Positions 1 to 64,000 of a stretch of 64,000 nucleotides of DNA are shown here, piece after piece. The stretch spans positions 7,006,001-7,070,000 of the forward strand of contig OZ024745.1 in NCBI GenBank assembly GCA_964016885.1, given 5' to 3'. The notes under the pieces are model-generated. The model made no database searches, had not been told where the DNA came from, and was given only the letters and a program-made list of their open reading frames with translations. The position numbers and the translations under genes were made by a program. Each line of letters opens with the position of its first letter. Within the stretch, counting starts at the first letter, position 1. Source of the stretch: Eledone cirrhosa. Lineage: Eukaryota.

Positions 1-3000
1 ATATATAGTATTGTATAGTCTATATAGTATTATATATAGTATATATAATATTGTATATAGTATATATAGTATTGTATATGGTATATATAGTATTGTATAT
101 GGTATATATATTATTGTATAGTATATATTGTATTGTGTATAGTATATATTGTATTGTGTATAGTATATATAGTATTGTATATAGTATATATAGTATTGTA
201 TATAGTATATATAGTATTGTATATAGTATACATAGTATTGTATATAATATATATAGTATTGTATAGTATATATAGTATTGTATATTATATATAGTATTGT
301 ATAGTATATATAGTAATGTATATAGTATATATAGTATTGTATATAGTATTGTATAGTATATATAGTATATATAGTATTGTATAGTATATATAGTATTGTA
401 TAATATATATAGTATTGTATAGTATATATAGTATTGTATATAGTATTGTATATAGTATAGTATTGTATATAATATATATAGTATTGTATATAGTATATAG
501 TATTGTATATAGTATATTTAGTATTGTATATAATATATATAGTATTGTTTTGTATATATAGTATGTATAGTATATGTAGTATATATAGTATTGTATATAG
601 TATACATAGTATTGTATATAATATATATAGTATTGTATAGTATATATAGTATTGTATAGTATATATAGTATTGTATAGTATATATAGTATTGTATATAGT
701 ATTGTATAGTATATATAGTATATATAGTATTGTATAGTATATATAGTATTGTATAGTATATATAGTATTGTATAGTATATATAGTATTGTATAGTATATA
801 TAGTATTGTATAGTATATATAGTATTGTATATAGTATATAGAGTATTGTATAGTATATTGTATATGTAGTATTGTATAGTATCGTATATATATATATATA
901 TATATATAGTATTGTATGGTATATATATTATTGTATATGGTATATATATTATTGTATATAGTATATATAGTATTGCATAGTATATATAGTATTGCATAGT
1001 ATATATAGTATTGCATAGTATATATAGCATTGTATATTATATATAGGATTGTATATTATATATAGGATTGTATAGTATGTATATTATTGTATATAGTATT
1101 TATAGTATTGTATAGTATATATAGTATTGTATATAGTATATATAGTATTGCACAGTATATATAGTATTGTATATAGTATATATAGTATTGCATAGTACAT
1201 ATAGTATATATAGTATTGTATAGTATATATAGTATTGTATATAGTATATATAGAATTGTATAGTGTATATAGTATTGTATAGTATATATAGTATTGTATA
1301 TAGTATTGTATATCGTATATATAGTATTGTATAATATATATATTGTATTGTATTGTTTATATATTGTATTGTATAGTATATATCGTATTGTATATAGTAT
1401 ATATAATATTGTATAGTATACATAGTATTGTATATAGTATATATAGTATTGTATATAGTATATATAATGTTGTATATAGTATATATAGTGTTGTATATAG
1501 TATATATAGTGTTGTATATAGTATATATAGTGTTGTATATAGTATATATAGTATTGTATATAGTATATATAGTATTGTATAGTATATATAGTATAGTATA
1601 TAATATATATAGTATTCTATAGTATATATAGTATTCTATAGTATATATAGTATTGTATAGTATATATAGTTATGTATATAGTATATATAGTATTGTATAT
1701 AGTATATATAGTATTGTATAATATATATAGTATTGTATAGTATATATAGTATTGTATATAGTATTGTATATAGTATAGTATTGTATATAATATATATAGT
1801 ATTGTATATAGTATATAGTATTGTATATAGTATATTTAGTATTGTATATAATATATATAGTATTGTTTTGTATATATAGTATGTATAGTATATGTAGTAT
1901 ATATAGTATTGTATAGTATATATAGTATTGTAAAGTATATATAGTATTGTATAGTATATATAATATTGTAAAGTATATATAGTATTGTATAGTATATATA
2001 TCATTGTATATAGTATATATAGTATTGCATAGTATATATAGTATTGCATAGTATATATAGTATTGCATAGTATATATAGTATTGCATAGTATATATAGTA
2101 GTGTATATAGTATATATCGTATTGCATAGTATATATAGCATATATAGTATTGTATAGTATATATAGTATTGTATGGTATATATATTATTGTATATAGTAT
2201 ATATAGTATTGCATAGTATTGTATAGTATATATAGGATTGTATAGTATATATAGGATTGTATAGTATATATAGTGTTGTATAGTATATGTAGTATTGTAT
2301 AGTATATATTGTATTGTATAGTATATATATTATTGTATAGTATATATACTATTGTATAGTATATATTGTATTGTATAGTATATATAGTATTGTATATAGT
2401 ATATGTAGTATTGTATATAGTATATGTAGTATTGTATATAGTATATGTAGTATTATATATAGCATATATAGTATTGTATAGTATATATAGTATTGTATAG
2501 TATATATATATATAGTATTGTATAGAGTATATATATATATAGTATTGTATATAATATATATATATATATAGTATTGTATAGAGTATATATATATATAGTA
2601 TTGTATATAATATATATATATATATAGTATTGTATATAGTATATATATATATAGTATTGTATATAGTATATATATATATAGTATTGTATATAGTATATAT
2701 ATATATAGTATTGTAAATAGTATATATATATATAGTATTGTATATAGTATATATATATATAGTATTGTATATAGTATATATATATATAGTATTGTATATA
2801 GTATATATATATATAGTATTGTATATAGTATATATATATAGTATTGTATATAGTATATATATATAGTATTGTATAGTATATATAGTTTTCTTTAGTATAT
2901 ATAGTATTGTATCTAGTATATATATAGTACTGTATATAGTATATATATAGTACTGTATATAGTATATATATATAGTACTGTATATAGTATATATATATAG

Positions 3001-4906
3001 TATTGTATAGTATATATAGTATTGTATAGTATATATAGTATTGTATAGTATATATAGTATAGTATATATATTATTGCATAGTATATATAGTATTGTATAG
3101 TATATATAGTATTGTATAGTATATATAGTATTGTATAGTATATATAGGATTGTATAGTATATATAGTGTTGTATAGTATATATAGTATTGTATACTATAT
3201 ATTGTATTGTATAGTATATATATTATTGTATAGTATATATACTATTGTATAGTACATATTGTATTGTATAGTATATATAGTATTGTATATAGTATATGTA
3301 GTATTGTATATAGTATATGTAGTATTGTATATAGTATATGTAGTATTATATATAGCATATATAGTATTGTATAGTATATATAGTATTGTATAGTATATAT
3401 ATAGTATTGTATAGAGTATATATATATATAGTATTGTATATAATATATATATATATATAGTATTGTATATAGTATATATATATATAGTATTGTATATAGT
3501 ATATATATATATAGTATTGTATATAGTATATATATATATAGTATTGTATATAGTATATATATATATAGTATTGTATATATATATATAGTATTGTATATAG
3601 TATATATATATATAGTATTGTATATAATATATATATATAGTATTGTATATAGTATATATATATAGTATTGTATAGTATATATAGTTTTCTTTAGTATATA
3701 TAGTATTGTATATAGTATATATATAGTACTGTATATAGTATATATATAGTACTGTATATAGTATATATATAGTACTGTATATAGTATATATATAGTACTG
3801 TATATAGTATATATATATAGTATTGTATAGTATATATAGTATTGTATAGTATATATAGTATTGTATAGTATATATAGTATTGTATAGTATATATAGTATT
3901 GTATAGTATATATATTATTGCATAGTATATATAGTATTGTATAGTATATATAGTATTGTATAGTATATATAGTATTGTATAGTATATATAATAGTGTATA
4001 TAGTATATATAATAGTGTATAGTATATATAGGATTGAATAGTATATATAGTATTGTATAGATTTGTATATAGTATCTATAGTATTGTATTTGGTATATAT
4101 AGTATTTTATTTGGTATATATATTATTGTATATAGTATTTATAGTATTGTATATAGTATATATTGTATTGTATATAGTATATATTGTATTGTATATAGTA
4201 TATATTGTATTGTATATTGTATATATAGTATTGTATATAGTATGTATTGTATATTGTATATATAGTATTGTATATTGTATATATAGTATTGTATATAGTA
4301 TATATGGTATTGCATAATATATATGGTATTGCATAGTATATATAATATTGCATAGTATATATAATATTGCATAGTATATATAGTATTGCATAGTATATAT
4401 AGTATTGCATAGTATATATAGTATTTATATAGTATTTATATAGTATATATAGTATTGCATAGTATATATAGTATTGCATAGTATTGTATAGTATATATAG
4501 TATTGTATAGTATATATAGTATTGTATAGTATATATAGTATTGTATAGTATATATAGTATTGTATAGTATATATAGTATTGTATAGTATATATAGTATTG
4601 TATAGTATATATAGTATTGTATAGTATATATAGTATCGTATATTATATATGATATTGTATAGTATATATTGTACTTTATATTATATATAGTATTGTATAG
4701 TATATATAGTATTGTATAGTATATATAGTAGTGTTTAGTATATATAGTAGTGTATATAGTATATATAATAGTGTATAGTATATATAGTATTGTATATAGT
4801 ATATATAATAGTGTATAGTATATATAGTATTGTATAGTATATATAGGATTGAATAGTATATATAGTATTGTATAGAATTGTATATAGTATATAAAGTATT
4901 GTATAG

Positions 4907-4964
4907 AGTTTTCCTTCTCCTAGAATTCTGCCTTGACAAAGGCTAAGGGGTCATCTCTCCCAGC
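4907..4964. repeat. 58-bp non-satellite island A, copy 1 (probable interspersed-repeat fragment)
   Basis: AGTTTTCCTTCTCCTAGAATTCTGCCTTGACAAAGGCTAAGGGGTCATCTCTCCCAGC embedded in the satellite; recurs four times. Confidence 0.92.
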
Positions 4965-7900
4965 ATAGTATATATAGTATTGTATATAGTATTGCATAGT
5001 ATATTTAGCATATATAGTATTGTATAGTATATATAGTATTGTATAGTGTATATAGTATCTTATAGTATATATAGTATCATATAGTATATATAGTATAATA
5101 TAGTATATATAGTATTCTATACAATATATATAGTATTTTATAGTTTATATAGTATTCTATATAGTATATATAGTATTCTATATAATATATATAGTATTTT
5201 ATATTATATATAGTATTGCATAGTATATATAGTATTTTATAGTATATATAGTATTGTATCGTATATATAGTATTGTATCGTATATATAGTATTGTATAGT
5301 ATATATAGTATTGTATAGTATATATAATATTGTATATAGTATATATAGTGTTGCATACTATATATAGTATTGTATATAGTATATATAGTATTCTATATAA
5401 TATATATAGTATTGTATAGTATATATAGTATTGTATAGTATATATAGTATTGTATAGTATATATAGTATTGTATAGTATATATAGTATTGTATAGTATAT
5501 ATAGTATTGTATAGTATATATAGTATTGTATAGTATATATAGTATTGTATATGGTATATATAGTATTGTATATGGTATATATAGTATTGTATATAGTATA
5601 TATAGTATTGTATATAGTATATATAGTATTGTATATAGTATATATAGTATTGTATATAGTATATATAGTATTGTATAGTATATATAGTATTGTATATAGT
5701 ATATATAGTATATAGAGTATTGTATATAGTATATATAGTATTGCATACTATATATAGTATTGTATAATATATATAGTATTTTTTATAGTATATATAGTAT
5801 TGTATAGTACTGTATAGTATATATAGTATTGTATAGTATATATAGTATTGTATAGTATATATAGTATTGTATAGTATATATAGTATTGTATAGTATATAT
5901 AGTATTGTATAGTATATATAGTATTGTATAGTATATATAGTATTGTATAGTATATATAGTATTGTATAATATTGTATAGTATATATAGTATTGTATATAG
6001 TATATATAGTATTGTATACTATATATATTATATACTGTATATATATAGTATTGTATAGTATATATATAGTATTGTATAGTATATATATAGTATTGTATAG
6101 TATATATATAGTATTGTATAGTATATATATAGTATTGTATAGTATATATATAGTATTGTATAGTATATATATAGTATTGTATAGTATATATATAGTATTG
6201 TATAGTATATATATAGTATTGTATAGTACATATAGTATAGTATAATACATATAGTATTGCATAGTATATATAGTATTGTATAGTATATATTGTATTGTAT
6301 AGTATATATTGTATTGTATAGTATATATAGTATTGTATAGTATATATAGTATTGTATAGTATATATAGTATTGTATAGTATATATAGTATTGTATAGTAT
6401 ATATAGTATTGTATAGTATATAGCATTGTATAGTATATATAGTATTGTATAGTATATAGTGTATTGCATAGTATATAGAGTATTGTATAGTATATAGAGT
6501 ATTGTATAGTATATAGAGTATTGTATAGTATATATAGTATTGTATATAGTATATATAGTATTGTATATAGTATATATAGTATTGTATACTATATATATTA
6601 TATACTGTATATATAGCATTGTATAGTATATATATATAGTATTGTATAGTATATATATATAGTATTGTATAGTATATATATAGTATTGTATAGCATATAT
6701 ATAGTATTGTATAGTATATATATAGTATTGTATAGTATATATATAGTATTGTATAGTATATATATATAGTATTGTATAGTATATATATAGTATTGTATAG
6801 TATATATATAGTATTGTATAGTATATATATAGTATTGTATAGTATATATATAGTATTGTATAGTATATATATAGTATTGTATAGTATATATATATAGTAT
6901 TGTATAGTATATATATAGTATTGTATAGTATATATATAGTATTGTATAGTACATATAGTATTGTATAATACATATAGTATTTTATAGTATATATAATATT
7001 GTATATAGTATATATATTATTGTATATAGTATATATAGTATTGTATATAGTATATATAGTATTGTATATAGTATATATAGTATTGTATATAGTATATATA
7101 GTATTGTATATAGTATATATAGTATTGTATATAGTATATATAGTATTGTATATAGTATATATAGTATTGTATGTAGTATATATAGAATTGTATAGTGTAT
7201 ATAGTATTGTATAGTATATATAGTATTGTATATAGTATTGTATATCGTATATATAGTATTGTATAATATATATATTGTATTGTATAGTATATATATTGTA
7301 TTGTATAGTATATATCGTATTGTATATAGTATATATAATATTGTATAGTATACACAGTATTGTATATAGTATATCTCATTGTATATTATATAAGTATTTT
7401 ATAGTATATAAAGTATTTTATAGTATATATAGTATTGTATTGTATATATAGTATTGTATATAGTATATATAGTATTGTACAGTATATATAGTATTTATAT
7501 AGTATATATAGTATTGCATAGTATATATATAATATTTTATAGTATATATAGGATTGTATATAGTATATATAATATTGTATATAGTATATATAGTATATAT
7601 AGTATAGTGTATAGTATTTACATCGTATTGTATAGTACATATAGTATTGTATATTATATATAGTATTGTATAGTATATATAGTATTGTATAGTATATATA
7701 GTATTGTGTATAGTATATATAGTATTGTATATAGTATATATAGTATTGTATATAGTATATATAGTATTGTATAGTATATATAGTATTGTATAGTATATAT
7801 AGTATTGTATAGTATATATAGAATTGTATATAGTATATATAGTATTGTATAGTATATATAGTGCTATATACTATATATAGTATTGTATAGTATATATAGT

Positions 7901-10900
7901 ATTGTATAGTATATATAGTATTGTATAGTATATATAGTATTGTATATAGTATATATAGTATTGTATATAGTATATATAGTATTGTATATAGTATATATAG
8001 TATTGTATATAGTATATATAGTATTGTATATAGTATATATAGGATTGTATATAGTATATATAGTATTGTATATAGTATATATAGTATTGTATATAGTATA
8101 TATAGTATTGTATATAGTATATATAGGATTGTATAGTATATATAGTATTGTATATAGTATTGTATAGTATTGTATATAGTATTCTATAGTATATATAGTA
8201 TTGTATAGTATTGAATATAGTATATATTGTATTGTATATAGCATATATAGTATTGTATAGTCTATATAGTATTATACATAGTCTATATAGTATTATACAT
8301 AGTCTATATAGTATTATATATAGTATATATAATATTGTATATAGTATATATACTATTGTATATGCTATATATAGTATTGTATATGGTATACATAGTATTG
8401 TATATAATATATATAATATTGTATAGTATATATAGTATTGTATAGTATATATAGTATTGTATAGTATATATAGTATTGTATAGTATATATAGCATTGTAT
8501 AGTATATATAGTATTGTATAGTATATATAGTATTGTATAGTATATATAGTATTGTATAGTATATATAGTATTGTATAGTATATATAGTATTGTATAGTAT
8601 ATATAGCATTGTCTCGTATATATAGCATTGTATAATATATTTAGTATTGTATATAGTATATATAGTATTGTATATAGTATATATAGTATTGTATATAGTA
8701 TATATAGTATTGTATAATATATATAGTATTGTATAATATATATAGTATTGTATATAGTATATATAATATTGTATATAGTATATATAGTATTGTATATAGT
8801 ATATATAGTATTGTATATAGTATATATAGTATTGTATATAGTATATATAGTATTGTATAGTATATATAGTATTGTATAGTATATATAGTATTGTATAGTA
8901 TATATAGTATTGTATAGTATATATAGTATTGTATAGTATATATAGTATTGTATAGTATATATAGTATTGTATAGTATATATAGTATTGTATAGTATATAT
9001 AGTATTGTATAGTATATATAGCATTGTATAGTATATATAGTATTGTATAGTATATATAGTATTGTATAGTTTATATAGTATTGTATAGTATATATAGTAT
9101 TGTATATAGTATATATAGTATTGTATAGTATATATAGTATTGTATAGTATGTATAGTATTGTATAGTATATATAGTATTGTATAGTATATATAGTATTGT
9201 ATAGTATATATAGTATTGTATAGTATATAGTGTATTGTATAGTATATAGTGTATTGTATATTATATAGTGTATTGTATAGTATATATTGTATTGTATAGT
9301 ATATATTGTATTGTATAGTATATATTGTATTGTATACTATATATAGTATTATATACTATATATAGTATTATATACTATATATAGTATTGTATACTATATA
9401 TAGTATTGTATACTATATATAGTATTGTATACTATATATAGTATTGTATACTATATATAGTATTGTACAGTATATATAGTATTGTATAATATATATAGTA
9501 TTGTATATTATATATAGTATTGTATAGTATATATAGTATTGTATAGTATAGATAGTATTGTATATGGTATATATAGTATTGTATAGAGTATATATAGTAT
9601 TGTATAGAGTATATATAGTATTGTATAGAGTATATATAGTATTGTATAGAGTATATATAGTATTGTATAGTGTATATATAGTATTGTATAGAGTATATAT
9701 AGTATTGTATAGAGTATATATAGTATTGTATAGAGTATATATAGTATTGTATATAGTATATATAGTATTGTATATAGAATATATAGTATTGTATATAGAA
9801 TATATAGTATTGTATAGTATATATAGTATTGTATATAGTATTGTATATAGAATATATAGTATTGTATATAGAATATATAGTATTGTATATAGAATATATA
9901 GTATTGTATATAGAATATATAGTATTGTATATAGAATATATAGTATTGTATATAGAATATATAGTATTGTATATAGAATATATAGTATTGTATATAGAAT
10001 ATATAGTATTGTATATAGAATATATAGTATTGTATATAGAATATATAGTATTGTATATAGAATATATAGTATTGTAAATAGAATATATAGTATTGCATAT
10101 AGTATATATTGTATTGTATCGTATATATAGTATTGTATATAATATATATAGTATTGTATATAGTATATATAGTATTGTATATAGTATATATAGTATTGTA
10201 TAGTATATATAGTATTGTATAGTATATATATATATAGTATTGTATAGTATATATATATTGTATTGTATAGTATATATATATTGTATTGTATAGTATATAT
10301 ATATTGTATTGTATAGTATATATATATTGTATTGTATAGTATATATATATTGTATTGTATAGTATATATATATTGTATTGTATAGTATATATAGTATTGT
10401 ATAGTATATATATATATAGTATTGTATAGTATATATAGTATTGTATAGTATATATAGTAGTGTATATAGTATATATAATAGTGTATAGTATATATAGTAT
10501 TGTATATAGTAGTGTATAGTATATATAGGATTGAATAGTATATATAGTATTGTATAGAATTGTATATAGTATATATAGTATTGTATTTGGTATATATAGT
10601 ATTGTATTTGGTAAATATATTATTGTATATAGTATTTATAGTATTGTATATAGTATATATTGTATTGTATATAGTATATATTGTATTGTATATAGTATAT
10701 ATTGTATTGTATATAGTATATATTGTATTGTATATAGTATATATTGTATTGTATATTGTATATATTGTATTGTATATTGTATGTATTGTATATTGTATAT
10801 ATAGTATTGTATATTGTATATATAGTATTGTATATAGTATATATGGTATTGCATAGTATATATAATATTGCATAGTATATATAATATTGCATAGTATATA

Positions 10901-11320
10901 TAGTATTGCATAGTATATATAGTATTTATATAGTATATATAGTATTGCATAGTATATATGGTATAGCATAGTATATATAGTATTGCATAGTATTGTATAG
11001 TATATATAGTATTGTATAGTATATATAGTATCGTATAGTATATATAATATTGTATAGTATATATTGTACTTTATATTATATATAGTATTGTATAGTATAT
11101 ATAGTATTGTATAGTATATATAGTATTGTATAGTATATATAGTATTGTATAGTATATAGAGTAGTGTATAGTATATATAGTAGTGTATATAGTATATATA
11201 GTATTGTATATAGTATATATAATAGTGTATAGTATATATAGTATTGTATAGTATATATAGGATTGAATAGTATATATAGTATTGTATAGAATTGTATATA
11301 GTATATAAAGTATTGTATAG

Positions 11321-11378
11321 AGTTTTCCTTCTCCTAGAATTCTGCCTTGACAAAGGCTAAGGGGTCATCTCTCCCAGC
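11321..11378. repeat. 58-bp island A, copy 2
   Basis: Identical to copy 1 with matching flanks; offset 6414 bp. Confidence 0.92.
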
Positions 11379-14300
11379 ATAGTATATATAGTATTGTATA
11401 TAGTATAGCATAGTATATTTAGCATATATAGTATTGTATAGTATATATAGTATTGTATAGTGTATATAGTATCATATAGTATATATAGTATCATATAGTA
11501 TATATAGTATCATATAGTATATATAGTATAATATAGTATATATAGTATTCTATACAATATATATAGTATTTTATAGTTTATATAGTATTCTATATAGTAT
11601 ATATAGTATTCTATATAATATATATAGTATTGCATAGTATATATAGTATCGTATATAATATATATAGTATTTTATAGTATATATAGTATTGTATCGTATA
11701 TATAGTATTGTATCGTATATATAGTATTGTATAGTATATATAGTATTGTATAGTATATATAATATTGTATATAGTATATATAGTGTTGCATACTATATAT
11801 AATATTGTATATAGTATATATAGTGTTGCATACTATATATAGTATTGTATATAGTATATATAGTATTCTATATAATATATATAGTATTGTATAGTATATA
11901 TAGTATTCTATAGTATATATAGTATTGTATAGTATATATAGTATTGTATAGTATATATAGTATTGTATAGTATATATAGTATTCTATAGTATATATAGTA
12001 TTGTATAGTATATATAGTATTGTATATAGTATATATAGTATTGTATATAGTATATATAGTATTGTATATAGTATATATAGTATTGTATATAGTATATATA
12101 GTATTGTATATAGTATATATAGTATTGTATAGTATATATAGTATTGTATATAGTATATATAGTACTGTATAGTATATAGAGTATTGTATATAGTATATAT
12201 AGTATTGCATACTATATATAGTATTGTATAATATATATAGTATTTTTTATAGTATATATAGTATTGTATAGTACTGTATAGTATATATAGTATTGTATAG
12301 TATATATAGTATTGTATAGTATATATAGTATTGTATAGTATATATAGTATTGTATAGTATTGTATAGTATATATAGTATTGTATAGTATATATATTATTG
12401 TATAGTATTGTATAGTATATATAGTATTGTATAGTATTGTATAGTATATATAGTATTGTATAGTATATATAGTATTGTATAGTATATATAGTATTGTATA
12501 CTATATATATTATATACTGTATATATAGTATTGTATAGTATATATATAGTATTGTATAGTATATATATAGTATTGTATAGTATATATATAGTATTGTATA
12601 GTATATATATAGTATTGTATAGTATATATATAGTATTGTATAGTATATATATAGTATTGTATAGTATATATATAGTATTGTATAGTATATATATAGTATT
12701 GTATAGTACATATAGTATAGTATAATACATATAGTATTGCATAGTATATATAGTATTGTATAGTATATATTGTATTGTATAGTATATATTGTATTGTATA
12801 GTATATATTGTATTGTATAGTATATATAGTATTGTATAGTATATATAGTATTGTATAGTATATATAGTATTGTATAGTATATAGTATTGTATAGTATATA
12901 GCATTGTATAGTATATAGTGTATTGTATAGTATATAGAGTATCGTATAGTATATAGAGTATCGTATAGTATATAGAGTATTGTATAGTATATAGAGTATT
13001 GTATAGTATATATAGTATTGTATATAGTATATATAATATTGTATACTATATATATTATATACTGTATATATAGCATTGTATAGTATATATATATAGTATT
13101 GTATAGTATATATATATAGTATTGTATAGTATATATATATAGTATTGTATAGTATATATATATAGTATTGTATAGTATATATATAGTATTGTATAGTATA
13201 TATATAGTATTGTATAGTATATATATAGTATTGTATAGTATATATATAGTATTGTATAGTATATATATATAGTATTGTATAGTATATATATATAGTATTG
13301 TATAGTATATATATATAGTATTGTATAGTATATATATAGTATTGTATAGTATATATATAGTATTGTATAGTATATATATAGTATTGTATAGTATATATAT
13401 AGTATTGTATAGTATATATATAGTATTGTATAGTATATATATAGTATTGTATAGTATATATATAGTATTGTATAGTATATATATAGTATTGTATAGTACA
13501 TATAGTATAGTATAATACATATAGTATTGCATAGTATATATAGTATTGTATAGTATATATTGTATTGTATAGTATATATTGTATTGTATAGTATATATAG
13601 TATTGTATAGTATATATAGTATTGTATAGTATATATAGTATTGTATAGTATATATAGTATTGTATAGTATATATAGTATTGTATAGTATATATAGTATTG
13701 TATAGTATATAGTATTGTATAGTATATAGCATTGTATAGTATATATAGTATTGTATAGTATATATAGTATTGTATAGTATATAGTGTATTGTATAGTATA
13801 TAGAGTATTGTATAGTATATAGAGTATTGTATAGTATATAGAGTATTGTATATTATATATAGTATTGTATATAGTATATATAATATTGTATACTATATAT
13901 ATTATATACTGTATATATAGCATTGTATAGTATATATATATAGTATTGTATAGTATATATATATAGTATTGTATAGTATATATATATAGTATTGTATAGT
14001 ATATATATATAGTATTGTATAGTATATATATATAGTATTGTATAGTATATATATATAGTATTGTATAGTATATATATATAGTATTGTATAGTATATATAT
14101 ATTGTATAGTATATATATATAGTATTGTATAGTATATATATATAGTATTGTATAGTATATATATAGTATTGTATAGTATATATATAGTATTGTATAGTAT
14201 ATATATTGTATTGTATAGTATATATATAGTATTGTATAGTATATATATAGTATTGTATAGTATATATATATAGTATTGTATAGTATATATATATAGTATT

Positions 14301-16849
14301 GTATAGTATATATATAGTATTGTATAGTATATATATAGTATTGTATAGTATATATATAGTATTGTATAGTATATATATAGTATTGTATAGTATATATAGT
14401 ATTGTATAGTATATATAGTATTGTATATAGTATATATAGTATTGTATATAGTATATATAGTATTGTATATAGTATATATAGTATTGTATATAGTATATAT
14501 AGTATTGTATATAGTATATATAGTATTGTATATAGTATATATAGTATTGTATTTGGTATATTATTGTATATAGTATATATAGTATGTATTGTATTGTATA
14601 TAGTATATATTGTATTGTATATAGTATATATAGTATTGCATAGTATATATAGTATTGTATAGTATATATAAGATTGTATATAGTATATATAGTATTGCAT
14701 ATAGTATATATAGTATTGTATAAAGTATATATAGTATTGTATATAGTATATATAGTATTGTATATAGTATATATAGTATTGTATATAGTATATATAGTAT
14801 TGTATATAGTATATATAGTATTGTATATAGTATATATAGTATTGTATATAGTATATATAGTATTGTATATAGTATATATAGTATTGTATATAGTATATAT
14901 AGTATAGTATATATAGTATTGTATATAGTATTGTATATACTATATATAGTATTGAATATAGTATATATAGTATTGAATATAGTATATATAGTATTGTATA
15001 GTATATATAGTATTGTATATTATATATAGTATTTATATAGTGTATATAGTATTGTATAGTATATATAGTATTGTATAGTATATACAGTATTGTATAGTAT
15101 ATACAGTATTGCATAGTATATATAGTATTGTATAGTATATATAGTATTGTATAGTATATATAGTATTGTATAGTATATATAGTATTGTATAGTATATATA
15201 GTATTGTATATAGTATTGTATGTAGTATATATAATATTGCATAGTATATATGGTATTGTATAGTATATATTGTATAGTATATATTGTATAGTATATATAG
15301 TATTGTATATATTATATATAGTATTATATATAGTATATATAGTATTGCATAGTATTTATAGTATTGTATAGTATATATAGTATTGTATACTATATATAGT
15401 ATTGTATACTATATATAGTATTGTATACTATATATAGTATTGTATACTATATATAGTATTGTATACTATATATAGTATTGTATACTATATATAGTATTGT
15501 ATACTATATATAGTATTGTATACTATATATAGTATTGTATAGTATATATAGTATTGTATAGTATATATAGTATTGTATAGTATATATAGTATTGTATAGT
15601 ATATATATAGTATTGTATAGTATATATATAGTATTGTATAGTATATATAGTATTGTATAGTATATATAGTATTGTATAGTATATATAGTATTGTATAGTA
15701 TATATAGCATTGTCTCGTATATATAGCATTGTATAATATATTTAGTATTGTATATAGTATATATAGTATTGTATGATATATATAGTATTGTATATAGTAT
15801 ATATAGTATTGTATATAGTATATATAGTATTGTATATAGTATATATAGTATTGTATATAGTATATATAGTATTGTATATAGTATATATAGTATTGTATAT
15901 AGTATATATAGTATTGTATATAGTATATATAGTATTGTATATAGTATATATAGTATTGTATATAGTATATATAGTATTGTATAGTATATATAGTATTGTA
16001 TAGTATATATAGTATTGTATAGTATATATAGTATTGTATAGTATATATAGTATTGTATAGTATATATAGTATTGTATAGTATATATAGTATTGTAGAGTA
16101 TATATAGGATTGTATAGTATATATAGGATTGTATATAGTATATATAGGATTGTATATAGTATATATAGGATCGTATATAGTATATATAGGATTGTATATA
16201 GTATATATAGTATTGTATATAGTATATATAGTATTGTATATAGTATATTTAGTATTGTATATAGTATATTTAGTATTGTATATAGTATATATAGTATTGT
16301 ATATAGTATATATAGTATTGTATATAGTATATATAGTATTGTATATAGTATATATAGTATTGTATATAGTATATATAATATTGTATAGTATATATAGTAT
16401 TGTATAGTATATATTGTATTGTATAGTATATATTGTATTGTATAGTATATATTGTATTGTATAGTATATATAGTATTGTACAGTATATATAGTATTGTAT
16501 AGTATATATAGTATTGTATAGTATATATAGTATTGTATAGTATATATAGTATTGTATAGTATAGATAGTATTGTATAGTATAGATAGTATTGTATATTAT
16601 ATATATAGTATTGTATATAGTATATATAGTATTGTATATAGTATATATAGTATTGTATATAGTATTGTATATAGTAAATATAGTATTGTATATAGTAAAT
16701 ATAGTATTGTATATAGTATATATAGTATTGTATATAGTATATATAGTATTGTATATAGTATATATAGTATTGTATATAGTATATATAGTATTGTATATAG
16801 TATATATAGTATTGTATATAGTATATATAGTATTGTATAGTATATATAG

Positions 16850-17035
16850 TTGTTTCTACTTTAGGCACAAGGCCAGCAAATTACACAGTGTATTACTGGT
16901 ACTTTATTTTATCGACCCCGTAAGGATGAATGGCAAAGTTAACCCCGGCGGGATTTGATCTCAGAATAGCAAGGGCCGTAACTCTATGCTTCAAAGCATG
17001 GCGTCCGACTCTCTACCAATACTGCTAATCCACCG
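16850..17035 (-). mobile_element. tRNA-derived SINE (186 bp) embedded in the satellite, copy 1
   Basis: Minus strand has an A-box-like TAGCAGTATTGG, a B-box-like GAGATCAAATCCC, the core CTTTGCCATTCATCCTTACGGGGTCGATAAAATAAAGTACCAG and the 3' end CCTTGTGCCTAAAGTAGAAACAA. Homologous dispersed copies lie at 51231 and 61375. Confidence 0.88.
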
Positions 17036-20000
17036 TATTTTATATATAGTATTGTATATAGTATATATAGTATTGTATAGTATATATAGTATCGTATAGT
17101 ATATATAGTATTGTATAGTATATATAGTATTGTATAGTATATATAGTATTGTATATAGTATATATAGTATTGTATGTAGTATATATAATATTGCACAGTA
17201 TATATAGTATCGTATAGTATATATTGTATAGTATATATTGTATAGTATATATAGTATTGTATATATTATGTATAGTATTATATATAGTATATATAGTATT
17301 GCATAGTATTTATAGTATTGCATAGTATTTATAGTATTGTATAGTATATATAGTATTGCATAGTATTTATAGTATTGTATAGTATATATAGTATTGTATA
17401 GTATATATAGTATTGTATAGTATATATAGTATTGTATAGTATATATAGTATTGTATAGTATATATAGTATTGTATAGTATTGTATAGTATATATAGTATT
17501 GTATAGTATATATAGTACTGTATAGTATATATAGTACTGTATAGTATATATAGTATTGTATAGTATATATAGTATTGTATAGTATATATAGTATTGTATA
17601 TTATATATAGCATTGTCTCGTATATATAGCATTGTATAATATATTTAGTATTGTATATAGTATATATAGTATTGTATATAGTATATATAGTATTGTATAA
17701 TATATATAGTATTGTATAATATATATAGTATTGTATAATATATATAGTATTGTATATAGTATATATAATATTGTATATAGTATATATAGTATTGTATATA
17801 GTATATATAGTATTGTATATAGTATATATAGTATTGTATATAGTATATATAGTATTGTATAGTATATATAGTATTGTATAGTATATATAGTATTGTATAG
17901 TATATATAGTATTGTATAGTATATATAGTATTGTATAGTATATATAGTATTGTATAGTATATATAGTATTGTATAGTATATATAGTATTGTATAGTATAT
18001 ATAGTATTGTATAGTATATATAGTATTGTATAGTATATATAGTATTGTATAGTATATATATTATTGTAAAGTATATATAGTATTGTATAGTATATATAGT
18101 ATTGTATGTTATATATAGTATTGTATAGTATATATAGTATTGTATAGTATATATAGTATTGTATGGTATATATAGTATTGTATAGTATATATAGTATTGT
18201 ATAGTATATATAGTATTGTATATAGTATATATTGTATTGTATAGTATATATAGTATTGTATATAGTATATATAGTATTGTATAGTATATATAGTATTGTA
18301 TAGTATATATAGTATTGTATAGTATATATAGTATTGTATAGTATATATAGTATTGTATAGTATATATAGTATTGTATAGTATATAGTGTATTGTATAGTA
18401 TATAGTGTATTGTATAGTATATAGTGTATTGTATAGTATATAGTGTATTGTATAGTATATAGTGTATTGTATAGTATATAGTGTATTGTATAGTATATAT
18501 TGTATTGTATAGTATATATTGTATTGTATACTATATATAGTATTATATACTATATATAGTATTGTATACTATATATAGTATTGTATACTATATATAGTAT
18601 TGTATACTATATATAGTATTGTATACTATATATAGTATTGTATACTATATATAGTATTGTATACTATATATAGTATTGTACAGTATATATAGTATTGTAT
18701 AATATATATAGTATTGTATAATATATATAGTATTGTATAATATATATAGTATTGTATAGTATATATAGTATTGTATAGTATAGATAGTATTGTATATGGT
18801 ATATATAGTATTGTATAGAGTATATATAGTATTGTATATAGAATATATAGTATTGTATAGTATATATAGTATTGTATATAGAATATATAGTATTGTATAT
18901 AGAATATATAGTATTGTATATAGTATTGTATATAGAATATATAGTATTGTATATAGTATTGTATATAGTATATATTGTATTGTATCGTATATATAGTTTT
19001 GCATATAATATATATAGTATTGTATATAGTATATATAGTATTGTATATAGTATATATAGTATTGTATAGTATATATAGTATTGTATAGTATTGTATAGTA
19101 TATATATATAGTATTGTATAGTATATATATATTGTATTGTATAGTATATATATATTGTATTGTATAGTATATATATATTGTATTGTATAGTATATATATA
19201 TTGTATTGTATAGTATATATATATATTGTATTGTATAGTATATATATATATTGTATTGTATAGTATATATATATATTGTATTGTATAGTATATATATATT
19301 GTATTGTATAGTATATATATATAGTATTGTATAGTATATATATATATAGTATTGTATAGTATATATATATATAGTATTGTATAGTATATATATATATAGT
19401 ATTGTATAGTATATATATATATAGTATTGTATAGTATATATATATATAGTATTGTATAGTATATATATATATAGTATTGTATAGTATATATATATATAGT
19501 ATTGTATAGTATATATATATATAGTATTGTATAGTATATATATATATAGTATTGTATAGTATATATATATATAGTATTGTATAGTATATATATATATAGT
19601 ATTGTATAGTATATATATATATAGTATTGTATAGTATATATATATATAGTATTGTATAGTATATATATATAGTATTGTGTATAGTATATATATATAGTAT
19701 TGTATAGTATATATATATATAGTATTGTATATAGTATATATATATAGTATTGTGTATAGTATATATATATAGTATTGTATATAGTATATATAGTTTTCTA
19801 TAGTATATAAAGTATTGTATATAGTATATATATAGTACTGTATAGTATATATAGTATTGTATAGTATATATAGTATTGTATAGTATATATAGTATTGTAT
19901 ATAGTATATATAGTATTGTATATAGTATATATAGTATTGTATATAGTATATATAGTATTGAAAATAGTATATATAGTATTGTATATATAGTATATATAGT

Positions 20001-20983
20001 ATTGTATATATAGTATATATAGTATTGTATATATAGTATATATAGTATTGTATATATAGTATATATAGTATTGTATATATAGTATATATAGTATTGTATA
20101 TATAGTATTGTATAGAGTATATATATTATTGTATAGTATTGTATAGTATATATAGTATTGTATATAGTATTGTATATAGTATATATAGTATTGTATAGTA
20201 TATATAGTATTGTATAGTATATATAGTATTGTATATAGTATATATAATATTGTATATAGTATATATAGTATTGTATATAGTATATATAGTATTGTATGTA
20301 GTATATATAGTATTGTAGACTATATATGGTATTTTATACTATATATAGTATTTTATACTATATATAGTATTTTATACTATATATAGTATTGTATACTATA
20401 TATATAGTATTGTATACTTTATATAGTATTGTATAGTATATATAGTATTTTATATAGTATATATAGTATTGTATATAGTATTTATAGTATTGTATATGGT
20501 ATATTATTGTATATAGTATATATAGTATGTATTGTATTGTATATAGTATATATTGTATTGTATATAGTATATATTTTATTGTATATAGTATATATTGTAT
20601 TGTATATAGTATATGTCGTATTGTATATAGTATATATAGTATTGCATAGTATATATAGTATTGTATAGTATATATAATATTGTATAGTATATATAATATT
20701 GTATAGTATATATAGTATTGTATATAGTATATATAGTATTGTATATAGTATATATAGTATTGTATATAGTATATATATTATTGTATATAGTATATATATT
20801 ATTGTATATAGTATATATAGTATTGTATATTATATATAGTATTGTATAGTATATATAGTATTGTATAGTATATATAGTATTGTATATTATATATAGTATT
20901 TATATAGTATTGCATAGTATATATAGTATTGTATAGTATATACAGTATTGCATAGTATATATAGTATTGTATAGTATATATAG

Positions 20984-21169
20984 TTGTTTCTACTTTAGGC
21001 ACAAGGCCAGCAAATTACACAGTGTATTACTGGTACTTTATTTTATCGACCCCGTAAGGATGAATGGCAAAGTTAACCCCGGCGGGATTTGATCTCAGAA
21101 TAGCAAGGGCCGTAACTCTATGCTTCAAAGCATGGCGTCCGACTCTCTACCAATACTGCTAATCCACCG
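20984..21169 (-). mobile_element. SINE in satellite, copy 2
   Basis: Identical to copy 1 with the same junctions; offset 4134 bp. Confidence 0.88.
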
Positions 21170-24100
21170 TATTTTATATATAGTATTGTATATAGTATAT
21201 ATAGTATTGTATAGTATATATAGTATCGTATAGTATATATAGTATTGTATAGTATATATAGTATTGTATAGTATATATAGTATTGTATATAGTATATATA
21301 GTATTGTATGTAGTATATATAATATTGCACAGTATATATAGTATCGTATAGTATATATTGTATAGTATATATTGTATAGTATATATAGTATTGTATATAT
21401 TATGTATAGTATTATATATAGTATATATAGTATTGCATAGTATTTATAGTATTGCATAGTATTTATAGTATTGTATAGTATATATAGTATTGCATAGTAT
21501 TTATAGTATTGTATAGTATATATAGTATTGTATAGTATATATAGTATTGTATAGTATATATAGTATTGTATAGTATATATAGTATTGTATAGTATATATA
21601 GTATTGTATAGTATTGTATAGTATATATAGTATTGTATAGTATATATAGTACTGTATAGTATATATAGTACTGTATAGTATATATAGTATTGTATAGTAT
21701 ATATAGTATTGTATAGTATATATAGTATTGTATATTATATATAGCATTGTCTCGTATATATAGCATTGTATAATATATTTAGTATTGTATATAGTATATA
21801 TAGTATTGTATATAGTATATATAGTATTGTATATAGTATATATAGTATTGTATAATATATATAGTATTGTATAATATATATAGTATTGTATAATATATAT
21901 AGTATTGTATATAGTATATATAATATTGTATATAGTATATATAGTATTGTATATAGTATATATAGTATTGTATATAGTATATATAGTATTGTATATAGTA
22001 TATATAGTATTGTATAGTATATATAGTATTGTATAGTATATATAGTATTGTATAGTATATATAGTATTGTATAGTATATATAGTATTGTATAGTATATAT
22101 AGTATTGTATAGTATATATAGTATTGTATAGTATATATAGTATTGTATAGTATATATAGTATTGTATAGTATATATATTATTGTAAAGTATATATAGTAT
22201 TGTATAGTATATATAGTATTGTATGTTATATATAGTATTGTATAGTATATATAGTATTGTATAGTATATATAGTATTGTATGGTATATATAGTATTGTAT
22301 AGTATATATAGTATTGTATAGTATATATAGTATTGTATATAGTATATATTGTATTGTATATTATATATAGTATTGTATAGTATATATAGTATTGTATAGT
22401 ATATATAGTATTGTATAGTATATATAGTATTGTATAGTATATATAGTATTGTATAGTATATATAGTATTGTATAGTATATAGTGTATTGTATAGTATATA
22501 GTGTATTGTATAGTATATAGTGTATTGTATAGTATATAGTGTATTGTATAGTATATAGTGTATTGTATAGTATATAGTGTATTGTATAGTATATATTGTA
22601 TTGTATAGTATATATTGTATTGTATACTATATATAGTATTATATACTATATATAGTATTGTATACTATATATAGTATTGTATACTATATATAGTATTGTA
22701 TACTATATATAGTATTGTATACTATATATAGTATTGTATACTATATATAGTATTGTATACTATATATAGTATTGTATACTATATATAGTATTGTACAGTA
22801 TATATAGTATTGTATAATATATATAGTATTGTATAATATATATAGTATTGTATAATATATATAGTATTGTATAGTATATATAGTATTGTATAGTATAGAT
22901 AGTATTGTATATGGTATATATAGTATTGTATAGAGTATATATAGTATTGTATATAGAATATATAGTATTGTATATAGAATATATAGTATTGTATAGTATA
23001 TATAGTATTGTATATAGTATTGTATATAGAATATATAGTATTGTATATAGTATTGTATATAGAATATATAGTATTGTATATAGTATTGTATATAGTATAT
23101 ATTGTATTGTATCGTATATATAGTTTTGCATATAATATATATAGTATTGTATATAGTATATATAGTATTGTATATAGTATATATAGTATTGTATAGTATA
23201 TATAGTATTGTATATAGTATATATAGTATTGTATAGTATATATAGTATTGTATAGTATTGTATAGTATATATATATAGTATTGTATAGTATATATATATT
23301 GTATTGTATAGTATATATATATTGTATTGTATAGTATATATATATTGTATTGTATAGTATATATATATTGTATTGTATAGTATATATATATATTGTATTG
23401 TATAGTATATATATATATTGTATTGTATAGTATATATATATATTGTATTGTATAGTATATATATATTGTATTGTATAGTATATATATATAGTATTGTATA
23501 GTATATATATATATAGTATTGTATAGTATATATATATATAGTATTGTATAGTATATATATATATAGTATTGTATAGTATATATATATATAGTATTGTATT
23601 GTATATATATATATAGTATTGTATAGTATATATATATATAGTATTGTATAGTATATATATATATAGTATTGTATAGTATATATATATATAGTATTGTATA
23701 GTATATATATATAGTATTGTATAGTATATATATATAGTATTGTATAGTATATATATATATAGTATTGTATATAGTATATATATATAGTATTGTGTATAGT
23801 ATATATATATAGTATTGTATATAGTATATATAGTTTTCTATAGTATATAAAGTATTGTATATAGTATATATATAGTACTGTATAGTATATATAGTATTGT
23901 ATAGTATATATAGTATTGTATAGTATATATAGTATTGTATAGTATATATAGTATTGTATATAGTATATATAGTATTGTATATAGTATATATAGTATTGTA
24001 TATAGTATATATAGTATTGAAAATAGTATATATAGTATTGTATATATAGTATATATAGTATTGTATATATAGTATATATAGTATTGTATATATAGTATTG

Positions 24101-24989
24101 TATATATAGTATATATAGTATTGTATATATAGTATTGTATAGAGTATATATATTATTGTATAGTATTGTATAGTATATATAGTATTGTATATAGTATTGT
24201 ATATAGTATATATAGTATTGTATAGTATATATAGTATTGTATAGTATATATAGTATTGTATATAGTATATATAATATTGTATATAGTATATATAGTATTA
24301 TATATAGTATATATAGTATTGTATGTAGTATATATAGTATTGTAGACTATATATGGTATTTTATACTATATATAGTATTTTATACTATATATAGTATTGT
24401 ATACTATATATATAGTATTGTATACTTTATATAGTATTGTATAGTATATATAGTATTTTATATAGTATATATAGTATTGTATATAGTATTTATAGTATTG
24501 TATATGGTATATTATTGTATATAGTATATATAGTATGTATTGTATTGTATATAGTATATATTGTATTGTATATAGTATATATTTTATTGTATATAGTATA
24601 TATTGTATTGTATATAGTATATGTCGTATTGTATATAGTATATATAGTATTGCATAGTATATATAGTATTGTATAGTATATATAATATTGTATAGTATAT
24701 ATAATATTGTATAGTATATATAGTATTGTATATAGTATATATAGTATTGTATATAGTATATATAGTATTGTATATAGTATATATATTATTGTATATAGTA
24801 TATATAGTATTGTATATTATATATAGTATTGTATAGTATATATAGTATTGTATAGTATATATAGTATTGTATATTATATATAGTATTTATATAGTATTGC
24901 ATAGTATATATAGTATTGTATAGTATATACAGTATTGCATAGTATATACAGTATTGTATAGTATATATAGTATTGTATAGTATATATAG

Positions 24990-25175
24990 TTGTTTCTACT
25001 TTAGGCACAAGGCCAGCAAATTACACAGTGTATTACTGGTACTTTATTTTATCGACCCCGTAAGGATGAATGGCAAAGTTAACCCCGGCGGGATTTGATC
25101 TCAGAATAGCAAGGGTCGTAACTCTATGCTTCAAAGCATGGCGTCCGACTCTCTACCAATACTGCTAATCCACCG
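24990..25175 (-). mobile_element. SINE in satellite, copy 3
   Basis: One substitution versus copy 1 (AAGGGTCGTA for AAGGGCCGTA); offset 4006 bp from copy 2. Confidence 0.88.
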
Positions 25176-27357
25176 TATTTTATATATAGTATTGTATATA
25201 GTATATATAGTATTGTATAGTATATATAGTATCGTATAGTATATATAGTATTGTATAGTATATATAGTATTGTATAGTATATATAGTATTGTATAGTATA
25301 TATTGTATTGTATGTAGTATATATAGTATTGTATAGTATATATTGTATTGTATGTAGTATATATAATATTGCATAGTATATATAGTATTGTATAGTATAT
25401 ATTGTATAGTATATATTGTATAGTATATATAATATTGTATAGTATATATTGTATTGTATATATTATATATAGTATTATATATAGTATATATAGTATTGCA
25501 TAGTATATATAGTATTGTATAGTATATATAGTATTGTATAGTATATATAGTATTGTATAGTATATATAATATTGTATAGTATATATAGTATTGTATAGTA
25601 TATATAGTATTGTATAGTATATATAGTATTGTATAGTATATATAGTATTGTATAGTATATATAGTATTGTATATAGTATATATAGTATTGTATGTAGTAT
25701 ATATAATATTGCATAGTATATATAATATTGCATAGTATATATAGTATTGTATAGTATATATAATATTGTATAGTATATATAGTATTGTATATTATATATA
25801 GTATTGTATATTATATATAGTATTGTATATATTATATATAGTATTGTATATATTATATATAGTATTATATATAGTATATATAGTATTGCATAGTATATAT
25901 AGTATTGCATAGTATATATAGTATTGTATAGTATATATAGTATTGTATAGTATATATAGTATTGTATAGTATATATAGTAGTGTATAGTATATATAGTAG
26001 TGTATAGTATATATAGTAGTGTATAGTATATATAGTAGTGTATAGTATATATAGTATTGTATAGTATATATAGTATTGTATAGTATATATAGTATTGTAT
26101 AGTATATATAGTATTGTATAGTATATATAGTATTGTATAGTATATATAGTATTGTATAGTATATATAGTATTGTATAGTATATATAGCATTGTCTCGTAT
26201 ATATAGCATTGTATAGTATATATAGTATTGTATAGTATATATAGTATTGTATAGTATATATAGTATTGTATAGTATATATAGTATTGTATAGTATATATA
26301 GCATTGTCTCGTATATATAGCATTGTATAATATATTTAGTATTGTATATAGTATATATAGTATTGTATAATATATATAGTATTGTATATAATATATATAG
26401 TATTGTATATAGTATATATAGTATTGTATAGTATATATAGTATTGTATAGTATATATAGTACCGTATAGTATATATAGTATTGTATAGTATATATAGTAT
26501 TGTATAGTATATATAGTATTGTATAGTATATATAGTATTGTATAGTATATATAGTATTGTATAGTATATATAGTATTGTATAGTATATATAGTATTGTAT
26601 AGTATATATAGGATTGTATATAGTATATATAGGATTGTATATAGTATATATAGGATTGTATATAGTATATATAGTACTGTATATAGTATATATAATATTG
26701 TATAGTATATATAATATTGTATAGTATATATAGTATTGTATAGTATATATTGTATTGTATAGTATATATTGTATTGTATAGTATATATTGTATTGTATAG
26801 TATATATTGTATTGTATAGTATATATTGTATTGTATAGTATATATAGTATTGTACAGTATATACAGTATTGTACAGTATATATAGTATTGTATAGTATAT
26901 ATATTATTGTATAGTATATATAGTATTGTATAGTATATATAGTATTGTATAGTATAGATAGTATTGTATAGTATAGATAGTATTGTATAGTATAGGTAGT
27001 ATTGTATAGTATAGGTAGTATTGTATAGTATAGGTAGTATTGTATATTATATATATAGTATTGTATATAGTATATATAGTATTGTATATAGTATATATAG
27101 TATTGTATATAGTATATATAGTATTGTATATAGTATATATAGTATTGTATATAGTATATATAGTATTGTATATATAGTATATATAGTATTGTATATATAG
27201 TATTGTATATAGTATATATAGTATTGTATATAGTATATATAGTATTGTATATAGTATATATAGTATTGTATACAGTATATATAGTATTGTATATATAGTA
27301 TTGTATATAGTATATATAGTGTTGCATAGTATATATAGTATTGTATAGTATATATAG

Positions 27358-27543
27358 TTGTTTCTACTTTAGGCACAAGGCCAGCAAATTACACAGTGTA
27401 TTACTGGTACTTTATTTTATCGACCCCGTAAGGATGAATGGCAAAGTTAACCCCAGCGGGATTTGATCTCAGAATAGCAAGGGCCGTAACTCTATGCTTC
27501 AAAGCATGGCGTCCGACTCTCTACCAATACTGCTAATCCACCG
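27358..27543 (-). mobile_element. SINE in satellite, copy 4
   Basis: One substitution versus copy 1 (CCCCAGCGGG for CCCCGGCGGG); offset 2368 bp from copy 3. Confidence 0.88.
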
Positions 27544-30500
27544 TATTTTATATATAGTATTGTATATAGTATATATAGTATTGTATAGTATATATAGTAT
27601 CGTATAGTATATATAGTATTGTATAGTATATATAGTATTGTATAGTATATATAGTATTGTATAGTATATATAGTATTGTATATAGTATATATAGTATTGT
27701 ATGTAGTATATATAATATTGCACAGTATATATAGTATCGTATAGTATATATTGTATAGTATATATTGTATAGTATATATAGTATTGTATATATTATGTAT
27801 AGTATTATATATAGTATATATAGTATTGCATAGTATTTATAGTATTGTATAGTATATATAGTATTGTATAGTATATATAGTATTGTATAGTATATATAGT
27901 ATATATAGTATTGTATAGTATATATAGTATTGTATAGTATATATAGTATTGTATAGTATATATAGTATTGTATAGTATATATAGTATTGTATAGTATATA
28001 TAGCATTGTATAGTATATATAGTATTGTATAGTATATATAGTATTGTATAGTATATATAGTATTGTATAGTATATATAGTATTGTATAGTATATATAGTA
28101 TTGTATAGTATATATAGTATTGTATAGTATATATAGTATTGTATAGTATATATAGTATTGTATAGTATATATAGTATTGTATAGTATATATAGCATTGTA
28201 TCGTATATATAGCATTGTATCGTATATATAGCATTGTATAATATATTTAGTATTGTATATAGTATATATAGTATTGTATAATATATATAGTATTGTATAA
28301 TATATATAGTATTGTATATAGTATATATAATATTGTATATAGTATATATAGTATTGTATATAGTATATATAGTATTGTATATAGTATATATAGTATTGTA
28401 TATAGTATATATAGTATTGTATATAGTATATATAGTATTGTATATAGTATATATAGTATTGTATATAGTATATATAGTATTGTATATAGTATATATAGTA
28501 TTGTATAGTATATATAGTATTGTATAGTATATATAGTATTGTATAGTATATATAGTATTGTATAGTATATATAGTATTGTATAGTATATATAGTATTGTA
28601 TAGTATATATAGTATTGTATAGTATATATAGTATTGTATAGTATATATAGTATTGTATAGTATATATATTATTGTATAGTATTTATAGTGTTGTATAGTA
28701 TATATAGTATTGTATAGTATATATAGTATTGTAAAGTATATATAGTATTGTAAAGTATATATAGTATTGTATAATATATATAGTATTGTATAATATATAT
28801 AGTATTGTATAGTATATATAGTATTGTATAGTATATATAGTATTGTATAGTATATATAGTATTGTATAGTATATATAGTATTGTATATAGTATATATAGT
28901 ATTGTATAGTATATATAGTATTGTATAGTATATATAGTATTGTATAGTATATATCGTATTGTATAGTATATATAGTATTTTATAGTATATATAGTATTGT
29001 ATAGTATATAGTGTATTGTATAGTATATAGTGTATTGTATAGTATATAGTGTATTGTATAGTATATATTGTATTGTATACTATATATAGTATTGTATACT
29101 ATATATAGTATTGTATACTATATATAGTATTGTATACTATATATAGTATTGTATACTATATATAGTATTGTATACTATATATAGTATTGTACAGTATATA
29201 TAGTATTGTATAATATATATAGTATTGTATAGTATATATAGTATTGTATAGTATAGATAGTATTGTATAAAGTATATATAGTATTGTATAAAGTATATAT
29301 AGTATTGTATAGAGTATATATATTATTGTATAGAGTATATATAGTATTGTATATAGTATATATAGTATTGTATATAGAATATATAGTATTGTATAGTATA
29401 TATAGTATTGTATATAGTATTGTATATAGAATATATAGTATTGTATATAGTATTGTATAGTATATATAGTATTGTATATAGTATTGTATATAGTATATAT
29501 TGTATTGTATCGTATATATAGTATTGTATATAATATATATAGTATTGTATATAGTATATATAGTATTGTATAGTATATATAGTATTGTGTAGTATTGCAT
29601 AGTATATATATATAGTATTGTATAGTATATATATATTGTATTGTATATTATATATATATTGTATTGTATAGTATATATATATTGTATTGTATAGTATATA
29701 TATATTGTATTGTATAGTATATATATATTGTATAGTATATATATATTGTATTGTATAGTATATATATATAGTATTGTATAGTATATATATATATAGTATT
29801 GTATTGTATAGTATATATATATATAGTATTGTATAGTATATATATATATAGTATTGTATAGTATATATATATATAGTATTGTATAGTATATATATATATA
29901 GTATTGTATAGTATATATATATATAGTATTGTATAGTATATATATATATAGTATTGTATAGTATATATATATAGTATTGTATAGTATATATATATATAGT
30001 ATTGTATAGTATATATATATATAGTATTGTATAGTATATATATATATAGTATTGTATAGTATATATATATAGTATTGTATATAGTATATATATATAGTAT
30101 TGTGTATAGTATATATATATAGTATTGTATATAGTATATATATAGTACTGTATAGTATATATAGTACTGTATAGTATATATACTATTGTATAGTATTGTA
30201 TAGTATATATAGTATTGTATATATAGTATTGTATATAGTATATATAGTATTGTATATAGTATATATAGTATTGTATATAGTATATATAGTATTGTATATA
30301 GTATATATAGTATTGTATATAGTATATATAGTATTGTATATAGTATATATAGTATTGTATATATAGTATATATAGTATTGTATATATAGTATATATAGTA
30401 TTGTATATATAGTATTGTATAGAGTATATATAGTATTGTATATAGTATATATATTATTGTATAGTATTGTATAGTATATATAGTATTGTATATAGTAGTG

Positions 30501-31675
30501 TATATAGTATATATATATTATTGTATATAGTATATATATATTATTGTATATAGTATATATAGTATTGTATAGTATATATAGTATTGTATATAGTATATAT
30601 AATATTGTATATAGTATATATAGTATTGTATATAGTATATATAATATTGTATATAGTATATATAGTATTGTATATAGTATATATAGTATTGTATGTAGTA
30701 TATATAGTATTGTAGACTATATATAGTATTTTAGACTATATATAGTATTTTATATTATATATAGTATTTTATACTATATATAGTATTTTATACTATATAT
30801 AGTATTTTATACTATATATAGTATTTTATACTATATATAGTATTTTATACTATATATAGTATTTTATACTATATATAGTATTGTATACTATATATAGTAT
30901 TGTATACTATATATAGTATTGTATACTTTATATAGTATTGTATAGTATTTTATATAGTATATATAGTATTGTATATAGTATTTATTGTATTGTATTTGGT
31001 ATATTATTGTATATAGTATATATAGTATGTATTGTATTGTATATAGTATGTATTGTATTGTATATAGTATATATTGTATTGTATATAGTATATATTGTAT
31101 TGTATATAGTATATATTGTATTGTATATAGTATATATAGTATTGCATAGTATATATAGTATTGTATAGTATATATAGTATTGTGTAGTATATATAGTATT
31201 GTATAGTATATATAGTATTGTATAGTATATAGAGTATTGTATAGTATATATAGTATTGTATAGTATATATAAGATTTTATAGTATATATAGTATTGTATA
31301 TAGTATATATAGTATTGTATATAGTATATATAGTATTGTATATAGTATATATAGTATTGTATATAGTATATATAGTATTGTATATAGTATATATAGTATT
31401 GTATATAGTATATATAGTATTGTATATAGTATATATAGTATTGTATATAGTATATATAATATTGTATATAGTATATATAATATTGTATATAGTATATATA
31501 GTATTGTATATAGTATATATAGTATTGTATATTATATATAGTATTGTATATTATATATAGTATTTATATAGTATATATAGTATTGCATAGTATATATAGT
31601 ATTGTATAGTATATACAGTATTGCATAGTATATACAGTATTGTATAGTATATATAGTATTGTATAGTATATATAG

Positions 31676-31861
31676 TTGTTTCTACTTTAGGCACAAGGCC
31701 AGCAAATTACACAGTGTATTACTGGTACTTTATTTTATCGACCCCGTAAGGATGAATGACAAAGTTAACCCCGGCGGGATTTGATCTCAGAATAGCAAGG
31801 GTCGTAACTCTATGCTTCTAAGCATGGCGTCCGACTCTCTACCAATACTGCTAATCCACCG
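31676..31861 (-). mobile_element. SINE in satellite, copy 5
   Basis: Three substitutions versus copy 1 (GAATGAC, GGGTCGTA, CTTCTAAG); offset 4318 bp from copy 4. Confidence 0.88.
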
Positions 31862-33156
31862 TATAGTATATATAGTATTGTATAGTATATATAGTATTGT
31901 ATAGTATATATAGTATTGTATAGTATATATAGTATTGTATGTAGTATATATAATATTGCATAGTATATATAGTATTGCATCGTATATATAGTATTTATAT
32001 AGTATATAGAGTATTTATATAGTATATATAGTATTGCATAGTATATATAGTATTGCATAGTATTGCATAGTATTGCATAGTATTGCATAGTATATATAGT
32101 ATTGCATAGTATATATAGTATTGTGTAGTATATATAAGATTGTATAATATATATAAGATTGTATAGTATATATAATATTGTATAGTATATATAAGATTGT
32201 ATATAGTATTGTATATTATATATAGTATTGTATATTATATATAGTATTGTATATTATATATAGTATTGTATATTATATATAGTATTGTATATTATATATA
32301 GTATTGTATATTATATATAGTATTGTATATTATATATAGTATTGTATAGTATATATTGTATTGTATAGTATATATAGTATTGTATAGTATATATAGTATT
32401 GTATAGAATTGTATAGTATATATAGTATTGTATAGTATATATAGTATTGTATAGTATATATAGTATTGTATAGTATATATAGTATTGTATAGTATATATA
32501 ATATTGTATAGTATATATAATATTGTATAGTATATATAATATTGTATAGTATATATACTATAGTATATATAATATTGTATAGTATATATAGTATTGTATA
32601 GTATTGTATAGTATATATAGTATTGTATAGTATATATAGTATTATATAGTATGTATAGTATTGTATAGTATATATAGTATTGTATAGTATATATAGTATT
32701 GTATAGTATATATAGTATTGTATAGTATATATAGTATTGTATAGTATATATAGTATTGTATAGTATATATAGTATTGTATAGTATATATAGCATTGTATA
32801 GTATATATAGTATTGTATAGTATACATAGTATTGTATAGTATATATAGTATTGTATAGTATACATAGTATTGTATAGTATATATAGTATTGTATAGTATA
32901 TATAGTATTGTATAGTATATATAGTATTGTATAGTATATATAGTATTGTATAGTATATATAGTATTGTATAGTATATATAGTATTGTATAGTATATATAG
33001 TATTGTAGAGTATATATAGTATTGTATATAGTATATATAGTATTGTATATAGTATATATAATAGTGTATAGTATATATAGTATTGTATAGCATATATAGG
33101 ATTGAATAGTATATATAGGATTGAATAGTATATATAGTATATATAGTATTGTATAG

Positions 33157-33214
33157 AGTGTTCCTTCTCCTAGAATTCTGCCTTGACAAAGGCTAAGGGG
33201 TCATCTCTCCCAGC
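33157..33214. repeat. 58-bp island A, copy 3 (AGTGTTCC variant)
   Basis: Same island with T>G at position 4. Confidence 0.92.
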
Positions 33215-36200
33215 ATAGTATATATAGTATTGTATATAGTATATATAGTATTGCATAGTATATTTAGCATATATAGTATTGTATAGTATATATAGTATTG
33301 TATAGTATATATAGTATATATAGTATAATATAGTATATATAGTATTCTAAACAATATATATAGTATTTTATATTATATATAGTATTGTATAGTATATATA
33401 GTATTGTATAGTATATATAGTATTGTATAATATATATAGTATTGTATATAATATATATAGTATTTTATAGTATATATAGTATTTTATAGTATATATAGTA
33501 TTTTATAGTATATATAGTATTTTATAGTATATATAGTATTTTATAGTATATATAGTATTGTATAGTATATATAGTGCTATATACTATATATAGTATTGTA
33601 TACAGTATATATAGTATTGTATAGTATATAGAGTATTGTATATAGTATATAGAGTATTGTATATAGTATATAGAGTATTGCATACTATATATAGTATTGT
33701 ATAATATATATAGTATTGTATAATATATATAGTATTGTATAATATATATAGTATTTGTTATAGTATATATAGTATTGTATAGTATATATAGTATTGTATA
33801 GTATATATAGTATCGTATAGTATATATAGTATTGTATAGTATATATAGTATCGTATAGTATTGTATAGTATATATAGTATTGTATAGTATATATAGTATT
33901 GTATAGTATATATAGTATTGTATAGTATATATAGTATTGTATAGTATGTATAGTATTGTATAGTATATGTAGTATGTATAGTATTATATAGTATATATAG
34001 TATTGTATAGTATATATAGTATTGTATAGTATATAGAGTATTGTGTATAGTATATAGAGTATTGTATATAGTATGTATACTATTGTATAGTATATATAGT
34101 ATTGTATATAGTATATATAGTATTGTATACTATACATAATATATACTGTATATATAGTATTGTATACTATATATATTATATACTGTATATATATTATTGT
34201 ATAGTATATATAGTATTTTATTTTATAGTATATATAGTATTGTATAGTATATTTAGTATTGTATAGTATATTTAGTATTGTATAGTATATTTAGTATTGT
34301 ATAGTATATATAGTATTGTATAGTATATATATTATATTGTATAGTATATATATAGTATTGTATAGTATATATATAGTATTGTATAGTATATATATAGTAT
34401 TGTATAGTACATATAGTATTGTATAGTACATATAGTATTGTATAGTACATATAGTATTGTATAGTACATATAGTATTGTATTGTATATATAGTATTGTAT
34501 AGTATTGTATAGTATATATTGTATTGTATAGTATATAGTATTGTATAGTATATATATAGTATTGTATAGTACATATAGTATTGTATAGTATATATTGTAT
34601 TGTATAGTATGTATTGTATTGTATAGTATATATTGTATTGTATAGTATATATTGTATTGTACACTATATGTAGTATTGTATAGTATATATAGTATTGTAT
34701 AGTATATATAGTATTGTATAGTATATATAGTATTGTATAGTATATATAGTATTGTATAGTATATATAGTATTGTATATAGTATATATAGTATTGTATATA
34801 GTATATATAGTATTGTATATAGTATATATAGTATTGTATATAGTATATATAGTATTGTATATAGTATATATAGTCTTGTATATTGTATATATAGTATTGT
34901 ATATAGTATTGTATATAGTATTGTATATAGTATATATAGTATTGTATATAGTATATATAGTATTTTATATAGTATATATAGTATTTTATATAGTATATAT
35001 AGTATTTTATATAGTATATATAGTATTGTATATAGTATATATAGTATTGTATATAGTATATATAGTATTGTATATAGTATATATAGTATTGTATATAGTA
35101 TATATAGTATTGTATATAGTATATATAGTATTGTATATAGTATATATAGTATTGTATATAGTATATATAGTATTGTATATAGTATATATAGTATTGTATA
35201 TAGTATATATAGTATTGTATATAGTATATATAGTATTGTATATAGTATATATAGTATTGTATATAGTATATATAGTATTGTATATAGTATATATAGTATT
35301 GTATAGTATATATAGTATTGTATAGTATATATAGTATTGTTTCGTATATATAGTATTGTATAGTATATATATTATTGTATAGTATATATAGTATTGTCTA
35401 GTGTATATAGTATTGTCTAGTATATATAGTATTGTATAGTATATATAGTATTGTATAGTATATATAGTATTGTATAGTATATATAGTATTGTATATTGTA
35501 TATATAGTATTGTATATTGTATATATAGTATTGTATAATGTATATATAGTATTGTATAATGTATATATAGTATTGTATAATGTATATATAGTATTGTATA
35601 ATGTATATATAGTATTGTATAATGTATATATAGTATTGTATAATGTATATAAAGTATTGTATAGTATATATAGTATTGTATATAGTATATATAATATTGC
35701 ATAGTATATATAGTACATATAGTATTGTATATAGTATTGCATAGTATATATAGTACATATAGTATTGTATATAGTATATATAGTATTGTATATAGTATAT
35801 ATAGTATTGTATATATTATATATAGTATGGTATATATAATATATAGTATTGTATATAGTATATATAGTATTGTATATAGTATATATAGTATTGTATATAG
35901 TATATATAGTATTGTATATAGTATATATAGTATTGTATATAGTATATATAGTATTGTATATAGTATATATAGTATTGTATATAGTATATATAGTATTGTA
36001 TATAGTATATATAGTATTGTATATAGTATATATAGTATTGTATATAGTATATATAGTATTGTATATAGTATATATAGTATTGTATATAGTATATATAGTA
36101 TTGTATGTAGAGTATATAGTATTGTATGTAGAGTATATAGTATTGTATATAGTATATATAGTATTGTATATAGTATATTTAGTATTGTATATAGTATATA

Positions 36201-37713
36201 TAGTACTGTATATAGTATATATAGTATTGTATATAGTATATATAGTATTGTATATAGTATATATAGTATTGTATATAGTATATATAGTATTGTATATAGT
36301 ATATATAGTATTGTATATAGTATTGTATAGTATATATAGTATTGTATAGTATATATAGTATTGTATAGTATATATAGTATTGTATAGTATATATAGTATT
36401 GTATAGTATATATAGTATTGTATAGTATATATAGTATTGTATACTTTATATAGTATATATAGTATTGTATACTATATATAGTATTGTATACTATATATAG
36501 TATATATAGTATATTTAGTATAGTGTATGGTATATATAGTATTGTATTTGGTATATATAGTATTGTATATAGTATATATAGTATTGTATATAGTATATAT
36601 AGTATTGGATATAGTATATATAGTATTGTATATAGTATATATTGTATTGTATATAGTATATATTGTATTGTATATAGTATATATTGTATTGTATATTGTA
36701 TATATAGTATTGTATATAGTATATATTGTATTGTATATTGTATGTATAGTATTGTATATAGTATGTATAGTATTGTATATAGTATATATAGTATTGCATA
36801 GTATATATAGTATTGCATAGTATATATAGTATTGCATCGTATATATAGTATTGCATCGTATATATAGTATTGCATCGTATATATAGTATTTATATAGTAT
36901 ATAGAGTATTTATATAGTATATATAGTATTGCATAGTATATATAGTATTGCATAATATTGCATAGTATATATAGTATTGCATAGTATATATAGTATTGCA
37001 TAGTATATATAGTATTGCATAGTATATATAGTATTGTGTAGTATATATAGTATTGTGTAGTATATATAAGATTGTATAGTATATATAAGATTGTATAGTA
37101 TATATAAGATTGTATAGTATATATAAGATTGTATAGTATATATAAGATTGTATAGTATATATAGTATTGTATATAGTATTGTATATTATATATAGTATTG
37201 TATAGTATATATAGTATTGTATAGTATATATAGTATTGTATAGTATTGTATAGTATATATAGTATTGTGTAGTATATATAGTATTGTATAGTATATATAG
37301 TATTGTATAGTATATATAGTATTGTATAGTATATATAGTATTGTATCGTATATATAGTATTGTATAGTATTGTATAGTATATATAATATTGTATAGTATA
37401 TATATTATTGTATAGTATATATAATATTGTATAGTATATATCGTATAGTATATATAGTATTGTATAGTATTGTATAGTATATATAGTATTGTATAGTATA
37501 TATAGTATTGTATAGTATATATAGTATTGTATAGTATATATAGTATTGTATAGTATATATAGTATTGTATAGTATATATAGTATTGTATAGTATTGTATA
37601 GTATATATAGTATTGTATATAGTATATATAGTATTGTATATAGTATATATAGTATTGTATATAGTATATATAGTATTGTATATAGTATATATAGTATATA
37701 TAGTATTGTATAG

Positions 37714-37771
37714 AGTGTTCCTTCTCCTAGAATTCTGCCTTGACAAAGGCTAAGGGGTCATCTCTCCCAGC
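37714..37771. repeat. 58-bp island A, copy 4 (AGTGTTCC variant)
   Basis: Identical to copy 3; offset 4557 bp. Confidence 0.92.
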
Positions 37772-40700
37772 ATAGTATATATAGTATTGTATATAGTATA
37801 TATAGTATTGCATAGTATATTTAGCATATATAGTATTGTATAGTATATATAGTATTGTATAGTATATATAGTATAATATAGTATATATAGTATAATATAG
37901 TATATATAGTATTCTATACAATATATATAGTATTTTATATTATATATAGTATTGTATAGTATATATAGTATTGTATAGTATATATAGTATTGTATATAAT
38001 ATATATAGTATTTTATAGTATATATAGTATTTTATAGTATATATAGTATTTTATAGTATATATATTATTTTATATTATATATAGTATTTTATAGTATATA
38101 TAGTATTGTATAGTATATATAGTGTTGCATACTATATATAGTATTGTATACAGTATATATAGTATTGTATAGTATATAGAGTATTGTATATAGTATATAG
38201 AGTATTGCATACTATATATAGTATTGTATAATATATATAGTATTTTTTATAGTATATATAGTATTGTATACTATATATAGTATTGTATATTATATATAGT
38301 ATCGTATAGTATATATAGTATTGTATAGTATATATAGTATCGTATAGTATATATAGTATCGTATCGTATAGTATATATAGTATCGTATAGTATATATAGT
38401 ATTGTATAGTATATATAGTATATATAGTATGTATAGTATTGTATAGTATATATAGTATATATAGTATTGTATAGTATATAGAGTATTGTATATAGTATAT
38501 ATATTATTGTATAGTATACAGAGTATTGTATATAGTATGTATAGTATTGTATAGTATATATAGTATTGTATATAGTATATATAGTATTGTATACTGTATA
38601 TAATATATACTGTATATATAGTATTGTATATTATATATATTATATACTGTATATATATTATTGTATAGTATATAAAGTATTTTATAGTATATATAGTATT
38701 TTATAGTATATATAGTATTGTGTAGTATTTTATAGTATATATAGTATTGTATAGTATATTTAGTATTGTATAGTATATTTAGTATTGTATAGTATATATA
38801 GTATTGTATAGTATATATAGTATTGTATAGTATATATAGTATTGTATAGTATATATATAGTATTGTATAGTATATATATAGTATTGTATAGTATATATAT
38901 AGTATTGTATAGTATATATATAGTATTGTATAGTATATATATAGTATTGTATAGTATATATATAGTATTGTATAGTATATATATAGTATTGTATAGTACA
39001 TATAGTATTGTATAGTACATATAGTATTGTATAGTACATATAGTATTGTATAGTACATATAGTATTGTATAGTACAGATAGTATTGTATATATAGTATTG
39101 TATAGTATATATTGTATTGTATAGGATATAGTATTGTATAGTATATATATAGTATTGTATAGTACATATAGTATTGTATAGTATATATTGTATTGTATAG
39201 TATGTATTGTATTGTATAGTATGTATTGTATTGTATAGTATGTATTGTATTGTATAGTATATATTGTATTGTATAGTATATATTGTATTGTATAGTATAT
39301 ATTGTATTGTATAGTATATATTGTATTGTATACTATATGTAGTATTGTATAGTATATATAGTATTGTATAGTATATATAGTATTGTATAGTATATATAGT
39401 ATTGTATAGTATATATATTATTGTACAGTATATATAGTATTGTATAGTATAAATAGTATTGTATATAGTATATATAGTATTGTATATAGTATATATAGTA
39501 TTGTATATAGTATATATAGTATTGTATAGTATATATAGTATTGTATATAGTATATATAGTATTGTATATAGTATATATAGTATTGTATATAGTATATATA
39601 GTATTGTATATAGTATATATAGTATTGTATATAGTATATATAGTATTGTATATAGTATATATAGTATTGTATATAGTATATATAGTATTGTATATAGTAT
39701 ATATAGTATTGTATATAGTATATATACTATTGTATATATTATATATACTATTGTATATAGTATATATAGTATGGTATATAGTATATATAGTATTGTATAT
39801 AGTATATATAGTATTGTATATAGTATATATAGTATTGTATAGTATATATAGTATTGTATAGTATATATTGTATAGTATATATAGTATTGTATAGTATATA
39901 TTGTATAGTATATATAGTATTGTATAGTATATATAGTATTGTCTAGTGTATATAGTATTGTCTAGTGTACATAGTATTGTCTAGTATATATAGTATTGTA
40001 TAGTATATATAGTATTGTATAGTATATATAGTATTGTATAGTATATATAGTATTGTATAGTATATATAGTATTGTATATAGTATATATAGTATTGTATAT
40101 AGTATTGTATAGTATATATATATATAGTATTGTATATAGTATATATATATATAGTATTGTATATAGTATATATATATATAGTATTGTATATAGTATATAT
40201 ATATATAGTATTGTATATAGTATATATATATATAGTATTGTATATAGTATATATATATAGTATTGTATATAGTATATATATATATATAGTATTGTATATA
40301 GTATATATATATATAGTATCGTATATAGTATATATATATAGTATTGTATAGTATGTATAGTTTTCTATAGTATATATAGTATTGTATAGTATATATAGTA
40401 TTGTATATAGTAAATATAGTATTGTATATAGTATATATAGTATTGTATATAGTATATATAGTATTGCATATAGTATTGTATATAGTATATATAATATTGT
40501 ATATAGTATATATAGTATTGTATATAGTATATATAGTATTGTATATAGTATATATAGTATTGTATATAGTATATATAGTATTGTATATAGTATATATAGT
40601 ATTGTATATAGTATATATAGTATTGTATATAGTATATATAGTATTGTATATAGTATATATAGTATTGTATATAGTATTGTATATATTATATATAGTATTG

Positions 40701-43700
40701 TATATAGTATATATAGTATTGTATATATAGTATATATAGTATTGTATATATAGTATATATAGTATTGTATATATAGTATTGTATATATAGTATATATAGT
40801 ATTGTATATAGTATATATAGTATTGTATATAGTATATATAGTATTGTATATAGTATATAGTATATATAGTATTGTATATAGTATATATAGTATTGTATAT
40901 AGTATTGTATATAGTATTGTATATAGTATATATAGTATTGTATATAGTATATATAGTATTGTATATAGTATATATAGTATTGTATATAGTATATATAGTA
41001 TTGTATATAGTATATATAGTATTGTATATATTATATATAGTGTTGTATATAGTATATATAGTATTGTATAGTATATATAGTATTGTATAGTATATATAGT
41101 ATTGTATAGTATATATAGTATTGTATATATAGTATTGTATATAGTATATATAGTATTGTATATAGTATATATAGTATATATAGTATTGTATATAGTATAT
41201 ATAGTACTGTATAGTATATATAGTATTGTATAGTATATATAGTATTGTATATAGTATATATAGTATTGTATATAGTATTGTATTTGGTATATTTATTATT
41301 GTATATATTATATATAGTATTGTATGTATTGTATTGTATATAGTATATATTGTATTGTATATAGTATATATTGTATTGTATATAGTATATATTGTATTGT
41401 ATATAGTATATATTGTATTGTATATAGTATATATTGTATTGTATATAGTATATATTTTATCGTATATAGTATATATTTTATCGTATATAGTATATATCGT
41501 ATTTTATATAGTATTGCATATAGTATATATGGTATTGTATATAATATATATAGTATTGTATATAGTACATATAGTATTGTATATAGTATATATAGTATTG
41601 TATATAGTATATATAGTATTGTATATAGTATATATAGTATTGTATATAGTATATATAGTATTGTATATAGTATATATAGTATTGTATATAGTATATATAG
41701 TATTGTATATAGTATATATAGTATTGTATATAGTATATATAGTATTGTATATAGTATATATAGTATTGTATATAGTATATATAGTATTGTATATAGTATT
41801 GTATATATTATATATAGTATTGTATATATTATATATAGTATTGTATATATTATATATAGTATTGTATATAGTATATATAGTATTGTATATATAGTATATA
41901 TAGTATTGTATATATAGTATATATAGTATTGTATATATAGTATATATAGTATTGTATATATAGTATATATAGTATTGTATATATAGTATTGTATATAGTA
42001 TATATAGTATTGTATATAGTATTGTATATAGTATATATAGTATTGTATATAGTATATATAGTATTGTATATAGTATATATAGTATTGTATATAGTATATA
42101 TAGTATTGTATATAGTATATATAGTATTGTATATATTATATATAGTATTGTATAGTATATATAGTATTGTATAGTATATATAGTATTGTATATATAGTAT
42201 TGTATATAGTATATATAGTATTGTATATAGTATATATAGTATTGTATATAGTATATATAGTATTGTATATAGTATTGTATATATTATATATAGTATTGTA
42301 TATATTATATATAGTATTGTATATAGTATATATAGTATTGTATATATAGTATATATAGTATTGTATATATAGTATATATAGTATTGTATATATAGTATAT
42401 ATAGTATTGTATATATAGTATTGTATATAGTATATATAGTATTGTATATAGTATATATAGTATTGTATATAGTATATATAGTATTGTATATAGTATTGTA
42501 TATAGTATTGTATATAGTATATATAGTATTGTATATAGTATATATAGTATTGTATATAGTATATATAGTATTGTATATAGTATATATAGTATTGTATATA
42601 GTATATATAGTACTGTATAGTATATATAGTATTGTATAGTATATATAGTATTGTATATAGTATATATAGTATTGTATATAGTATTGTATTTGGTATATTT
42701 ATTATTGTATATATTATATATAGTATTGTATGTATTGTATTGTATATTGTATGTATTGTATTGTATATAGTATATATTGTATTGTATATAGTATATATTG
42801 TATTGTATATAGTATATATTGTATTGTATATAGTATATATTGTATTGTATATAGTATATATTGTATTGTATATAGTATATATTGTATTGTATATAGTATA
42901 TATTGTATTGTATATAGTATATATTGTATTGTATATAGTATATATTTTATCGTATATAGTATATATTTTATCGTATATAGTATATATCGTATTTTATATA
43001 GTATTGCATATAGTATATATGGTATTGTATATAATATATATAGTATTGTATATAGTACATATAGTATTGTATATAGTATATATAGTATTGTATATAGTAT
43101 ATATAGTATTGTATATAGTATATATAGTATTGTATATAGTATATATAGTATTGTATATAGTATATATAGTATTGTATATAGTATATATAGTATTGTATAT
43201 AGTATATATAGTATTGTATATAGTATATATAGTATTGTATATAGTATATATAGTATTGTATATAGTATATATAGTATTGTATATAGTATATATAGTATTG
43301 TATATAGTATATATAGTATTGTATATAGTATATATAGTATTGTATATAGTATATATAGTATTGTATATAGTATATATAGTATTGTATATAGTATATATAG
43401 TATTGCATAGTATATATAGTATTGCATAGTATATATCGTATTGTATAGTATATATAAGAGTGTATAGTATATATAGTATTGTATATAGTATATATAGTAT
43501 CGTATATAGTATTGTATATAGTATATATAGTATTGTATATAGTATATATAGTATTGTATATAGTATATATAGTATTGTATATAGTTTATATAGTATTGTA
43601 TATAGTTTATATAGTATTGTATATAGTATTGTATATAGTATTGTATATAGTATTGTATATAGTATATATAGTATTGTATATAGTATATATAGTATTGTAT

Positions 43701-45768
43701 ATAGTATATATAGTATTGTATATAGTATATATAGTATTGTATATAGTATATATAGTATTGTATATAGTATATATAGTATTGTATATAGTATATATAGTAT
43801 TGTATATAGTATATATAGTATTGTATATAGTATATATAGTATTGTATATAGTATATATAGTATTGTATATAGTATATATAGTATTGTATATAGTATATAT
43901 AGTATTGTATATAGTATATATAGTATTGTATATAGTATATATAGTATTGTATATAGTATATATAGTATTGTATATAGTATATATAGTATTGTATATAGTA
44001 TATATAGTATTGTATAGTATATATAGTATTGTATAGTATATATAGTATTGTATAGTATATATAGTATTGTATAGTATATATAGTATTGTATAGTATATAT
44101 AGTATTGTATATAGTATATATTGTATTGTATATAGTATATATTGTATTGTATATAGTATATATTGTATTGTATATAGTATATATTGTATTGTATATAGTA
44201 TATATTGTATTGTATGTAGTATATTTAATATTGCATAGTATATATAGTATTGTATAGTATATATTGTATAGTATATATTGTATAGTATATATAGTATTGT
44301 ATAGTATATATAGTATTGTATAGTATATATAGTATTGTATATTATATATAGTATTGTATAGTATTGTCTAGTATATTTCGTATTGTATAGTATATATAGT
44401 ATTGTATATAGTATATATAGTATTGTATATAGTATATATAGTATTGTATATAGTATTGTATATAGTATCATATATAGTATTGTATAGTATGTATTGTATA
44501 GTATTGTATAGTATATATAGTATTGTATAGTATATATAGTATTGTATAGTATATATAGTATTGTATAGTATATATAGTATTGTATATAGTATATATAGTA
44601 TTGTATATAGTATATATAGTATTGTATATAGTATATATAGTATTGTATATAGTATATATAGTATTGTATATAGTATTGTATATAGTATTGTATATAGTAT
44701 TGTATATAGTATTGTATATAATATTGTATATAGTATTGTATATAATATTGTATATAGTATTGTATATAGTATATATATTATTGTATATAGTATATATAGT
44801 ATTGTATATAGTATATATAGTATTGTATATAGTATATATAGTATTGTATATAGTATATATAGTATTGTATATATAGTATATATAGTATTGTATATATAGT
44901 ATTGTATATATAGTATATATAGTATTGTATATATAGTATATATAGTATTGTATATATAGTATATATAGTATTGTATATATAGTATATATAGTATTGTATA
45001 TATAGTATAGTATATATAGTATTGTATATATAGTATTGTATATATAGTATTGTATATATAGTATTGTATATATAGTATAGTATATATAGTATTGTCTATA
45101 TAGTATAGTATATATAGTATTGTCTATATAGTATAGTATATATAGTATTGTATATATAGTATTGTATATATAGTATAGTATATATAGTGTTGTATATATA
45201 GTATTGTATATATAGTATATATAGTATTGTATATATAGTATATATAGTATTGTATATATAGTATATATAGTATTGTATATATAGTATATATAGTATTGTA
45301 TATATAGTATATATAGTATTGTATATATAGTATATATAGTATTGTATATATAGTATTGTATATAGTATTGCATAGTATTTATATTATATATAGTATCGTC
45401 TGTGTAAAGTATACATCGGTTTTAAAAATGATAGTGCAGGGGGGATCTATCTTGAGAGGACTGTTGTAATGGCAGCTCTTTGATTGAGTAACTGGAATAG
45501 TTCTCGGTTTCGCAGCTGCGGGATTTAATGGCAAGGAATGTTGATTAGAGAGAAATCAAGAAATGTACGGAGTAAAATGGAGTGGATTGGGTTAATGCTT
45601 TTACTGCGAATTTGTATTGAGTATTAAATATGTGTGTGTGTGGTGGGGGATGGCGGTGTGTGTGTGTAGGATATTGCCTTCTAATTAGATAACCGGTGTT
45701 TAAACAAACTCGCCGACATAAAGCTATTTCACCATTATAACGTCATCATTCTTTAGTGGATCTTACAA

Positions 45769-46476
45769 GGGAGGGAGAGAGAGAGGGGCTGATGGAAGAG
45801 AGAGAGGGGCTGATGGAAGAGAGAGAGGGGCTGATGGAAGAGAGAGAGGGGCTGATGGAAGAGAGAGAGGGGCTGATGGAAGAGGGAAGGTGGGAGAGAG
45901 ATAGAGAGAGAGAGAGGGGCTGATGGAAGAGGGAAGGTGGGAGAGAGGGCGAGATAGAGAGAGAGGGGCTGATGGAAGAGGGAGTGGGGCTGATGGAAGA
46001 GGGAATGTGTGAGAGGGAGAGGCTGATGGAAGAGGGAAGGTGGGAGAGAGAGAGAGGGGGGCTGATGGAAGAGGGAAGGTGTGAGAGGCTGGTGGGAGAG
46101 AGAGAGGGGCTGGTGGATAGAGAGGGAGTGGGGCTGATGGAAGAGGGAAGGTGTGAGAGAGAGAGGGGCTGATGGGAGAGAGAGAGGGAGTGGGGCTGAT
46201 GGAAGAGGGAAGGTGTGATAGAGAGAGAGAGAGGCTGATGGAAGAGGGGAGGTGGGAGAGAGAGAGGGAGTGGGGCTGATGGAAGAGGGAAGGTGTGAGA
46301 GGGAGAGATAAAGAGAGGCTGATGGAAGAGGGGAGGGAGAGAGAGGGGCTGATGGAAGAGGGAAGGTGGGAGAGATAGAGAGAGAGGGGCTGGTGGAAGA
46401 GGGGAGAGAGAGGGAGAGATAAAGAGAGGCTGATGGAAGAGGGAAGGTGGGACAGAGAGATAGAGAGGGAGAGAGG
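45769..46476. repeat. Purine-rich minisatellite, core GAGAGGGGCTGATGGAAGAGA (21 bp) degenerating rightwards
   Basis: Perfect 21-bp units from 45781, then variants containing GGGAAGGTGGGAGAG. Confidence 0.92.
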
Positions 46477-46550
46477 TGTTTACATAGTTTCTAAGGATTA
46501 AGGAGAGTTGAGGGCAGAAACTTTATCGGCTGATTTTCTCTTTCATCAAT

Positions 46551-47082
46551 TTCTCTCTCCTCTCCCCCCCCCCCCCCCTCCCCCCCCCCCCTCTCTCTCC
46601 CCCTCTCTCCCTCTTTCTTCACACTCCCCCCTCTCTCTCTCTCTCCCTCCCCCTCTCTCCCTCTTTCTTCACACTCCTCTCTCTCTCTCTCTTTTTATCT
46701 TGTAATCTCTTTCTTCCCGTCTTCAATATCTTGCTTTCATTTTGTCTCCTTCTTCTTCTCCTTCCCACTTCTCCTCCCTCTCTCTCTCTCTCCCACACAC
46801 ACACACCTCTTCCCTCTCCCACACACACACCTCTTCCCTCTCCCCCCCCCCCACACACACACCTCTTCCCTCTCCCACACACACACCTCTTCCCTCTCCC
46901 CCACACACACCTCCTTCCTCTCTCTCTCCCACACACACACCTCCTCCATCTCTCTCCCATACACACACACCTCCTCCATCTCACTCTCACTCACAAACTT
47001 GCTCCCTTTCTCTCTCCCCCATATAAACGTGCTCCCTCACACTCTCTCTTCCTCCACAGTTTCCCTCTCTTTCTCCTCCTTT
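46551..47082. repeat. Pyrimidine-rich low-complexity tract, (CT)n/(CA)n/poly-C
   Basis: CCTCTTCCCTCTCCCACACACACA-type units and poly-C runs. Confidence 0.9.
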
Positions 47083-47136
47083 TTTGCTGGTTTATCCCAG
47101 ACCCTTTTATTTTCTGCTCACATTTATTTAAATTCT

Positions 47137-47138
47137 TA

Positions 47139-47214
<76 letters not shown>
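47137..47214. repeat. (TA)n microsatellite
   Basis: Near-pure TA run. Confidence 0.95.
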
Positions 47215-47218
<4 letters not shown>

Positions 47219-47548
47219 ATACAATAACAGAGATAGCCTAACGCTAAACTCCGACTGGTAACCATCTCACTCAACAAACATTAGGTTATATGTTAGTATA
47301 ATCCAATTTAAGTGTTTGGGGTGCTAACTATATGTATTTTGTGGAAAGCCAGTTGTATTATTTTATGAGATATAATTAAAGTTAAAATATATCTCTCTTT
47401 CCAAACAATTGTTTCATTATAAGTTTTCTACAAATTGGGAGAATGTTTCCAGTTTATGTAGAAGCCTAACATATATTCATGTAAGAATATATTTAGGTGG
47501 GCACTTATAAATCTTCAGTGGAAGCCCATTAAACTTTGATATAAGAAA
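47212..47548 (-). mobile_element. 337-bp hammerhead-bearing pLTR-like repeat, copy 1 (Penelope/retrozyme type)
   Basis: Matches 51552-51888 with 3 substitutions; abuts (TA)n; contains a type I hammerhead on the minus strand. Confidence 0.8.
47399..47523 (-). ncRNA. Type I hammerhead ribozyme with long stem II insert
   Basis: Minus strand reads TTCCA-CTGAAGA-T.TTATAAG...CTTATAA.T-GAAA-CAATTG-TT-TGGAA. Stem I is 5 bp, stem II 7 bp, stem III is palindromic and the cleavage triplet is GUU. Confidence 0.78.
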
Positions 47549-47710
47549 AAATTCTTACCGCAGTTAAAAATCGTGTCTGCTAAGCTGTTCCTTCACGCAT
47601 CGAATGACCGCCAAATTTGAAATTCCAGCAGTCTTTTGACTGAGCAAGTTTCATAGCGTCACGAAGCGGGAAAGGGAGACAACCACGATACACGAGAAAA
47701 GAAAAAAATA

Positions 47711-48152
47711 ATATACACTCGGGTTAATTAGTTTTTTCAAAAACATTATCAATCCAACGTGTTAAGAACTCAATTGAAATTTAAAAAAATAAATGCATGC
47801 GTGTATTAATTACACACGCATATAGATATTTTCTTAGGCTAAAAACAGAAGTGATACCAAAATAACAAACCGCATCACATCACCGCAGCAAATACGGAAG
47901 GTTACGCTTTAAAGGCGATTGGGAATGTAAATCTCTGGCCAAATTAAGAGTAAAATATTAAATACACGCGGGTTAATTAGTTATTTAAAACTATTATCAA
48001 TTCCACGTGTTAAGAACTCAATTAATTTTTAAAAAATAGATGGATGCATGTAATTATTTACACACGCATATATATATTTTCTTAGGCTAAAAACAGAGAA
48101 GTGACAACCAAAAAATCTCCATATCTCACAACAGTAACAAATATGGAAAGTC
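47711..48152. repeat. Diverged tandem duplication, ~190-bp unit with ~250-bp period
   Basis: TACAC(T/G)CGGGTTAATTAGTT...GTGTTAAGAACTCAATT...ACACACGCATATA.ATATTTTCTTAGGCTAAAAACAG occurs at ~47711 and ~47961. Confidence 0.8.
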
Positions 48153-48157
48153 ATATA

Positions 48158-48372
48158 TATAAAGAAAAAAAGATGAAATCGAAAATGCAACTGGAGTCTT
48201 ATTTTTAAAAATATATATATATTTATTTGGTTCCTTTACCGGTTTCGAGTTCTTCTGTTTTTGAAAAGCAGAAGAACTGCGAAACCGGTAAAGGAACGAA
48301 ATAAATATATATATTTTTTTTTTTTAAATAAGACTCCAGTTGCATTTTCGATTTCATATTTTTTTCCTTATA
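48158..48372. repeat. ~215-bp near-perfect palindrome (inverted pLTR-like duplication)
   Basis: ATGAAATCGAAAATGCAACTGGAGTCTTATTT...TTCCTTTACCGGTTTCG is mirrored by CGAAACCGGTAAAGGAA...AAATAAGACTCCAGTTGCATTTTCGATTTCAT; centre near 48262. Confidence 0.92.
48258..48293 (+). ncRNA. Minimal hammerhead core at the palindrome centre (5' strand of stem I mostly lost)
   Basis: TTT-TTGAAAA-GCAG-AAGAA-CTGC-GAAA-CCGG-TA-AAG. Stem II is a perfect 4 bp, stem III is palindromic and the triplet is GUA, but stem I is only about 3 bp. Confidence 0.55.
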
Positions 48373-48434
48373 CTTTCACTCGTGTAGGACACCTCGGTTA
48401 TTTTTAATTCTGTAAAAAAAAATCTCACTTTCTA

Positions 48435-48469
<35 letters not shown>

Positions 48470-48512
48470 TGCGTTGCAAACCTTCCTCCAAGAGATGTTA
48501 TAGTTAATATTT

Positions 48513-49082
48513 TTGTCTTTTAAGGACCATATGAGTTCGATGAATGTTCATAACACCAATCTAAATCTGGAAATTATGGTTCCTATCGTAAATAGCTTCT
48601 CCAATCCAATTCCTTCTATAAATAATAGTAGGTCACTTGTTAATAACTCTGTTAATTTCTCTAATCGTAATTGTAATTGCCCTGTTAGCACTAAATGTCC
48701 TCTTAATAACCAATGGCTTGATAAAAACTTAGTGTATGAATGTAAGGTTATAACTGGTACTAATTATTTTACCTATTTCGGTTCCATTTCCTTTAAAGCA
48801 AGATTTTATAATCACAAATCGTCTTTTAAATACCAACTTAAAAGAACTAACACGGCACTCTCGGAACTCATATGGTCCTTAAAAGACACAAATATTAACT
48901 ATGACATCTCTTGGAGGAAGGTTTGCAACGCCATTTCTTCCCTATCCAGAATATATAATCTCTGCCTAGCCGAGAAATTTACCATTATATCTAATTTTAA
49001 TTCTATAATAAATAGACGTACGGATTTATTTTCGCTCTGCTTGCATAAATCCCATAGAACTTTCCATAAAGTATACAGCTAA
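48513..49082 (+). pseudogene. Penelope-like GIY-YIG endonuclease domain remnant with Cys-rich linker; no RT present
   Basis: CNCPVSTKCPL, LVYECKV...TYFGS, FKARFYNHKSSF, TALSELIWSLKD, NLCLAEK, INRRTDLFSLCLH follow the motif order of PLE C-terminal endonucleases. Confidence 0.85.
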
Positions 49083-50034
49083 TATCTTCTTTTTCTCAAA
49101 GGCTTTTATATCTTTTACAAATATACCCATCTTTCTACCTTATTTCAGTATATTATATTATACAATTTACTCATTCTATGTTGTTAGAGGTCCCCTATCT
49201 TTCTTCTTTTTATCCTTTTTCCTTTCTTCCTTTTTTCTTTTTTAATTTCTAATCTTTAATCTGTAACTTTTACTTCTCAATTACTTCTTAATGCATATTA
49301 TTACTCACTTTGGCTTTTTCCATTTTTCCATTTTCCCTCATATTATTGGCCATAGAAACTATATTTTTTTAATATATAATAATATTACCATTAGAAAATT
49401 TTGTAAACATATATACTTTTTGACGTTATATATTTTTTCTTCTTTCTTCTCTCCTTCCGCACTCGTATTAAACCTATTATTTACTTTCACATATTACAAT
49501 ACATAAAAACAAACTTAAACCCTAACTAATTCCTCTAAGTTCATAATTCATTAAATCTCTCCTTCTTTCACATTATAGCCTTAATATTTTTATTTTAATA
49601 ATACATATTAATAAATTCTTTTTTCGCACATATTATTAAACCCTTCAATATATAAACCTTAAATAAATACATTCCTTTTCCTTCAATCATAAACATCACC
49701 ATCCATAAACCTCATTAACTTTTAATTTCAAATTCTTTTTAAATTATCTATTATCTTTCAACGGTTTTTTTAATTTCTCTCTGTGAGACAATGTTTTCTC
49801 TGTTTTAAAGGCTATTTCTCTCTCTCTATCACTCATTTCTCCTCCTCTCTCATCCTTCCTTCTTATACTCCTCCCCCGTCATCCTTTATTTTCTTTCTTC
49901 CTCTTCCTTACTTTTTCCTACCCCCCCCCCTCCTTTTTTCGCAACCTCATATATCCAGCTTACTTTATTTTTCATATGTTGATTTAACACTTCACTGCTC
50001 GCAAGTGTTTTTTAAGCTTCATATCATGTCTCCC

Positions 50035-50105
50035 TATTTTATCTGATGAGAACGCAAATATCATCCCATGATGATATTTGTTTTTGAAATGCGCATAATA
50101 AAATA
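50035..50105 (+). ncRNA. Type I hammerhead ribozyme in the PLE 3' end
   Basis: TATTTTAT-CTGATGA-G...CAAATATCATC(CCAT)GATGATATTTG...T-GAAA-TGCGCA-TA-ATAAAATA. Stem I is 8 bp, the stem II core is a perfect 11 bp and stem III is palindromic. Predicted cleavage follows A50097. Confidence 0.88.
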
Positions 50106-50224
50106 CTTGGAACTCTTTTAACCATCTTTTGATCTTATATTATTTATACTCCAGGCCTATAAACTGTGGAGTGCTACTTATCCGATATTTGCTTTGCTTT
50201 ATTGTGCTACAATAAAACTCACCT

Positions 50225-50269
<45 letters not shown>

Positions 50270-50656
50270 GGTGTAACCACAGTAAATAAGGTACTTAATA
50301 CATGTGTAGAGAGAGAACTCTCGTCGGAAAAAACAGATGTCAAACAACAACAACAACAACAACATAGACCAGGAAATATTGGTAAACCATTCCTATGGAA
50401 ACTGCCAGGAAATCTAAAGACGACAGGTATTTGGGACAGAAAGGAAAGAGGAAATACTAATGTACTATTCCAGAAGTGAGCTGTCCAAGGAATGTGAGCA
50501 GTTTATTGACAATTATCAATATGATGATGATGATGATAATTAGTGAGAAAGACAAAACTTGTGGTCAACTTCTTCGAGTTCATAACTTGTCTATCCAGAT
50601 TAAATTTAAATTGCGTTAATTATTAACGAACTTGGTTATGTTAGTAATTAAGTTTC

Positions 50657-50840
50657 ATTTATGATTAGAGAATTGAGCTGACAATCGTGAGGTTGTGAGT
50701 TCGATTCCCAGACCGGGGGAGCGTGTTGCGTCTTTGAGCAAGACAGTTTATTTCTTGTTGTTCCAGTTCATTTAGCTGAAAAACTAACTTGTGACGTCAC
50801 TGGTGCCAAGCTATATCGATCTTTACCTTTCTCTAGGGTC
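50657..50840 (+). mobile_element. Diverged tRNA-derived SINE of a second family (CORE-like body)
   Basis: B box GTTCGATTCC at 50699-50708, followed by TCTTTGAGCAAGACAGTTTATTTC...CCAGTTCATTTAGCTG, which resembles the CORE domain. Confidence 0.62.
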
Positions 50841-51230
50841 TTTTGGGCAGGGAGAAATATCCTGTAATATATAACCTACAAATCTGATACCTTCTTCCGC
50901 TATATCTCTTTCTCATTTCCTCTCTATCATTCTTTCTCTCTTCTTATTTGGAAAACAGCTGCTGTGTTCAGGCCTAGAAAGGGATCGGCTCAGTCAGGCC
51001 CAAGAAACACCGTATGTGACTATGAAGTCCGTACGACTCCATCAGCAGTTACAGATCAAAGGAAAGGACCCACACACACACACACATAAATCAACGTTTA
51101 GCTACTAATTCCATCCATAAACTATGCTTGATAGGCAGAAATAACAGAAGGAAAGCACAAAGTATTTCCATCAATTGTGTTTTACCTTTTGCAACATTCC
51201 TTCCTTAATAACAACAAACATTTGAAATAA

Positions 51231-51408
51231 TTGTTTCTACTTTTGGCACAAGGCCAGCAACTATCCCAGTGTATTACTGGTACTTTATTTTATCGATCCC
51301 GTAAGGATGAAAGGCAAAGTTAACATCGGCGGGATTTGAACTCAGAATGACAATGGGCCGTAACTCTATGCGTCAAAGCATGGCGTCCGACCCTCTACCG
51401 ATACTGCC
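51231..51408 (-). mobile_element. Dispersed copy of the satellite-embedded SINE family, intact B box
   Basis: Colinear with 16850-17035; the minus strand reads GAGTTCAAATCCC. Confidence 0.88.
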
Positions 51409-51471
51409 CATAGATATGGTACAGAAATGCTCATATGTGTCTGTGTGTGTATATATATATAGAGAGAGATG

Positions 51472-51502
<31 letters not shown>

Positions 51503-51551
51503 CGTAAAATAAGAAAATTATAAAATTAACTTACTTACTAATATATATATA

Positions 51552-51888
51552 ATATTTAATACAATAACAGAGATAGCTTAACGCTAAATTCCGACTGGTA
51601 ACCATCTCACTCAACAAACATTAGGTTATATGTTAGTATAACCCAATTTAAGTGTTTGGGGTGCTAACTATATGTATTTTGTGGAAAGCCAGTTGTATTA
51701 TTTTATGAGATATAATTAAAGTTAAAATATATCTCTCTTTCCAAACAATTGTTTCATTATAAGTTTTCTACAAATTGGGAGAATGTTTCCAGTTTATGTA
51801 GAAGCCTAACATATATTCATGTAAGAATATATTTAGGTGGGCACTTATAAATCTTCAGTGGAAGCCCATTAAACTTTGATATAAGAAA
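51552..51888 (-). mobile_element. 337-bp hammerhead-bearing pLTR-like repeat, copy 2
   Basis: Direct repeat of 47212-47548 (offset 4340 bp); TA-rich microsatellite on both sides. Confidence 0.8.
51739..51863 (-). ncRNA. Type I hammerhead ribozyme (same as 47399-47523)
   Basis: Same sequence as the copy 1 hammerhead. Confidence 0.78.
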
Positions 51889-52143
51889 CATATATATAGA
51901 GAGAGAGATGTATATATATATGTGTGTCTGTGTGTGTGTATATATATATATATATAGAGAGAGAGAGATGTATATATATATATATATACGTATATATATG
52001 TGTATGTATATATATATAGAGAGAGAGATGTGTATATATATATATATATATACGTATATATATATGTAGGTGTCTGTGTGTGTGTGTATATATATATAGA
52101 GAGAGAGATGTATATATATATGTATATGTGTGTATCTGTGTGT
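51889..52143. repeat. Compound (TA)n/(GA)n/(TG)n microsatellite
   Basis: Recurring TATATAGAGAGAGATGTATATA...GTGTGTCTGTGTG blocks. Confidence 0.9.
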
Positions 52144-52322
52144 AAATATATCAGACTGTCTGTAATGAATGTTCTTTTATTTTTGTTTCGACTATCTCCT
52201 CCCCCTCCGCCCCTCCCCCCACCTTCCTCCTCCACCCACCTTTCTCCTCCACCATCTCCCTCCTCCTCCCATGTCTTTCACTAACTTTTATATATTTCTA
52301 TCCTATATTTCCTAAATTTTAT

Positions 52323-52339
52323 TTTATCCTTCATTTATT

Positions 52340-52370
<31 letters not shown>

Positions 52371-52570
52371 CCGCTCTCTCTCTCTCTCTCTCTCCCGCTC
52401 TCTCTCTCTCTCCCTCTCTCGCTCACTCTCTCTATCTATCTCTCTCTCTCTCACTGACACTGATTTTCTATTTCCCTCTCTCCTTTTGTCTCTCTTCTTT
52501 TCCATTTGTTTCCAACTCTCTCTCCTTCTCCCCCTCTCTCTCTATCTATCCCCCCTCTCTCCTGTCTCTT
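52323..52570. repeat. (CT)n-rich tract
   Basis: Long CT runs. Confidence 0.9.
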
Positions 52571-52807
52571 CCATACAGGCAAATCTTTGGTCTGTTTGTA
52601 TTATCTTAGAAGTTCAAAGAGAACTAATCAGGGAGTCGTGTTTTCTCGACAAATAGAGTAACACAATATGGCCGAGCAGCCGACAGCAGAGCTGCTGCAC
52701 AAGAGACGACAGAGTTGGAAGAATAATAATGATAATAAGAATAAAAGAACGAAAGAAGAAGGGAGGCGATGATGATTGTAGTGGAGAACGACGAAGAACA
52801 ACGAACC

Positions 52808-53880
52808 AAACAACAACAACACCACCACCACCAGCAACACCAACAACACCATCAACACCAACAACACCACCACCAACAACACCACCACCAACAACACCAC
52901 CACCACAAGCACCACCACCAACAACACCACCACCAACACCACCAACACCACCACCACCAATAACACCAACAACAACACTATCAACACCAACAACACCACC
53001 ACCACCAATAACACCAACACTAACAACACCAACAAAACCAACAACACCACCAACAACACCACCACCAATAACAACACCACCAATAACAACACCAACACCA
53101 CCACCACCACTAACAACAACACCACCACCAACACCAACACCACCAACAACACCAACAACAACACCAACAACACCAACAACACCAACAACAGCACCAACAC
53201 CAACAACAACACCAACACCAACAACACCAACACCACCAACAACAACACCAACACCACCAACACCACCACCAACACCACCAACACCACCAACAACACCACC
53301 AACAACACCACCACCACCAACACCACCACCACCAACACCACCACCAACACCACCAACACCACCAACACCACCACCACCAACAACAACACGAACACCACCA
53401 ACACCACCAACACCACCAACAACAACACCACCAACACCACCAACACCACCAACAACACCAACAACACCAACAACACCAACAACACCACCAACAACACCAC
53501 CAACACCACCAACACCACCAACAACACCACCAACACCACCAACACCACCACCAACACCACCAACACCACCAACACCACCAACAACAACACCAACACCACC
53601 AACACCACCAACACCACCACCACCACCACCAACACCACCAACACCACCACCAACACCACCACCAACAACACCACCACCACCACCAACACCACCACCAACA
53701 ACACCACCACCACCACCAACACCACCAACAACACCACCACCACCACCACCAACACCACCAACAACAACACCACCAACACCAACAACAACACCAACACCAA
53801 CACCACCAACAACAACACCACCAACACCAACACCAACACCAACACCACCAACACCACCAACACCACCAACACCAACAACA
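52808..53880. repeat. Compound (ACC)n/(AAC)n trinucleotide array, ~1.07 kb
   Basis: Almost exclusively CCA/ACA triplets. Confidence 0.95.
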
Positions 53881-54166
53881 CGATAGAACCAACGTAATGT
53901 CATCCAGTATATTGTATGCGTATGTGTGAGTGAGAGTTTGTGTCTGTATGTGTATGTATGTGTGTGAGTGTGTGTATGTGAGTATGCATGTATGTGTTGG
54001 ATTGTTCGTTCTCTCTCTATATATGTACATTCATACATGTGTACATATACATACATACACCATATATATACTCACATATATATACACACACACAGGAGCT
54101 TCCAACAGAAATGGTCGCATTCTTTAAGGGTATGTCAATATTTATTTATAAAACTGATCTATATTA

Positions 54167-54231
54167 TATTTTATCTGATGAAAGCACACCATAATTTAAC
54201 TTGTTGTCCTTGAAATATGTATAATGAAATA
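54167..54231 (+). ncRNA. Type I hammerhead ribozyme
   Basis: TATTTTAT-CTGATGA-AAGCACA...TGTCCTT-GAAA-TATGTA-TA-ATGAAATA. Stem I is 8 bp with one G-U, and stem II pairs 6 of 7. Confidence 0.8.
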
Positions 54232-54272
54232 CATATGGTTTTATAAATATAGTTTCCATTTGTTAATATATC

Positions 54273-54310
<38 letters not shown>

Positions 54311-54367
54311 GTGTATAATGGTAGCTATGGTGCTTCCAGTGATAAAATTTGCTCCGAACGAACTACC

Positions 54368-54458
54368 CGTGTCTGAAAGAACCTGCAGCCGTAGAATCAG
54401 CCAGATCCATACGGGGACCATGTCTCGAGCTACCTACCGGCGAAACAATTGTAACACG
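54368..54458 (+). ncRNA. Atypical or degenerate hammerhead with an expanded core
   Basis: CGTGT-CTGAAAGA-ACCTGCA-GCCGTAG...CTACCGGC-GAAA-CAATTG-TA-ACACG. All three stems are present, with extra nucleotides between CUGA and stem II. It lies in a ~200-bp island between two (TA)n tracts. Confidence 0.55.
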
Positions 54459-54604
54459 TAATAAATTAAGTCCAGATGCATCACTGATTTTTCGTTTTCT
54501 TTATACTATATATATATATATATATATATATACATTATGAAGAGAGAAGAAACATTTAGATATAATTAGTAATAAAATGTATCATACCTAAACTGCTCCT
54601 AAAT

Positions 54605-54692
54605 TCCTCGACTACGTAGTTTCGTGGCATAAACAAAAACAATATATCAAAGATATAGAGTCCTTGCGAGGTCTGCCGACTTATCAAGAGGA
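54605..54692 (-). ncRNA. Type I hammerhead, U3-A8 core variant, copy 1
   Basis: Minus strand reads TCCTC-TTGATAA-GTCGGCA...TGCCAC-GAAA-CTACGTAG-TC-GAGGA, with a GUC triplet and an 8-nt palindromic stem III. Confidence 0.82.
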
Positions 54693-55198
54693 TACCTCAT
54701 TTTACTAGTCTCAAGAACGCGTCTACACGACGTGAGAAAGAATCCCAAAAGGCGGAGGGGGAGATAGTCACGCGATATAACGGTCGAGAAACAGAGCTAA
54801 GCCTCTTATAACCACGAAGAAAATACCACGGAGGCGGAGGGGGTATTCATATCGAGGCCGTAGAAGAGGTAGTGAAGAAGGCGAGAAGTATGAGTAATGG
54901 AAGCTTTCCAGTTGTCCCCACACTTCAAAGATTGCTCGACCAGAGGGAGTTATTAACAATATATTTAGAAACACACAGATACATGCGGACACACATATAT
55001 ATACATGAATGCATCCGCACCCAACTGTGAGTTAAGGGTGCCAACTTCACCGATGTTGCTCAATGAATGACTGGGACAGACCAATTCAGTTTGAACCAGA
55101 CTGAACCAGTATCAGAGTTAAAAATACATTATGAAGAGAGAAGAAACATTTAGATATAATTAGTAATAAAATGTATCATACCTAAACTGCTCCTAAAT

Positions 55199-55286
55199 TC
55201 CTCGACTACGTAGTTTCGTGGCATAAACAAAAACAATATATCAAAGATATAGAGTCCTTGCGAGGTCTGCCGACTTATCAAGAGGA
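55199..55286 (-). ncRNA. Type I hammerhead, U3-A8 core variant, copy 2
   Basis: Identical to 54605-54692. Confidence 0.82.
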
Positions 55287-55476
55287 TACCTCATTTTACT
55301 AGTCTCAAGAACGCGTCTACACGACGTGATATTTATATAACCAAAGTTTATATGGTTCATTGATTATTCAACGAATACAATTTTACAATAGATTAGAAGC
55401 ACTCGACAGTATTTATCAGGAGTATTTAATATTATTCAAAATATTAATAAATGAAAAATATTCCCATAACCAAAAT

Positions 55477-55545
55477 ATATATTTTATTATACATATTTCA
55501 AAGGTACAATGGTATTTCAGTGCGTTTTCATCAGATAAAATATAT
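55477..55545 (-). ncRNA. Type I hammerhead ribozyme related to 54167-54231
   Basis: Minus strand reads ATATATTTTAT-CTGATGA-AAACGCAC...GTACCTTT-GAAA-TATGTA-TA-ATAAAATATAT. Stem I is 11 bp and stem II is imperfect. Confidence 0.8.
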
Positions 55546-55651
55546 GAGATATTGGATATGCGACATACCGCTAAGGTCTTGATTATTCAATTCCTGTAGT
55601 GGTATATATATAGAGAGAATTATAAAACTGAATTAAAGACTCACGTCAATC

Positions 55652-55748
55652 CCCTATAATTTAATGAGCTCAAGGATTAAACACCGGGCTCTTTATAACA
55701 CAGTATATAGAGAAAACTACACAAAGATGTATGTGGTCAATTATAGGG
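55652..55748 (+). ncRNA. Decayed hammerhead relic
   Basis: A 10-bp stem CCCTATAATT/AATTATAGGG encloses TAATGA-GCTC...GAG-AAAA-CTACA...TGTGG-TC; the core nucleotides are mutated. Confidence 0.45.
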
Positions 55749-55783
55749 ATAGAATACCACCAGAGTGAAAATATATATTCATG

Positions 55784-55844
<61 letters not shown>

Positions 55845-55850
<6 letters not shown>

Positions 55851-56009
55851 ACGAGTAGGACCCCGACGGCTGAACTCAAGCCGTTTCGACGGTTAATTCT
55901 GGACTAAATTAGCATAATTAACCATATAAAAAATCAATTAGACCATTTAGTCCAGAATTAGCCGTCGAAATGGCTTGAGCTCAGCCGTCGGGGTCCTACT
56001 CGTTCCTAT
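55845..56009. repeat. 65-bp inverted repeat with a 35-bp spacer
   Basis: 55845-55909 and 55945-56009 are reverse complements with 4 transition mismatches; the spacer recurs at 56172-56211. Confidence 0.9.
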
Positions 56010-56086
56010 TACCCACTCTACTACCCTAAGTATTGAGTACTTTGGTGCGTTATGGTCCATCTGGTTCCTTACCACATTTCCTTCGT

Positions 56087-56119
<33 letters not shown>

Positions 56120-56335
56120 CACAAATCATGTCCTTAGAATTATTAGATAAAATATATACCATTTCCTCTCCAAATTAGCATAATTAACCATATAAAAAAA
56201 TCAATTAGACCAGGCTATAAGAATAAAGGCTCCTATGAAGAAATATTTGATAAATAACCGAAAGCAGCCTCTTCGCGGTGACCCCAATAGAGTATTTACC
56301 CAACATGCTGTTGAAATCTATCTATCTATTTATCT

Positions 56336-58532
56336 TCATGGTAGCCTATTCAGATCACAAATTAGTGACCTGCTTAGACAACCTTGACAAAACCCATAGA
56401 CAGGGACCCGGCTACTGGAAGCTGAACTTGTCGTTACCGACATGCAAAGCCTACAGTAGACGGATTAGCACTTTAGTTAAGCAGCACTTGACAGGGGCCA
56501 TTGTCAACAACAGATGGTGGTACTCTCTCAAGAGGGCAGTTAGATTAGACTCGATAGGTTTTAGTAAAGAATTAGTGTTAGATAGAAATAAGACCGAAAA
56601 GGAACTGGTAGATAAAGTAGAAGAGGGAATTAGGAGTGGCAACGTAGCCAGCGTGCTAGCGACGAGAACGGCCTTGGACCAGTTCTTCGACGCAAAGCGT
56701 GAAGGCTGCGTTGTCAGGAGCAAAATACGTGCTCTGAGAAACGAAGGAGCCAAAGCTGTTAGCTGGGCCCGAGTGACGGGGGCGTATAGTGGCAACAAAT
56801 CCACGATTCGGTCTTTGAAGGACCAAGACGGACGCGTGATACGTGAGCCGAAGCAGATGTGCGCGGCCTTTCAGCGGCACTTCGCTCAACTGTTCGGGCT
56901 ATGGATTTCGGTCCATACCTCGACGGCCTACTGCGACTCTCGGACAGCGATGCGAAGTTCTGCGAAAGGCCGATTTCGGCCGCTGAGATAGGGGACGCAC
57001 TGAGCCAATACGGCAAACGCAAATCTCCAGGTCTCGACGGTCTACCCTACGAATTTTATGTAGCAATGTCGGACTTGTTCTCTGGTCTCCTGGAAGGGTC
57101 AAGTTGAACGGCTACCTCTCGGAGCCGTTCCATATCACGCGATCCATCCGACAGGGATGCCCTCTCTCCTCCCTTCTGTACGTACTGACTCTCGAGCCAC
57201 TACTGCGGAAGTTGGAGCTATTGCAGGGCATCCCTTTGGGACCGGGACTGCGAAAAGCGGCGTTGGCCTACGCCGACGACGTGACAGTAATGGTGTCGAG
57301 CACCTCGCAAATCGGGGAGGTCGGCACCTTACTGGAGCAATACGAAAGGTTCACAGGAGCTAAGCTGAACCGGGACAAATCCGTCGGTTTGCAACTCGGA
57401 ACTTGGAGAGGCAAACCGATGTCTTCCGATGGTGTAGTCGGACGCTTGACGGAAGGACCGGTAAAGCTGATCGGGGTCTGGTTTGGTCCGGACCTCCAGG
57501 TGGAGAAGAACTGGAACGAGATGACGGCCAAGGTGTTTGCGCTCACCCAGAAGTGGGCCGAGTGCAAACTATCCTTGAAAGGTCGAGCGGAGGTGGCGAA
57601 CACTTTTATAGCGTCCGTCATCTACTACCGCTTGACCGTCGTTCCTTGTCCAGCCAACACCCTTCAAACGGAGGGCTGGGGTTGCTGTGGCTGACGATAC
57701 GTAAACACGCGCTCAGGCTGCGCCACCTTCACGTATTCCTCACCAGACAACCGGTGTGGGCCCTGTTCGTGAGGCGAGCCTTCCCACGACTCGTCACGCT
57801 GACCGAGCTGCAATCCTAGTTTAAGCAAAGACCGAGGAAAATGGGCGACTGGCACATCGAATGTGCTCAGGCACTCACAGTCCTCTGGCAAACGGACCCG
57901 GCGATCAGTGGAGACTCCACTTCGACATTCTCTAGAGGGTTGGTCCGCAGAAAGTGCGACGACACACTCGGAGAAACTCTAGGAGTAGAGGAGGACGAAC
58001 TGGCCAGTCTGTTCGGTAGGACCTTCCGCCCGGGACCAATGGACAACTTCCAAAAGTCCCTGGCCTGGTAGTGCTACCGAGGAGCTCTACCAGTTCGAGA
58101 CAAGCTCTACAGACACAGGCGCCCGGGTAGGGACCCTTCGTAAAAGATCTGTCCGAGATGCGTGCGCGACGAGGAAACCGTCGCGCACGCATTTGTACAC
58201 TGCCCAGGCGTTACCGACCTGTGGGGCTATGTAGAACGATTATTGTCGCGGGTGGGACCAATCCAGTTGACCACCGAGTCCATTGTCATGATCAAACCGC
58301 CACCCTCCTTCAAAAACGAGGGAGAGGCGGTTTTCCTATATGTTATGGCTATGGTGAAAGAGGTTATATGGTTCTCTCCGGCGAGCAACTGATTCGTTTT
58401 TTCAAATATCATTTTGGAAGAAGAATCAGGGTGGAGAGAGAGGTGCTGTACCCCAGCAAATTTTATAAAAGGTGTGTGAATGTGGCAAAGATGGCCCGAG
58501 TGGTTGGGCCTTCTCTCTATATAAGCCTGTAG
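56336..58532 (+). pseudogene. Disrupted LINE ORF2 (endonuclease end, reverse transcriptase, zinc knuckle)
   Basis: Pieces lie in different frames (56278-56991, 56859-57107, 57104-57694, 57841-58071, 58162-58392, 58158-58532). RT subdomains 1-3 are missing at ~57090. Confidence 0.88.
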
Positions 58533-58764
58533 GTTGAGGAAAAAGAGGAAGAGAGGAAGGGAGTACTCACTCTTGGTGCTCCTGGAGATGAGGGTTGTAC
58601 ATTTTTTCGGAGTGTGTACAACCCCTGTGTAATGCCTCCCCCCTATTGGGGATTTCAATTGTTATTTGTTATTTTATTAATAGTTTTATTTTCATATACC
58701 TGTATGTAAACTCCCCATTTGTATTTGTCCCCTTCTTTTGTGCCCTTGTGGCTAATAAAGAAAT
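56336..58764 (+). mobile_element. 5'-truncated, internally deleted Tx1/L1-group LINE inserted in (TCTA)n
   Basis: End of APE endonuclease (SDH...GPGYWKLN), KSPGLDGLPYEFY, RQGCPLS, YADD, C-terminal CPRC...ETVAHAFVHC, 3' UTR with AATAAA at 58754-58759 and a (TATC)n tail. The 5' flank is also TCTATCTATCTA. Confidence 0.92.
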
Positions 58765-58796
<32 letters not shown>

Positions 58797-58820
58797 TAAT
58801 CTATTAATCTATTAATCTAT

Positions 58821-58990
58821 TTTATAACAAAATCCTCTATTGAGGGTTTTGTTATAATTCTATTTTTTGTTATATTTTATTTTTTTTATATATTGTTATT
58901 GCCTCCTCCCTATTGAGGACGCCTTGTTTTGTAAACTCCCCCCATTGTACTTGTCCCACTTTTGATGCCCTGGTGGCAAATAAAAGAAAC
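58821..58990 (+). mobile_element. Second, very short 3'-UTR-only copy of a related Tx1 LINE
   Basis: GCCTCCTCCCTATTG...TGTAAACTCCCC...TTGTCCC...TGCCCTGGTGGCAAATAAAAGAAA parallels the first element's 3' UTR and is followed by TATCTATCTAT. Confidence 0.75.
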
Positions 58991-59487
58991 ATATCTATCT
59001 ATTAATCTATATATCTATGTATGCTGTCTAAGTTTGGAATTTCTTGATAGATATTGCGAAGCTTCATTGGAATTTAAAGGTAGATTCTTGAACTACAATG
59101 GTACATCTTCTTGTCCCTCTCCCCCGGACATCATTGTAACCTTAGTGACATGAGGAATGAGCTTCTTAACAATCTTCTCCCATTAGGAATCCTATGAACG
59201 AACATGGTTAGTTCAATGGAGATTCTAGAGAAATTTATGTTTTACTGTTGGTTCTTTGATTTCTGCGAGGAACTTAGTTGTATTAGTGGTTCTTACCAGA
59301 TAAAACTACAGTCGTCAGTGGCAATCAAGTACGACTTGGTAGTATGTAGCATGTTTTAGCTAAGTGTTTTAGGCGCCCATGTAATTCGCAAGCAGACACA
59401 GATATTCTTACGACTCTCCCTTCCTCTCTTAATCCAGCAGAATATTTTGGATGTGTTAACAGGAAGGAAGGAGGATTGCATCAACAC

Positions 59488-59613
59488 TTTATTGGTACTT
59501 TCTTTGTCTTCATCTCTTCGGGGTCGATAAAGTGGACCACGGCAAGATTTGAATTCATAAGTCAGAAATAGAGAACAAACATCTTACTCTCTGACGACTC
59601 TACCAAATCGACC
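59488..59613 (-). mobile_element. Old SINE copy with an internal micro-inversion
   Basis: Antisense SINE motifs (ATTGGTACTTT, GACCACGGCAAGATTTGAATTCA, GACGACTCTACC) flank a sense-oriented core CTTTGTCTTCATCTCTTCGGGGTCGATAAA. Confidence 0.6.
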
Positions 59614-59739
59614 GTCTTAGTTCTTACTAAATACCTGTTACCAAATCTATGTTGGTGGCACTAACATCGTTCTTTGAAGCTAATAGTGTTGTTTTAGGCA
59701 CTCCCCTGTGACTCTGGTAGATTTCAGGAATGTTTCAGG

Positions 59740-60372
59740 AGTACATTTCTTTTAATTCGCCAATAGATGATATTCTTATATTCCGCCTTCCCATGGTAAT
59801 TCTTCCTTGCGCATTCAGTTTTATTTTACCATTATTGAGTTGCCGTAAATGGTTTTGAAAATTGTTCGGATAATTGATCTCGATGTTAATGGATAAGTTT
59901 AATGCATTTCTCCAAAGATATGACTTTTAAGTTCGCCTTAAGCACATCTGTTCGTCTGTATCTTAGATTAACAAACAATGATTGTTTGAACATCTCCAGC
60001 TAAAAATAAAGTGATTTCTTAAATTATTCCTTTGTTTGTGTCCCCGAATATCTTGCAATGTTCAGAGGTTGTAATGTTGTTTTATGAGACATTCAACCCT
60101 AAAACCCATCCTGGGCTGTGTTATAACTTCTACTACCGTAGTTCTTACACTGATATTCTTTGTAGCATTTTCATTTCCATCAAATTGAAAGAAGTCTTCA
60201 ATGCCGCATGTCATGTCTCTAAATAGAATACTTACTGAAATCCTAGGATTAAGTGCCAGTGCAATTTGGTGAGAGATGTTTTCCCTCTTCCTCCAACTGC
60301 AACAAGTAAAAACAATCCATCTTTTAGGAATTGAACATCGTCACTGATTATTATGAGGTCTGTCGTAAAAGT
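59740..60372 (-). mobile_element. Possible highly decayed RTE-like LINE fragment
   Basis: Broken minus-strand translations such as TDLIIISDDVQFL and MEMKMLQRI weakly resemble RTE RT and C-terminal motifs. Confidence 0.3.
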
Positions 60373-60600
60373 AACCGACTAAAATGTTATCCCGTGGGAT
60401 GTAATGGCGTTAGGGAGACAAACGTATGCAGAGTAGAGCAGCACACATTCCTGCGCATGCGTGGCTTTTTGGTGAGCTAAGCAGCCATTGTGTGAGGTGC
60501 TGAACTACTTACAGTTTCATTTCGCTGGTGATGATGGGCGATGTGCAACAACTATCTTGTGTTACGTTTTGTCAAAAGCATGAAAATACCCAAACAGAAA

Positions 60601-60895
60601 CATGTCGCTACTTCTCCGAATTGGGAGATCACAGCTCCAATACTATGGACATGTTAGAATGTCTCAGGAAAGAATTTATGGACAGATTTTACGGGCAAAA
60701 CTAACCGGAGACCCAGGGGTAGACCCCGAGCAATATAGTTGGATAACATCCATGGAGTTGGTTGGTCTCACTTGGGGATCCAGCCGGATCAACTGGATCT
60801 GGTTGCTTCTGACAGGACCCGCTGGAAGGAGTGTTTGAGGACTCAGCTCCCACAAGCCTCACAGGAATAAGTGGGAGAAGAAGAAGAAAAAAGAA
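60601..60895 (+). mobile_element. 3' fragment of an RTE-clade (Expander/Rex3-like) LINE with a (GAA)n tail
   Basis: SLLLRIGRSQLQYYGHVRM...KLTG, then in a shifted frame RPRGRPRA...WSHLGIQPDQLDLVASDRTRW, ending GAGAAGAAGAAGAA. Confidence 0.8.
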
Positions 60896-61374
60896 GGGAT
60901 ACCTTTTGATTTTATAAAATTAACTAATAAATCCGGTCGGCTCTGTAGAGACTGGAAGGAGTTCTTCCCCTTTATCCAAGAGATGACAGTTTTGACCCTG
61001 GCGTCCTAAGTTTCTTCATGTGGATATCTTCGACTTCCTTGGAATTATTAGTATGTATTCCAATGAGAGAGAGAGAGAGAGCTAACCAAATGACTCCGAT
61101 CGGGAATATCTAGATTGAAATTGATCGTAGCATGAAAAATCAGATATCTGTGAATGTCAACAATTTGTTCAATGGGTCCCTGATTTATCGATATCAATGT
61201 CATCGATTAAAAAGAAAACAAAACGATATCCCACTGGATATTGATCTATGAATAGATTTTTGAAACCATTGTTTGTGTCAATGTTTTTGTTTTCATAAAT
61301 ATTGTGATTTGAATTGTATTCACAATATGAAAACTAAAACATGAAATATAAGATATTAGTTAGTATTTTTGTGG

Positions 61375-61449
61375 GGTCGATAAAATAAAGTACCAGTAAT
61401 ACACTGGGATAATTGCTGTCCTTGTGCCAAAAGTAGAAACAATTATTTA
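61375..61449 (+). mobile_element. 5'-truncated SINE with a 14-bp target-site duplication
   Basis: SINE 3' half GGTCGATAAAATAAAGTACCAG...AAGTAGAAACAATTATT flanked by TAGTATTTTTGTGG at 61361-61374 and 61450-61463. Confidence 0.9.
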
Positions 61450-61749
61450 TAGTATTTTTGTGGATTACACCATGTAACATATTTTTTGTTCCCCGGTTCT
61501 AAGTGTTATTTCATGGTTTGTTATATCCCATTATTATTAAAAAAACACTATTATTTAATCAGAAGTTTGGGTTTGTGGTCAGGAGTTTGATATTTCGAAA
61601 TTTTCATATTTTTCAAGAAAAAACACATTTTTTTTTAATTTATCAGTTCATATAATTAAATCAACAGAGTATATATTAATTTTATTACACAAGCTTATCA
61701 AAAGCAAACAAGTAAAAACAAATAACATTTATAAAGCAACTTATACATG

Positions 61750-62992
61750 TCAGAAATGACTGGATTTCCTGGATTTGCGGTTGTAGTCCAGGTCGCATTC
61801 CCGCACTAGCACCCAGATATAGTCCCCCATCATTTTTTCATTGTAGTGGCCATGGTACCTCCATTCTATCTCTTTCACATCTTGGTGGAATCGTTCGCCT
61901 TGTTCTTCTGAGTAGGCACCCATATTGTCCTTGAATTTTTCCAGGTGAGCGTCCAGCATATAGAGTTTAAGCGACATCCTGGATCCCATGGCGCCAAAAG
62001 CCTTTATCAGATCCTGCACCAGTTGCTGGTAGTTTTCAGCTCTGTAGTTGTCCAGGAAGCCCTTAACAACTGCCTTGAAACAGTTCCAAGCTGTTCTCTC
62101 AATCCTATTGAGCTTATTGGAGAACTCGGTAGACTCAAACACCTTCTTTATCTGAGGTCAAACAAAAATTCCACCTTTGATTTTGGCCTCAGATAATTTG
62201 GGGAAGAACTCAAGAAGGTACTTCAAAGCGGCTGATTCTTGGTTGAGAGCCTTCACAAACTGCTTCATCAACCCCAACTTAATGTGCAGTGGCGGCATGA
62301 GCACAATCCTGGGATCAACCAGTGGCTCCCACATGACGTTCCGGGTCCCAACTACAAATTCTGTTCGTTGCTCCCAGTTCTTTCCTTTGTAGTGGTCAGA
62401 GGTGGCTCTGCTGTCCCAAAGGCAGAGAAAGCATTGGAATTTGATAAAGCCTCCTTGGAGTCCAAGCAGGAAAGCTACCATCTTGAAGTCTCCAATGATT
62501 TCCCAATTGTACTAGTTGTATTGCAGAGCTTCCAAGAGGACTTTCACACTGTAGTAATCTTCCTTCAGGCAGACTGAATGAGCTAGGGGCAGTGTCGGGA
62601 ACTTGTTTCCATTGTGGAGGAGGACAGCCTTCAAACTTGTGGTGGAGTTGTCTATAAATAGCCGCCACTCCTTGGGCACAAACGGCACCCCCAATAACGT
62701 CAAACAGTCCAGGCACGTCATGGCAGAAGCAGAGGCCATCCCTAAGAGTGTAAAAGCCTGAGAAAGGTTCGTGTCGACTTCTCTGACTTGTCACCTGCAC
62801 ATCTCTCCTTTACCAAGTTCCACTGCTTCATCCTGGATACGAATAGCTCTGCATTGGACTTGGTCAGACCCATATCCCTGGCCAAGTCATTGACTTCTTT
62901 TTGGTTTGGGAAGTGAGGAACTTTTTCTGGTACCTCAGGCAGGTAATCCAAGTCTTCAGCATCCATCTCCTCCTCATTATCAGAATACTTGT
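61750..62992 (-). pseudogene. Chapaev-like transposase pseudogene (N-terminus missing)
   Basis: WRLFIDNSTTSLKAVLLHNGN, LGLQGGFIKFQCFLCLWDSRA, PPLHIKLGLMKQFVKAL, FPKLSEAKIKGGIFV, SEEQGERFHQD, MMGDYIW. In-frame stops at ~62158 and ~62512 plus frameshifts. Confidence 0.85.
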
Positions 62993-63040
62993 CTTGGAAA
63001 ATAAATTTGATATGCAATACAAAATAAATATTGGAAAAGG

Positions 63041-63100
63041 AAATACATATTTAAATAATACTAATGAAAATACATATTTAAATAATACTAATGAAAATAC
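63041..63100. repeat. 27-bp tandem duplication, ~2.2 copies
   Basis: AAATACATATTTAAATAATACTAATGA twice, plus a partial copy. Confidence 0.85.
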
Positions 63101-63402
63101 GTGCTTAAAACAGAACTTACCCTTTATTCAGGGTGCGAAAATCCAGTATCAATAAATCTCTTTAATCCACTTTTTAACAATGTTATACTTTATTGCACTT
63201 TTATATTTTTCTTTAGGTATTACTCTTTATTTTATAATTTTAATTTAACCTGAAACATATATAAAAAAAACTCATTTAACATAAGCAAATTAAACTTACA
63301 TACAACGTAAAATCAGGCATACAAATAATTCTAGTGAATAGCTCAGAACTTTTACAAACCCAAACTTTTAACTGTTTAATAGCACTTTTTTATTTATTTT
63401 AT

Positions 63403-63907
63403 GTATTACATGGAGATCAACCAGGGTGGGGTGTCCTCCAGCAGTAGTGAGAAGGTCCTGGGTTGTATTAGATGGAGATCAACCAGGGTGGGGTGTCCTC
63501 CAGCAGTAGTGAGAAGGTCCTGGGTTGTATTAGATGGAGATCAACCAGGGTGGGGTGTCCTCCAGCAGTAGTGAGAAGGTCCTGAGTTGTATTATATGGA
63601 GATCAACCAGGGTGGGGTGTCCTCCAGCAGTAGTGAGAAGGTCCTGGGTTGTATTAGATGGAGATCAACCAGGGTGGGGTGTCCTCCAGCAGTAGTGAGA
63701 AGGTCCTGGGTTGTATTAGATGGAGATCAACCAGGGTGGGGTGTCCTCCAGCAGTAGTGAGAAGGTCCTGGGTTGTATTAGATGGAGATCAACCAGGGTG
63801 GGGTGTCCTCCAGCAGTAGTGAGAAGGTCCTGGGTTGTATTACATGGAGATCAACCAGGGTGGGGTGTCCTCCAGCAGTAGTGAGAAGGTCCTGGGTTGT
63901 ATTACAT
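63403..63907. repeat. 62-bp minisatellite, 8.1 copies
   Basis: GTATTA(C/G/T)ATGGAGATCAACCAGGGTGGGGTGTCCTCCAGCAGTAGTGAGAAGGTCCTGGGTT, near-identical with no spacers. Confidence 0.97.
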
Positions 63908-64000
63908 ATGTCATCATACACACACACACACATCTATTCCTGTCTTTTTACCTCCTTTTTCTCCTTTTCTCATACACACACATGCTCTCACTCTCTCTCT

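What the first reader, a model, noticed from the sequence alone, without database searches (positions are those of the whole stretch)
54530..55329. Candidate young retrozyme with U3-A8 hammerheads and a predicted 594-nt circular RNA
Seen: two apparently identical 206-bp direct repeats, each with UUGAUAA in place of CUGAUGA, an intact GAAA, a CUACGUAG palindrome and a GUC site. They flank 388 bp with no credible ORF. Established: C3-G8 is a tertiary Watson-Crick pair and U3-A8 is its compensatory form, so this double change is not simple decay and searches requiring CUGANGA miss it. Retrozyme transcripts self-cleave at tandem hammerheads to monomers that circularise. Inference: minus-strand transcription would release a 594-nt monomer (cuts at 55204/55203 and 54610/54609). 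This could be an undescribed PLE-mobilised retrozyme family, though I cannot confirm novelty without a search.
Basis: partly seen in the sequence, partly recalled or inferred. Interest (0 to 1): 0.9.

Follow-up and report, generated by a model that had tools for sequence, protein, structure and literature searches.

The report
Penelope-copied retrozyme with variant hammerhead
This is one of thousands of young copies of a non-coding jumping repeat of a known kind (a retrozyme) with an already-described variant of a predicted self-cutting RNA, and its two-armed insertions always pair two different fixed ends, as those of an active Penelope transposon in the same genome do, which suggests that this enzyme copies a likely circular RNA into both DNA strands and makes that testable.

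Summary
Observation confirmed: exact 206-bp repeats 594 nt apart, each with a minus-strand type I hammerhead carrying U3-A8. The repeat is not an LTR. It is the partial second lap of a ~591-nt non-coding unit with about 6,400 ribozyme copies genome-wide, inserted into (TA)n as 5'-variable concatemers.

3' ends fall at two fixed sites. All 28 classifiable two-armed insertions use one site per arm, and units within an insertion share private variants. An active Penelope-like element (PLE) in this genome has intact frames, a U3-A8 hammerhead, the same two-site rule (12 of 12) and a similar bulged hairpin after each site, but no sequence homology. It is a candidate helper. The ribozyme's stems and a stem I-II pseudoknot covary across sister families. 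Copies end at the predicted cut about 3 times more often than at control positions, yet over 99% read through it.

This is a non-LTR retrozyme. U3-A8, hammerhead pseudoknots and PLE two-site initiation are each published. Cleavage, circularity and expression are untested; no RNA run was available. The scan reported this same family before on other DNA of this genome.

The parts
54530..55329 (-). Whole insertion: 1.35 units of the retrozyme, one-armed, fixed 3' end at 54530, random 5' break at 55329
54610..55203 (-). Predicted cut-to-cut monomer, 594 nt (591 in the commonest variant), 42% GC, no long reading frame
   Evidence: circular fold z = -5.3 on this strand and -0.9 on the other (40 shuffles each)
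55199..55293 (-). Upstream type I hammerhead: pseudoknot strand 55288-55293, stem I 55282-55286 with 55199-55203, U3..A9 55275-55281, long stem II 55218-55274, GAAA 55214-55217, palindromic stem III 55205-55214, cut 55204/55203
   Evidence: covariation
54605..54699 (-). Downstream hammerhead, identical; cut 54610/54609
54667..54699 (-). Predicted stem I-stem II pseudoknot: UGAGGU (54694-54699) with ACCUCG (54667-54672); same at 55288-55293 with 55261-55266
   Evidence: same register with different paired sequences in five sequence classes
54530..54532 (-). Initiation site 1 (UAU, 80 nt after the cut), used by this copy and joined to (TA)n; its internal copy is at 55124
   Evidence: 40 of 83 outer 3' ends
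55059..55117 (-). Bulged hairpin after site 1 (CUC-UGA...UCA-UU-GAG)
   Evidence: kept with compensations in sister units
54959..54961 (-). Initiation site 2 (UAU, 245 nt after the cut); not used as an end in this copy
   Evidence: 40 of 83 outer 3' ends
54935..54949 (-). Bulged hairpin after site 2 (CUC-CC-UCU-GG-UC-GAG); weak in the window's own sequence, not in its local minimum-energy fold
54507..54532 (.). (TA)n target; overlaps the element end by 3 nt of microhomology
   Evidence: 78 of 83 outer 3' ends abut TA repeats
54751..54842 (-). Two CCCCUCCGCC boxes (54751-54760, 54833-54842), kept in sister units down to 60% identity; candidate promoter elements (inference, untested)

Best explanation
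This is a young non-autonomous retroelement (non-LTR retrozyme) whose ~591-nt unit is predicted to be cut out of transcripts by its U3-A8 hammerhead, likely closed into an RNA circle, and likely copied round and round into (TA)n microsatellites by a borrowed Penelope-like reverse transcriptase that starts from two fixed sites. Shown: high copy number, concatemers, two fixed 3' ends with UAU/TA microhomology, random 5' breaks, one site per arm in two-armed insertions, both arms and all laps carrying the same private variants, and conserved ribozyme structure. Inferred: minus-strand transcription; cleavage, helped by the pseudoknot and possibly by pairing of two palindromic stem III strands; ligation; a PLE dimer cutting both strands of the palindromic (TA)n and priming one strand at each site next to a bulged hairpin; joining of the two cDNAs 5' to 5'. 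The window copy is a one-armed event primed at site 1 that ran 1.35 laps. The active 3.5-kb PLE family found here is the most likely helper, not a proven one.
For: Copy number: 6,383 core matches, control 7; only 9 carry C3, all C3-A8, none C3-G8. Architecture, from 54 loci covering the first 100 listed hits, 55 insertions: 80 of 83 outer 3' ends at two sites, 78 of 83 next to TA, 23 of 55 with two or more same-strand hammerheads, median identity 97.9%. Two-armed insertions: 28 of 28 classifiable ones are site 1 + site 2 (27 independent, L063 being duplicated; 2 more unclassifiable). In L052 and L062 neither arm contains the other, so a fold-back copy cannot explain them. One template per insertion: among 81 full units, within-arm differences average 3.0 (15 of 126 pairs identical) against 13.6 between loci (0 of 3,098 identical). 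Of 40 substitutions that vary inside an insertion 33 are private. Arrays reach at least 12 full units. Ribozyme under selection: 14 related hammerheads give 89.8% paired cells and 13 of 38 pairs with double changes, against 33-49% paired in slid controls; the core is invariant in 21 sequences apart from position 7 and the joint C3-G8/U3-A8 swap. Pseudoknot: cognate pairing beats 718-719 of 720 permutations over six classes. Cleavage proxy: about 30 copies end exactly at the cut (16 of 30 examined, 57 hits) against about 13, 2 and 13 at three control positions. Helper candidate: 20 of 20 fetched loci hold a 784-786-codon open frame, mean 0.43% apart over 8 compared; U3-A8 hammerhead; (TA)n ends; 12 of 12 two-armed copies pair its two ends; same hairpin motif after both ends. 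Literature: retrozymes are tandem type I hammerhead repeats expressed as circles (PMC7229834); a purified PLE cuts and extends both strands from two internal sites (PMC11167929).
Against: No cleavage, ligation or expression was measured. In the purified-PLE system hammerhead cleavage was dispensable, uncut RNA was the main template, and start-site use did not differ between strands (PMC11167929). Eight of nine predicted Xenopus retrozyme dimers did not cleave in vitro (10.64898/2026.07.22.740005). In a type III hammerhead only the G:C swap at 3-8 rescued (PMC9901934). In the isolated window hammerhead, active-fold stem III and the first two stem II pairs have low predicted probability (0.06-0.16). 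The cut-site excess is modest, rests on three controls that themselves range from 2 to 13, and one control (position 83) undercounts TA-joined ends. The helper shares no sequence with the unit (best E 0.9), its pseudoknot is not supported (shuffle p 0.5-0.65), no retrozyme-helper chimera was seen at 25 one-armed 5' junctions, and other young PLE families were not surveyed. The hairpin motif was defined after seeing the sequences and is not the minimum-energy local fold at retrozyme site 2 or helper site 1. Covariation counts come from related sequences and a hand-set structure.
Confidence: 0.65

Rival explanations
1. Same element and same PLE-type two-site insertion, but the template is an uncut or partly cut linear multimer transcribed from genomic arrays; no circle is needed.
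For: Uncut RNA is the main substrate of a purified PLE (PMC11167929). Read-through of the cut junction and shared variants in both arms fit a homogeneous multimer as well. A small excess of ends at the cut shows that some templates were linear there.
Against: Arrays are internally homogeneous yet differ between loci (3.0 vs 13.6 differences), and 33 of 40 within-insertion substitutions are private; repeated copying of multimers should pass unit-specific variants on and cannot lengthen arrays. A monomer bottleneck explains this more simply.
Confidence: 0.22
2. The U3-A8 hammerhead is weak or inactive and its fold is kept for another reason, such as protein binding; the element moves as a SINE-like passenger.
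For: U-A did not rescue in one type III construct (PMC9901934). Most Xenopus retrozyme dimers tested were inactive. Over 99% of junctions are uncut in the copies.
Against: All catalytic core bases, G10.1-C11.1 and the GUC triplet are invariant across families whose flanks have diverged; the stem III palindrome changes in compensated pairs; ends are enriched at the exact cut; U3-A8 is reported as active in vitro (PMC3088659, citing earlier work).
Confidence: 0.08
3. The repeat is a terminal piece of an autonomous PLE that was later amplified locally as a satellite by unequal crossing over (the route suggested in 10.64898/2026.07.22.740005).
For: The ends are PLE-like, and Xenopus retrozymes resemble PLE termini. 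A few arrays lie in locally duplicated blocks (L063, L103/L104).
Against: About 3,500 dispersed insertions (estimate from 55 insertions per 100 hits) with their own TA junctions; no coding sequence attached in 55 insertions; non-coding sister units of 591-597 nt at 96, 83, 76 and 60% identity; inverted arms with different fixed ends cannot arise by unequal crossing over.
Confidence: 0.05

Closest known systems
Metazoan non-LTR retrozymes (Cervera and de la Pena 2020, PMC7229834, parts 2-4 of 6 read; Li, Clavereau and Pollet 2026, 10.64898/2026.07.22.740005, parts 1-3 of 5 read)
   Same: Tandem non-coding units, one type I hammerhead per unit, short palindromic stem III, GC below 50%, self-paired fold, thousands of copies, coexisting PLEs; PLE mobilisation through a circle is proposed there.
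   Different: Unit of about 591 nt (170-400 nt in the 2020 paper, but inside the 51-972 bp range of the 2026 preprint); U3-A8 core; long stem II with a predicted Watson-Crick pseudoknot instead of the usual loop-loop contact; strict (TA)n targeting; two fixed ends with one per arm. The parts read do not describe such insertion ends.
Endonuclease-bearing Penelope-like elements: structure (PMC8557442 and PMC3846280, passages read) and mechanism (Frangieh et al. 2024, PMC11167929, main text read)
   Same: Partial tandems, inverted 5'-truncated copy, a 'tail' on one end only, (TA)n bias, two internal start sites that bound the tail, both strands cut and extended.
   Different: No protein; the tail is 165 nt rather than 30-40; start sites show UAU/TA microhomology whereas the anole element primes without homology; arms always use different sites, whereas in vitro no strand difference was seen; PMC3846280 explains head-to-head arms by self-priming on an antisense template.
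U3-A8 hammerheads: natural variants (Perreault et al. 2011, PMC3088659, passages read) and Schistosoma Cercyon PLE minimal hammerheads (Cervera and de la Pena 2014, PMC4209133, parts 1-2 of 4 read)
   Same: Joint change of C3-G8 to U3-A8; association with PLEs; stem I-II pseudoknots are reported for about 40% of hammerheads in PMC3088659.
   Different: Here the variant sits in a full hammerhead with stem III and a pseudoknot, in tandem non-coding units that are nearly identical, not in heterogeneous single minimal motifs.
Plant LTR retrozymes (as summarised in PMC7229834 and the 2026 preprint)
   Same: Two hammerheads flanking a non-coding interior of about 600 nt; predicted circle whose fold hides part of the ribozyme (stem I 3' strand re-pairs downstream).
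   Different: Type I not type III; no fixed terminal repeat; concatemers; no 4-bp target duplication seen; animal host and PLE-type ends.

Membership tests
Non-LTR retrozyme | Type I hammerhead in every repeat unit | tested here: met
   (variant U3-A8 core)
Non-LTR retrozyme | Tandem units of a few hundred bases, at least two with a complete hammerhead | tested here: met
   window copy has two; 23 of 55 insertions have two or more; up to at least 12 full units
Non-LTR retrozyme | No protein, no fixed LTR | tested here: met
   longest Met frame 29/46 aa; 5' ends variable. Primer-binding site and polypurine tract were not searched for separately
Non-LTR retrozyme | Unit size in the reported range | tested here: met
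   590-607 nt: above the 170-400 nt of PMC7229834, inside the 51-972 bp of the 2026 preprint
Non-LTR retrozyme | Stable self-paired fold, GC below 50% | tested here: met
   z = -5.3, GC 0.42; the strand preference does not hold in three older sister units
Non-LTR retrozyme | Self-cleavage of the transcript | not testable with these tools
   only an indirect proxy: about 30 ends at the cut vs about 13, 2, 13 at controls
Non-LTR retrozyme | Accumulation as circular RNA | not testable with these tools
   no RNA holder listed; genomic proxy only
Non-LTR retrozyme | Autonomous PLEs present in the same genome | tested here: met
Autonomous Penelope-like element | Single frame with reverse transcriptase and GIY-YIG endonuclease | tested here: not met
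   no long frame; no coding sequence joined in 55 insertions
Autonomous Penelope-like element | Insertion signature: partial tandems, inverted 5' copy, tail on one end, microsatellite target | tested here: met
   it works like PLE cargo without being a PLE
Plant LTR retrozyme | Type III hammerhead in fixed LTRs, 4-bp target duplication | tested here: not met
   type I topology; repeat length varies per insertion; duplications cannot be read in (TA)n

The most novel reading that the evidence does not exclude
A PLE reverse-transcriptase dimer grips one RNA circle at two copies of a bulged hairpin and primes one target strand at each, so that the PLE 'tail' and the head-to-head arms are one event; this retrozyme hijacks the active 3.5-kb U3-A8 PLE by mimicking those two hairpins with no sequence homology, giving a 0.6-kb natural substrate for rolling-circle target-primed reverse transcription.
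Probability: 0.4. Interest if true: 0.8.

Novelty: new variant of a known kind. Interest (0 to 1): 0.57.

Why it matters
The element type, the U3-A8 core and hammerhead pseudoknots are known. What this family adds is testable evidence on two open points. First, how animal retrozymes get back into DNA: the papers read propose PLE copying of a circle but do not show it. Second, how PLEs make tandem and inverted insertions with a one-sided tail. A young non-coding unit, a co-resident PLE with intact frames and a predicted shared hairpin give a small in vitro system for both. If a structure alone recruits the enzyme, a short RNA circle could be written into TA repeats in trans. It also shows that searches requiring CUGANGA miss several thousand hammerheads in one genome.

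Tried and rejected
LTR reading of the 206-bp repeat: rejected, it varies per insertion. Decay reading of U3-A8: rejected, the pair is fixed in the family and recurs in other families, 1,426 hits vs 104 control. Rfam gave no hammerhead match. Sequencing runs: no RNA holder listed, which says nothing about expression. Two runs each hold one closed-cycle contig of unit length plus 30 (621 and 620 nt); this is not evidence for an RNA circle, because tandem DNA gives the same cycle, the run kind is unknown, and both runs also hold low-depth PLE fragments, as trace host DNA would. Search for a coding parent with sequence homology: none among 40 loci of other hammerhead families and PLEs or the active PLE; the PLE fragment beside L125/L127 is a separate insertion after a TA run. 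Retrozyme-helper chimeras at 5' junctions: none in 25. Test of the hairpin motif in the second, older PLE family: inconclusive, no clean ends recovered. First pseudoknot control was weak because related families share the motif; replaced. A tag-based end count gave 21 of 23 mixed arms, the two exceptions being internal point mutants; the alignment-based count is used. Pfam found no family in two PLE frames, so the reverse-transcriptase and GIY-YIG labels rest on motif reading (YRDD at 415, VIYQC..YIGLT at 658-677; motif meanings recalled) and on 651 unnamed homologues; the PLE clade was not determined. A paper on base-pair exchanges in the hammerhead core was not held. Literature searches; none listed a description of this family, but subscription papers, Dfam and Repbase were not searchable and no supplements were read; those of PMC7229834 and the 2026 preprint could list related families.

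Full report
Observation. The finding is accurate to the base. An exact 206-bp repeat spans 54530-54735 and 55124-55329, offset 594. On the minus strand each copy reads stem I UCCUC, core U3 U G A U A8 A, G10.1, a 57-nt stem II region, C11.1 GAAA, the palindrome ACUACGUAGU, and GUC^GAGGA. The unit has no frame above 46 codons. Folded as a circle it is far more stable than shuffles on the ribozyme strand (z -5.3) but not on the other (z -0.9). Rfam lists no hammerhead here.

What it is. The window lies in a 3.0-Gb animal genome; earlier scan notes call it a cephalopod, which I did not test. The 18-nt core pattern occurs 6,383 times (control 7); 99 of the first 100 are UUGAUAA. Only 9 carry C3, and none C3-G8. 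I fetched 54 loci covering those first 100 hits, which hold 55 insertions. They are concatemers of one ~591-nt unit, 263-4,577 nt long, median 97.9% identical to the window unit. Outer 3' ends fall at two sites: 40 at unit position 1 and 40 near position 430, of 83; 78 of 83 abut TA repeats through a UAU/ATA overlap. 5' ends are scattered. So the 206-bp repeat is a partial second lap, not a terminal repeat. No insertion carries coding sequence. Non-coding sister units of 591-597 nt exist at 96, 83, 76 and 60% identity, and more distant ones of 465-566 nt. This is an old non-autonomous lineage whose youngest branch is the window family.

The ribozyme. Other U3-A8 families give 1,426 matches (control 104) and long C3-G8 families 1,676 (control 40). 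In 21 aligned examples the catalytic bases are invariant except position 7 and the joint 3-8 swap. In 14 closer relatives my hand-set structure pairs 89.8% of cells with double changes at 13 of 38 pairs; slid controls pair 33-49%. These sequences are related, so this is support, not a probability. A segment just 5' of stem I pairs with the stem II internal loop in a fixed register: UGAGGU/ACCUCG here, UGGAAA/UUUCCA, UUGUAA/UUACAG, GAGCA/UGCUC and CGAGU/ACUCG elsewhere. Cognate pairing ranks first or second of 720 permutations; five of six classes show it, the PLE's does not. U3-A8 and pseudoknots are published for natural hammerheads (PMC3088659, passages), and U3-A8 for Schistosoma PLEs (PMC4209133). 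Against activity: only the G:C swap rescued in a type III construct (PMC9901934, passages), eight of nine Xenopus dimers did not cleave, and the isolated motif folds its active stem III with low probability. As an indirect test I counted copies that stop exactly at the predicted cut: 16 of 30 examined among 57 hits, about 30 genome-wide, against about 13 (13 of 30 among 31), 2 (2 of 29) and 13 (9 of 30 among 42) at positions 4 before, 3 after and 9 after (the script scored 15, and I add L213, a family copy with a local duplication). This is a modest excess. More than 99% of junctions are read through intact.

How it inserts. Thirty of 55 insertions have two arms joined 5' to 5'. In all 28 that could be classified one arm ends at site 1 and the other at site 2; one-armed insertions use either (11 and 13, 1 other). 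In L052 and L062 neither arm contains the other, so both were copied from RNA. Arms of one insertion share private variants, for example 0 differences in 568 nt with 11 shared differences from the window in L090, though a few older ones differ more (L075 14, L084 16). Full units differ by 3.0 within an arm and 13.6 between loci, and 33 of 40 within-insertion substitutions are private. One RNA molecule therefore templated each insertion. A circle is the simplest such template; a homogeneous uncut multimer is not excluded.

The likely helper. A 3.53-3.54-kb PLE family has many intact 784-codon frames, 0.43% apart among 8 top-scoring copies. It forms head-to-tail concatemers, carries a U3-A8 hammerhead and has two fixed UAU ends in (TA)n; 12 of 12 two-armed copies pair one of each, read by eye. 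It shares no sequence with the unit. All four start sites are followed after 5-9 nt by CUC, an inner stem, a 2-nt bulge and GAG. The motif occurs in about 0.3% of 8-nt windows of shuffled sequence, is kept in sister units, and in older PLE copies varies mostly in loop and bulge. It was defined after the fact and is not always the minimum-energy fold, so it is a lead. A purified anole PLE cuts and extends both strands from two internal sites that bound the genomic tail, but showed no strand preference and did not need hammerhead cleavage (PMC11167929). PLE reviews describe the inverted copy and one-sided tail (PMC8557442, PMC3846280) and explain them differently.

Expression. No RNA run was listed. 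Unit-length cyclic contigs in two runs confirm the tandem junction but not an RNA circle.

Verdict. A non-LTR retrozyme (PMC7229834; 10.64898/2026.07.22.740005), meeting every sequence-level criterion; cleavage and circularity are untested. Its variant core is known. Its value lies in the insertion footprint and the candidate helper, which make the proposed PLE and circle route testable. My nine literature searches listed no description of this family; repeat databases and supplements were not seen. The scan's earlier notes, read after my own tests, report the same family and two-arm pattern elsewhere in this genome; they are not independent support.

Noticed in passing
window 55848-56089: Short two-armed remnant of the active U3-A8 PLE family, with its site 1 end on the left and site 2 end on the right, both in (TA)n; the 55855-55999 hairpin is its inversion.
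   Followed up: partly
window 48460-50226 (+): 5'-truncated PLE of a second, older family: endonuclease-like frame 48504-49082, long 3' region, minimal C3-G8 hammerhead at 50043, end in (TA)n; 150 scored relatives at 80-89% identity.
   Followed up: partly
window 54167-54231 (+) and 55330-55542 (-): Two more minimal hammerheads of PLE type; the element's 5' end abuts the 3' end of the minus-strand one, so it landed in that fragment's TA tail. The region is a nest of TA-targeting elements.
   Followed up: partly
window 54369-54457 (+): Degenerate long hammerhead-like motif (GUGU, CUGAAAG ... GAAACAAUUGUA, ACAC) in another repeat ending in the same TA run.
   Followed up: no
G000 genome-wide: Radiation of long-stem II hammerhead families, both C3-G8 and U3-A8, several as 465-597-nt tandem units; a C3-G8 family (L157) shares the UGAGGU/CCUCG pseudoknot with the window family.
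   Followed up: partly
L168 8773-9983: At the 5' break of an active-PLE concatemer a 55-bp piece of the frame is repeated more than 20 times in inverted orientation.
   Followed up: no
L063; L103/L104: Whole insertions duplicated locally with their flanks after insertion.
   Followed up: no
window 1-45400: 19-bp AT-rich satellite with strong strand skew (period and consensus from the first 6 kb).
   Followed up: no
window 56254-58532 (+): Broken LINE-type element; reverse-transcriptase match PF00078 at E 5.6e-11.
   Followed up: no
window 61750-63050 (-): Several broken frames that look like one transposase-like gene (resemblance recalled; no Pfam match for the piece tested).
   Followed up: no
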